DNA of 64,000 bases from Minutocellus sp. GHC0000111 (taxonomy: Eukaryota): positions 558,001 to 622,000 of the forward strand of contig OZ361257.1 of the NCBI GenBank assembly GCA_977018835.1. The letters run 5' to 3'. Both the position numbers and the translations under genes were made by a program. The notes under the pieces are model-generated. The model was not told the DNA's origin. It worked only from the letters and a program-made list of their open reading frames with translations, and did not search any database. Below, in pieces: positions 1 through 64,000 of this stretch. Each line of letters begins with the position of its first letter. The first letter of the stretch is position 1.

Positions 1-382
1 TTTCGAGCTGTCCTGGGTGGGAACCAACGTGCACTTCCTCCTTGGATTGATGGGATTCGCTTGCTTGACATTGGCCAAGCCGTACCATATGTACGGCAAG
101 AACGTGGGAGATATTGCAGCATGCTGGATCGGAGCTGCCATGGTGATGTGCATATCCATCGTCAATAGGGCGATATCGGCAGGACATGGTACGATGGACG
201 ATTCATCCTTGCAATTTGCTAACAATTTGGGAGGACTGGTTGTTACATACGTAAAGTTGCTCCTGCAGGAATGCATGGTGTTGAATGTTCTGCCCATATT
301 ATCACTTGGGCTTGGCCTGGTATCCGTCATTCCCGTGACAAGAGCGTGGAGGTCAACCAGAGAAGTCGATAAGCGAGATTGA
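1..382 (+). CDS. 3' end of a multi-pass membrane protein (partial, runs in from the window edge)
   Basis: Open frame from the window start to TGA at 380-382, with several hydrophobic segments; followed by AT-rich 3' sequence. Confidence 0.6.
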   Translation, partial: FELSWVGTNVHFLLGLMGFACLTLAKPYHMYGKNVGDIAACWIGAAMVMCISIVNRAISAGHGTMDDSSLQFANNLGGLVVTYVKLLLQECMVLNVLPILSLGLGLVSVIPVTRAWRSTREVDKRD

Positions 383-558
383 TTCCAGTTTGATGACATG
401 CCCGCACATGCCGTATGCCTTAATGCAATGGGTATTTATACTAGTACCATGAAAGATTATTCTATTTACAGTGTTTAGTATCTATTAGCTAGCTAGCGTT
501 TGTATGTACAATAGTGAGAAACATTTCCTCGATATGTGCAGTAGTTTTTGCATCTCCT

Positions 559-1995
559 CTATGCCCGGCCTTGATCCTCCATGTTGAATTCACGGAGCAA
601 TCCAAGCAAGTCATCCAGGACTGGTTCGACGGCATTGCTAAACTTTAGCATTGCCTTCTTACCATGCTCAGCCGATTCACCATCGGTCATGTGCTCAATC
701 AAGAGCTCGAGGGGAGGGGCTGCGGCGGCAGAGTATTGAAAGACCTTGCGGACGGCCCAGCCGTGATATTTGGAGTAAACGTCGTCATATGCCTTGCGAA
801 CGGCCTCGCTGATGTTGTCCTTGTAGCGATTGTCATTGAAATTTCGATAGAGCTTGTTCTGATATTCCAGTTGACGGCGGGCCCACAAGAGGCCAGTGGC
901 GGCAGATTCGTCCTCCAGCTTGGGAAGGCCTCTTGTATGGACATTGGTGTCAACTTCCTCCTTTAGCAGATCTCGGAGCGTTGGTCGCTTGCGAATGGTG
1001 CCCTGGACGGCCTTGCGGCGCTCAATCCAGGCACGAGCAGCGTTTTCAATTTTCTTCACATTCAACAGAATGTCCTTTTGGCCGAGGGTGATACCGGTGG
1101 CATAGGTTTTGTAGCCAGACGGTGGAATTTGGCGGAGCGCGCGCCAATCGGCGAAAATCCTCATGACACCGCAAAAATGAAGGGCGTCCATCGATCCTCG
1201 TTGCTGTTTGGGCGACACGGCGAGATACGAAGGGCTGCCGGTAACTACCGCTTTCGCCGCGGTCTCCACAGCATTGAAGGCCTTGCAGCTTGTGATGCCG
1301 GCGCCTGCAGAACACTTTCTATTCTGAGCAAAGGCAAACAGGTCTCCGGTCTCGCCAAGAGAAAGAGATTTGACTTTGGCTTCGGGGTAGTGATGAAATA
1401 TTGATGAAGACATGACACTGCGCCATCCCTTTGGGGGTGTTTGGAATGGCTTGGCGTCGGGAAGAGCGCTGGGGTCGACCGAGGGGAGTGTTGTCATGGA
1501 CGACGGTGGTGGCGGAGTAGGCGCGGTGGGCGCCAAAAAGTTGATCTCGGCTAAGAAATTTTCGATATGTGCTTTCTCGCGTTCCGCATACCACTGAAGA
1601 TCACGAAGCTTCTGTGTGGTCTTGACTTTGGCCATCATGAGCTCCTTGTTTTCGATAACAGGCTCGCTTGCTGCTCGGCGCATACCGGCATGTCTCGTCC
1701 AGTGACGATTGACTTGATATTGTAAGACAACTCTGGAATCTCCTTTCGACGATGGAGTATCATCTTCTGGTGCTGGTGTCTTGCACGTTTTATTGTTGGG
1801 GGGGTTGCAACCCATCGACACAAGGTTATTGCTTGACTTCGACATGCCGTGGTCCTGGATGGTGCCAGCTTCGGTGCCAGCCGGACTATTGAGGAGCAAG
1901 AGCACTGCAAAGCACAGAGAGAGGGCGAAAAGCGCTGACCGCGAATCCCCAATGGTTCGGTCATGTAGGAGATGGAGGGTAGAGATTGGCTCCAT
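559..1995 (-). CDS. Glycolipid transfer protein (GLTP)-domain protein with N-terminal hydrophobic segment
   Basis: C-terminal SAATGLLWARRQL...AYDDVYSKYHGWAVRKVF..A..AAP matches the GLTP fold motifs. The start (ATG 1995, or the ORF start at 2049) is uncertain. Confidence 0.8.
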   Translation of the reverse strand: MEPISTLHLLHDRTIGDSRSALFALSLCFAVLLLLNSPAGTEAGTIQDHGMSKSSNNLVSMGCNPPNNKTCKTPAPEDDTPSSKGDSRVVLQYQVNRHWTRHAGMRRAASEPVIENKELMMAKVKTTQKLRDLQWYAEREKAHIENFLAEINFLAPTAPTPPPPSSMTTLPSVDPSALPDAKPFQTPPKGWRSVMSSSIFHHYPEAKVKSLSLGETGDLFAFAQNRKCSAGAGITSCKAFNAVETAAKAVVTGSPSYLAVSPKQQRGSMDALHFCGVMRIFADWRALRQIPPSGYKTYATGITLGQKDILLNVKKIENAARAWIERRKAVQGTIRKRPTLRDLLKEEVDTNVHTRGLPKLEDESAATGLLWARRQLEYQNKLYRNFNDNRYKDNISEAVRKAYDDVYSKYHGWAVRKVFQYSAAAAPPLELLIEHMTDGESAEHGKKAMLKFSNAVEPVLDDLLGLLREFNMEDQGRA

Positions 1996-2509
1996 GATTC
2001 TGTATGATAATAATGAAAAGATAGAAGGATATTTGTGAGCAGTTTGCACAGTGTCAAGGCAGACTGACGAAAGTTCAAACTGCTTGAGACATTTGGTGCC
2101 ACAACGAACTTCTACTTTCGGCGAGATGAAGCGAACCAGCTGCCACCGCCATTCACAAAAGCAAGCTCGACTCGACTTACATGAATCCTGGCGTCGACAA
2201 AGCGATGAGAGGGAGGAGGAATGATGTCGTTAAGGCGATAGTCGGCGCCATTTTTGATGCATTGGTTTGAAGAATGACTGGCGCTACAGAACAACTCCAT
2301 TGGCACTTCTTCCTGCGAATGTGCGGTGTCAACAAGCGTTGACAGCGTCGTCGTCAGTGGTTGGCGGGTTGCGGGAGAAGTTCGAAGCAGCACCAGTTGT
2401 GTTGTGACGCACAACGAGACCCGGAGGTAAAACTGGTGCTTCCTTTTGACTTCCAGTTCGCCCTTCGAGCCTCCAGCCTCCAGCAAAAACCTTCACCGAA
2501 CCAGCAACC

Positions 2510-4276
2510 ATGGTCTCGTCCCATGGCCTCGCGACGTCGGTGCAGTCCACCACCGAGTCGACGACGTATGATCTCGCCGGTCTAAGCAAGGATGGCATCG
2601 TCACCGCCCTGACGACCGCCCTCTCCAACCCGCTGGTCTTGCCGCCCGGCTCCGACGCCATGATTCGACTGACCTTCGTCGTTGGAGCTGGCAAGAACAC
2701 GCGGCAGAGATACGACGCCGATGCGCACAAGGCTGTCACATCCACGCTCGATAAGCTGGGCTATTCGGAGGATCGAGGTGCCTCCTGCGTTGCTGAGTGT
2801 GGTGGTTCATACAAACTGCAGCACGACACTGGCAAGAATCTCAAAACAGTGGTCGTGTTTTCCTTCGTCGAGGCCGCCGACGGTGGTGCCGATGGCGATC
2901 GGAATGTCACCGATGGAGGCGCCGCTGGCTGTCTCATTCCCGAGAACTCACCAGGGTACAAGATTGCCGTATGTTCCGTTCCAACATTCCGAGCGTTGCT
3001 TACCAATCAATGCGGCACATGGTCGGAAAAGCGCGGGTGCCTGGAATCGCTCGCGGCGCTACGCTCCATAGTACAAGAATGCGACGACAAGCTGATGAAC
3101 GGTCAGATGTTGGATGAGGAGGAGCAGAATTTTTATGATGCTGTGGTCGATCTGAGCGAAAAGGAGGCATATGCCAAGGAGGAGGCTACCTCCATGGTAG
3201 AGGCGGGGAAGCTAACTGCGTACGAACGTGACATATTGCTGGAACAGAATGCCGAGCGCATCGCCGCCCTGAAAAAGGAGGGGAAGAAGGTACCCGACAA
3301 GGTGCTAAAGAGGAAGGCTCTGCTTGAGGGCATCTCGTCGCCGACATCTGCTCCCCGGTTGCGTCACGAGAGCAAGATTGCCAAGCTCTACAAGGAGCTG
3401 GGACCGTTGCAACGTATGGAAGATGCGGCGAAAGGTCGACTGTTGAGCGTGAAGGAAACGCAGACGTTGGCACGGAAGGATGAGATATTGGAGGAGATCG
3501 AGTACTTGGAGCAGTCGTCTCAGGGTTGGTTCGAGGAGGATGACATATTTCGTCAGCGCGTGGTGGTATGTCGACAAAAGTATTCCAAGGCTGGTGGCGG
3601 AAAGAAGGCCGGCGCTGGTGGAGGGAAGCGAGCGACAGCCACGTCGGCATCGTTGAATAAGATTCGAGCCCCCACAAACAACAAATGGGTCGTCCCCGGT
3701 GCTGGGGGTGGGTGGAATTCCAAGACTGGCACAAAGGATAAGAAAAAGAAGAGCAAAGGTGGCGCGGTATTCACTGCTATGATGATGGACAGTGATAGCG
3801 ATGACGACGAAGAAGATGAAGAGGAGAGCGTCGACGAGGAGCAAGAGGACAAGTCAAATGAAGATGATACCAACCAAACGCCTGCAGGCAGAACATCTGG
3901 AGGAGTAGCTCCAGTTGAGAATGAGCCTCCTCCCAAGGCCGGTGCGCCATCTGTATCTACTTCGGTTGCTGGATCGGGCAGGAAGAAGGCCAAGGCAAAC
4001 AAGAGGAAGAACAAAAAGAAGGGCGGTGGCAGCACCGGGACAACGAATGCATCCTCAGCCGATGAAAGTCGAGCGCTTGAGGCAGCGGTTGCAGAGAATA
4101 CCGCAACACTGAGCAAAGGACAAGACAAGAAGGAGAAGGAGGAGCAGACCGCCATCGTTCAAGTGTGGACGTTTCTCACCACTTACATCTTCCCTCTCAT
4201 TCTTGGTTTGCTCGGTTGGATCATTGGTCTTCTGTTTGGCACAGCCAAGAAGAACAAGAAAAGGAAGACCCGATAG
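2510..4276 (+). CDS. Hypothetical protein: coiled-coil core, acidic/basic low-complexity region, C-terminal tail anchor
   Basis: 588-aa single ORF with a C-terminal hydrophobic helix (YIFPLILGLLGWIIGLLFG) followed by a basic tail. Confidence 0.75.
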   Translation: MVSSHGLATSVQSTTESTTYDLAGLSKDGIVTALTTALSNPLVLPPGSDAMIRLTFVVGAGKNTRQRYDADAHKAVTSTLDKLGYSEDRGASCVAECGGSYKLQHDTGKNLKTVVVFSFVEAADGGADGDRNVTDGGAAGCLIPENSPGYKIAVCSVPTFRALLTNQCGTWSEKRGCLESLAALRSIVQECDDKLMNGQMLDEEEQNFYDAVVDLSEKEAYAKEEATSMVEAGKLTAYERDILLEQNAERIAALKKEGKKVPDKVLKRKALLEGISSPTSAPRLRHESKIAKLYKELGPLQRMEDAAKGRLLSVKETQTLARKDEILEEIEYLEQSSQGWFEEDDIFRQRVVVCRQKYSKAGGGKKAGAGGGKRATATSASLNKIRAPTNNKWVVPGAGGGWNSKTGTKDKKKKSKGGAVFTAMMMDSDSDDDEEDEEESVDEEQEDKSNEDDTNQTPAGRTSGGVAPVENEPPPKAGAPSVSTSVAGSGRKKAKANKRKNKKKGGGSTGTTNASSADESRALEAAVAENTATLSKGQDKKEKEEQTAIVQVWTFLTTYIFPLILGLLGWIIGLLFGTAKKNKKRKTR

Positions 4277-4571
4277 AGTCTATCGCATGCCGATTTCCTT
4301 GTAATCTAAGCTTAGATAAGCGTTCCGTTAGATCTATAATACCACTTGGTAGAGTACCGGTAAGCACTTTTTCCATCGATGGATTGGGTCGCAAAAGCAA
4401 GCAAGAAGCAAAAGCAAGCAAGCTCTCGAAAAAGGACCCGGAAAATTGAATCGCCATCGCATCGCAACACCGCGATGGGCATGGGCCATGGGCCATGCAT
4501 GCGGCACTGACGTATCTTTTCACATCTTGTCCTCGTGGTTTGTGCTTATCTCAAATCAAGGGCTCTTGACC

Positions 4572-6569
4572 ATGCTCCCCACCGCGAGGATAGCGCCCAT
4601 CATATTGCAAGCTGCTTTGATTCAAAATGCTCTAGCGTTTGCTCCGACAGCACCAATCAGCTCAGGCCTCACGCGCAAGCCCGGGTTCGGTTCGCCTGCT
4701 TCCACGACGTTTCCAAGAACCCCTCAGCATTCCACCACCACAACCAGACCTCTGACGGCAAAGAGTGACGACGACATCGATGACGATGATGAAGAAGACA
4801 TCGATCTATCTGATAAGGATTGGCGGGCCTTTCGGGCCCAACTGGTCATGTCGGAACCGACGAAAGATGACGAAGATGAGTCATCGTCGTCCTCATCCTC
4901 CACGACGCAGGCATCGGCTGCCGAGGCCTTTATGGAATCCGAGGAAGACCTCGACGGGATCGGAGCTGTGTTTGCTAGCAAGTCGTCCACGGACGTCATG
5001 AGCCCAAGCAAATTCACACCGCTTTCGCCCGACCAATGGGCATACGATTCCGGAAAGGTGATCGAGCAAGGCGCTGTAATTTTGGGCGGAGTGGAACAGG
5101 ACTTTGGCTTTGGTCTGCGACAGCAATACTTTCACAAGGCTGTGATACTCGTTCTTGATCACGATGAGAATCAGTTTACCAAGGGGATTATTCTTAACAA
5201 GCCCACAGACAGATTTCTCGATGACGACATCAATTCGGGTGTGAGATGGCGCGTGTGGTTTGGTGGAGATGTCCAAGGGCTCGATACGATTCTACCGGAC
5301 ATTACGTGCCTTCATTCTCTTGATGACCCAGATGTGCAGAAAGTGAGCAAGTCTGTTATGAAGGACATTCAGTGGACGACATTCGAGAACGCCAAGAAAT
5401 TGGTGAAAGAAGGAAAAGCAGAGCCGGGTGATTTTTGGCTATTTGCAGGATACGCCGGGTGGGGCCCACAGCAGCTGGCCGGTGAGTTGGATCGCAAGTC
5501 CTGGTATATGGCTGCAACTGATTCCCAAACCTTGTTGAAAGAATTGGCACGGCAGAGCAAAGACGCTGACCCCTTGGATGCTGGACTCGATGTATGGGAA
5601 CTCCTTATGAATATGATCGGCCGAGGAGAAACTGCTGAGGAATGCTCAGGTGATTTTGATGATCTAATGCTCAAGGAATGGAGTCGGAAGAATTTGCGTT
5701 CCGAGGAAGACGAAATAGGAACAAGTAGCGCGGACTTAATAGACAAGGCCGCTAGACTGACGGGAGATGATGCGGTAATGGAAGGTTCACTATTGCGAGC
5801 ATCGTCTGCCGTTCGCTCTCCATATCTCCTGTCAAAGCAGGAATTGCACAAGAGTGTCGTTTTAGTGATTTCTGACGACGAGAATTTGACCATTGGGGTC
5901 ATGCTGAATCGTCCTGTTACACGAGGAATTGAGCTTGAAATTACCGATAAAGCATCGATGGAGAGCAAAAAGGTCAATCTTCCCCTTCGATTTGGTGGGG
6001 AGTATGCCATTAAAGGTCAAGAGACGATGCTCTGGCTTCACCGCAACCCAAGACTTCGATCGGAGAACATTGGTTCGGAGATTGGCCCAGCATCGACCGA
6101 TATTTGGAAATGCTCTCAAGAAGAGGCAACAAAGGCAATGGCTAGTGGCCTCGCGAAGCCGGAAGATTTCATCATTGTAAGTGGCGTATCTGTCTGGCCC
6201 AAGGCCGGTGCTCTTGCACAAGGTATGCAAGGCGAGGTTGCCGAGGGTAACTTTGAACCTATATCCAACACACGTATCGAAGATGTGTGGAGCATGCTGA
6301 CGAAGCAAGAGGTTCTTACCAAGCTCAATTTTGTCAAGGAGATCGATGTTGCCAACGAGGCTTGGCGTGCAGGTGGATCCAATACTAGTTCTGGAAGAGA
6401 GGACGAGTCATCAAGCACAACCACAGAAGGAATTGGAGAAGGATACGACGAAGAAGGCGATGATTCGTACGTTCATAAGACGACGACAAAGGTCACTGAT
6501 CTGGCCGACACGGCGCTACGCAGCTGGGTCGCGTCCTTTTTACTTGGAGCTCCCACTCTTGGCCATTGA
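4572..6569 (+). CDS. Plastid-targeted protein with two DUF179 (YqgE/AlgH, UPF0301) domains
   Basis: Signal peptide ending ALA-FAP (ASAFAP-like). Motifs FHKAVILV..H..GIILNKP, WFGGDV and FAGYAGWGPQQLAGEL, then a second copy with KSVVLV..GVMLNRP..FGG. Confidence 0.85.
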   Translation: MLPTARIAPIILQAALIQNALAFAPTAPISSGLTRKPGFGSPASTTFPRTPQHSTTTTRPLTAKSDDDIDDDDEEDIDLSDKDWRAFRAQLVMSEPTKDDEDESSSSSSSTTQASAAEAFMESEEDLDGIGAVFASKSSTDVMSPSKFTPLSPDQWAYDSGKVIEQGAVILGGVEQDFGFGLRQQYFHKAVILVLDHDENQFTKGIILNKPTDRFLDDDINSGVRWRVWFGGDVQGLDTILPDITCLHSLDDPDVQKVSKSVMKDIQWTTFENAKKLVKEGKAEPGDFWLFAGYAGWGPQQLAGELDRKSWYMAATDSQTLLKELARQSKDADPLDAGLDVWELLMNMIGRGETAEECSGDFDDLMLKEWSRKNLRSEEDEIGTSSADLIDKAARLTGDDAVMEGSLLRASSAVRSPYLLSKQELHKSVVLVISDDENLTIGVMLNRPVTRGIELEITDKASMESKKVNLPLRFGGEYAIKGQETMLWLHRNPRLRSENIGSEIGPASTDIWKCSQEEATKAMASGLAKPEDFIIVSGVSVWPKAGALAQGMQGEVAEGNFEPISNTRIEDVWSMLTKQEVLTKLNFVKEIDVANEAWRAGGSNTSSGREDESSSTTTEGIGEGYDEEGDDSYVHKTTTKVTDLADTALRSWVASFLLGAPTLGH

Positions 6570-6633
6570 TTGGTTTTTTAATAGTTTAAAATATGCTTAT
6601 ATAGAATATGTACAACAGTTGGCGATTGCATAG

Positions 6634-7479
6634 TTAGGTCTCACCATCCTTCTCTTGGGCATCAAACCACCGCCCCAATGCAATAGAATCCATTGTAACA
6701 GCAAAATAACATGGACCGGTTATGCTCGACAACGCCAGATCAGAATATCCATCACAAAAAACCGTGCTTGCCACTGTACCCAACAATCCACCCTCTGCAA
6801 ATGATGAGAGTGGCAAATAGTCTGATGCTGATGGTATGTAGTGCCACGCTCCCAATGCAACGAATGGCAGTTCCGAGAGTGGACCTCCGATCGATGTTAT
6901 CGATGCAGCGAGCAATGCTGCGGGTGTACCGTCCAACAGTAGCCACTGACTCAGTGCGGCGAACAACATTATAAGCAAACTTTGTTCTGAATCGGGATAC
7001 AAGCCATCGGGCAATAAGGCGATGGATTGCGTTTGCAGCAAGTCGGATAGTTTGATAATGAGTGCAGTTGTGACAACGGCGATGAACGCTCTCGTTTGTA
7101 ATTGCTCTGATGTTGGTTTGGCGTAATTGTCTTTAGGTTGCTGCGGTATATTCAGAGCTTTCCGTGTTGCAGTCACGATGACATTCTCCATTATTCTTGG
7201 AAGGATTCCACCTAACACCACATACGCTACACCAAGCAATGGCGGTATGAGCCAGCTGGTACATAAAATCGGGTCGGCGGTGGTTGAGGTTGCAGCTGCT
7301 GCCGCATTGGTTGAGGCGGACAAGAATGAGGGCATTTGCAGTGCATTTTGTGAAACGGTGATGGGCAAAATATCGTACTCCAAAAGACACTGGTTGTGAA
7401 TCGAGTCTACCAACGGTCCCACCGTTGCTCCCGTGAGGAACAGCTTGGCTGTTGTGGTGGGCTTCGGCAGGAAGAGCAT
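6634..7479 (-). CDS. INSIG-like integral membrane protein
   Basis: Motifs GATVGPLVDSIH, WLIPPLLGVAY and WLLLDGT...GGPLSELPF..GAWHY resemble the plant/algal INSIG-domain family. The 5' end may extend upstream. Confidence 0.6.
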   Translation of the reverse strand: MLFLPKPTTTAKLFLTGATVGPLVDSIHNQCLLEYDILPITVSQNALQMPSFLSASTNAAAAATSTTADPILCTSWLIPPLLGVAYVVLGGILPRIMENVIVTATRKALNIPQQPKDNYAKPTSEQLQTRAFIAVVTTALIIKLSDLLQTQSIALLPDGLYPDSEQSLLIMLFAALSQWLLLDGTPAALLAASITSIGGPLSELPFVALGAWHYIPSASDYLPLSSFAEGGLLGTVASTVFCDGYSDLALSSITGPCYFAVTMDSIALGRWFDAQEKDGET

Positions 7480-7832
7480 GGTGGGCCCGCAGGTGATTTT
7501 TCAAAATGACGCAGATTGCACCACATCGGTCTCAGATTGTCTGTCCGTTTGCCGTCCAGCGAAATCGATGATCGAGCTGAGAAGGGACGGAAGACGGAAG
7601 GAGGAAGCATCCAACGTATGAATCTACTTGTGAGTCTGTACATGTTGGCGATTTCTTTCTCTAAGTTATTGCCCATTCTCATTTTATCATTGGGAATGTT
7701 TTCTCTTCGTGAGGGACAAAGAAATTCCTAAATTAATGTGGAGTAAACAGACGCCAAGCCATCGCTTTCAGCTTTTCAATTCATGATGATGTAGATCTAA
7801 TTTTTGGGAGCTCAGTCTTCCTTTCCTTCAAA

Positions 7833-8280
7833 TCAAATGCCAATGGCATAGGCAAGGGTAAGAACAATCCAAACCAATCCTTCAAAACTCTTGGGGGCGG
7901 TACCGCCGGAGGGACTAGAGAAGGCTTCCTCCATGTTGTCGTCGGCCGGGGGCTCTTCGGTGGGAGAAGGCTCGATGGCACCCTCACAAAATTCCTCGAG
8001 ACCCTCGCAGTCACCGCCATCCCAACCGCACGCCTCGGTGTATTCAAGGGAGTCTTCATAGGTGCATCCACACCATCCCTGTGAGTAAGGAACATGGGCG
8101 GGTGAGTGAGTAAGAGAGTGAGTGGGTGGTGAGATAGTCTCGCGCACGCACATTCGAAGGTCCACATAAAAGTTTCTATGCATACATATAAACTTACATC
8201 TCCAATCCAATTAGGAATAGGGTTTTCGCAGTCGGGATATTTCTCGTTGAATTCGAGGCAGTCTCCGTCGTCAAATCCAC
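7833..8280 (-). CDS. LNR/Notch-repeat surface protein, last two exons (8280-8200, 8079-7833); 5' exons not found
   Basis: Spliced sequence GFDDGDC...YPDC...WIGD|GWC...EACGWDGGDC, with a GTAAGT donor and CAG acceptors. The hydrophobic C-terminus is GPI-like. Confidence 0.7.
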
Positions 8281-8328
8281 CTGGCACAACAGGCATGTTA
8301 ATAACAAGAAGATCAGATTGGTAGCAGC

Positions 8329-8429
8329 ACATTAATTTTCTTAGTGCGAATGCACCAACGTCTTTTAGACCACGATTCTGTCGGCCCAAATAGGGAGACA
8401 CGGCTCCAAGCGCTAACGCGGTTTGACCT
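8329..8429. repeat. Dispersed ~95-bp repeat, copy 1
   Basis: Core 8336-8413 is identical to 29636-29714 apart from a 1-bp indel. Confidence 0.9.
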
Positions 8430-9655
8430 GATTCATTCACATGCCAAGTTCTCAAGCCTTGAGATGTATTTCGTTCATTTGAGCTTTGAGCGGCGTGCAT
8501 AAGGTTTGTTTGTGCTGGGGGAGAAAAGTATTTGCAGCATTTACTTCCTATCTTGGCTGATTGGATGTTGCCAATGCATTTGTACATGGCGAATCCAGAA
8601 CTTGCTGTCATGTTGTGCAGCAGACACGTCTGGAACGCAGGAATTCCTACATAGGAATTCATAAATTGTTAATTTCGGCCAAGGGGATCGCAAGCTTGCG
8701 TAGTGATCCACTTGGCCCATCAAATTGTGCAGAGCAAAGTGAATCTTTGGTTTAGCTCTACAGGTCTACACTTGTGTAATAGTTTACATAACAATTGTAA
8801 CAGTCACATGTGGCATAGATCTAACTGATGCCACTTTTATCGATGGCACCACAACAAGAATGAATTGAGAGATCTGCAACAACAACAAAGGATTTACAAG
8901 CCGCCGCCTCTTTCCATCTTTCTTTCCTCTCCAAAAATGAAAAACCTACCAGTACCGGTAGTCTCATTACATTAGAAATCGGTGTGTGAACACGGTACCG
9001 GTAGATCTAGATTGTGCATGTTACACATGTAGATCTAGTCTACTAGCTACGTAGCAGATCTTGATGATTCTCTACATGTACATGTGTGTAGTCGGTGCCA
9101 GCCAGTCTGCTGTCCTTCTCACCACTTCGTAGCAATCACGAAGTGCGCTGATAAATGGCGCCCACTCGTTTATTTGTATGTGGGAGATGGAACTGCCGCG
9201 GAAGCAGCCAGATTTCAATGCTTCTCATTGCGTGCAAATCTTGGACGGAAGCGGTTGTCATGCAAGCGAACCGAGAAGAACGAGCGAACCATGTTATTTT
9301 GAGTCGAGCTTGTTTTGACCTCGGCTCATTTCGGTCACAAAGACGGTTGGGGTCATGGAAGCCACTCCACAGCAGTCGGTGTTTGGTGAATTTCCCCCTT
9401 GGGTTAATTGATTTGGGCCATACAAGGACGACACTGGGCCATTTCAACCATACCCTCGTCCCTCGCCTTGCCTTGCTCACTTCATTCTTCCAAAGACTCC
9501 ACCAGCGAGCAAGGCTTGACACTCGCAGCAGCCTTTGCCTCGGCAGCTTCATTCATTTGTGCCATCTTTACGCGCATACTACGTAGTACCACGCATCACC
9601 TTCCATAACTGGTACATCTTGTGATCGATCCGAAAAACGGCACAGCCAACCAGCA

Positions 9656-12600
9656 ATGTCTTCGAACAACAGCACGTCCTCGTCCGGATCGGCCGGATCG
9701 GCGAGCCGTCCGTCCAACCTCAGCCTCGCCGACCGCATCCGTCTGAGCCGCGAGAGGGAGGAGCGGGACCGCCGCCGCCAGGCCCAGGAGGATCTGCACC
9801 GCCTCCAGGAGCAGTCCAGCCACACGTCGGCCGCCACCGGCGAGGCGCCGTCGTCGGCCGGTCCGACGAGCAGCAGCGGGGAGGAATACACCATGCCGCT
9901 CAATGATCTGAGCGGATCATCTTCTGCCGGCGACGACGGAAACAACAACAGCACCGACGACAGTGTTCGGCCCCAGCACGAACAGCTCCAGGCAGAGGGC
10001 AGCAGCGGCGGTAGCGTCGGCCACATGACCGATGCCAGCGCCAGCGTCGACGAGGCGCGGGGCCTATTGGAACCGGAGGAATCGGTCGCCCCGCCCCTCG
10101 AGCCGGAGGGCGTCCTAGCTCCGGCCAAGACCGACCCGCGACGTTTGTCGTCGCGGTCGTCGTCGCTCATTTCGGAAATTGACGAGTCCGATCAGGACGA
10201 ATCGCAGCAGCAACAACCGCCGCGTCGTCCTTTGACGGCCGGAGCTGGAGCCGGCGGCGGCAGCGTCTTTTCGTATGCCCCGTCCTTGGTGTCCGGCGCC
10301 ATGTCGGCCATGACGGGAACTCTCTCGGCCATGACGGGCTACACCGGCGGCGACGAGGACAACGACAGCGACAGCCGGGAGGACGAGACGGACCAGTCGC
10401 AGGCCGTATCGCGTGCCGCGGGCGCTCCTCCTCCGTCGGTCCACCCCGGAGAGCAAACTCTGGTGGCCCGAGCGACCGCCGAGAACGAAAACGACGACGG
10501 AGGAGACGATCAGGACGACGACGGCAACTCCCTCACCAGCTACGAGAAGAACGTTGCCCTCCACACGGCCGTGCAGCTCGGTGCATTGACGGCCGAGGCC
10601 GGCAACGACGACATGTCCGAGGTGGCCAGCACGTACGACGTGGGAGGTCTATCGGGTTTCGAATCGGCCGTCCCCAGCGTCGGCGGTGGTCGCAGTACCG
10701 CCGGTATTAGCACCGGGGCCATGTCCCGACGGACCATGGGGACCAAGTCGGTGTCGATCGGGGGACTGGAGACAATCGGAGAGGAAGATTCGCAGGCTCT
10801 CCTCGCCGCCGAGGAGGGCATGAGCCGGCAGAATTCTGGACGACGATCGTCGATATCGGGCAGCAGCGGCGCCGCAAGTAGCAGTCACCGTGGCAGCGTC
10901 ATGCAGGCGGCGGCGGGTGCTGGCGGCGTGGCCATGGCCGGACCGGGCCTCCTCGAGCGGGTGGCCAGCGCCTACTCTCGCTCCACCATGGCCAGTGACT
11001 CGTCCCGGAGTCGTTGGTCGACCACCGACGACGAGTACACCACGGCCTACACCAGCGCGAGCGACGAGGACTACACCACGGATTACTCCTACTCCAACCC
11101 ATCCGATAGCAGCCGGTCCTTCTACTCCAAGCCGCGCTTCGGCTTCGGCGACTACTACGGCGCATCGGCTAGGTCGTTCTACACATCGTCAACGTCCGAA
11201 TCCGGAGAGTCCACCGGCGACTCTTCTCGCCCCTCCCTCCTGGATGCTGTCGGTGAGAAGCTGTCTCAGTCCTTCCGTACCCTCGGAACGCGGTCTGAGT
11301 CCGAATCCTCCACCAGCAACTGGGGGTCCAACTCTGATCTACTCACTGGTAACCAGAGAATACCGTCCAAGACCGGCAAGCGAATCCGTCAGGCCGATAT
11401 GATGATCCGCTGTCGGTGGGCGATCCCCGCCAGCATCGTCCTGGCCGTCCTCCTCTTCCTGGCCATTTACCTTGGCCTGCAATCGCGCAAATCCGGCGAC
11501 GCCAAGGGCCTCGACTTTGGCGACGGTGGTGGCCGTGGCGGTATCTACGGCGACGACGATGCCGTCCTGTTCCAGGGCTACACAGGTGAGGGGGACGACA
11601 TCGAGGGTGGTGCATTCGGTCTATATCCCACCGCCTCGCCCGCCGAGATTGTTTCGCAAGTCCCTACCTCCGAGGTGATGATCCACACCGTCCCTACCCT
11701 TCTCGACGACAATAATCCACTTGGAAGCGAGGTGGGCCTCTCCACTACAACCACCGCCACTGAAGTCGCCACCGGATGGGGCGTCCCAGCTGGCCAGCCT
11801 ACTCCTGATCCTGCCTTGCTTCCCAGTCTCGTCCAAGGAGCTGATGGGACCTGGGGTTGGCAGTCTGGTATGCCCACCATTAATCTGGACTCTTCCTTCT
11901 TTGAGAATATCCAGAGCGAGACCAAGACGACTACTACTACCACAACTACCACGGGTAACGGTGGAAGTTTCACCACGGACAGAGATGTGGAACTATCGTG
12001 GAATGTCCCAGCCGGTACGCCAACTCCGGACCCTGCGCTTCTATCCCAAGTCAGCGCTACCGAGGAGACCCTGACTACGACCGAGAATGTTGGATCGCTG
12101 ACTATTACTGGAACAGAGGGAACAGAGACGGAGACAGCGACATTGTCGTGGAACCTTCCTGCAGGTGAGTTATATTTCTTTGAGATATCAGCAGCCGGGT
12201 GTTTTCTCTTTCCAAAGCTAGAATTCTCATGTCTCTTCTCGAATCATTTTTCAGGCTCTCCTACACCGGACCCGCCGTGCCCGTTGCTGCGCCAGTTGCT
12301 GTTCCAACGCCTGCAGTTCAGTGGGGATCCGAGGAGGGTCAGCCTACTCCGCCTCCGGCAATTCTTAGTCAAATTACCACCAACGACGAGGGTGAGGTCA
12401 CGTGGGACGTGCCTGCTGGAAGTCCCACTCCACCTCCTGCAATTCTGAACCAAGCCATCGCTGCCCCGCCGGTAGCCGAACCTACTCCAGCTGTCCAATG
12501 GGCTGCCGCCGAGGCTGGCCAGCCCACACCGCCTCCAGTACTGCTCAGTCAAGTCACCACCAACGACGAGGGTGAAGTTGTATGGGCTGCTCCTGCTGGA

Positions 12601-14183
12601 AGTCCCACGCCTCCCCCGGAGATGTTGAGCCAAGTCACCACTACAACCACGACAGAGGCTGGAACTGATGCCGAAAGTCCTTCCTTCGCCCAGGGACCCG
12701 ATACTACTACTACTACTGATGAAACCACATACGACCGCCCTGTTGAAATTGCTGATTTCTTTGACGAAGAAGAGCGACGTCTATCTGACGAGGTGCAAGA
12801 GACCGAAGGCCCCTTGCCGCCGGATCGTCCTCAGCCAGCTCAGGGTCTTGATACCGAAACTACCACTGACACCGAGGGACCTTCGTTTGCTCAGGGAGGC
12901 GACACTACGACTTCTACCACCGACACCACTGAATCTCGGAGACTACCTATGCCAATGATCTTCCCATCGAGATCTTTGAGCCTGCACCGCCGGCGCCGCA
13001 GCCTGCTCCTCCACCGCAGGATGGACCAAACTTCGCCCAGGGTGCTGGGCCGCCCCCGGCACCAGCCCCTGGACCTGCGCCTGGCCCAGCTCCTGGTGGT
13101 CCGGTCGTCACTACGCAGCAGGTGAGCCCAGGCACCGGGGGATATCCGCAGTATGCACCGAATGCTCCTCTCCCTCCCCCTCCCGAAGGGTACCCGCAGT
13201 ATGCTCCGAACTACGGCGGCTACGGCATGTATCCCGGTGGCTACCCTCAGATGCCTATGTATCCTCAATATCCTCAGTACGCCCCCGTGACGCCGACTCA
13301 GCCCGTCGCTCCTGTCACAACCACTCCTGAGGCCACTACAACTCCTGTGGTCACCACCACTCCCGTCGCAGTGGGCGGTGCAGGCAACCCTGTGGTCATG
13401 CACCACAACATGGAGTTCATCGGTGACTGTCTGAAGGATACATGCATCGCCGATGAAAACGACCATTTCAAGGGCCACTCCCACGAAGACAATGCCATCT
13501 ACGAGATTTTCTACACCAATCCCGTAAAATGCTGTGGAGTCGTGATGGAGATCGGAGCTGGAGATGGACTCGACGGATCAGTTAGTCATTTTTTCGAAGA
13601 AGGATTGAATTGGAAGAGCATTCTCGTCGAGGCCAATCCCGACAAATTCAAGGAGCTCAAGAAGAATCGTCCCGACGCTACCGCTATCAACGCTGGCTTC
13701 TGCGAATCTGGTTCAATGAAGTTCGATGGTGAATTCCACCCCGAGGATCCCGACGAGATTATTTCTGAAGCGGTGTCCACACAACCCTTTAGCGAGGATG
13801 CTAGCGAGGATGTCATGTGCCTTAGCATGAACCCTCTGATTCGCCAAAATCTCAAGGTGACCCATATCGATGTGATGGTCATTCATGTCGACGGAGATCC
13901 TCTTGCCGTCATCCGAAAGATGGACTGGACCGTCCGAGTTGACATTTGGATCATCGTCATGGACAAAAAGACCGAAGAGATGGAAGAAAGGAACAAGGTC
14001 GTCAAATCCGTTCTCGACCGAAACGAATACGTCGAAGCTGAGTGGGACATTAAGCGCTGGTGCGATGAGAGCAACAAGGGACAATGCGAAAACAATACTA
14101 TTTTTTTACGCAAGAACTTCAATCCTTTGTACTTGCAGCGATCACTCAAGGGCAAAAAGCAGTTGCGCGGCAACAGCAAGTGA
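9656..14183 (+). CDS. Large type II membrane protein with Pro/Thr-rich repeats and a C-terminal FkbM-family methyltransferase; intron 12165-12254; two apparent frameshifts (~12272, ~12945)
   Basis: TM segment WAIPASIVLAVLLFLAIYLGL, then WxxPAGxPTP repeats. C-terminal VMEIGAGDGLDGSVSHFFEEGLNWKSILVEANP...IDVMVIHVDG is typical of FkbM/Methyltransf_21. Confidence 0.8.
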
Positions 14184-14223
14184 ACCACCTTGGTCGCTGA
14201 TTAGATATTTTACATAATAATGA

Positions 14224-14243
14224 TAACATTAGAATAGAACTAC
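14224..14243. repeat. Inverted repeat A (partner 15484-15503)
   Basis: TAACATTAGAATAGAACTAC is the exact reverse complement of 15484-15503. Confidence 0.95.
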
Positions 14244-14486
14244 ACGCGCAATTTTTTCGAGTTTTTTTCAAGTCACTTTACCACGCGCAAAACAATTTTG
14301 ACTGATTATTTTATTATCGGTTTCATAGGAGGTCAGACGTTCGGGCATTTGTATTTGTATTACCCTACTGTCACGGGAGAGATTTACACCTCTGAGAATT
14401 TTTGGAATGGAAAACTCAGGCCAACTGGAGAACATTCTGCTGGCTCGCGGTATTTTTGGTAAGAGCAAAGATATATATACTGTATA

Positions 14487-14512
14487 CTCCTGCAACAGGA
14501 TCAAGTATGTTC
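14487..14512. repeat. Inverted repeat B (partner 15862-15887)
   Basis: CTCCTGCAACAGGATCAAGTATGTTC is the exact reverse complement of 15862-15887. Confidence 0.97.
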
Positions 14513-15421
14513 CGACCCACCTCCTCTGAAAATCAACGTTGTGAGGCTCCTCGAGTCCCCACGCCTCGTCGAGGCCACACACTTGTCGTGGTCGGTGATT
14601 CCACCTACCTCTTCGGAGGGTACGGCCGAGCCTGTGTCTGCGGTGGGGCGGAAGGATGTACCTATGGGAATTTCTATCTGAATGATTTATGGCATTTCGA
14701 TGAAGCTGCCCACTCATTCACCATGCTTCGAGAAGCTTCTTTCGGCGAAGATGGCAACTGGCCTTCCGGCAGAGAACTGCATAGCGCAACATCCATGAAT
14801 GACAGAGGCGGTTTTGTCGTTATTGGGGGCAAGGGCGCCAATGGACAAGTCTTTGATGATGTTTGGGAGATATCTGTTGGGAGCACCGTAACGCAGACGA
14901 TCCTTTCAGACCGAGAAGAGGTTCTCATCGATGGTGCCTTTACAAAGGGAGCTTTGACATTTGATGCAGATGAAGACCGCTGTATCGAATCGATCGACGT
15001 TGAGTTATCTCTGCAGCATCCTTGTTTCGAGCAGATCGGAAAGATATAACTTCTGTCCATCAGCGACAACGGCATGTACTTCTACAATGTCTTGGAAGAG
15101 TCTTGGGCTCCTCTGGCTATTGGCAGAGGCACTTCAGAAAACCCACTGGCCCGAGATTCAGCGGCCTACTCCTTTCTGGAAGATAGCTGTGCGATTTTGA
15201 TGCACGGTGGAGGCGCCTATGTATCATCATTCCAATACTCTGATATGTGGGCGGCCTCTTTCGATCATCTATTCAAAGTCGAGATGAAAGGCGTCGAGCA
15301 GAACCGCGCCCATGCTTGTCAGTTGATTCTGAGAAACAAAATTCCTGCTCGTAGCAGGTGGGAGGATATTGTGAAGAGAGCATGGTGCCTCGAACAGTAC
15401 CAGTCCTTTAGGTTTGCCTAG
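14487..15421 (+). pseudogene. Inverted 3' half of the FN3-Kelch gene (Kelch repeats plus P-domain-like segment), with in-frame TAA at 15047-15049
   Basis: PTPRRGHTLVVVGDSTYLFGGYG...LNDLWHFD and WPSGRELHSA...VIGG..VFDDVW are Kelch repeats. It begins with the same PATGSSMF as the end of the minus-strand half. The frame continues past the TAA to 15421. Confidence 0.85.
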
Positions 15422-15483
15422 CTAAATCTGACTCTAGCTAGACCACGAAAAAGTTAGTTCAGGCACAAGAGATAGTGTGTACG

Positions 15484-15503
15484 GTAGTTCTATTCTAATG
15501 TTA
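15484..15503. repeat. Inverted repeat A' (partner 14224-14243)
   Basis: GTAGTTCTATTCTAATGTTA. Confidence 0.95.
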
Positions 15504-15666
15504 CAATATGTAATATATCTTTGCTTGGTTGAGCTAGATCTACATGTATGTATGCTCCCAGCAGGAATGGTCTGTTCGTCGTTGGTGGTGAGATTTGACC
15601 GTTGGTCTTTGTAGCAACGATCACCTCCTAGCTAGTACCTAGCTAGGCATTCGTTGCTGATTTGTA

Positions 15667-15715
15667 ATATATATATATATTATATATGTATATATATGTA
15701 TATATATATATATAT
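15667..15715. repeat. Imperfect (TA)n microsatellite
   Basis: Directly visible in the sequence. Confidence 0.9.
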
Positions 15716-15720
15716 GTTAG

Positions 15721-15843
15721 TCCCAAAATGCGCACTGTCCCAGTTCGCGAACTGGGATCCCAGTTTGCGAACTGAGATTCATTTATCCCAGTTTGCGCAC
15801 TGGGCCCCAGTTCCCAAACTAGGATCTCAGTTTGCGCACTGAT
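15721..15843. repeat. Cluster of palindromic units, approximately CCCAGTTYGCGMACTGGG
   Basis: About 5-6 related units, including the perfect 20-bp palindrome TCCCAGTTCGCGAACTGGGA. Confidence 0.85.
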
Positions 15844-15861
15844 ACTACCAGAATGGAAACT

Positions 15862-15887
15862 GAACATACTTGATCCTGTTGCAGGAG
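15862..15887. repeat. Inverted repeat B' (partner 14487-14512)
   Basis: GAACATACTTGATCCTGTTGCAGGAG; encodes PATGSSMF on the minus strand. Confidence 0.97.
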
Positions 15888-17355
15888 CCCCCCCTTGGAC
15901 ATGGATCTGCTTCCAATAATTGACTGGAATTGCAGGAGAGACGAACTGAGCCACGGGGGTCCGTCCACTCGGGCCCACCAACCGTGCGCAGTAAGGTGTA
16001 ATAGGTACCACCTCTTTGATCGTCACCTCTGTATCTTCGGAATAAATGTGCGCTGCCGTGAGATATTCTTCCGAGCAGTTGGTCAGTGGCTCGTTACCAG
16101 AGCCCTCCCGTCCCATCGAAAGTTCTAACTCATGCTTGGATGAGAGGGGCTGAATTGAATTGCGCGGCCAGGTGAAAGTTGCACAATTGTGCTGAAGATC
16201 AATAATAACAAGCTCCAATAAACCGTCAACCCGACCCGGTGTAAACGATGGCTCAAAGAAGAGACCATTGGTTGAATGTGTTGGAAGCTTTGTCTGCCCT
16301 TGGACTGGATCGGTCCAATGTCCCTCTCCCATGGCATTGGTAGCTCGGACCCTTGCATCGTAGTACTCGTACGCGTCGAGATTATCAATAATGGCACCAA
16401 GCTCGGTCTTGTACGTTGCTTCCATGGCAGATTGAAGCCTCCGTATGAAAGGGAAACGAGAGATATGACCCCCGAGGGTGCTGTTGTGCACCTGCAGGAG
16501 TGGAAAGGGCGATAAATAGGATTCAAACTCGATCCGCCATTCAAAGATAGTTTTCGATAGCGCCGGGATTTCACTAGATGCATCCTCGACTATCCAGACT
16601 CGAGTTGGTCCAATGCCTTCAATCTCCGCAAGTGCTCGTTGGAATTCTTCTGCGGTCGCATTCCAGGCGATTGATCCGGAGATTGGATCCGAAGGAACGT
16701 CACTTGGACCGACACTGGCCCGAAGCCAAAAGAAAGCGCTGCTCATGTTTGCATTTGCATCAATGGTTGTTGACACGAGCTGAATCTCTTTCTTGCGAGG
16801 GGATTCAACCGATGATACTGGGCGAGTATCGATCCAAACGTTGTCGTTTTCATTATTTGCAATCCTATACTGGACGTTGTATGAATCAATCGGGGCTTCT
16901 TCTGCAGTTGAGTCCAAAGGCGGGGACCATTTGAGCTCAATAGAATCAGACGAGGAAGAAGCAACTCGAAGATCACCTGGTACACCTGGCGCAGATGGCA
17001 GTGTCGTGACTGCTTCACTGGACTCGCTCCAGGGAGAATATTCTCCCTCACCTGCTGTGCGGACGCGGAACCGGTATTGGGTGTTTGGCTGAAGTCCGTC
17101 AGCAGTGAGTGCGACTGCTGTTCCAGGCACCGAGGGCACAGGAGCTTGCACGTCGGTAGAGACCCATTGCCCCTTCTCGTTGTAAGTTTGCAGCTCGAAG
17201 AAAAGCAATTGTGACGAATTATCTTTTTCTAATGACTTAGCATACAGCACAAGCTGATTGGAGCCTCGGCTGGCCAGAATTGGCGCTGGAGGGCGACTCA
17301 AAGCAGACACAGTTGCGCTGAGAGTCGCTAGAAGTAGGAGCAGTAGCATCGTCAT
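15862..17355 (-). CDS. 5' half of a secreted fibronectin type III / Kelch protein, truncated by the inversion
   Basis: Signal peptide MTMLLLLLLATLSATVSA. FN3 motifs GLQPNTQYRFRVR, PGVPGDL..SIELKWSPP..IDSYNVQYR and NLDAYEYYDARVRATNAMGEG. After PATGSSMF the ORF runs into repeat DNA. Confidence 0.85.
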
Positions 17356-17429
17356 GAATAGGATCCGGCATGCGCGGCAGGTGTGCAAAAAAATGACCAG
17401 ATTCTCAATCATTTATTTCCTCTCATCCT

Positions 17430-19229
17430 TCAACGAATCAAAGATGACATCTGCTTCTGAACCTTTCGCAGACTGGCCTCCAGCATTCTACATAGACTCT
17501 GTTCCGCCGCGGCAATGCCCACCCGTTGACATATCGTCGCAACGTCCAAAGTCTCCAACACATCCTGCGCCGTCGATAGCTCCGACACAGCATCCAAAAG
17601 TAGTCCCAGCAAACCTCGAGTCTCTACGTCGACGGCATCGCCCTCGATGCATACCCGATACCGGCGTACGGAATTTTCCAGAGGGATGAGGACGGTCCGT
17701 ACTCGCACCTGATCCTTTCTCGTAAAGGATGCAATGGTACTGCTGCTAGTACTGGCGGCATCATCGGCTTCGCCAACAATCACATCCTCAAAGGGACAGC
17801 TTCGCACAGGTATCGAGCAGCACGGTCCACCACTGTCGGCGTGGTCGGGTCTTACCCCAGCCCTGTGGGTGGGATGATGATAACACCTTACAAAGACCTC
17901 GCGGCAGGTAACAATCTCGGGCGGTACATCGTCCCCCTCGGGACTGTACGTCCGTTCGACGACCTGGATGGTGTCGTCGGTGCTGGGGGGTAAGCTCGAT
18001 CGTTCGTCGGTGGTAAGGTAGGAGGAGGCCGAGGTGAGGTATCGCTCGGTGCGCTCGATGAGTCCCCCGTTGGAGGAGAGGGTGGAGGCGATGAAGGATC
18101 GACCCTCCCACTGCGATCGGCGGTGAATTTTGCGTTTGTTGTTGTTGCTGGTCTTGTCGTTGGTGGTGTTGGCTCTGGGATCGGTGGTAGGGTCTTGGGA
18201 AGAGGACGTGCCGGCTGCACTGCTCGTCGAAGCAGCCGCACTGCGCCTCATCCGGTCCTGGCGACTGCCACGGGCGTGTCCACCAAACAAAGCGGACTTG
18301 TCGGTGCACTCCTCGTCCCACCCGTCGTCGTCGACCTCGTACACCTGCACCCTCCGTCCCCAGTCGGTATCAATCTCAAAGACGGCTCCACCACCGGCGC
18401 CCTCCGATACCGGCCGAACGAAGCGGTAGCGCTGGCAGTACTCCCGGGTGAGTTCGCGCTGGGCCCGATCGGCAGGCAGGCCGTGCGCGGCAAGGTACTC
18501 GGCAACGTTGTCGGACATGGCATTGCAGCGACGCCAGTGGGAGCGGGGAGTCGAGGCGTCGAAGGCGAACTGATGCTGGGCGCGGGGGTAGGCCTGACCT
18601 CTGGTCTGGAGGGTCCGGTGTGCCTCGAAGGTGGCCGAGGCTGGTGATGTTGTTCTGGATGTGTTGTCTGCTGCTGCTGCATCTTTGGCGATACCACCGT
18701 TGGTATGGCTGGTAGACGCAGCAGACGGCGCCAGCGTTTGCGGCAACAACTGCGAGCTCATATTTTCTATTTGCGCCTGAGGCGGCTGCTGTTCCAGCTG
18801 CTGATCGAAATTGTTTTCGTCGGTGCTGCTACAGCATGTGTTGCACTCTTTCGAGGCGGTGCACGAAGTTGCAATGGCCTCATCTAGTACTGCCGTCGTT
18901 GCTGCTGGTGATTGTGGAGCCCGTGGTGCCACAGGCGAGATACCTTGCATCTGCCTGGCGGTACCGGCGGCGCTACCGGTATCCGTCTCGCAGGGCATGG
19001 ACGAAATCGAAGTCATTGAGTCCTTCCGAACGCCACTGCCACTGGCGCCGACGGCGGCAGGAGATTTACCACCAGCCGCAGACGCCGAGAGGCCCATCAG
19101 ATCCGGGGCAGAATTTGTGTACGGCATCCTCTCCTTGATACCGGATGTGGAACTGCTGCTGCTACTGCAAGTACGTGTTGTTGTCGTCGTCGTTGGCCGG
19201 TAGAAGCAGCGGGGGGTCTCGGCAAGCAT
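17430..19229 (-). CDS. Hypothetical protein with low-complexity N-terminus and possible FABP/lipocalin-like central domain
   Basis: Long ORF; WRRCNAMSDNVAEYLAAHGLP ... WEG ... VTCREVFVR recalls FABP motifs. The start is uncertain (the ORF opens at 19394). Confidence 0.6.
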   Translation of the reverse strand: MLAETPRCFYRPTTTTTTRTCSSSSSSTSGIKERMPYTNSAPDLMGLSASAAGGKSPAAVGASGSGVRKDSMTSISSMPCETDTGSAAGTARQMQGISPVAPRAPQSPAATTAVLDEAIATSCTASKECNTCCSSTDENNFDQQLEQQPPQAQIENMSSQLLPQTLAPSAASTSHTNGGIAKDAAAADNTSRTTSPASATFEAHRTLQTRGQAYPRAQHQFAFDASTPRSHWRRCNAMSDNVAEYLAAHGLPADRAQRELTREYCQRYRFVRPVSEGAGGGAVFEIDTDWGRRVQVYEVDDDGWDEECTDKSALFGGHARGSRQDRMRRSAAASTSSAAGTSSSQDPTTDPRANTTNDKTSNNNKRKIHRRSQWEGRSFIASTLSSNGGLIERTERYLTSASSYLTTDERSSLPPSTDDTIQVVERTYSPEGDDVPPEIVTCREVFVRCYHHPTHRAGVRPDHADSGGPCCSIPVRSCPFEDVIVGEADDAASTSSSTIASFTRKDQVRVRTVLIPLENSVRRYRVCIEGDAVDVETRGLLGLLLDAVSELSTAQDVLETLDVATICQRVGIAAAEQSLCRMLEASLRKVQKQMSSLIR

Positions 19230-19821
19230 CGTGCTTCTTCTTATGGGCTGGTCGACGAGGTGCTCTGCTCGTATGGGCCTGTCTCCCCTTGTGCTAATGT
19301 CAAATCTCTCTGCTAGTCTATCCTTCTGCATGCATTCACAATAAAGCTCGTAATAGAGTAATGGAATGGAGCAAATTGGAAGTGCAAGGAACAATTAATT
19401 GGAAAACGCGGTACCGCGAGCTTTGATCATCGGTGGACCACCCATCAAACCTCCCGCCAGCGATGCCCGCCAGAAAGTCGACTTCAAACACGTGTTATGG
19501 GAGGGTCTCATGATAAGTGATTTTGATTTACATTCTAAGAAAAAGAAATAAAAAATGTATATAATTGTATGTATTACTTGATAAGACGTGTTGTAAATTG
19601 TGTTATTATTTCAGATGCGTTGTGCGTCAGCTCCAATGGAATTGAGGGATCTTGCACTTGGACAAGAATGGGGAACTCCTCTAAAATCATCAAGGAAAAC
19701 CGAACGCTCTTTGTCGCAAAAAAAATTCAAAAAAAATTCACGTACTGATCTGGGCACACTGCGTACATGTAGCTAGACTAGATTTACTGATACGAGTACA
19801 TCTCCCATGTGCTTATTCCTA

Positions 19822-20253
19822 GAGGAGTTGCCAAAATAAGGCGGAAGTTGAGGTGATGTTGGTTTTCGATGATGACTAAAAAAGTAAATGAAACCGGCTA
19901 GTGCTCTTGTAAATTGAAGTACTAGGTGTGGTAACTGCCTCCAAAAATCGGGAGTCGCTCATTTTGACGAGAAGGTGCCAAGCAGAGGGAAAAGAAATTT
20001 CGAGACTCCGACTCGAGCTCTGACCGAGTGACGAAACAAGGCGGCTAACAAACTACTAGTAAATGGGCTTGGTCCCGTCAAAAAATATATTGGTCCCGCC
20101 TCCCTCGAAGGGGGGCAGATGAGCGTTTTGGTAGTGGTTACCTACTAGTAGCGCTTGCTTCTACTAGCAATTACCTAGTGGCTGCAGTCAGGGTTGGCAG
20201 ATGACAAGTAGCTCCGCCTTATAAAGTGCACCGCCTTATTTTGGCAGCTCCTC
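19822..20253. mobile_element. Non-autonomous MITE with 23-bp TIRs and TA flanks (IS630/Tc1/mariner-like TSD)
   Basis: Left end TA|GAGGAGTTGCCAAAATAAGGCGG; right end CCGCCTTATTTTGGCAGCTCCTC|TA (1 mismatch). No ORF inside; an extra CCGCCTTAT subterminal copy lies near 20214. Confidence 0.85.
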
Positions 20254-20613
20254 TACGTAAGTTATAATGCGCAGCAGCGATACTCAAAGAAAAATTAGCG
20301 ACTTCCAAATCAAACAATCAGAAGACCAAGAGTTTTCATGTTTTTTTTTCTCAGGCCTCGACAAAACCAACATCATTTGACAAATTGATTCAGTTGAGAT
20401 CGTCATTCAATTCAAATTCTTGTCCTTCCGTTGCTTATTTCGTCGTCCCGACGTTCATCTGCATCGACACCGCACCAAAAAAGAACACCGGACAACGAAT
20501 ACCATGCAGGTGCACAGGTACTACACATGGAAAAATACATTTCTATGCAACATGACCCCAAAACAAGCAAGATCCACGCGTTATAAAGACCAAAAACGTA
20601 CACCCACACAGTG

Positions 20614-21583
20614 CTATCTCGCATGCTGATGCCGATTACCACCGATGAAACGACCAAAGAAGCGAGCTACTGAAACAAAGAATACTCTCAATATTGGAAA
20701 CCTTCTTGACAGCGCAAAGCATACGATGCAGAGTGTCGATACCACGAGAACCAATCGCTGCGATGCACTCGTCTTGATATTCTTTCGGCTGCTTTGTGCT
20801 TTCGATTTTCGGAGTTGTTGGGATGGCTTGGACTTGGGTGGAGTATTCTTTCCGCCTCCACCTCCGATGGTACGTCGCTCCTCCTTCTTTGGGGGCACCT
20901 CCTTCAAATCTTCTACATCGTCTACATTGTTCTCATCGTCATCTCCCTCGGCATCGTCATCATCGCCCCCCGCGTCATCGTCGCCCTCAGCATCATCATC
21001 TCCAGCCTCGTCGTCATCTCCTTCTCCTTCGGCATCATCATCATCTCCTTCTCCCTCCGCATCATCGTCCTCGCCCTCGTCTTCCTTTGCACCGCCATCT
21101 TTTTTCTCAATCTCTTTTGCTTCTCGTTGTTGTTGTTGACCAGCACCAACCGCGGCCTTGTCGTCCTTGGCAACTCTCTTGATGGTTACCGAAGTCGCCT
21201 TGCCCGGGGCAGCTCCCTTCACCGGCAGCAGCCGCCAAGTCTTCCTCCAACTTGCGAAGTTCCTCCGCCGATTTCTTCTTGAAGCCCTTCTCCACCAGTA
21301 GCGCGTGCATCTTTTCACGATCGTTGTAATCGCTCAGCACAATCTTCTCCGTCTCCTTGCCATCGTCAAAAATGGTGAGGATCGCCTTCCTCCCCGGAAT
21401 AAACTTCACCGTGAGGTTTTCGTATTGGTCGGCTTCCCTGTTGGTTACCAGAAATTTCTTCAACTCTGGTAACTTATTCAAGGCTCACCCGGAACAGCTT
21501 TCAATAAGTCCACTGATGTCGCCAGCAAGGGTGGCCACGGGGACCAGGAGGAGGGAGAGAACGGTAGCGAACAGGGAGCGCAT
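20614..21583 (-). CDS. SelM/Sep15-family selenoprotein (CxxU) with acidic extension and C-terminal TM; in-frame UGA at 21487-21485; apparent frameshift ~21222
   Basis: ATG at 21583, signal peptide MRSLFATVLSLLLVPVATLA, then IESCSG-U-ALNKLPELKKFL...YENLTVKFIPGRKAIL...LLVEKGF, which are the Sep15/SelM domain motifs. Confidence 0.88.
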
Positions 21584-21793
21584 CTTGGTCGGCAAGGAAT
21601 CGAATCAAGATGATTATGCCCGTACTCGTTCTGCAGTTCTTAGGTATGTGCAACATGAAAATCCATAAAATCATTAAATTGTACACTGGAACACATTAGT
21701 CTACATTTTAGTCTGAAAAGTCTTAAACCCACATGTTACGCATACCTAACATGCCCCGAGCGAACGCAAATCGGTCTCATTCGCCGCTTGCCG

Positions 21794-23452
21794 ATGCCCC
21801 GCCCGAGCTTTATCCCGAGCCTTCTTCTACTACTGCTCATCGCCACGCATTATTGTGCAATCTCATTCTCTCCTCCCCATTCTGGTCGAACTGAGACAAG
21901 AAGAGCAACGAGCGGCAGCGCGATGAGCAATGACGATCATGCCGACCCCTACCGCTACCGGCTCGGCTACGTGACAGACGTGGAGGGTCATCTCGACTTC
22001 TTCTTGTCATTCGTCAAACGTAGCAATGTGCTCGACGTCGTCTCCAACACCCCACTTCAGTTGGAATTGGATCTCCGCGACAACCACTGCTACTTTGTCT
22101 TTGGCGGCGATTCGGTGGACAAGGCGCCGGGGGACATCCGTTTGTGCCGAGCATTGGTATCACTCAAGAAGCGCTATCCCGATCGAGTCTTTCTCCTCGT
22201 TGGCAACCGAGATCTCAACAAGATTCGATTTACGGCTGAATTGTCCAAAGCTGATATGGAACGAGATATTGACGACATTCCGCCCCCTCACTGGGACCCA
22301 TCGGCCCCGACCTTGCGAACATATTTGGAGGAAGTTGCCAAGACAAGGGGGGTGGGACGTGCGGAGGATGTAAACACTCGCGTCGAACGATTGCGATATA
22401 TGCTCAAGCATACCTTGGGCTGTTCCGATACTTTTGAATATAGAAGGCAAGAACTGGCAATATTGAATGAATGCGAGGTGGAAGATATCAGCGATGAGCA
22501 AGTGTGCGACAACTTCATCCATGAAGTCGAGCACGAAGATGGATCACTTCGTCAGTATTTGGAGAATGCCAACTTAGCCGCCGTTGTTGGGAATACTCTA
22601 TTTGTGCATGGCGCCGTAGATGTGAATACAATGCAATTTGTACCTCATCATGACACACGATTTGAGCTGCCCAAGACACGAGCGCAAGCGGGGAAGGTAT
22701 GCGATGACTTGATGGAATGGGTTTCTTCATTGAATGAGTATCTTCGAGTCGGTCTGCAAGATTACCAAGCTAGGCCAATGTGGGACGAAGATAGAACGTC
22801 TCGGGGAGGGGAGGCTTTGCTTGCATTGCAAAATAGATGTGCCGTTTGGGGTCGATCCATTATCAGCAATTGCTATGGTGATGGTGGTGCTATTACAAAT
22901 CAACATGCTGTTGAATATTTGAATGATCCGAACAGAGCTGAGATGGAAGATAAGGACCCGATGGTGTTTGAGAACGTGTCTAGCGATCCAAAAGACCCAA
23001 GAGTTGCAGCTTGGTTGAAAAAGAATGGTATTCGTAGAGTCATTGTAGGTCACAAGCCTACCGGCGATTGTCCGGCAGTTCTGTCGTCGAAATTTACAGG
23101 CGTTGAGATCGCATCCGGAGACACTTCGTACTCGGACACTTCCGCCCAAGACAATAGAGGCTTGGCGTTGCCGGTCATTGAAATCGTAGGACAGAGTCCC
23201 ATTGACAACCATCTTGAAATATCAGGTAGGTTCAATGATGGTAGGGAGTATCACAGCACATTCCATCGCCTGCATGGCAAAGATGGGATAGATGTTACTG
23301 TTGGAGATCCCACTCTCGGAACTCAAGTAGACGGAGGATATTGGGTAAAGGCCTCCTGCACAGAAAAGTATCGATTATGCCGGGGCAAAGGCAGAAAAGT
23401 GGAGCACAATGATGTTTCCATTGATGAGATCCAAGCTAAATATGTGATATAG
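21794..23452 (+). CDS. Calcineurin-like metallophosphoesterase with N-terminal signal/presequence
   Basis: Motifs TDVEG, GGDSVDK, GNRD, FVHG and GHKP. Confidence 0.85.
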   Translation: MPRPSFIPSLLLLLLIATHYCAISFSPPHSGRTETRRATSGSAMSNDDHADPYRYRLGYVTDVEGHLDFFLSFVKRSNVLDVVSNTPLQLELDLRDNHCYFVFGGDSVDKAPGDIRLCRALVSLKKRYPDRVFLLVGNRDLNKIRFTAELSKADMERDIDDIPPPHWDPSAPTLRTYLEEVAKTRGVGRAEDVNTRVERLRYMLKHTLGCSDTFEYRRQELAILNECEVEDISDEQVCDNFIHEVEHEDGSLRQYLENANLAAVVGNTLFVHGAVDVNTMQFVPHHDTRFELPKTRAQAGKVCDDLMEWVSSLNEYLRVGLQDYQARPMWDEDRTSRGGEALLALQNRCAVWGRSIISNCYGDGGAITNQHAVEYLNDPNRAEMEDKDPMVFENVSSDPKDPRVAAWLKKNGIRRVIVGHKPTGDCPAVLSSKFTGVEIASGDTSYSDTSAQDNRGLALPVIEIVGQSPIDNHLEISGRFNDGREYHSTFHRLHGKDGIDVTVGDPTLGTQVDGGYWVKASCTEKYRLCRGKGRKVEHNDVSIDEIQAKYVI

Positions 23453-23634
23453 ATCGCATGCTTTGAGAGAAAGCCCTTGATTAGCTCAAAATGTTATCTA
23501 TTTGAACCTCAATGCGAATTATGAAGCGTTCCCATGAAATTTTTCACCGAGTTAAAGCATTGTCTTTGACTCTGGCTACCGGTAGCAAAAGGAATCTGTG
23601 CCTGTTATTAGCTACAACTTTATGTCGTCCTTCT

Positions 23635-25170
23635 TTAACGCTTCCTCTTCTTTTCGGCTACACCGAATCGCTCCTCCAAACTATCGAGCCACTTCATCAA
23701 TGCATCAGGTTTCATTTCTCCATCATATTTGTCAATCTTGCCAGAAATAACCACCAGAGTGGGATATTTTTTTACTCCGAATTCCTTTGCTAGTGCTAGA
23801 TTCTTTGCTCGACTTTCGCCAAAGATAAAATTCTTTCGATATTGATAGGCGAGACTGGCATACAGGGGAGAAGTCTCATATTTTTCTGATAGTAAAAGAA
23901 TCGCAGCACTCTTTCGCTCCTTGGATACAGATGCCATCAATCGATCATTCACATGTGATACGTGGTTGATGTTCTGAACGAGATGGAAGGGCATCTTCTC
24001 TACGGCAAAATCATGAAGCTTTTTGGCAGATGGCATCAGACCCTGTTCCATTGCCGAAAACTCTCCATCAACAATCATACCGAAAGCAGGAAGGGCTTGA
24101 ACATCAACCTTGGATGCACAAAATTCGGCCTCGGCCTGACTTCTGCCACAGTTGACGGCACCAACTTTGAATGTTCCTTTGGTCTTTTTGGCCAATTGCA
24201 CCACTGTCGGTTGGGCATTGACGCAATCCTGATCGTTGTTATCATAAAAGACAACAAGCCACAAAAATTTGCTCTTGGCATCTGGGAATTTTGCTTTGCC
24301 GAGAGGAGCGACGTCGCCACCTTTGGGGAACAATTCCTGAGCTTGGCGGCCACCCCCACCGCCAGGGAATCCCCCTCCCCCTCCTGGGAATCCTCCTCCA
24401 GGAAACCCACCCCCACCACCGGGGAAGCCTCCACCAGGGAATCCGCCACCTCCGCCGCCAAAGTTGAACTCAAAGTGCTGTCCACCGCCACCGCCACCGG
24501 CGGCGCCACCAAACATCTCTTCAAACATGGAAAAGGGATCGAATCCACCCCCACCGCCACCAAAGTGGAACTGCTGCCCTCCCCCTCCACCGGGGAAGCC
24601 GCCGAAGCCGGCAGCTTCAGGATCCACTCCCTGTTCGTGAGCCTCCAGGCCAGATTTGCCGTATTTGTCGTAAATTTCTCTCTTCTTGTCGTTGCTGAGA
24701 ATTGCATACGCTTCTGCGACCTGTATTTTTTGGAAAGAGGTGGAGGGTGATGGTGAGATTTCGCATACACAATTGTCTTTCACTTGGGTCTTGCTTCTGC
24801 AAAACACCTCATTCCTTTCTTTCCATCCATTTCAATTCGATTCATTTCTCCCAAGAGTATGACTCACCTCGACAAACTTCTTTTCATTCTTCTCCTTCTC
24901 TTCATCGGTGCAGTCCTTGCACTTGTCCGGATGGTACTGCAATGCGAGCTTCTTGTACGCCTTCTTGATCTCCTTGCTGCTGGTGCCCTTTCTCAGACCA
25001 AGGACGGAATAGTAGTCACCACCGCCATCCTTCTTTGCCTGCTGCTGCTGCCGGCCGCCTCGTTGCTGGCGCCGCCCTCCGCCGTACTGGGCGCTCGTAC
25101 TCTCGAGGAGTAAGAGGAGGACCAGTGCTGATGCCAGCACCGACGAGCGTCGCCTTATCATTGCCGCCAT
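23635..25170 (-). CDS. ER DnaJ protein with Gly/Phe-rich region and thioredoxin-like domains (ERdj3A-like); intron 24867-24721
   Basis: Signal peptide; DYYSVLGL...[13 protein letters not shown]...[20 protein letters not shown] repeats; WLVVFY...[16 protein letters not shown]. Confidence 0.9.
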
Positions 25171-25355
25171 ACTGGAGGTATTACGATCGTATCCTGTTGG
25201 GAGAATGACGATCGATGTCGCCGCTCGACCAACCTTCCAGCTGGCACATGTTACATGGGGGAAACCTCCTAAAAGTAGCCCCCTTATCTTCTTGTCCGTC
25301 CGTTTTGCATGCCGCCCGGCCTTCATTCTTCATGTTCAAAGAGCTGCAAGGCAGG

Positions 25356-26291
25356 ATGAGCTGCTGCAACTCCATGCTCAGCCCGAGTCTTCTTTTGCTC
25401 ATCCTAATGTTGGCACATGCATCTGCCCTCTCCTCGGCGTCTGCCCGAACTTGCCTCGTCACTGGTGCGACGGATGGGATCGGCAGACACACAGCCAAGA
25501 AATTGGCAAACGATGGCAACCACCTGCTTGTTCATGGTCGCAAGCCGGACGTTGGAAAGGAACTGTGCGAGGAACTACTGGATAGGGGTGCATCGAGCGT
25601 GACGTACTTCAACGCAGATCTGAATGATCTCACCGAGGTAGAAAAGCTTGCCGCCGAAATCATAGAGCACTGCACATCTAACACCAAAGGTAGCTTGGAT
25701 GTGCTGATCAATTTCGCTGGGATCTTTGATCCGCCATCACCGGCCAAGTCCGCGCAGGGCTTTGATCAGACCTTTGCCGTCAATGTACTGGCACCCTTTG
25801 TATTGACCAGACGACTCCTACCCTTGGTCGCTGCCAGTACCGATCCCTGCCCTCGAATCATTACAACGTCCAGCATTAGCCAAAGCTACGCTCTTCCATC
25901 GATGGATGAGTTATTAGATGTCAACGATGATCCCAAGACAGCTCATAGGGCCTATTCGGATAGCAAACTGGGTAACTATTTGTTCACTGTTCAATTGGCC
26001 AACATATTGAATGCACAGAAAGATGAGAGATTAAGTCGAATCAAGTGCCTCACCATGGATCCCGGAACAGTCAATACCAAGATGTTGCTTGCCGGATGGG
26101 GTGCGTGTGGTATCCCAGTGAGCCGAGCCGATAATACGTACAAGTTGGCTACAGAGTATGGCACCAAGCAAGAGTCGGGTAGTTATCACTTTGGTGGAGG
26201 AGGAGGCAAGTGCGATGATATTGAAGAGTTCTGGAGCCGAATCGAAGAATGCACGGGATGTACCTATGCTGATATCGATAAGGGTCTATGA
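25356..26291 (+). CDS. Short-chain dehydrogenase/reductase
   Basis: VTGATDGIG, LDVLINFAG, YSDSK and DPGTVNT motifs. The start is uncertain. Confidence 0.9.
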   Translation: MSCCNSMLSPSLLLLILMLAHASALSSASARTCLVTGATDGIGRHTAKKLANDGNHLLVHGRKPDVGKELCEELLDRGASSVTYFNADLNDLTEVEKLAAEIIEHCTSNTKGSLDVLINFAGIFDPPSPAKSAQGFDQTFAVNVLAPFVLTRRLLPLVAASTDPCPRIITTSSISQSYALPSMDELLDVNDDPKTAHRAYSDSKLGNYLFTVQLANILNAQKDERLSRIKCLTMDPGTVNTKMLLAGWGACGIPVSRADNTYKLATEYGTKQESGSYHFGGGGGKCDDIEEFWSRIEECTGCTYADIDKGL

Positions 26292-26353
26292 AAGGTTAAA
26301 AGGTAGATCTCAGAAAAGTCAAGTTGAGCTTGCCTATCGGCTAGCACATGTAA

Positions 26354-27430
26354 CTACACCTCACCTATCCAATCGACCAGCAGAATGCCATCGTTCTTCG
26401 GACAAATGCGGCATTCAATCGTCTTCTCCTGGTACTGAGCCGGGCGTCGAATGTGCTCCATGAGTCCATCTCGCAGAGTACTTCTCCCGCCCTTGGAATG
26501 TAGGCCTTTCCCTGTGATGATGGCCACCCTCGTTTGCACGGGCAATACCGGCACGACCATCGTCTCGTACGCATCGATGGCATCTTTCACGTACAGTCCA
26601 TGGTAGTCCACTGTCAGCCTACCATCGGCGCCCACCCTCCCCATCCTCTCGGCAGAATTGTTGCGATTGTAAATGTCCTCGGCGGCATTCTTCCGTGCCT
26701 GGTGCAACTGAGCCTCCACCTCGTCAATTTGCTGTCGACATACGCGATATTCCTCGCTCCGTCGGTCGGTAATGGACCGAAGCTGATCCCACAAGTTGGA
26801 CAGCTCCTTGCGCAATATCTGCTCCGGCCGACGGGCGTCGTCAAAGTGCTCACGTTTCTTGTCGTGATCTAGATCACCCCTCACCGAATCGAGGAAGGCT
26901 GTGGCCTGTGTTGCGAATGGTGAGGGTCCTGCTGCTGGCCTCGCTGCAGCAGCTGGTACTGGACGCCGAGCAACTGAGGCTGCTACCGAGGCTGACAGAC
27001 GAGCCATGTTGGAATCGTCTGCATTCGGCATAGGAGATGTGGACTTTGTCAGATCGATTGCTTCGTCTGATCCCGTGCTCCGACTACCATTGCTGCGGTC
27101 AATGGGCCTCTGACGTCGTTTCCGAGCAGCAGGTTTCCTCTCATCCTCGCTGGAGGAGTCATCCAAGCAAACCACATCGCTATCATCACTGCTCTCTCCT
27201 GTCGTCTTGGCGCCACCAGAGCGTTCGAGGGCCGGGGCATCTATGACCCTCCGTCGCTTGGCCTGGGGAGAGTGACTCGATGAAGTGGCAGCGCCAGCAG
27301 CAGCAGAGCCGTTGGCGCTGTTGTCCTCGTCTTGATGCTCGGCGCCATCGTCGTCTCTCCCCCTCTTTCGCCCGCGGCGGCTGGCCCCGCCATCCTCCGG
27401 AGACGACGTTAGGTCAACCACATCGCTCAT
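26354..27430 (-). CDS. Smr-domain protein (DUF1771 plus Smr-like)
   Basis: AAEDIY..NN; VDYHGLYVKDAI; IITGKGLHS; NDGILLV. Confidence 0.85.
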   Translation of the reverse strand: MSDVVDLTSSPEDGGASRRGRKRGRDDDGAEHQDEDNSANGSAAAGAATSSSHSPQAKRRRVIDAPALERSGGAKTTGESSDDSDVVCLDDSSSEDERKPAARKRRQRPIDRSNGSRSTGSDEAIDLTKSTSPMPNADDSNMARLSASVAASVARRPVPAAAARPAAGPSPFATQATAFLDSVRGDLDHDKKREHFDDARRPEQILRKELSNLWDQLRSITDRRSEEYRVCRQQIDEVEAQLHQARKNAAEDIYNRNNSAERMGRVGADGRLTVDYHGLYVKDAIDAYETMVVPVLPVQTRVAIITGKGLHSKGGRSTLRDGLMEHIRRPAQYQEKTIECRICPKNDGILLVDWIGEV

Positions 27431-27730
27431 GAGCGACGGTGGTGGCGTCTCATGAGGTACTAAGTACACACGCAGGTAGCAGTAACAATGATGAGCCGTT
27501 TGATTTGGCGTGCTGTTATGTTGGGCTTCCAAATGAGCGCATCATTACGACATCGAAACATTTTAAACTTGACAAGATCTCGCCTCTGCCTCTGGGCGAT
27601 TTGAAGTGGGTTTGAAGTGGCTCTCGCTCGTCGTGTCTGCCTTTGGCATACCTCAGCCAACCATCAGCCTCTTCTGCTCTCTTAACTCAAATTCATATGC
27701 CCATTTCTCCAATAGTATTCCCAGGAACCC

Positions 27731-28948
27731 ATGAAGATATGCATCATCTCGGAGCCATGCCCAGTCACCTACATGAGTGGTCTCACGGCGAGGATGCGCC
27801 TGCTGGTCGAACATCTTATCGATGAATCAAAAGATACAGTCGAAATAATATGTGCCGAGGCAGTGCAACCGAACCCACCGGTGTCAATGTCATCATCACA
27901 GAATAATACGGCCCCAATTAATTACACCTACGGCATCCCCTTTCCTGGCTATGCCTTGCTAACCCTGCCTTTGGATTGGACGTTCAAGGTGTGGCGAACA
28001 GTCCGACGGATGCGCCCAGACTTGATCCATTGCACGTCGCCGGGCATGCTTGTGTTTCCAGCCCTCTTCTGCGCCAGGGTGCTACAAATACCCATTGTCA
28101 TGTCTTACCACACGCATATTCCAGTCTACATACGGACGTATTTGCCACGATGCGTCCGCCATCTCGCGGAATGGATAGCATGGAGGATCATACATGGAAC
28201 GCACTCAATGTCTGATCTTACACTGGTCACAAGTACTCAAATATTGGAAGAGTTCCAGAAGAGGGGCATCCCAAGATGTGAGCTTTGGCTAAAGGGTGTA
28301 GACACCGAGCAGTTCTCGCCTAAATATTACAGCGAAGAGATGCGGATTCGAATGTCAGAGGGCAATCCAAAAGACTTCCTATTGGTTTATGTTGGCCGCA
28401 TCGCCATTGAGAAGCGATTGCACGATTTGAGAGATATCGTGAAGCGAATTCCAAGTTGCCGTCTCTGTATAGTTGGTAAAGGTCCCTACGAAAGTGAAGT
28501 GAGAAAAAGTCTCGTTGATACTCCCACGGTGTTTACTGGAGAACTTCGAAGCATCGCACTAAGCCAAGCCTTTGCATCGGGCGATTGTTTCGTCATGCCA
28601 AGTGATAGCGAAACGCTTGGATTTGTGGTACTAGAATCGATGGCTTCTGGGGTCCTGGTGGTTGCTGCTAATGCCGGTGGAATACCAGATATTGTCCAAG
28701 ATAGTAAGAACGGTTTCTTGGTTCCAACAGGGGACATTGCAGCCTATACCAACCGAATCAAGCTTTTGCAGAACGACCCTGAATTGAGAAAGAAAATGTC
28801 AGCGACCGCGCGGGAAAGCGTTGCCTCGTTGGGATGGAGGACGTCCATGCAAAAAATGAGAAAGGGATCTTACATCCAAGCAATGGACAATTGTGATTGT
28901 CGGTGGGAGAAGAGATTGCTTCAAATATTTCGTCCAAACCTGCAGTGA
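27731..28948 (+). CDS. SQD2: GT4 glycosyltransferase, sulfoquinovosyltransferase-like
   Basis: PDLIHCTSPG, MSYHTH, KGVDTEQF, MRIRMSEGNP, YVGR..EK and FVMPSDSETLGFVVLESMASG. Confidence 0.8.
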   Translation: MKICIISEPCPVTYMSGLTARMRLLVEHLIDESKDTVEIICAEAVQPNPPVSMSSSQNNTAPINYTYGIPFPGYALLTLPLDWTFKVWRTVRRMRPDLIHCTSPGMLVFPALFCARVLQIPIVMSYHTHIPVYIRTYLPRCVRHLAEWIAWRIIHGTHSMSDLTLVTSTQILEEFQKRGIPRCELWLKGVDTEQFSPKYYSEEMRIRMSEGNPKDFLLVYVGRIAIEKRLHDLRDIVKRIPSCRLCIVGKGPYESEVRKSLVDTPTVFTGELRSIALSQAFASGDCFVMPSDSETLGFVVLESMASGVLVVAANAGGIPDIVQDSKNGFLVPTGDIAAYTNRIKLLQNDPELRKKMSATARESVASLGWRTSMQKMRKGSYIQAMDNCDCRWEKRLLQIFRPNLQ

Positions 28949-29627
28949 TAACTCTTCTAGATCTAGGTCTACATGTAACTCAAAACTTAAAAAAAAAACT
29001 GCGGCCCGAAACGTACGAAAGCAAGGGTTACGCCGGGCACTGCCGCTCCGGCGATGGCGCCCCACCGACGCCCGTGCGCGGCCACCAGGTCGCTTCAAAA
29101 CATTATCGCGGGGCGTTGGAGAAAGGCGGATGGGCGGAGTTGGGTAAGTAGCATCTTATTTTTAGCATATCATGTTTCCCCAGGTCATTATCTGTTGGTA
29201 GTGCCGGTGGTTTTGCACCACGTTTCTACGATGGCCCAACCAATCGACCGCCGCTACCACTACCGTGGGAGCAGCACCCCCCGAAGCTCCCGCCCAGCCG
29301 CGGCTTCTTCCCCACCAGGACGAGGAGGCCGACCCGGTCCTGCCTATCTCGGCCAAAATGGCCAGCCAGAATGGCACCCCGAGTTCTTTTTTTCTTTTTT
29401 GAGACACGAGGTTGAAATTCCTCGACGATGCGGGGTTGAAATTCCCCCACGGGTGCAATTGTCCCTTTCGCAGGTTATGGCTCCGCCCCACCTACGAGAA
29501 GATCCCTGCCAGCTAACCTCCCGGGCTTTTTCCCGACCAAAATGACGGGGTTGCAGTCCAAGCAAACTTCGGGGCTTTTTCCCTGCCAGCTACCAATGCA
29601 ATGGTGGGATTTGCAGTCCTTTTTCTT

Positions 29628-29724
29628 ACATTCATTTTTCTTAGTGCGAATGCACCAACGTCTTTTAGACCACGATTCTCGTCGGCCCAAATAGGGAGAC
29701 ACGGCTCCAAGCGCGGTTTGGCCT
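29628..29724. repeat. Dispersed ~95-bp repeat, copy 2
   Basis: Near-identical to 8329-8429, in the same orientation. Confidence 0.9.
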
Positions 29725-31109
29725 CGCACACCCAGCACGGGCAGCGATAGGCAAGCCTGCCCTGTGTCACTCAGATGGAAGTGAATGGAATCGGGGCAGG
29801 TTCTGGACTCCAGCCGAATCGAACCGCAAGAAGTCCATCAAGTCGTTCGCGCATGGGCGACAACGTGAAGGGAGTGCGCGGCTCCAGCTTCACGCTCGTC
29901 GGGCGGTCTCTGCGATCCGTCTGCTGCTACAGCACATGTTTAAGGGTGGGTGCCCGGGGCCTGGATGGAGTGACGTTTCCCTGTCCTGGCTCACGGGAAG
30001 TCCGATCGGGGTCAATGCGAACAAGAAAGACGAAGTTTGTGCGGTGAGTTGCCTTGACTCTATTGATCTTGCCCTCAGATGCATGTAGATGGCGATTTGA
30101 TAAACGTTTTACGTAGATTTGACTTTTTTTACACATAGTGCTCTTGCTAATGCTACAGCAGCATCAGCAACAGCAACGGTCGAAGACGACACAGAAGCAC
30201 CGCGAAGAACTACCAGGAGCCAATCAGCCAGACTTAATCTGGCAGCTACCTTCGAAGGCTTCGTGCCGGCCAACAATCCCAACGCTTGGAGAGACCGTGA
30301 CCTCGAGTAGATCTACAAATGCTGGTCCCCACCTCACCCTCACTCAATCTCACCCCATGCATGTGTCCTGTTCCAGATGATGCTTGGAGTCATAGATGAG
30401 AGCGACTTGAATCACTTTGAGGTTGTGTCGAAGCAGACGAGATCAGCACTGCAGCGACAGGCGTCCACGGTCCGCCGCGACCTCAGCGCTGGCATCTCCT
30501 CCTTGCCAGAACTTTTTGACACTTCATTGCATGGTCATCTACTACACCACATTTCCACGTTCGGCAAACAAAGGTGTCGTTTGTAGATGAAGAGTTGACG
30601 AGAGGAGCACATCTCTCCAATATTACAAAAGAGGGCAGCACTTCTAACGACAGCTTCAAGGGCCGCCAACTTCGGCATAGCTTGAGCATGAGGTCAATCC
30701 AAATCAGCAAGTCTGCAGCTACTTTGGAGGAGTGTGGGAGAACGAGCACGGCATTGTTGACGAAGAGGCTGCCATCCCCAAAGATTCTTGTCGCCATTCC
30801 TTTGTCTATTAGCTGGCTAGCTACGTACGCTTGATCGCTTTGCATATTGTACATGCTGTTTAACACTGTTGTTCTGTACAAAATCCCCTCCCATTCCCAC
30901 CGGTATTGCTGCTTTTTGCTCGCTCTCGATCTCTCGGCGCTCGCGAGCGAGCTGGCCTGCCGGCAAATATTTTTCTGTATGACGAAAGAATGACGTTTTT
31001 AGTTTCCACTGCGCACCGCGCGCTTGGCGCAAACCGCCGGGCACCACAAACATGTGAAAGCCAGCTTGCTCCTGACTGCTTCCACTTCGTTCCGTTTGGA
31101 TGAGCACCA

Positions 31110-32536
31110 ATGATGGATGAGCACAGTGACGAGGAAACTGAGGCCTTTGTGGATGGCCCGTGCGATGGTTTTGAAGATAACGAGGAGCTGCTCGAAAATG
31201 ACGGAGCATGTGGACGGCAGTCCCCCGCCGCCTCTGCTGCTGCCGATTCCGCACCTTCTCCTTCCGCGTGTTCCCCGGCATCCGTGCTGGCCCTTGCACT
31301 GACCGCGGCTGTTGCCGGTGCGGGATTCTTGTTTTTGGATGGCGATTCGCCGGCTGTCGTGGGGCCAGGCAATACCATCGAGCCAAACGATGCCACTCCT
31401 TGGGATCGGGAAGGGAGACTAACGCAATGCCCGGAGTTGTCGGCTCTGGCGGTTGAAGCGGGCCAATGCGCAACGAGTCGGTCGTCCAGGGCATCCGATA
31501 TTCTCAAGGCACAGGAATTATTATTGCAGCAAACAAATATCAATGTCGATGTTGACTCTCCAGCTTCCACCACCGACCAAGCGTCTATGACCCCCGCTTG
31601 GGTGATACGTCGTGATCCATCCTTTGGACTGTGGCTTTGGCCTCGGCTGAAGCTGGAGCTATTTGCTTGTCCAAATGCGGCAACAGTGAAGTTCGAAAGC
31701 TTTTGAATGCAGCTTCTGAAGAGGTGCAGAAAAACGAGGAGGAGGACAGTATGGCGACAAGGCCTCCCGGCGGTTGGACAAAGGAGTCGGATCATTCCTG
31801 GCAAGCACGCTCGCCAATGATTGAGCCCGGAAAGAACAAGTCCAATAAGAACTTGTTGACCTTCGAACAGAACGATAAGGCGTACCAGTACATTGATGAA
31901 TTGCTGTCGGATCCAGAATGGTCGTCCTTGGGCGTCATTCGGCATCCTTACGGTCGGCTCAGCTCAGGTTTCTCAGAATTGGAACTGCGATGGGGTAAAT
32001 ATGCCAGTGATCCGGAGCGATATTCGGGCCAGCAGTTTTCTCTCGGTGTTCTGGACGATAAAACATCATTCTGGCACCAAGAGATCGAGACGCCAGACCG
32101 AGCTTTGGCGTTTTGGACAGACTACATATTGGGCAATTTTTACTTTTCCGATCCCGCGTCCCACTGTTTGATCCCAGTCGCCGAGGCGTATCATTTGTCA
32201 CCAGTTGGGTCGTTCTTCCTCAAGGACTCAAGTGATTGCGAGGCATCGTCGTTGTACACCGTTGACCATACCATTGATATCGATGAACTTTCTCGCGATT
32301 GGCCCAATTTTATCCAACATTGGGCCGACAATTTGGATGCTGAGATGGCAGAGCAGCTTGCCAACTTGGCAAGTGAGCATGGAAACAGCCATGCCGGATC
32401 GACCAATACGCTCATTATGAAGCAACTCCTGAGGGACAATGCACAATTTCGCGAGAGTGTCGACGCATTCTATAGTCATGACTTTTCACACTTTGGCTTT
32501 GACAAGGATCCAGCCATCATTGGTAGGTTGAGATAA
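31110..32536 (+). CDS. Golgi-type carbohydrate sulfotransferase (Sulfotransfer_2); apparent frameshift ~31672
   Basis: TM anchor. Joining the frames gives FAC-PKCGNSEVRK (5'-PSB), followed by VIRHPYGRLSSGF (3'-PB) and FYSHDFSHFGF. Confidence 0.8.
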
Positions 32537-32739
32537 ATGTGGCGGGTCAAAAAATACCATTTTGCGAAGGGGCTCTGTATTTGTACCTACATATAGAGTT
32601 GCTTTATTTTTAGCGAAATTGCACATATTCACACATACACATAGAAATTTATGATGAAAGAGAAAAGACAACCCGATCACGGTACTTGTAGCGTTCGTCT
32701 TTTTTGCCTTTCTCTGTTATGATAAAGCAAATTCATTAT

Positions 32740-35700
32740 TCAGTGTCGTTTCACACGCTGAAGGATGTTCCTCCACTTCTCAACGAGCTCCTCCTTCAGC
32801 GCTGCGTTTGCCTCGGTCATTTTGCGGTTGATGGCCTCCAGCTCACCGTTGGAAGACATAATCTTGTACTGCTTGTGGAAATGCTCCCAGGAGTCAAAGT
32901 AGGTAATGTGGGGGAACTGATAAAAATCGCTCTTGGGGATCCAATGGTCAAACATTTCCTCCCATTCCTTACTGTACTTGTCCATCAGGGCGTGGCCATT
33001 TGGGTTAGGAATGTCCTTGACGCCCATTAGATTTTCTGGCCAGCCGTAGTACACCTCCCACATCAAGTCGTGTTCCCGGCACCATCTCTTGAGGAGAGAC
33101 AAGGAAGGGCAGAATGTTGGTATGTTGAGCCTATAAAGCTCCACCAGATTCATGGTAGACACTTGATAGGGAAGGATAATGATGGCAGGATGCTTCAGCA
33201 TTCGCAATGGGTTAGAGTCGCTGTACAAGTCTCGAATCATCTTTACATCGGTACCATTGGATATTCTCTTGGGGACTGAATCGAGCTCCTTGATAATGGG
33301 GTGGTCAGCCGGGTCACGAAGACCGGCCTTATACCTCGAACGATCAAGGTTGCTTCGGTAGGGGACGATCATAACCTCTGACTTTGTTGGTAGCCAGCCT
33401 GGCGATATACTCGACTCCCAACCACTCTCGCAGAAGGTCGTGCCGACATTGTCTCCACACCAACTCGGCAGTAACTCTACGTCTTGAATTCCCGTAAAGT
33501 ATCTGATGTAATCCTGGTCATAGACGTTGTTGGCGGCGATGACATTGCGCTTGTCTCTGGCCAGATTCTGAACAGTCCGGACCCACTTCTGCCACTTGAC
33601 CTTGCCAACGTCACGGTCATAGCCGCTGCTCAGACGCCAGTCAATACCCTCATCGTGACGGCCAAATTCGAGTCGAGTCGTTGCGTGAATGATGATGGAT
33701 CGATTGAACGGTAGAAAGAGTTCGCAATTGGCCACTGGATGGTGACAGATGAAGGCATCTACACGCTTGAATTCAGGATCATCGCGATAGGCCAGCTCAA
33801 AATCCTTCTTCTGGATCTCTGTAGGATCGAATTCTTTCCAGTTATTGGCCTTGATCACCTTGAGCCGTTCTTTGCAAAGGCCGTAAAATTCGCAAATGCC
33901 ATCAATCTCGGCATGTAGAGCACCTCCAGCTTTGGCAATCATGGACATGTCGCAGTTCGCTGGACCACCGTGGAAATCCATCGTCCAGAGATAGGTCTTG
34001 CCAGGCATGCGGGTACTCCAATTTTGAGCTTCAAGAGCAGAGTCGGCACCCGCATACATGTCACAGAGCCTCGTTGACGGCTGAGGACCAAAAATCTTGT
34101 ACTTGGAGGCATCACAAAGAGCACGGATTGCATCGGCCTTGGTATACTCGCCACTACGGAGGTTGTGATAGATCTTCTCCAGGGCTTTTTCGGTGGCGGC
34201 ATCCCGATTGCACGGATCCCTCTTGAGGACGCTGACAGTAACCTCCTTCAAGATGGTGGCTGCCTCGTTCTGATAAATGGACTTGGAGTGGACAAAGTAT
34301 GTCGAGGGGGACTCGCTCACCACCACGACAGGGTCGTAGACACCTTCGCCGCGATTTTGCATGAAGTCAGAGTAGCCAAACTTATGCAAAATAAGACGCG
34401 CGTATTCGTAGTTGTCGGGGTGCATCCGGAATCGGTACAAAGCGTGATCGTAACCTCCTTCGTATGCCTCGTGAGTGGAGCAGCCTGTGTATAAGGCGGA
34501 TGATGAATAGGTAACAAAAGGAGGGAAGGTGAGGGAGACAATCAGAGAACAAGTCAGAGCACAAAAAATTCCGGTGATTCGATTCGACATTATCACTCAC
34601 CAGCCACAAGCTCGCAATCGTCCTTCGGGACGTAAAAGCTCTGGACACGGCACTTGTACTCCTCAAACTCGGCACAGCCCAGCACGTAAATGGCGTTGCC
34701 ATTCATGTGGTAGTCCACCCTCTCGCGGAGCATGCCGGCGTCGACATCCTTGGCCAGGGGAAGGGAACCGACCTGCCAGAACCCATCGGCCTCGCAATTC
34801 ACCGTTAGAGTCTTCTGCACCAGTGCCGGCAGGAAGTTGGGCTGGACAGGAGCCACGTCGGGTTCCGCCAGGATGAAGGTCTTGTAGCTCTTCTCCAGCA
34901 GCCGGAACAGCGAGTAGAACGTAAACGCGGCCCCCTCCAAATGCGACAGCTCTGGGTTGACCTCCGCCATGCTGAGGAAGATCGGCTCGTCGGTCCGGAA
35001 GCATCCCGTCCGCTCCACGCCCAGCCCGGCGTAGTACGACCGGATCCGCCGCTGGATGCCCGGGCTGAGCTTGTTCTCCGTGAAGAAGACGAGGTCGGCT
35101 CTCTGCCGCGGGGTGTCGGGCTGGCAAGGGGGGAACCGGGCCCAGTACTCCGTGAGGAGGGTCGCCACCTTGACCAGCTGGAATTCGACAAAGGGCATCA
35201 CGAAGGCCACCTGCACCCTCTGGCTCCCGGTTTCGGGCACCCGGCCCTGAAATATCGGCGGTGCGATGCCATACCCCTTGTAGAAGTAGGTGTCGGCGCC
35301 GACGGTGTTGAGGAGCTTTTTCGTTGGCGTTGCCTTGGTCAATGTCCTGCTGTTGCTGCTTGCGCCACCGGTACGGGCATGGTCACTACTAGTTGCTGCT
35401 GTTCTACGATCCGCCTGTTGTCGGTGGAGTTTGCGGCGCTGAGTTGCAGTGGTTTTGGAACCACGCTGCTTCCGCAGGAAATCAATCTCCTCTGTTGTCG
35501 CTGTTGCCGTTGTCGCTGCCAATGACTCGTCAGCGCCATCGTATTGGCCCAACATGGCAGCCACATCGTCGTCGTCTGCGTCCTCGTTGCTCCTGCTGCC
35601 CATCATCATGAACTCATCAAAGGCCGCGCACGACAGCCCGACGGGTGCCTCGGGATGGTCCATCCACCAATCGACCAGCGCATCCCGGCTCGGGTCGCGT

Positions 35701-36497
35701 CCCGTCCGGGCTAGCTTCCACGGGACGATGCCCCGCTCCCTCAGCGCATTGCGGCTGCTGCTGCCGCCGCGACCAAAGCCGCAACCCCGTCCTCCGTATC
35801 CCAGCATCTGCCTCCGCCGCTCGTCCTGCTCGAGGAGGGAGGCCCGGTGCCTCCTCCTGCGGATAACTCGGCGGATGACGGCCGCCTCCTTGGTCACCGC
35901 CGCGGTGAGGAGGAGGGCGGCGAGGCCGGAGCCGACCAGCCGCTGCAGACGGGACAGCTTGGTCCACTGGATCTGCGCCCGCTGATGAAGCCGCCGGCCC
36001 ATGCCCGCCAGGTTGCTACTATTGCTGCTGTGGCCGTGGTGATACTTGGGACTGTTGGGATCGTGGCCGTTCAGCTTGCTCCGGCTGCCGCTGTGCGCCG
36101 CGGTCGTTGGGAGGGTGCTGCTGCCCCCAGTAGTCCCCCTCCCTCCGCCGCCGCCGCTATTACTGTTGCTGCCAATGCCGCTACTGCTGTTGCTATTTCC
36201 AAATCTCTGCCTGGGACTCGATCCCGACATGCCAGTATTCGCGTGCAATGGTTGGTGCTGGTGCTGGTGCTGTGCCGTTGCTGCTGCCGAAGATGACGCC
36301 GCCGCCGACGGTGCACCGTGACGTCGCTGGTGAGGACCACTACCGCCTCCTCCCTCCGCCATCATTCCGATGGCGGCTGCCGTCCTCGACGAGGACGGAG
36401 GCAACGGAGGTTGTTCGAACGTGTCCTCCGAACGTCGTCTGCGGATGGCCCCACCACCGCTGCTGCTGCCGGAGTCGCCCCCCCTGGACCAGAACAT
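32740..36497 (-). CDS. Type II membrane protein with two putative glycosyltransferase-like domains; intron 34600-34485
   Basis: TM at LVGSGLAALLLTAAV; domain 1 has AEPDV..FWQVGS..HMNGNAIY. GTGAGT/CAG splice sites join LVAG|CSTH. Domain 2 has DFHGGP, CELFLPF, PYQVS..ELYRLNIP and DFYQFPHITYFDSW. Confidence 0.75.
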
Positions 36498-37886
36498 GCC
36501 CGGCCGTTCGAGATGGGGCGGTCGCTCCCAATAATAAGAGCCTAAGCCCTGCCTCTCGCTTCGGTCGGGAACTTTAGGCCCCAGGAAAAAAAATGCCGAT
36601 GATACTTATCGACGGGAAACTGAAAGCTTGCCGGCGAGAAAAGAGGCAATCGAGGGCGAATGTCACCCACACCACACAACTTGGAGATGGCGAAAAATCA
36701 ATCCAGGCCAAGCAAATGCTGTTGCTCGTAAGACGGCACGATGCTGCTGCTATATGGCCGATGCTCTGGCTATCTCGGCGCACCCCCGGCGTGCAACAAA
36801 ATGAGTGAGCGAGAGAGCGGCAAATCGGAAAATTTTGAGGCACTAAGCATTTGGAGATGTAGTGCCTCTTAGGTATAACATGATCAGTGGCTGGGCTGCT
36901 GCCTCCTCCTCACGATGAGAGAGCCTTTTCCCACGCGATCTCGATCTCGATCTCTTCAATTCATCGTAGACTCGACTCTACCATATTGACCGACTACACA
37001 GAGGCAAAGAGTGAACGTTCTATTTTGTTCGTTATTAGACATCTTACATGTAGAATCTCGGTCGGAGGCAGCAGTGAGACAATGCAGCAGAGAGAGAGAG
37101 ATTCCACGAGAGAGAGAGGCGACACCCCCTCCGCGATGTTTCGTAAACATTGTACCAAAGTAATTTTATTGCTGATTACTGCTTAGAAGGATGTTGTAGA
37201 CCATGATCAACAATAAAATTACTTTTGCAATGATCTTGGGGTGCTTTACTAACAAGTCACTGTGTTTGGGTCCGAGATTCTTGGTTGGGTCAAATTAGTG
37301 GCTTCATTTTTATCGCCGTGAAAAAGTGCACGTAAGAATATTTTCTAGTGGCTACTATTTACGCCGATTTTGTCGGCGGTCTCGTGGAAACAGGAGGGGT
37401 GATGTGGCCCCGCCAGCAGGGTGTTACTTAAGTAACAAAAAGATTCCTGCTGGCGGCGGCGAAACACGTAGAAATGCGTAGAATTGGTACTAAAACTGTT
37501 ACGGGTATCAGAGGATGGCGAACCCCCTGAAAATCGCATGTCAGACAGACAGACTGTCACACATGTTTCGCCTGTGTTTCGCCAGCTGGACGTTACGGTT
37601 TGTAACACGATCAAAACACCTGGCGGCGTAACAAGCGCTAGTAAAAGTGCTGGCGAGTGTTACCCGGGTAACAACAGGTGTCGTGCTGGCGGCAAGCCCT
37701 GTTACGTGTTCTGCATGACGTGGACCTACCAGAAGACACCCAGGCATCACCCCTCCGTGGAAACGCCCTACAATTGTAACAGCAAGAAATATTTTTTGAA
37801 GAAAACGAGCAAAACTAGATGTCGTCTAATCCTCTTTCTACCGGTGTTGTCGTGCCAGCCCCCTTGGCTTTCTATATTTCAATCCT

Positions 37887-39080
37887 TTAGTCCTTAACGC
37901 CGGCGTTTACGCGTGAGGAAGGCGGTGGGATCGAACTGAAGGCCACCAGTTCGTCGGCCGTCTTGGGTTTCGAACCATTCTCGCAACCGTAGGCATCGTG
38001 CAGTACGTCGGCGAGATAGGGCAAACTTCCCGACAGCACCTGCTGCCTCACGGCCGAGGCGCGGTCAAATATGTCCTCCACGGCCGCCTGTGCAGCAGCG
38101 GCGGCGGAATCGGTGCTCCCAAAACCAGCACCAGCAGTACCGCCGGCTCCACCCTGCTCCTGCTGCTGTTGTTGTTGTTGCTGTTGTTCCCTCCTCCATT
38201 GACGTCTCTTGCGTTCCAGCTGGGCCTGCTGCCTCTGCCGTCTCCGTTCCACTGCACCGCCGACGCTGACCCCGTCGGCACCGATCGTTGTGGCGGTCAT
38301 CCTCGAAGACAGCGACATGCCCGTCCTCACGCTGGCCATGTCGTCGTAGTCGTACTCGCCCTCGGACGACGATTTGGCCGTGCTGCTTCCAACGCCGAGC
38401 GAGGAGGCGGCAGCCTCCGCGGCATCGGCGGCCTCCTGCTCGTACCACGTCACCTCATCGGCAATGCTGAGCGTCTGCTGCCGAAGGCTGGGCACCGTCA
38501 TGGACTCCACGGCGGCGGCACATTCGGCAGCCTCGTCGAATGCCGTCTGCCGATCGAGCCAGGCGTCGGACAGGACGGCTTGGCCGTCGTCTAGTTCGCG
38601 ATCTCGTCGCAGGACCTCTCGAACTGCCTTGTGGGCCGCCTCCCTCGCTTTTGCCATTACCGATGCATGAACAATATTTGCTGCGTCCTGAGCATTATTT
38701 GTGCTGCTTTGATTATCTTCTTGTTCTTTCCCGATTGCCCGATCATACGAGGCAGGCAGCTCCAGGCGCAGGGGAGGGGCCGTCTCCTGCGGTAGGCAGC
38801 TCACAGCTTCGCCTTTATCACTCTCTCCCTCCCTACTAGTACATGCATGCCGACCACCTTGGCCCTCGGCAGCCAACCTCTCCACTTGCGTTCGGTACGC
38901 TTCGGCTCGTTCGGTCAGCAAGTCCACCCTGGACGACTGCGCCTTGACAGAATCCTCCAGCGCGTCCAGCGCCACATCGACCGCCACGGCCATGGCACGG
39001 AGGGACGTCAAGGATTCGACCAGTGCATGGGGTGCGTCGTAATTGTCCGTGGGGACCGGTATCTTGGCCGTGGGCGGCAT
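37887..39080 (-). CDS. Hypothetical protein, N-terminus resembling the WASH1 WAHD domain
   Basis: Long ORF; the helical pattern IPVP...ALVESLTSL...VDLLTERAEAYRTQVERL...PASY recalls WAHD. Resemblance judged by eye only. Confidence 0.55.
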   Translation of the reverse strand: MPPTAKIPVPTDNYDAPHALVESLTSLRAMAVAVDVALDALEDSVKAQSSRVDLLTERAEAYRTQVERLAAEGQGGRHACTSREGESDKGEAVSCLPQETAPPLRLELPASYDRAIGKEQEDNQSSTNNAQDAANIVHASVMAKAREAAHKAVREVLRRDRELDDGQAVLSDAWLDRQTAFDEAAECAAAVESMTVPSLRQQTLSIADEVTWYEQEAADAAEAAASSLGVGSSTAKSSSEGEYDYDDMASVRTGMSLSSRMTATTIGADGVSVGGAVERRRQRQQAQLERKRRQWRREQQQQQQQQQEQGGAGGTAGAGFGSTDSAAAAAQAAVEDIFDRASAVRQQVLSGSLPYLADVLHDAYGCENGSKPKTADELVAFSSIPPPSSRVNAGVKD

Positions 39081-39157
39081 GGTCGTGATGTTTGTGTTAT
39101 TAGTGTTTGTGGATGGGGCGCCCCCAGCACCCGCCCCCGCGCCCCGCAATCAATGAG

Positions 39158-39224
39158 GCTGAAGTATGGTTCGCACCTGCTTGTTCGACCAGCTGAAGTA
39201 TGGTTCGCACCTGCTTGTTCGACC
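39158..39224. repeat. Perfect tandem duplication of a 33-bp unit (period 34)
   Basis: GCTGAAGTATGGTTCGCACCTGCTTGTTCGACC at 39158-39190 and 39192-39224. Confidence 0.95.
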
Positions 39225-39379
39225 CTGCCTGCCTTGCCTTGCCTGCCTGGTGATATGATGGCCTGTCGATGTCGACTGCGACTGGCGCCACGATTCCTGG
39301 CTGGAGAACTCACAGTCTACTTCCAGAAGTAAACAAACAACGATAAAACAAAACAATTCAAATCAAATTCAAACATAAC

Positions 39380-40230
39380 ATGTGCTGGAACTTTCAGATA
39401 AGCGTTGCGGCGGCAAGTCTGGAAGCATGTTTCCTACTTCTCCTTGTCATCAGAGCCTGTTGCTCGTCGGAGCCTAGATTCCGCCAGCAGTTGTCGTTGT
39501 TGCCAATCTTATCTTCAATCTTGCTGGTGGAAATCATCGAATCGATAATTTGGCACAACCAACATTCCCTAACAGGTATCCAAGAAGCCGATGAGGAGGG
39601 CAACGCATGCCCAAAACTAAACCACATATTGACTCTGGCGCTGTGGATGATCATCTGGATGCAACCATATTCTGTGATATTCGCTGCACGAAATTCTGGT
39701 GATCCCAACAACAATGGGGCATTGCTAATATCACAAAATATGTCCGTGTTGTTTGGATTGGCTGCCATTTGTATGTATCTATATGCCTGGTATTTCATAG
39801 AGGACCCTGACAACACACTGCCGAGAATGCACGAATCTCAATTTAAAAGTTATCTCAACCGTGACACGTGCACCTACATTGGACTGCATGGCCACTTGCA
39901 CTGGACAATCGCCATGGCCGAAACTATCCTTACGCCAAATGCATTTGCCTACGCCATGCTATTCCTCTCGACGGCCTTTGCTCGACCAAAGCAAATCGTC
40001 GCCGTGCCAAGTCTCATTATGATGCTAATTTTCTTCCTACAAAGCATATGGTTTGAGGGTCCTTCGAGACAGGTTCAATGTGGTGCTTTACAGCGATTGT
40101 TGTATTTGTGTACTATACCATACAACCGTGGATGTGGCCTCGTGCCTATGGTGTATCAGAAGCTCGGGAATACCACTTGCTGCCTCTCAAGAGATTGGGG
40201 AGAAAAGATGAACCATGGGAAACTACATAG
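39380..40230 (+). CDS. Multi-pass membrane protein with MCW...GHLxW...GSMWC motifs (possibly DUF5765-like); apparent frameshift ~40060
   Basis: Starts MCWN..S and contains GHLHW. A shifted frame continues SFETGSMWCFTAIVV to TAG at about 40230. Confidence 0.65.
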
Positions 40231-40314
40231 GCCTAGCTACGTAGCGGCTCTAGCTAGCCGATCCTTGGCAATTTGATAATTAATTAAATACAGGACTGTT
40301 TTACAATTAAAAAG

Positions 40315-40337
40315 TAACAGTAACAGTAACAGTAACA
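40315..40337. repeat. (AGTAAC)n short tandem repeat
   Basis: About 4 copies between convergent genes. Confidence 0.8.
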
Positions 40338-40405
40338 ATGCAATATTTATTTTTGGCTCTTCCGTTCCCTTTGTTTGCTTCCACATCACAAACTCTCGTC
40401 CTTGC

Positions 40406-42976
40406 TCATAACTTAATATCAAGAATAGGACGATCCTTCAGCTCGGGTAAGTCCGTAACTTGCGACCAAAACAATCCTTCTGCATCAGCTGGCTGTTCCA
40501 GTCCATTAGATTCGTTGTCATTCAATGAAGAAATGTTCGACTCTGTACCATTCGATCCACTGTCCAGTCCGCTGGAGCGGCGTGTCTCTGTACTCTTGGC
40601 CGCTCGGGCGGAAAGCAAGCTCCTTCGGAAGGCTTGACGAGCCTCAGCGGCAATGCGAGGGACGACAATGTCAACATACCGGGCCAAGTCAAGCCCAACG
40701 ACGGCGCCTCTCTGGCACCGAAAGTGCTGGGAGGCATTTGTTACGCGCACGGGACAGCCGCGATACCAAACCAAGAAGAATGGAATCGGTAGACACCGAA
40801 CTGTCGAGGCAAGTTCTTTGCCCAGAACGGCGGATGGGTCGACGCCACCGCCTCCTTCCCCTTCTCCAACAGAATCGGCATTGTGGAAGGTATCAAGAAG
40901 GAGGAATGTACACGCAGGAGCTGAATGCGATCCACCACCGTGACTACTTTGGGGGTCTTCGCCTCCGGTGGAGCGGGTCGGCTTGTGTCCTGGCTTTGTT
41001 TTGTTGGGCGAGGAAGCTGCAGAGGTGGAAAGAGCAGCAAGATTAGGTGGCACTGAGACAGTCAGTCGGTGAGGTCTTGCAAATGCTGGGTTTCCTTTCG
41101 CAACGCCGGGACCGGCACCACCAATACCGGACAACATGGGGTCCGGATGAATCGACCTGCTGCGCTCGTTACCAACAGGCTCGTGGCGGCGCTTGTAGTC
41201 ACTTAGACGCGTTACTGCGCTTACCGAGTATGGCGACCAGAACTGTCCGACCACAAGAACGACGAGTTCTGCTGGATTCCTCGTGCCATAATGTTCATCG
41301 CCTTCACTTTCGTCGTCGATGCTATAAACATCATCGTTGCTGTCGGCGCTACCTTGACTCCGGAGGATTGGGTGGTCGCTGGAGTATTCAGACGCGAGTG
41401 AGTCACTGCTCTCGATGTTGCTCTTGCTCTTTGACCCATCTGCAAAGTGGTGAATGGGAGCAAGGGCGCTTCGCAGCAAGATCTCTTCGAATTCCCCCTT
41501 GCTTCGGATGAGTGGCAGGGCATCATGATGGCTGGGCTTGATTAGAGCAGGAACATCTCCATCATCCTCCGTTCCGAAATCCGATTCCCCAGGACGAGCA
41601 TCGTCGAGGGCGTTGGCGGGGCTGTTTGGCTCGGTACTTGCCGCCGGAACATCGGTGGTGGATTCGAGCCGCAGGCTGGGCTGGTAGATTACCGTCCGAC
41701 CCTTGACGCCCAGATAAGGGCAGGTCGGAGACGAGGCGAGGAGGAATGAACATGCAGGACAAGCCAAGGCGTGCGATACTTTGTCGCCACTGCCGGCGAA
41801 GGTCCAGTGACTGTGCGCGGCCCCTTTCTCCGCTCCAGGGGTCCCATTGGCGATCTTGGGCCGGCCGGCCTTGCCTCTTGCACCAGAAGCAGCGGAATTG
41901 CTGCCACCATTCATTTTCTTGGAAGGGGAAGGTGACGCAGCGGCAGGGGGGAGTCCCGCTCCTCCCCTATGAGCACCCTGGCCTTGGATTCCACCGAGAT
42001 GTCCAGTGCCGTTTGCATTACCCGGTGTCCCATTGGCCATCGCCGAGGCCAAGGAGACCTTGCCAGCCTCGCGATGCTCGCCGGTGACATCATCTTGATG
42101 GTCGATTGCAAGATCGTTGGCCTTGCTAAGGTCAAGCTCGACGGCCTTGCCGAGAAGGGCCTTGGCACCCAGGATGTTGGGAAATACCAGGACCGATTCC
42201 GGCCCGAGCCAGGTCTTCTTGACGTGAGAAGGAAAGAGATCGGACGGGTCGGGATTACAGAAGCACGGTGCTGTGGCAGACTGTGAATCAGAGGTAGATG
42301 CCGGATCCCCAGGAGCAGCGTTGGTACCGGTACGTAGTGGAGAAGTCGGAGAAGGAATCGTGATGGTAGGTGTGGTGACAGCCCCAGCTCCAGCCGCTGC
42401 TATCGCTACTGATGGTGTTGGACCTGATGTTGACGTTGGCTTGGCCGGCTTGGGCAAGGGAGCGGTAGTTGTGGCAGCGGCCGGGGCTCCCAGGCCAGAA
42501 TATCCGACATTTGCGACGCCGACCGGAGTCCCGGCCGCCGCGGCGGCGGCAGAGGCCTCGGCGATCATCCCGTTCGTTGCTGACGACCTCCGGACGGGCG
42601 TCTTGACGGTCCAGTTGGACAGGTGGGTGCCGCAACGGCCACATCGGGCGGTGACATAACGCTTCACCTTCTCGACGGGAACATTCTCAGCGGCAGCAGC
42701 ACCAGCGGCGGGGGCTGCTGCTGTGGCGGAACCAGGGGTGGACGCTAATTCTGTTGCAGTCTTGGCGGAGGCTCCGTTGGACGACACTGCCGGCGAAGAA
42801 GCAGAACCCGCCGCCGCAGTCGCCGCTGTATCATTGCCCGTTGTAGTAACCCCAGCGGCATCACCAGCGGATGCTTGCGCTGGTTGGATTCCTGCTATCC
42901 GGGCAGTGATGGAAGGATGGGTCCCGTGATACGACGTTGGCCCCACTGGGGCTGTAACGGAAAAAGCCGGCGCCAT
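40406..42976 (-). CDS. Hypothetical protein with split CxxC/CxxC zinc-binding motifs (Yippee/Mis18-like) and a C-terminal thioredoxin-like fold
   Basis: RCGRCGTHLS ... LACPAC...YLG; then VVLVVGQFWSPYS...FLLLDT...LPIPFFLVWYRG, interspersed with low-complexity sequence. Confidence 0.65.
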   Translation of the reverse strand: MAPAFSVTAPVGPTSYHGTHPSITARIAGIQPAQASAGDAAGVTTTGNDTAATAAAGSASSPAVSSNGASAKTATELASTPGSATAAAPAAGAAAAENVPVEKVKRYVTARCGRCGTHLSNWTVKTPVRRSSATNGMIAEASAAAAAAGTPVGVANVGYSGLGAPAAATTTAPLPKPAKPTSTSGPTPSVAIAAAGAGAVTTPTITIPSPTSPLRTGTNAAPGDPASTSDSQSATAPCFCNPDPSDLFPSHVKKTWLGPESVLVFPNILGAKALLGKAVELDLSKANDLAIDHQDDVTGEHREAGKVSLASAMANGTPGNANGTGHLGGIQGQGAHRGGAGLPPAAASPSPSKKMNGGSNSAASGARGKAGRPKIANGTPGAEKGAAHSHWTFAGSGDKVSHALACPACSFLLASSPTCPYLGVKGRTVIYQPSLRLESTTDVPAASTEPNSPANALDDARPGESDFGTEDDGDVPALIKPSHHDALPLIRSKGEFEEILLRSALAPIHHFADGSKSKSNIESSDSLASEYSSDHPILRSQGSADSNDDVYSIDDESEGDEHYGTRNPAELVVLVVGQFWSPYSVSAVTRLSDYKRRHEPVGNERSRSIHPDPMLSGIGGAGPGVAKGNPAFARPHRLTVSVPPNLAALSTSAASSPNKTKPGHKPTRSTGGEDPQSSHGGGSHSAPACTFLLLDTFHNADSVGEGEGGGGVDPSAVLGKELASTVRCLPIPFFLVWYRGCPVRVTNASQHFRCQRGAVVGLDLARYVDIVVPRIAAEARQAFRRSLLSARAAKSTETRRSSGLDSGSNGTESNISSLNDNESNGLEQPADAEGLFWSQVTDLPELKDRPILDIKL

Positions 42977-43629
42977 GACTGATCTGTGATGCGTTTTTTT
43001 CGTATCTTTTTTTTTGTTATGCCCACTCCGATGATCCTCGCCGCCAAAGAGTAATCTGTACAATCCGTATCTTCCTTTTGAGATATTCACAAAAAAGCGA
43101 CCGCTTTAATCGCTTGATTAATGATCCAATGAGTAGGTAAGTGTATCCAGTTCTCAATGGATCCGGCCGGCCACAAAAACGAAGACACGGACAGATGACC
43201 TCGATAAATCTTTTTCTTTGCGGAATCAGAACCCACGAATTGCAGAACTGCACCGCGCCGTCGCTTCGATGGGCCGAAGAGGGGGTATAGTCGACGTTCT
43301 CAAATGTATGATATCCTTTGGGTGGTACTATTCGAGCGGCAGGCGTCAACAAACCACCATGGAGAGGAGGGCATATCTTGTGTCATGTCGGTCGGCGGTG
43401 CGTTTCGCAAAGGATCCACTTTCTGAGACATCAACAAAAGAAAGTCAAAAACTTTCTTTATGATGGTACTCATGGCTTCAATCTTCTATCTGACGTAGAA
43501 CTATGCAGGCGATGATAGCAGCGCCTCCGCCACTGACTGGCACCGGTAGATCTGCCACCACAATCCACTACATGAAATTTTGTAATGAGCTAGTTTATAA
43601 CGTAATCTCTAGCTAGCTCTAGACTCTGG

Positions 43630-46600
43630 CTAGATTTCGATAGCTGCAATCGCTGCGTTGAAATCTCGTCGATATGCTTCTTCGTGGACGAGGGTGTCGG
43701 CTCCGTCCGTGGCTCCCAGCGTGTCATTATTTCTTTCGATGTAATGCTTTCCTCCGCACCGAATAACTTCTAAAAACGCATTGCTCCGAGACTCCCCATC
43801 ATCCAGAGATGCGGCTGCCTGTGCAGCCATTTTGATCATTGCCTCCTTGATTCTTTCTTCGTCGGAAGCTGCTGCATAGCCACACATCATCTGAACAAGC
43901 CTTGAGGAATCCTGAGGACATAGTGTATTCACAACTGAGCATAGCCGCTGGATAGTATTGATGCATTCGTCGCTTCGATCTCCCGTGCTTTCCACGTTAT
44001 CAGCTGTTGCCTTTTGGCCGCCCTTCAAGTCCCGCATAATTAACATGGCAGTCCTCTGAACAGCTTCGTGCAAGGTTTCTTCGCCGCCGCCGAGCGCACC
44101 AATGCTGGTCACGGCGCATCTGTTCGAAGCGACAAGCTCAAGGCTTGACAATAGCGACCGAGGCAACTGCTTTTGGGACAGCTCTGAAATCAGTGAAACC
44201 AAAAATGAGCCATCGACGCCATTCTGCCTCTTATTCGAGGTATCCCGAAGACAGAGTTCGACGAGCAACAGCAAGAGTCTGCCCTTGGCGTTGTGTCCGT
44301 GATTTCTCCACAGAGCTCTTGCATACGATGAGAACGACATCGTGCTGAGATGGACAAGGTCTGAGCTTGGAATGGCCAGGCCCATTGCTTCTGCCTCCAT
44401 TGCAAGGAAGGATGCAAATGCGCATTTTTCCATGTCAACCGACTGCTCTCCGCCATACCCTTCGCTTCTTATGACAAGCTCTAGGGCCTCTTGGGGGCAC
44501 AAGATTGACGCCACCTTTGCGATGGACCTTTCCATCGTGTGAAATCATCTCCTTTGCTACCGCTGACTCCTCCATAGACATGGACATACTAGAATTGCGT
44601 TGTGAGGGAGACATTTCTGAAAGTAGAGGCATGCCACTGGCCCCTCCATCACCGGTGCTCTTTTTCGCAAAGGCGATGCCGAGTAACTCTCGAGCATGGT
44701 CGAGGACGGTGTCGCCCTTGTTGCTGCCACAAGAGGATCCTGATTTAGAGGCCTTTGAAGAGAACGTTCTATTCAGCTTGGAGCTCGTCAGCGGCGTTCT
44801 TCTGGTGGCACGAGCACGGGTAGAGGCAGACTGGGAGGTAGATTCATCATTGTCGGCGCTTGACTCTCTCTTGTGATAACCCTCCGCGTATGACATGACA
44901 AAAGCGATACGAAGGGAGACCCTAATATTCGACCGTTCCATTTCTTCGCGAGCACATCCGTCACCGGTAATGGCAGATGGTTCTTCATCGGCCACTATCA
45001 CGCCATTACCACTACTCGACGAGCTTGTTGATGATGAGGTTGCATTTGCGCTTCCGACATCATCGGACCAAACATCACCATCGGCGCCCAGATCATTCAA
45101 ATTCATCACAAAGTCCTCGGTATCGTCGCTCTCTGTGCTGATAATGTTGCGAGAAGGTGTCGATGGGGCGGACTTTTTGTCATCCGACTTATCGGTGCTG
45201 GAGGAATTCGTCTTCTTTGCCGTCGCTTCATCTTCCTTTGAAGTTGTCGTGGCTGCATCGGCATGGACTAACCATCGGCGTGCCATTTTTCGCGCAATGT
45301 CACTAACATCAACATGTGAGTGGCCATCGGCAAGGCTTGAAATCGCCTTATGCACGGATACTGCAACTTGCCGAAAATCATCCATCGTGAAATAAGTGGA
45401 ATCAGTCACTACGGCCTCCGAAGTCATTATAGACGCCTCACGAAGGAGTCTTTCAACGAATTCTTCCGGTGAGATCAGGTCGCTACCCGTACGATTCTCT
45501 TGGACTTGATCGACAAGACCTGACAGAATCGACCGAACGTGGCTGGAAACACCCAACGCTTGGGAATGTCCGCGAGAGCAGATTTCATTTCACCGATTCT
45601 CTTGACGGCATCCAACGCAAACCGCTCGCTCTTGGCATACGAGCCCACGCCCTTGTGCGCTCGTGCTTTCTGCTCTGCCTCGCTAGACGCCCTCATGGCA
45701 TGCGACAAGGCTAATTCCAGGCATTCAAGGCGATCTTTGGACCCGTCAGGATACTTCAGTGCGCACCACTCGGCCAATTCAGCAGCATCACGAGATCCCT
45801 TGACGCGATTGATTATCGGCCGGACGCTGCTATCAAAGGGAGGAAGCGAGGTACCAATCGACATGGCCTTCTTGATCCGCAAGTGCAACGACCTTGCGTG
45901 GATGTATCCAGCCGGAAGACCCAACGAAAAGCACAATGGCGACAGAGCGGCCACAGATGATGCGCCACCATCAGCAGAAAGGATTGGCAGTAAAGGCTGG
46001 ATAGGATCAAAGTCGTCTCGAGAAGAAGACGCCGATTCGTGTCCTAGAACGCCGCAGTAGGTTACGGCGGGCTTGTCCGCATCGCTCTTGAAAGGGGTTG
46101 GAAGAGGAGTAAACAGCTTAGGAAAGGGTGGTCTCTCTTGCATAGGACGATCCTGGAAGTAGGACAAGAGGATAAGAAGAGCGTCTTGTCTTCTATCGAT
46201 GCACTCGTATTCTCTCTGGAAAGCTGCAAAATCAGACTTGTTGGACTTGTCGGCGAGAACAAGAGCCAGTTCGTTGAGGTATAGTGATACGACGAAAGAT
46301 TACCGCTCGTAATCTCGAAAGCACTTCTCCTTCGTTTCGAGCGAAATTAGACAACGCCTCAAAATTGCTGCGCGTGCCATTGATGAGGGAAGAAGGAGAA
46401 GAGTGTCCTTCGCGGCTCTCTCGCAGACCCTGAGGTCGCCACGAACATCGTAGAATCCAGGCGATGATGATGGTCGCTGCGTAGTGTCGCTTTTGTCGGC
46501 GTATCCCTCCGGCAACGAAAGCAAAAATTCAACGTGTTTTTGCGCTGCAAGCTCATCATCAAGGCCATAGGAGCTAACGAATCTCGTTGCGAGACTAAGG

Positions 46601-49600
46601 ACCTGATCGAGCGCTGCCGAGGCAGTAAGAAGGGTTTTTGAAGCACCTGCAATCAACGGAAGAACCAAAGAGGCGACGTAGGAATCGACTTCGGCCTTCT
46701 CCTTTCCGTCGAATCTCCTGGGATCGAATGTCACTCCGAAAGTTTGCAAAACACCCCACCAGCGAGCATTTGACGAGAGGCGACGGCATTGATCTACAAA
46801 GATATCCTGCTTCTTCCAAGCAACGACCTCGCGAATGGCAGAGTCCTTGAGAACTTGGGAAGAACCATCTCCGGCTCTGACGCCAATTGTCGCGAGAGTT
46901 GCAACTCTTGCAAAATCTCTCTTGCTAATGGCAGACGGAAGGCAAGCTCTGTAGACCTGTGAATTGCAAAGCGTTTTCGGCAAAGCAAGCAGTGAGACTT
47001 TAAGACAATCGATACGAAAATAAATAAGGAAGAAAGTGTTGCTCCCTCACAAAAACACTTACCTTGAATGCCGTTTTAATTGGCAAAGTGAAAAGATACG
47101 CCAAGGCAAGTTCAGAGTCGATGCTTCCACTTGTGATGCCGCTTCCGCTACCCCCGAGGCTTCGCTCAACAAGATATTTGCTTTCGTTGGAGATGCCACC
47201 ATCACCTAGTATCGAATTGTCAACATCAAAGGGAGAAATATCGTGGTTTGAGACAAGCTCAATTGCCGACGCGGATGCGCGGAGCCTCAGGGCAATGGTA
47301 TGTGCACCGCGATCATTCAAAAAGTCGTAGATTCTATCATCTTCAATCGTAGAGCCATTGGTGGACAGAATAAGGGCCATGAATTTTTTGCAGTAGACCA
47401 TACACAGCTGCAGCGACTCCAAGGGAGGAAGCAAAAGACCATCTCCAACATACCAGTCGCTGTGAAGTGGCGGGGTAATCGGCAATGCTTCTCTTCCTTT
47501 TCTGCTACCTTCCCCATCCGCAAAGGCCTCTGACTGATCAAGACATGGAACAGTTTCTCGCCGTTTTGAGAATTCTTGATCCAGTCCAACGCGGAAAGTT
47601 TCCATTGACTCGCCACTTCCACCATCGCCCCTGGTAAGAACTTGGCTAATTGTATCGGCAAGGCCCGTGAGGGAAACAAGCGGACCGAGCAACCTTCGGG
47701 AACAAAATCGCAGAGCGTGATCTTCAAGGACAGAGGAGGCACGGATTATGCATCTCATGGCTAAAAGAATGGATTCGTGGGACATTTTCTCGTCCTTGGG
47801 CTCAGACAAAAAGTCATCTGCACGATGCAACGGATCTGTGGCTTGAGACGATGCTTCCTTGGAGGCCCGGACACAATGGGCGGTGGCAACGGAATAGATT
47901 GTATCGAATGCAGCATCGGTAGACAGCTCGTCAAGAAGTCCCGATGCGACGAGGAAAGCGATACTCGCAGAATCATCTGACGAGTTCATAGCAAGATATG
48001 TTGCTTGATTTCCAACTGCCTTGCACCAAAGAATTGATGCGTCTTGGTAATTGCCAGCAAAGAGAAGGCTAATACCCCGCCTGGCACATGAGAGGGACTC
48101 CTCCAGCTCGCTACTATCGGCGTTGGCTTCCTTGCCCTCCAGTAACTCAACAGCGGGCCGCAAAAGGAGACGACAAACTTCTTCTTGAATCTTCTCGCTC
48201 TCGAGGTCTGATAGGCTGAGGTATATGCTGAAGGTACTTTGTAGCTCATGGATGGACTGAAATTTTTGCAAAAGTGCCGACCAGCTTGAGGTTCCCAAAG
48301 ACAGCATTGTCTTCGAAGCGTCTGCCTTGTGGACACGGCCGAGTTTGGATGCATTCTCCTGCATGACAGAGAGAATGCCAATAGCAGCTCTTGCGGCAGC
48401 CTTTCCTTCCTTTTGCTTTAGCTGCTTTGCCGTCGATGATGCTTCTCCCATCATGGGAGAGCAATCTTGCACCGCCTCGGATAGGTACATGCAGGTTTCC
48501 ACTCCGACCTCCTCGGCAAGAATGGGATCCTTTGTGTAAAGATAGCGGAGGAGTGAGGCACACTGGTCCGCGCGGAAGGCTTTTTCATCGGCATTGCTCT
48601 CGGGAGAGGCAGAGAGCGCCATGCGACGAAGGATCAAAACGCAGGCATCGGCCTTTGATAGATGTGTGAAGGCATCGCACAATGCGAGGGCATCCTGAAT
48701 GGTCGATGATCCGTCGATATGCCGGCAAACGAAGTGCAAGAGGCGGAGACCATGGTAGGGATCTGCAACACGAAAGAGCTCCTGAGCACCATTGCCACAA
48801 TATCGGCGGACAATTCTATCCACGGCAAGGAGCCTTGTTGCCTCTTCCAATTCAGATCTCATTTCATCATCAATGGCCCACTCGATGGCCTCTCTGGAGA
48901 GATTGGACAACGCCGGAGGTTGCTCGGTGCAAAGAATTGCCGCACGAAGCACTTTCAGCGCCACTTCACATCTCGCGGAGCCGGTGCATAGCCGGGCCAA
49001 CGATGCGGCTTCGAGCAAGACTCTTGCATTGTTTCGGTTGCTATCGCAAAGATCCTTGGTGTACATTGAAAGAACAACGTTGAAATCCGTCTTCGCAGCT
49101 TCACAGAAAGGCTTAACACGATCCATAATTTGTGCCTCCCTGTCAGCATCATTGGAAACCTTGGACGAAATCATCCGAACCAATTCCTTTGCAATAAATG
49201 AGGATCCTCCTCGTTCATCATAGAGCCGAAGGGTTACGATTCGCTGGGGCAGTCCTGCATCGCGGGCGTTTCTCAAAGAAACAGCATGACCGAGCTTGAC
49301 TTCTACTTCTTCAGCCTCCATGTCCTTGTCCTCGAACTGCCGATATAATTTCACCGCTTTTGCATCGCATGCACTGTAGTTGTTGAAACAATGATCGCCA
49401 ATAGACGAAGAAGGATCTGATGTAGAGCCTTTGTTTGTACCCGTGCCACGCTGAACTCTGCGCGCCATGAAAGATGCTGTCCCTCTCTGGCGCGGAGCAC
49501 CGCCCCGAAGAACGCCTAGTTGCATTACCGAGGGAGGTGGCGGCTTACCAAACAAAGGCTTTGTGCTCTGGTTCTCGTCTTGATAGTACGAGGTAGAACT

Positions 49601-52412
49601 ATTCAAGGATGAACTCGTATCATTGAGAGCACGTGAATCGTTCACGGATTGATTAGTATCAGCTGTGGGTCCCGATGAAATAAAAGAAGTGTGCATCGAC
49701 GTAGATAGATTTGCAGTTGCATCAGCGACAGTCTTCATTGCATGAGGTAGAAAAAGAATCATGTAAGAAATGATCATCACGTGAATAATGAATGGAAATC
49801 AGTATCAGATCAAAGAAGAAAGCCAACACATACCTTCAAGAGCGTAATGGCAGAATCAAGCCCCAACCCTCCTTTCTCGCCAACATCGTCAAAGGCATCG
49901 GCAAGACGACATGCCCGGTATCGGATTGCAGCAAGGAGGGGGTGGTTAATCGAAAGGCCGGGAATGATTGACTTCTCCAACCAAGAACAATAGGAACGAG
50001 GATCGACAGTAGCTGGGAGGCCATCAATTGCACTGGCCATATGCTCTGGTGTGATGCTCTGCGAAAATTCCGACCGACGAACCATCTCTGCAGCAACCCA
50101 TGAGCCCTCAAGAACCAGAGAACGAAAGACATCGGCAGGAGAAGCGGCATTTGCTAGCATTGGGCTGACAACTACGCGGTCCTCGTCTGCACCAGAAGCA
50201 GCATGCTCCACACACCGAATGGCCAACACTTTCGAATCAAGTCGTGACTTCTCAGCACGAAGGGAAGGGAGATGAGCCGGCGGCGTAGCCTTCATCGCAC
50301 CAGAGACTGTCGCAGCCATTGCCGACACCGTAATGCGGTAGTCTCGAGCAAGGATTTCCTCCGAAGCACCGTTCGATAGCATCGCCGAAGGCCAACCGAG
50401 AAGAACGTTGGACGCGCTCAAGAGACATTTGACACCGCGATCCCCTCCCGTGACCGCCCCAGATGAGAGTCGACGCAAACACTCTTTCGCTTCGGTCATA
50501 TTTTCCGCCGACGTAACGTTGCCGCCATCGATAATGTGCTTAAAGCGCTGCAAGGCAACCTCGGACCCATGTATCGTTCCATACTCTCCCTTGGTGGCAC
50601 TGGATGCGCCCACCGAAGCCAGCAGGGCATCCGCTTCGTCGTAATTTCCTTTTGCGAGGAAACGACGGAACCTCCCTACAACGTCGCCGGTGTCTCCACA
50701 GAATGTCATACATTCACCGATGCCGGAATTGTAGGAGACCTTGTAGTGAAACGAATAGTGTCTTGCATCTTTGCTGTTGGCATTGCTGATGCCATTTCCT
50801 AAATTCGCCAATGCCACGTCGATCCAACGAATCTCGTGATCCAGCTGCGGGACAATGGGCACCTTGAATACAACGCAGGGATCACCGACACAATTCATGA
50901 CGGTCTGGACGACGACAATACATCCGTTGGCATCAGAAGCAAACGACTTGAACGCAATTGCTGCAGCCGCTACATCACTTTCGCAGCTAGGAATCGGTGC
51001 CATGGCGTAAAGCTTGGGCTGGTTGGCCTCCAAAATGTATTCCGCATTCAATGTCAAGTTGGATTCAGCGAAGTAGCAAATCTTGGCCGATGAGTTTTGA
51101 ACAGCCGACAATAAGAAGAGGCCGTGAGTACCATCGACGCAAATACCAACGGACTCATCCACACTCCAGCTCCCCCCACCGTCTTTAAGGGACGCATTGA
51201 TAGATGAAGATTCGTTGACGAGGATTGCCTTCTTGCTCTTGGTATCGTAATCATGAGCTGACAACCCACCAGCTCCATCCAGTGCCAGGAATCGCACTGT
51301 GCGATCACCGACGAAGCACCCACCGAGCGATACTACGTGAGACTTATCCTCGCCCACCTCATTGACCATGATGCAGCGATTCTCATCCTCATCATTCGAT
51401 ACCGCCGAGGAGGATGGAAGTGGCGGGGGGATCGACATTTTGCCAGCAGCCGCGGCCATCTCGGCAGCGTCCGAGCTGTTGAGACGAGTCCCATCGATGC
51501 CAGAAACCAAAATGATGTTGATGTAGGGAACCTCGGAACTGCTGATCCCACCAGTGCCTTTTGTGCTGGCAGTTGGGCCAATGGGATTGCCAAATTCGTC
51601 ACACTCGGATTCCGAGGCCGATGTCTCCTCCCTTGGCGGCACCAGGATGGCAAGGATATCACCTCCAGCATTGGTATATTTCTCACCACCCGACACAAAG
51701 GCAATCTCGGCTGGAAGCATGGACGACATTTCTTCGTCTGCAGAAATAAAAACTGGAAGAATCCGTGAAGAAATGATAAATGCGGCGGGGATTAGGAATC
51801 ATCATCATCAGAGATTTTCATGAGAACAATAAAAACACACAAGAGATATGCATTCCTCCACAGCACTAGCCACGTACTTTCTCCCCAACATACATGCATA
51901 TAGCAACACTCACCCTCTTCGTCCTCATCACCCACGGCGTAGACTCGTCTAGTGGCCAGGACCTTGCCATCGCTGCCCCGCAGTAACGACACGGTGCCCC
52001 CCGCCGTCGAGGCGACGACTACCGATCCATCGGCATTGGACGTCACGCGGCACACCCGATGGTCGAAGGTGGCCTCCCAAGCGATCCAGTCTTGATCACT
52101 GCCGAAGCCATCTTCCTGGTTGTCGTCACTGTTGTTATTGCGCCGAATGCCAACGACCGAACAGCCATGGGAGATGGCATGGGGCGAAACCGAACAGGAA
52201 CGCCGGGCGTCGGCCGACAGTGCCGACTCGGCGTCGAAGTTGAACCTGGCGTCGTTGGCGACCGTGGCGTCCCAACCCCCGGCATTGCTGCGGGTGCTCC
52301 GACTGCTCCCGACGCTGGTGGTGCTGTCGGGATTTGGGAGGGGGAGGGAGCGGAGGATCGGTCCCTGGCCCGACGAGGGGGAGAGGGGTGGAGACGATGA
52401 TGATGATTCCAT
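43630..52412 (-). CDS. KNTC1: Rod/KNTC1-like kinetochore RZZ subunit; introns 51913-51738, 49833-49733, 47062-46957; in-frame TAA 46302-46300; frameshifts ~45556 and ~44540
   Basis: About 2.7 kaa, with a beta-rich N-terminus followed by alpha-helical sequence. CRRLSSNARWWGVLQTFGVTF and DYE motifs resemble the Rod C-terminal region as I recall it. Canonical splice sites join the ORFs. Confidence 0.65.
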
Positions 52413-52865
52413 TTATTTCGTTTCTTTTTTGTGTGAAGTGTTGCAATGGCATGTGGCTATGGAGCTATCTGTGCTCTGCGCCAGTTGACGCCGGTGTAAC
52501 GGGTCGGAGCACGAGACCGACCAGGTAACGTCAACTTCTACGTAGTCAGATACAAATGGTTCTCGAACGCAAACGACAGCTGCCACTACTAGCCTCGTAC
52601 AACGGAATGAACAGATGGGGCGGAGGCTCCTGCGTTTGGCAAGCAAGCAAGAAGAGTCAAACGGCCAAATGAGTCGAGTTGAGTCGAATAAGTCCAATCA
52701 CCAGAAAAAGTGCGAGATTTATTGAACACTACCAACAGAACAAGTAGTACTTTGCATCCATCCCTTCTCGGCCGGCCTGACGAACTGAACTGACGAAACG
52801 GCCCAGACCATCGCCCGCCCCGGAGGAATGACTGTAGCGATGGCGTTTCATTTTTTAGGCTTTGC

Positions 52866-54674
52866 ATGATGAAACGGCCCAGACCACCGCCCCCGTCGAG
52901 CGGAAATTCCTCCGGTGGCAATGTCGGCGAAAATCGAAGTATTGAATTCATCGTGCTACTGGGAATTTCCTGCCTCCTTCTGACTCATGGCGTGTCCACC
53001 CTGCGGGCAGTTTCCAATCTGCCCTCTCCGTACCATCACGAAACGAATACCGGGAGTATTAATTCAGCACCAAGGTCAACAAATGATGCACAAAACTACG
53101 ACTACTCTCGACAAGAACCGCAGCTGAGATTGGGTCAGCGGGTTGTCTCTGATGGCGACGACCACAGCAACCATGCCGCCAAACACAACGAACGTGGGAT
53201 GCAAGTGGACGCCAATTATGATGCACAAGAGCAAATTGACGACGGCAGTGACGGCGCTACCTTCCCAATATCCACCAGATCAACAGAGCATCATGAAACG
53301 ATTGTTCACCCGGCATCAATGATTGCCAACAACAATTGCAACCGAAAAAACAACCAGGAGAACATGGTTTACATGAAGGTGCCGCCGTTTTGGGAGCCAA
53401 AGAAATTCGCAACAGCGGGTGGGATCCGACAGCACTTGGGACAGTACGGTGAGCGACTCATCACACCACAGGAAGCAGCCGATGTAGGCAGCTATGTCAC
53501 CGCATCCGACGGCAGTAGCGACCGGCTGGAAACGATATACGTGGCCATCGCTTCGTACCGTGATTGGCAATGCTCAGCGACGGTGGAGAACGTCTTTTTC
53601 CGCGCCAAGCACCCCGAACGTATACGAGTAGGTGTCGTCGACCAGGTCGATGAGGGCGACGCCAAATGCGGACGACCGACAATACCGTGCGATAGAGACC
53701 CGGGCCAGATTTTATGCCAATATTCCGGACAGATTGATGTGTTTGAGATGGACGCGACGTTGGCGGTGGGACCCACCTACGCTCGTCATCTGGGACATCG
53801 AATGTATCGAGGAGAGTACTTTGCTATGCAATGTGATGCGCATGTACAATTTGTACAAAATTGGGATACAGATATTATTGAGCAATGGAAGTCGGCGAAG
53901 AACGAAATGGCTGTCCTCACGGCCTATTTATCCGATGTGCAAGGCGCCATTGACCCATCGACGGGAGAGCGATTGCACCAAAGCCGTCCAATCATGTGTC
54001 GTACTGATTACGAAGGATGGGGCGATGGGCGACATTTGCGTCACGGACAGCAGCCTGAGGGCATACCTGGCATAAAAGGAGAGCCGACCCTCGAGCCGTA
54101 TTGGGCCGCAGGCTTTTCTTTTGCACGTGGTCACTTCGTTCTACAGGTGCCATATGATCAGTATTTGCCAATGATCTTTCAAGGGGAGGAAATTTCCATG
54201 GGATTGAGAGGATTTACCTACGGCTACGATTATTACACACCTGAGAAATCGGTTTGCTTCCATATGTACGCCGTGGGAAAAAATAAGAGTAAGAGGAAGA
54301 AAGTGAAGTTGTTTTGGGAGCACTCGTCACTCTATTCCGGTGTCGGATCCCAAGCAATGAATCGATTGTTGGGCATAATACTTATGAATCCAGCCTGTAT
54401 CACACCGGACAAATGGTTGCACGAAGAGGAGCAAAAGTATGGGATTGGAAAAGTGAGATCGCTACAGAAATTTTTCGACACCTTCGGTATTCATACCGAA
54501 TCGCAGACGGTGGAACAGCATCTATGCCGCTTCGTCGGTAAGAAGATGCAGAACGAGTTCAAGCCACATCTGAGGAGCGACGCGATGGGAATCAATTACG
54601 ACAAAATCTTGTTTCGGTTTAAGGATCCTGCTCCAGACGAAAAGCCTCCCCCCCTGAATGGTGCAAGGTTGTGA
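52866..54674 (+). CDS. GT60 / Gnt1-like polypeptide N-acetylglucosaminyltransferase (type II membrane)
   Basis: IYVAIASYRD, GPTYAR, QCDAH..F...WD, WAAGFSFARG and FQGEEI motifs; N-terminal TM. Confidence 0.88.
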   Translation: MMKRPRPPPPSSGNSSGGNVGENRSIEFIVLLGISCLLLTHGVSTLRAVSNLPSPYHHETNTGSINSAPRSTNDAQNYDYSRQEPQLRLGQRVVSDGDDHSNHAAKHNERGMQVDANYDAQEQIDDGSDGATFPISTRSTEHHETIVHPASMIANNNCNRKNNQENMVYMKVPPFWEPKKFATAGGIRQHLGQYGERLITPQEAADVGSYVTASDGSSDRLETIYVAIASYRDWQCSATVENVFFRAKHPERIRVGVVDQVDEGDAKCGRPTIPCDRDPGQILCQYSGQIDVFEMDATLAVGPTYARHLGHRMYRGEYFAMQCDAHVQFVQNWDTDIIEQWKSAKNEMAVLTAYLSDVQGAIDPSTGERLHQSRPIMCRTDYEGWGDGRHLRHGQQPEGIPGIKGEPTLEPYWAAGFSFARGHFVLQVPYDQYLPMIFQGEEISMGLRGFTYGYDYYTPEKSVCFHMYAVGKNKSKRKKVKLFWEHSSLYSGVGSQAMNRLLGIILMNPACITPDKWLHEEEQKYGIGKVRSLQKFFDTFGIHTESQTVEQHLCRFVGKKMQNEFKPHLRSDAMGINYDKILFRFKDPAPDEKPPPLNGARL

Positions 54675-55581
54675 GTTCTAACTAATTACCTAATCTGAAA
54701 AGGCTAGAATCATGGGCATACATGTAGGCATAGAAATTTTCTGTGCAATTGTAACAAGTAAATTTAATTCCACTGTCTCCACTGCACCGAGATCCCAAAC
54801 AGAAGCAGCCAGCCGAGAAGGCAAATGGCATGATCTTTGCGATGCATTGCATACATCTAGCAGGTTGATTGTTTGTTGTTTACATGTACATGTAAGTCCC
54901 TCACAGACGCCAGTGTTTTATCTTCGACGAGCATGCATTATTGACTGCGAATGACAATGTGAGTATTTATGTACCAGTGCTGACAACGTAGGTGCGCAAG
55001 CCAGAGACGAAGACGACTCAGTCGAGTCGAGTTTTAGTCGTCGCTACATCGAAATTGTAGTGTTCTTCTATGCTGCCTGCAGCACAGTAGATCTATCAGC
55101 TGTGAGGATCAGCCAGCCTACTCTGCAACTCACTGCAACTCATCCTTTTCAAGCGTCGCGTCGTGAGCAACTATTTCATCCATACTGTTCGACGAGATGA
55201 TTCTATTCCGCTCTTTTCGGGCCTGAAAGGTCTTGGGCGCTCTACGACCCGCAATATGCCCGCGCCTTCACGGATCGACGTCCACCATCTCTAGCACGTC
55301 CATAAATGTTAGCCGCGGGACCAGTGCGTCCATAAGTGTTGCGAAAAGACACTGTCGAGTAAGGCTCTTTTTGTGGCGGTCATTGCTTCTTTTGCATAAT
55401 TGTTTTTGCCCTTATTTGTTGCGTTTTGTTCCCCAAGAGGATATCTTGACTTTTGGGCCTGGAGATCCGCAGTCCAACACATGCCAAGAGTAACTTCCGG
55501 CGCGTGGAAAACATCCGCTAAAAACCAGCGCGTCAAACCGCATAAAATCAAATCAAATATTACGATCTTACTCCAAGCAAG

Positions 55582-58500
55582 ATGGAGCAAAGAAAAAGAA
55601 CGAAGATGATGAGGCGGCTAGTAGCAGCCGCCGCTATCATTCGATCAGTAGAACCATCGTCGCTAGCAAGCGCGTCTTCTTTGAGGAAAGCGGCGACAAT
55701 GGTGCAGGCGACTCCAGTCCCTAATAGCAGCAGCAGGGACCGGGTGTGGCTCAACGGAAGATCAGTGGTGCTGCCATCAATTGATCATGACAGCAGCGTT
55801 GGAGATCACGCATCTGATATTTACACCGTCGACGACGAAGACGAGATCAGCAGCAGCACGAGCACATTTTTGCGAAGGAGGAGGAGAATTGGGCGACGCT
55901 TACTGGAATCGGTGCAAACGTACTACCTACCTCTCAAGGAAGACCAACTCCTGGAAACGATGAAGGTTGTGACGACCTCAGCGGCCGGACCTATCCACTC
56001 GATGACATCGATCGTTGTCGCGGCCAACAACACGCAAATTTGGTATGATCATTGGGAAGATGGATTTGAAACAGACTATTTATCGCCGACTCAGCCTTTG
56101 ACTGAGATCTGGGGAGATTCGAATGCACTGAATGGCTGCGCCCCCGGCGTTGTCAGCTGCAACGATGCCAGCGATACATTGGTGCCTGGGCAGGCCATTA
56201 TTGTGGAGCACGTCATCGACATCCCTCGCAATGCATCCACCCTCCACATCGATGGCGGCGACCGGATCGACGCTAGTTTTCCCATTGCCATCACTCGGGC
56301 AGCTTATCCAGCTACTCCAGATTCACGCCTGGGCGGTGCAGTGGAAGTAGTGGATACCGATAACTGGGGAACGTACTTTGAAGCTCCTGTCGGCATCTCT
56401 TCTTCCATGAATGGGTTGGACACTACGGCAGCATTTGAGTTTGTTGAGTACTATGCCATGGCGAAGGAGGCTGAAACAATTGTCACTCATTTCGACGGAA
56501 CCACGTCAACCAACTACATTCTAGGGGAAGGAGAGTCTGTTCGCATTACTGGCGTCCAGGTGGGAGATGAACTATCTTCATCTTCGCCAATTCAGGTCGA
56601 TTTGCTCAGCGGAGATATTGGCTCGAGCGATGAAACTCGTTGGTATTCCCTCCTTCCAGTATCGCAATGGACGACTGACTATTATACTCCAGTTGGAAGC
56701 GAAAAAGGGTGGTGAATTATTCAGCAAGGTCTTTCTCTACAATCCAGATCCGGATTTTGATCTGACAATATATTATGATGACAAAACAGGGATAAATGTT
56801 GGAAACGTCACAGTTCCGGCTGGCAGCGTTGGGGCTCAAGTGCTCGAGGGAGCTACTGGATATCGATTCTATTCTACCGGCAGTGTTTTCTTCGGTGTTA
56901 CCCAGACCGATGCTGTTGGAAACGGTCAGATCTATGATTGGGGCCATCCTCGTAAGTTTCATTCTGATGCAAATACGATCATATACATATATTTCTTGGC
57001 CATCATCATCTAATCGCCTGCACTCTCATCCATTCCCCAATTTATTTCTACAGTCATCCCTGCCGAGGAGCTCACATCTCGCGTTATTGTTGGTCTAGGC
57101 TACGCCTGCACCGCAAATAGTTGCACCGACACTATCGAGCAACCTTCGCCGATTTGGGTAACGCCCATTGAGGACGCCATCATATCCGTGGATTACGAGT
57201 CCGATGGAATCATTGACGCTACCTACAACGTCACGCGACTAGACCAATTGCTTGTTACAGATGCAGGCGACCAAGACATGAGCGGCGCCTCTATCTATGC
57301 TAATAGTCTCAGTGACCCTTCAGTCGAGGTTGATATGGCAGCTGTAAGTATTATCGTCCAGTTCATCTTTTCTGTCTTCCTGTTGAATCCTTCTTTTTGT
57401 TGTACTTCTCACACCTTCATCATCATATCCGACCTCGATTGAACTCCGACTTTTCTCAAAAACACAGGTCTGGGGCCAAGATCCTAATCAATCTGGTAGC
57501 GGACGGAGCCACAATTTAGACATGGGAACAAATATTGTCCCTTTACCCTTCATTGAAGCCCTCAAGACGTGCAGATTGCACTCCGACAACGACTTGGACG
57601 GAAAGATCTCTCCCGGTGATGAACTCAAGTGCACTATCCGAGTGACAAATACTGGCCAACAGACAGTTAACACTCTCAAGTTTACAGAGTCTCTCGATGA
57701 GAATATGACATACGTACCTGATTCTACGACTTACAACAACGACCCCGTCTCAGACTCGCCCACTGGCGACCCAAATCCTCTCGCCGGGGATGGTCTTCTC
57801 CAAGAGAATATGGACCTGGCCGTGTCTTCCGATGCAGAGATTTCGTACAATGTGATTGTCGATAGTGAGGCTTTTTTTCTTCCCGGTGGAGACACCATCA
57901 TTGAAGACAGCGCCAGCATTGCTGACTCATCTGGCACCGAACTTGCTAGCGTCGAAACCAGAACTACAGTATATTTGACCCCATCTATCACCATAACAAA
58001 GACGGTAACAACCGCGGAGGGAAGTTGTCCAGGAGTTGACCTCCTCGAATCTGTCTATACTGGCAACATGTTCAAGTGGTGCTTTTCCATCACCAACGAC
58101 GGGAACACTCCACTCGGAAGTGTCAACCTCACCGACCCCCTCCTCTCCCTTCAACAGACAAATCCAGGAACTCTTCCCATCGGTGGCACTTGGGATTTTT
58201 CGCACTCAATGACAGCCTACGATAACATTACCAATACCGCGAATGTCGACGCAACGCCTCTCTACTCCGACGGAACTCCGATTCCCGAGTTTGCCGAGAC
58301 CGGGGTAAGTGATAACGATTCCGCGCAGCTCGAGGCGCTAAGCTACCCACTAGCTCAAGCGTCGGTAGATAACACCATCTGCCACTACGTAAATATGACG
58401 GCGACTACAGAAATCGAGATCAGAGGATTTCAATTCTACGTTAATTCGACAGATTGTCTCAGTGTCGTCGTTGAGGCCAGGGAAGACGGGGGCTCCTGGT

Positions 58501-58718
58501 ACCCAATGTGCATCGCAGAAGTGATTGGAAATGGGCCTGATGGTTACACCACGGTGCCAAGTTTCTTTTGTTCGACTGTCACTCTAAATGAGGGGGCGAA
58601 TATATCATTTAGAGTTACAACCGAACCGTCAAGTTCTTGCTACGAGGGAGGATATGTGCCGTACAACTCGTTGGAGACGAACTACACATATTCTGAGATG
58701 CATTGCTCCGAGGCGTAA
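55582..58718 (+). CDS. Secreted protein with bacterial-type surface (DUF11/DUF7507-like) repeats; frameshift ~56707; introns 56952-57053 and 57344-57467
   Basis: YDHWEDGFE..EIWGD..NG.APG; YDWGHP|LIP; AA|VWGQDP; PGDELKCTIRVTNTG..YVPDST; ITITKTV..ITNDGNTPL. Confidence 0.75.
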
Positions 58719-59321
58719 AGCTCGCAACGCAATACAAATAGGGATCCCTACTAAAAGAACTACTATGTAGCTAGAATGTATATACTAGTAACGCGGCTTT
58801 TGAATAATACCAATTGGTAATCGACATAGGAGTTACTTTTGTTAATTTGAGTACCCATTCCATTGCCAAAATGTATCTTTTGTTTGTTTGCAGTGCATTC
58901 GTTCTATTTCTCACTTTTCCGGATAGCAGAACAACCCAGTTAGTTCTAATCCCGGTTTTTGCAATATTGTCCTAAAATGCGAAAAAGAAAACTCTGCACC
59001 GCCCCTTTGGTTTGATTAATGCATAAAATGAAGTTAAGTTGGTTGCGCAATTTATTAAGCTGGCTTGCGACGAATGCCATTGAGATGAATGAAAAGAGAA
59101 TTGTTTCTACAACGATTGTTGCTGTACCGTCACGGTTGAAAGTAGATGTCGACGAAGTGCGTTTGTACGTGCGTGAGTGCAACAATACTTCACGATCAAG
59201 AGGTCTGTTGGTTGCCAGCCTCGATATTAAAGGTCGACGTCTCCTCTTTCGCCGGTGCATCTTGAGCAGCTCCTGCCGACGAAAGAGCGGCAAACGGTGG
59301 CCGAGTAGCTCCTAGCGGTTC

Positions 59322-61315
59322 CTAAGAAACTCCTGCCGACGGAAGAGAGGCCGATGGGACTTCTAAAGGGATGGCACCGGTAGGAAGCACTGTTTGGGTA
59401 GGCTGCACGCCCACTTGAGGAGCTAGAGCACCACCAGCTGCAGCGACCCTGCCCTCGAGAGCTAGTGCCGCAAGCGCTGCTTCCCGTCTGCGAGCTTCCA
59501 TCAATTCAAGCAGCATATTCCCAGTTAGAGTCTCGCCATGAATTGTTTGTGAAGGCGCAGCTCCCAAACCTTGGGTAGCAGCAGATAAATACGCAGCCCG
59601 GCTTCTCGAAAGTCCCGGGTCAAGATAAGAGACAGTGGTCGATGGAAATGCAAGAGACCCGTGCAAGTCAATCAAGTCACCACCTGGCAACCCTGGATGG
59701 CCCCGATGCTGTCGCAAAGATAGGAGAATTCTCTCTCTTTCTGCTTCGAGCCTCATCCTTGTCCGCTCCTGTATCCGGGCTTGCATTTGAGCCAATGCCG
59801 CTGCTTCTTGAGCACGAACATGGGCAAGCTGTTCCCGGACTAAATCTACTTGAAGAAGAAGCTTTTGCAGATATTCCCGACTGGCGGTAGAAGAGGAAAC
59901 ATTAACTTGCGGATGCATCTGGGCCGAGGGAACCAGCTGGGAGGCCCGATTAGCAGCAGGCATCACTGAACCTCCCGTTTGAGCTCCTGGTCGAGAATAT
60001 GCTCGAAGCAAAGCAGCAGCAGGAGAGGTATGGTGATGCTGAGCACTTGACATACTAGTAGGAATGCCTTGAGTTGCCCCTGCGGCAGCGAGGGCTCTCT
60101 GGACCTCTCCCTCCATAGAATATCCTTCTACTGTTCCGCTTCCACCGTGCGAAGACCCTGCAGCAAGCCCAACGTGGGCACTCATGACTTGATCGGCAGT
60201 AGCAACCGGTCCTACGGCGGCGGCGATAGGAGCAGCAGCAACTGCAAAGTGTCCGGGCTCATGACCAGCGTAGCCAGAAGGGTTGGTGGTCACAGCATCA
60301 GCGCCGACAGCGGCGCTTTCAGCAGTAGGCTCACTGGTAGGTGATCCATCGACTTTCGAGGCCGCTTCCGCTGCTGCCGCAAGGCATCCCATCGCGGAGA
60401 GATTGCGGAATTGACTGGGATCACCAGATTCTGTCGCCTTTTCCACATAGTACTCTGCTTCTGCTGCTCGGACTTGCTTCGCCATCTCCCTCTCGTTCTT
60501 CCTCTTCTCCTTCGCCTTTTCTAGCCTCCGACTTTTGCTGTCGGCCTTTCTCTCCTCCTTCAATCTTTCCTGTATCTCAGCCTGTTCCTTCTTCCATTCG
60601 ACCATCTTGGCTGTGGTATTCGAAAATGCGTAGAAGAAAATGCACGTAAACAGACATGGGGTTGTGTGAGATGGATATATTTGGATAAAGCGAGGTAAAC
60701 AAAACAACCATAAAATGCAGGTGACTCCTTACCCTTGTAAACCTCACGTTCCTTGCTCTCCTGCTCGATGAACTTCTTCTTCTCTTTCTCGGGAAGATCC
60801 TTCCACATCTCCGAGAGCTTCTTCGAAACATCCCTGTTGTGCACAGTGGGATCATTCTGCCGAACGGTCCCACGGTACTTTTGGCTGAAGGCGAGGAATG
60901 CCGACATCGGCCGCTTGGGGGCGGTCGGGTCCTTCTTCGGCCGCTGCTTGGGCTTCGGCTTCGGCCCAGGGAACAGTGCCATCTCCGTCTCGTACCGCTC
61001 CCGATCCTTCCTGGCCACCTCGTCCCACTTGGCTCGCTCCTCGTCGTCGAGATTCCGCCACTTCTCGGCCATGTACTTGGAAACCTGGCCGATCTTTTGA
61101 TCGCCACCCATCTCGGCCTTGACGGTGTCCTGCATCGCCATCGAGAAGCATATGTACGACGACTTGAAGCGCTTGGGGGGCGACGGCGTGTACTTCCTCT
61201 TGCGCAGGGGTCCCTTGCTGCGGTTGAGTGGGTCGCCGTCGTCCTCGTCGTCGCTCGAATCGTCATGTTGATAGGCTCCGGCGAAGTTCGCCGAAACTTT
61301 CCGATCGTCCTCCAT
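59322..61315 (-). CDS. Two-HMG-box protein; intron 60732-60611
   Basis: PPKRFKSSYICF...KWRNL...DRERYE and KDPTAPKRPMSAFLAF...LSEMWKDL. Splice YK(G|CC)AKMVEW. Confidence 0.9.
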
Positions 61316-62451
61316 GAGTGACCGTATATATAAGAATTGTTTCTCTGCGATTGAGATAGTTGATGTGTTGTTTTTTCTGCCCTCGATGATATGTGATTTG
61401 ATTTGGTACGGAACGGCGTTGGAGACAAAGAAATGGGGTGATTGTGACGATATATATGTATGTGAGTCATCAATTCGAGGCGATACAAACGAAATCGTCC
61501 GTCTCAGCCCCAAGCCTCAAAACGGTATTGAGTCTTTCGCTTCCTTGTCTCTCGCCTAATCGACCGATTGTGCTATGTTCTCGTACACGCACAGCGTTTG
61601 CAACGAGGACCAAACGGATCAGCAGTTGAATCATGATTGGAATTGCACTTACCGATAGTATGTAGAATTGGAATTAGTTCCCACCAGGGACCGACCGCCG
61701 CGCCTAGAAGCGATTACCACAGCCAAAGTCCTTCGAGTAAAATCCCCGGACAAAACCAGACAAACAAACCCGAACCCACGTCGTTGTGTCTCGTTTATCC
61801 CTGCATCTGTATGGTCGTTGATGGAGCGCCATGGTGGTTATACGAATAGATATGTATGTAGGTGAGATATCGTTGGGCGAAGAAAGAGATCGAGGGCAAT
61901 GCATGCTACGTATGCACCTCTTCCGAATGAGAAAGCGTGTTGGGTACCGCCGAAAGAAACAATAAGTTATGCGCCCGTTTTTGTTCGGCGAAAAATTGAT
62001 CGCCCCCTCGGCCGGTCTCACCACCTCACTGTTGGATAGCTATCGTGATCACTCACCTACTCAAAGGCTTGCTGCCAGTCCGATACTAAATCCAGCACAA
62101 GCCACCGCGCCCCTCTCCACTCAAAGGTACTCGTGGCACGGTCTTGTGCCGGTGAAAGAGAGAGAGGAGCGCACCAAGTCAAGCACCAACAACGAGAGGC
62201 CGTTCTTGGCGCATCTCGCACCAAACGTGACGTTGCGAAGAAATCAACCGCCCTCAACGTCCACACACAACGGCTGAGAACGATGGTAAATTCAACAGCA
62301 GGACACACGCGCGCAGGTGCTTCTCAAAATCAGAAATCGTCACAAAACGCTGCTTCGATTTGACGTCATATTAAGGGATTTCCCCTTTTTCAAATCCCCA
62401 GAAACTTTTTGAGCCATCTCATTTGGCCAGCACCCGAAACTAAACGAAACG

Positions 62452-64000
62452 ATGGAGGTCGACTCCGGAACTCCAGCCGACCAAGAGGCGATGCTGCCCC
62501 GAGGCCCGCATCCCGACGATGCGTTCCGCGACGACGACTCCTCCTCCTTCGGCAGCGCGGCATCGCAGCACGACGACGCATCATCGCTCGACGATGACGC
62601 GGCAATGCCAGCTCACGCCTTGCCCCACCAGTCAAGACACGCAATGCCTGCTGCTGCCGCCTCGGACGTTGACGCGGACGATGCCTCGGACGAGGACGAC
62701 GAAGAGGAGGCGGAATGCCGCGTATGCCGCGGTCCGGCGGAAGAGGGGTGAGTTCTGCAAACGCCCTCGTTGGCGCAGTATCTGCTCGCTGCGGCGGTGG
62801 CGGCCGTATCTCCGAGCCCCCAAACGTTCACGACCTGGTTGCTTGCTTGCTCGGCTCTTTGCTGGCACTCACCTCCGGGTTTCTTGGTCATGATGCCTGC
62901 GCTTTGTGCCTGTGCCTCGCGGAGTGACCTTGGGATGATCGATCCGTTGCTTGCTTGTTTTATGCCTCGCTCTTCTCTGCAAAGCTATGCAACATACAAT
63001 CTCATCCACTCACCTTTCTCTCTCTCGTATCTTGTATCTTCGTTTCGCGCCTGCCCGTCATTATGATTTCTGTCGTCCCGTCGCTTTCGTCATGCTTTTG
63101 ATCGCATCCCAATGACCTTGCTTTTTGCTTTGATTGCGTACCAACGCACAGCCGGCCGCTCTACTCCCCGTGCAAATGCTCCGGTTCCATCGGCCTCTGC
63201 CATCAGGACTGCCTCACCAGCTGGCTGGAGGTCACGCACGGCGGCGGGGGACGGTGCGAGCTGTGCTCGTATCGATTTCGCTTCCGGCCGCTGTACGCGC
63301 CGGGCGCGCCGGAGCGGCTGCCCCCGCACGAGGTGCTGCTGGGTCTGGGACGGAGCGCCGTGGTGAAATTTTTGCCGTACCTGCTGCGCATCGGGCTGTC
63401 GCTGGGGGTGTGGCTCGTCGTCCTGCCGTTGTGCTCGGCATACCTGTATCAGGGGTGGTTCCATTCGCCCAAGTCGGTGGCATCGAGGTGGCAAACCGAT
63501 CTACTTTTGAGGGATGGCGTATCTGGTGCCATCGTTGCGGCCATCGTCGTCGTGAGCTTCCTTAGTCTGATGAGTTTGGCCGACTTTATGCGCTTCCAGT
63601 GGAATCCGGATGCGCAGGAGGCCAATGCGGAGGAACAGGAGGCAGCGGAAGAGGCCAGGGCAGAGGATCAGATGGCTGCCATTCGTGCAGGTGGTATCGG
63701 TGCTATGCGCGACGCTGTTGAGGCGATTGCAGCTGAGAATGGCATCGACCTGGAGGCGGAGGAACGGGCCAGAGGCTTTGTCCGCGATGATCGTCGACAA
63801 GAGGAAGCTGCCATGCCCGATCCGTTTGAGTTGGACGCTGAAGCTGAATTAGATCGACATCATCATCACCACCATCATCCTCATCACCATCGCAACCAGA
63901 GACAACGTCAAAGAGATTTGGTACCACCTGTCGCTTACCATGAGGACAATATGCAGATCCATGGCCATGATACCATGGGCATTGATGAGGACGATGCGGC
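62452..64000 (+). CDS. MARCHF6: RING-CH E3 ubiquitin ligase MARCH6/Doa10-like (partial); intron 62748-63151
   Basis: ECRVCRG...G|RPLYSPCKCSGSIGLCHQDCLTSWL...CELC..RFRFRPLYAPGAPERLP, then TM segments and SFLSLMSLADFMR. Confidence 0.88.

What the first reader, a model, noticed from the sequence alone, without database searches (positions are those of the whole stretch)
14487..17355. Gene split by an internal inversion: flipping the segment between 26-bp inverted repeats rebuilds an FN3-Kelch ORF
Seen: the minus-strand ORF (signal peptide plus FN3 domains) reads ...YWKQIHVQGGA-PATGSSMF and then runs into repeat DNA. A plus-strand ORF 1.35 kb away reads PATGSSMF-RPTSSENQRCEAPRVPTPRRGHTLVVVGDSTYLFGG (Kelch). 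The shared 26 bp (14487-14512 / 15862-15887) is a perfect inverted repeat in the same codon phase. Inverting 14513-15861 therefore gives a seamless in-frame W...PxPRxGH Kelch junction. Inference: this is either a reversible, intragenic, invertron-like ON/OFF switch of a secreted protein (known in bacteria, unusual in an alga) or a fixed inversion that knocked the gene out. No recombinase gene is visible in the window.
Basis: partly seen in the sequence, partly recalled or inferred. Interest (0 to 1): 0.9.

Follow-up and report, generated by a model that had tools for sequence, protein, structure and literature searches.

The report
One-off inversion in a dead gene
A 1.35-kb piece of a gene from a probable diatom lies flipped between two perfect 26-letter repeats, but the flipped piece also lacks 549 letters and the unflipped, undeleted form found in the same sample is broken too, so this is likely a DNA-break repair scar in a decaying gene, not an on/off switch.

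Summary
In detail: a perfect 26-bp inverted repeat (14487-14512 / 15862-15887), and flipping 14513-15861 joins FN3 to Kelch in frame as in two intact orthologues. The switch reading does not hold. The flipped product stops after 676 of about 983 residues, because the segment lacks 549 nt (most of a P-domain and over one Kelch repeat) with TAA at the join. Contigs of run X1 hold both forms at about half depth each: the window's left junction and deletion, and an unflipped, undeleted form. That second form is also dead: a 47-nt frameshift, a nonsense codon and an 8-nt frameshift. A relative (X12) is unflipped, undeleted and shows no outer repeat copy. The right break cuts a palindromic high-copy repeat at a 2-bp microhomology. 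Best reading: a heterozygous, one-time inversion whose staggered break duplicated 26 coding bases, in a gene decaying on both haplotypes. Not shown: the right junction in reads, long-range phase, and absence of rare back-flips.

The parts
15862..17355 (-). 5' half of the gene: hydrophobic N-terminus and three FN3 stretches, 498 codons. As it stands the frame runs on through repeat DNA to a stop at 15643-15645 (570 aa, the last 72 from repeat DNA).
15862..15887 (-). Native copy of the 26-bp sequence; ordinary coding sequence between the last FN3 and the first Kelch motif
14487..14512 (+). Extra, inverted copy of the 26 bp at the left breakpoint (inferred to be a breakpoint duplication)
   Evidence: junction held by contigs of X1, X2 and X5; X12 has no cover of the flank 14440-14476 and joins this point to FN3
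14513..15861 (.). Inverted segment (1349 nt): 3' half of the gene, its 3' UTR and repeat DNA
14513..15046 (+). Two Kelch-type repeats and the first residues of a proprotein-convertase P-domain
15044..15049 (+). Deletion junction: 6 nt where the intact gene has 555 (net loss 549 nt, P0166 residues 368-551); creates TAA at 15047-15049
15050..15421 (+). Last Kelch-like repeat, C-terminus and the natural stop; cut off by the TAA
15553..15863 (.). High-copy repeat DNA: an (AT)25 tract at 15667-15715 and palindromic 20-bp units. Other copies continue differently after 15863, so the right break cuts the repeat; 2 bases (15862-15863) fit both sides.
14258..14433 (.). High-copy repeat in the left flank
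   Evidence: depth table and pieces
14688..14688 (+). Site of a nonsense variant (Leu to stop, codon 557) in the non-window form; seen in X1, X5 and X9
17024..17031 (-). 8 nt missing in the non-window form (X2 and X5; bubble in X1); shifts the frame at codon 109, stop at codon 111
16038..16059 (-). Probable 22-nt loss in a near-identical allele, read from protein P0016 only; not seen in the contigs laid
14203..14243 (.). One copy of an older 37-41-bp duplication (partner 15484-15520), shared with relative X12 and so older than the inversion
12933..14183 (+). Neighbouring gene end with an FkbM methyltransferase domain; a second contig path leaves the window's sequence near 13908-13930

Best explanation
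The segment 14513-15861 is inverted and carries a 549-nt deletion in one of two forms of an FN3-Kelch-P-domain gene present in the sample, and it was likely flipped once by end-joining after two DNA breaks, in a gene that is likely dead on both haplotypes. Steps: (1, shown) the ancestral gene is contiguous, with the 26 bp present as coding sequence. (2, inferred) One break was staggered by about 26 nt inside the gene; the other fell in palindromic, AT-rich repeat DNA behind its 3' UTR. (3, inferred) Fill-in of the overhangs and end-joining in the flipped orientation left the 26 bp at both junctions as a perfect inverted repeat: the repeat is the product of the inversion, not its cause. (4, shown) The flipped piece lacks 183 codons and has a stop at the join, so turning it back gives a 676-residue stump. 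(5, lesions shown, phase inferred) The unflipped, undeleted form has a 47-nt frameshift, a nonsense codon and an 8-nt frameshift. The two orientations are then two inherited alleles of a pseudogene. The order of inversion and deletion is not known.
For: Two orthologues are contiguous across the point. Deletion and stop: window 6 nt against 555 nt in P0166, and 555 nt inferred for X12 from two contigs assumed to overlap by 30. In X1 the left-junction contig has depth 60.7, the deletion junction 60 and the undeleted path 48.9, against 98-115 for shared pieces; the same halving is computed from one depth bin for X2 (43-46 of 78-97) and X5 (about 7 of 12.5-14.3). The undeleted path spans 508 nt, out of frame, in both X1 record 5 and protein P0171 from a 1.58-Mb contig. 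P0171 starts at the first Met after the nonsense site, which fits both lesions lying on one allele. The 8-nt loss is in X2 and X5 and in proteins P0016 and P0024. X9, another sample, has the nonsense variant and the undeleted join. X12 bridges the unflipped junction (49 and 48 letters on the two sides) and does not cover the left flank. The 26 bp are not conserved: P0166 has an extra codon in them. The right-hand repeat is cut at a 2-bp microhomology and folds far better than shuffles (z = -8.7). [quoted passage not shown]
Against: The window's right junction (15861/15862) was seen in 0 of 4 runs laid over it, and the FN3 contigs of X1 and X2 run only into the unflipped junction (736 pieces and 136 loose ends were not shown). 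Its existence rests on the window and on depth (114.6 + 60.7 = 175 against 110 for the Kelch piece), and the tool warns that contig depth is no copy number. The same graph cleaning would hide a rare back-flipped junction. The unflipped junction in X1 and X2 has only 4 letters beyond the repeat, short of the tool's 31-letter rule. Contigs give no phase. X1, X2, X5 and X9 may be the window's source or one campaign. 26 bp is shorter than the shortest duplication (46 bp) in PMC1885836. Template switching would leave the same footprint. The 26-mer holds a 5-bp inner inverted repeat.
Confidence: 0.85

Rival explanations
1. Reversible inverton: the segment flips between the 26-bp repeats, by a recombinase or by homology-directed repair, and toggles a secreted protein.
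For: Perfect in-phase repeat; both orientations are present in one run; contigs cannot exclude rare junctions.
Against: The flipped product is cut at residue 676. The reciprocal junction is in 0 of 6 records laid for X1, and X2 and X5 contigs pass through the left repeat unbroken; this is weak, because the window's own right junction is missing too. The outer copy is not seen in X12 and the sequence varies in orthologues. No recombinase, integrase or transposase family in 47 window ORFs; the whole genome could not be searched. The unflipped form is itself broken.
Confidence: 0.03
2. Same one-off lesion, but made by replication template switching at the palindromic repeat rather than by staggered breaks with end-joining. 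This changes the mechanism only.
For: Hairpin-prone repeat at one break; short microhomology at the right junction; an 11-nt palindrome ends exactly at the left junction (weak in AT-rich DNA).
Against: No templated insert from elsewhere was identified at either junction; the simple staggered-break geometry accounts for the arrangement.
Confidence: 0.2
3. The right junction is an assembly error or a haplotype mosaic, and the real event is an inverted duplication or translocation of the Kelch half.
For: The right junction was seen in 0 of 4 runs and lies in a very high-copy repeat.
Against: The left junction is in contigs of three runs and begins exactly at the 26 bp where the FN3 half ends in the window. 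Depth of the Kelch piece fits two copies, not three. P0170, from a 3.03-Mb contig, begins at the Met inside the repeat and ends at the same stop.
Confidence: 0.06
4. The two forms are two co-occurring strains rather than two haplotypes of one diploid. The gene is dead in both all the same.
For: The holders are host or metagenome samples; the ploidy was not tested.
Against: A near 1:1 split in three samples is easier for a heterozygote.
Confidence: 0.07

Closest known systems
Inversions with inverted duplications from staggered breaks (Drosophila melanogaster group; PMC1885836, passages read)
   Same: Ancestrally unique coding sequence is present in inverted orientation at both breakpoints; only one of the two breakpoints is duplicated, as the paper reports for 12 inversions; fill-in and end-joining explain it.
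   Different: Much smaller: a 1.35-kb segment and a 26-bp duplicate (shortest in the paper 46 bp, median 321 bp). It is polymorphic within a sample, and it cuts a gene that is also broken on the other allele.
Bacterial intragenic invertons (PMC10028968, passages read)
   Same: A short inverted repeat with one arm in a coding frame; inversion changes the reading frame; both orientations occur in a sample.
   Different: There inversion is reversible and attributed to invertases. Here neither orientation gives a whole protein, the outer arm is not seen in a relative, no reciprocal junction was seen, and no recombinase was found in the window.
Eukaryotic flip/flop inversions: Ogataea polymorpha mating-type switching (10.1101/2025.09.09.675088) and the Saccharomyces 24-kb flip/flop region (PMC9731477); search listing and start of abstract only
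   Same: A eukaryotic chromosome segment found in two orientations; in Ogataea by recombination between inverted repeats.
   Different: These flip whole genes and are kept across strains or species. That their repeats are far longer than 26 bp is recalled, not from a call. Here the break is inside a gene and is seen in one lineage only.
Rearrangement and haplotype diversity in clonal diatoms (10.1101/2020.11.08.373134, passages read)
   Same: Haplotype-specific deletions and rearrangements arise in vegetatively growing diploid diatoms.
   Different: The text has no occurrence of 'inversion'; that the window is a diatom was not tested here.

Membership tests
Inverton (reversible, recombinase-driven inversion) | Segment flanked by an inverted repeat | tested here: met
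   26 of 26 complementary
Inverton (reversible, recombinase-driven inversion) | All four junctions present in one clone, including outer arm followed by the other end of the segment | tested here: inconclusive
   Reciprocal junction in 0 of 6 X1 records; X2 and X5 contigs unbroken through the left arm. Contigs also lack the window's own right junction, so absence is weak.
Inverton (reversible, recombinase-driven inversion) | At least one orientation gives a functional product | tested here: not met
   Flipped frame stops at 676 of about 983 residues and lacks 183 codons
Inverton (reversible, recombinase-driven inversion) | Both arms kept in relatives | tested here: not met
   One relative at DNA level: X12 joins the point to FN3 and has no cover of 14440-14476. 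P0166 has an extra codon within the repeat.
Inverton (reversible, recombinase-driven inversion) | A site-specific recombinase is encoded | tested here: inconclusive
   None among 47 window ORFs by Pfam at E <= 1e-4; no genome held
Staggered-break inversion with inverted duplication | Duplicated sequence is single-copy in the ancestral arrangement | tested here: met
   Coding sequence of a contiguous gene in P0001, P0166 and X12; outer copy not seen in X12
Staggered-break inversion with inverted duplication | Copies lie inverted exactly at the two breakpoints | tested here: met
   Homology to the orthologues switches strand exactly at the two arms
Staggered-break inversion with inverted duplication | End-joining signature at the second break | tested here: inconclusive
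   Repeat cut with a 2-bp microhomology; the ancestral intergenic sequence was not recovered
Pseudogene on both haplotypes | Frame-breaking lesions on each allele | tested here: met
   Window: inversion, 549-nt loss with stop. Other form: 47-nt frameshift in X1 record 5 and P0171, nonsense at 14688, 8-nt loss. Phase of the last two is inferred.
Pseudogene on both haplotypes | No full-length transcript | tested here: inconclusive
   One RNA run (X6) laid 0 contigs on 14440-15540; the tool says this is no proof of absence

The most novel reading that the evidence does not exclude
The 26-bp repeat left by the break now lets the segment flip back and forth in living cells, a newborn eukaryotic intragenic inverton that toggles between two truncated secreted proteins (a 570-residue FN3 form and a 676-residue FN3 plus half-propeller form). 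Contigs cannot exclude rare flips.
Probability: 0.03. Interest if true: 0.75.

Novelty: new member of a known kind. Interest (0 to 1): 0.18.

Why it matters
As a switch it would have been a short-repeat intragenic inverton in a eukaryote. The evidence makes it an ordinary rearrangement in a dead gene. Two smaller points remain. It is a clean caution for inverton scans: a perfect in-phase inverted repeat and both orientations in one sample can come from a single break in a heterozygote. And the locus has at least five separate lesions over two 3-kb alleles that differ by only 8 listed coding SNPs, with a second probably broken gene in the window; if genome-wide, that would point to deletion-led gene decay in a sponge-associated microalga (my estimate about 0.25; not tested).

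Tried and rejected
No whole genome was held, so recombinases, paralogues and other lesions outside the window are untested. The missing 195-residue stretch of P0001 has no match elsewhere in the window (best E 0.06, a Kelch self-match), so a second inversion or moved piece inside the window was rejected. An intron at 15044-15049 was rejected: sequence is lost there, and undeleted forms exist in DNA contigs. Recombination between pre-existing repeats was rejected: chance about 5e-7 and no outer copy seen in X12. A transposon end with target duplication was judged unlikely: other repeat copies run on past 15863 in the rows shown, and 26 bp is longer than usual DNA-transposon duplications (recalled). 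The metagenome scan with P0166 gave 47 pattern matches and 0 relatives. The representatives search gave 2 near-identical fragments among 150 rows, the rest FN3-repeat proteins. Atlas hits for P0166 were all under 0.9 and gave no function; a second Atlas query for taxonomy could not be run. The cluster look-up of P0001 gave no organism. RNA run X6 laid nothing: no evidence either way. P0024's two extra 1-nt shifts may be read errors and were not counted. X12-versus-window changes were 24 of 38 non-synonymous (38 of 73 rows; adjacent changes counted singly; neutral 76%): not decisive. Earlier-findings look-ups by place and by sequence were empty. A paper search for diatom + haplotype + inversion + heterozygous + pseudogene gave 3 papers, none on this by title or abstract start. 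No supplements were opened.

Full report
Observation. The arms at 14487-14512 and 15862-15887 are a perfect 26-bp inverted repeat, the longest of 9 exact inverted pairs of 16 nt or more in the window, with a chance expectation near 5e-7. The minus-strand frame from 17355 has three FN3 stretches and the plus-strand frame from 14489 has Kelch motifs. Flipping 14513-15861 in silico joins them in frame. Two orthologues confirm the join: P0001, a complete 981-residue transcript, and P0166, 82-89% identical; both align to the FN3 half up to the repeat and to the Kelch half from the repeat on. The 26 bp are ordinary coding sequence, and P0166 has an extra codon in them.

The rebuilt frame stops after 676 residues of about 983. 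Where P0166 has 185 codons (555 nt), the window has 6 nt ending in TAA at 15047-15049, a net loss of 549 nt. By Pfam on P0166 this removes most of the P-domain (348-462) and a Kelch repeat (489-529). The lost piece is not elsewhere in the window. No orientation of this allele can make the protein.

Sequencing runs. 24 runs were listed, 20 holding some of the stretch; I laid 6, all as assembled contigs. The left junction is in 3 of 6 (X1, X2, X5); X12 covers the gene but not this flank, X9 does not reach the place and X6 laid nothing. In X1 the FN3 contig runs through the 26 bp into the Kelch half, and its loose end before 14487 is the FN3 end; X2's FN3 contig likewise has 4 letters beyond the repeat. 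These have only 4 letters past the repeat, the most a 31-letter graph gives, and fall short of the tool's bridging rule. X12, a relative with 13-32 differences per contig of 180-745 nt, bridges the unflipped junction with 49 and 48 letters. At the deletion X1 holds both the deleted join (63 nt, depth 60) and an undeleted path (565 nt, depth 48.9); the left-junction contig has depth 60.7 and shared pieces 98-115. One depth bin gives the same halving for X2 and X5. X12 and X9 show undeleted sequence before 15049. The tool warns that contig depth is no copy number, and X1, X2, X5 and X9 may be the source sample or one campaign.

The other form is dead too. X1's undeleted path spans 508 nt between codon boundaries, 47 short of the intact 555 and out of frame. 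Protein P0171, from a 1.58-Mb contig, shows the same thing independently of my arithmetic: identical to the window for 108 residues, in frame through most of the P-domain, then shifted, ending in another frame of 15049-15183 at a spacing of exactly 508 nt. A T-to-G change at 14688 makes a stop at codon 557 in X1, X5 and X9, and P0171 begins at the next Met. An 8-nt loss at 17024-17031 (X2, X5; P0016, P0024) would stop the frame at codon 111. P0016 suggests a further 22-nt loss not seen in the contigs. Of 8 within-sample coding SNPs shown, 6 change the protein; the 4 that X12 marks as derived on the non-window side all do (small numbers, 76% expected if neutral). That these lesions share one haplotype is inferred from two forms at about 1:1 and from their absence in the window.

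Breakpoints. The right break lies in repeat DNA of very high copy; in all 4 runs other copies continue differently after 15863, with 2 bases fitting both sides. The stretch holds an (AT)25 tract and palindromic 20-bp units and folds with z = -8.7 against 200 shuffles. I infer a break-prone site. The arrangement (FN3, 26 bp, flipped segment, inverted 26 bp, flank) is what one staggered break in the gene plus one break in the repeat gives after fill-in and end-joining. PMC1885836 describes this mechanism, and duplication at one breakpoint only, for Drosophila inversions (passages); its shortest duplicate is 46 bp. Template switching remains possible.

Against this reading. The window's right junction was seen in 0 of 4 runs, with the tables cut. 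I take it as removed by graph cleaning next to a huge repeat, since FN3 depth plus left-path depth (175) exceeds Kelch depth (110) in X1. The same cleaning would hide a back-flipped junction, so its absence from 6 of 6 X1 records is weak. No raw reads were available. No recombinase family was found in 47 window ORFs (46 of the 84 stop-to-stop frames of 150 aa or more, plus one; most frames left out overlap others), but the genome was not held.

Comparison and verdict. It resembles a bacterial intragenic inverton (PMC10028968, passages) in outline only: it fails the tests of a functional orientation and of arms kept in a relative. It meets the testable features of a staggered-break inversion. 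Haplotype-specific rearrangement is reported for clonal diatoms (10.1101/2020.11.08.373134, passages). Three earlier AI notes on other genomes came after my reading was fixed and were not checked: two describe one-off inversion scars, one a case where relatives keep the repeats in both orientations, which this locus does not show. Verdict: a real inversion, most likely a one-time repair scar on one haplotype of a gene decaying on both; new member of a known kind; interest 0.18. The open lead is whether such decay is genome-wide.

Noticed in passing
window 43633-52412, minus strand: A long gene with weak KNTC1 ARM-repeat hits (E 4e-5 and 0.057, both below the Pfam cut-off) looks broken: an in-frame TAA at 46300-46302 with coding signal in the same frame on both sides, and frame changes near 45500-45600 and 44500 with no clear intron. 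No homologue or reads were compared.
   Followed up: partly
window 13878-13930: In X1 and X2 a second contig path leaves the FkbM-domain gene about 50 nt after 13878, and depth stays at half up to the Kelch piece: the other haplotype may have lost or interrupted this gene's 3' end.
   Followed up: partly
window 14203-14243 and 15484-15520: A 37-41-bp duplication, direct in the ancestral orientation, brackets the repeat cluster between the two convergent genes; it is shared with X12, so older than the inversion.
   Followed up: partly
window 15699-15863: A palindromic 20-bp-unit repeat with summed contig depth of 25,000-83,000 in X1, X2 and X5 but about 800 in relative X12 for bin 15699-15845: possibly a recently expanded satellite or element.
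   Followed up: no
window 19820-19844 and 20231-20255: A 25-nt inverted repeat (96%) 386 nt apart in non-coding DNA, MITE-like.
   Followed up: no
window 39158-39224: A perfect 33-nt direct repeat with period 34, a tandem duplication near the start of a long minus-strand frame.
   Followed up: no
window 8336-8413 and 29636-29714: A dispersed repeat of about 78 nt, two copies differing by one inserted base.
   Followed up: no
proteins P0001 and P0166: The intact protein (FN3 x3, Kelch repeats with a proprotein-convertase P-domain set between them) has few relatives: 2 orthologues among 5 hits. Its function is not known from these calls.
   Followed up: partly
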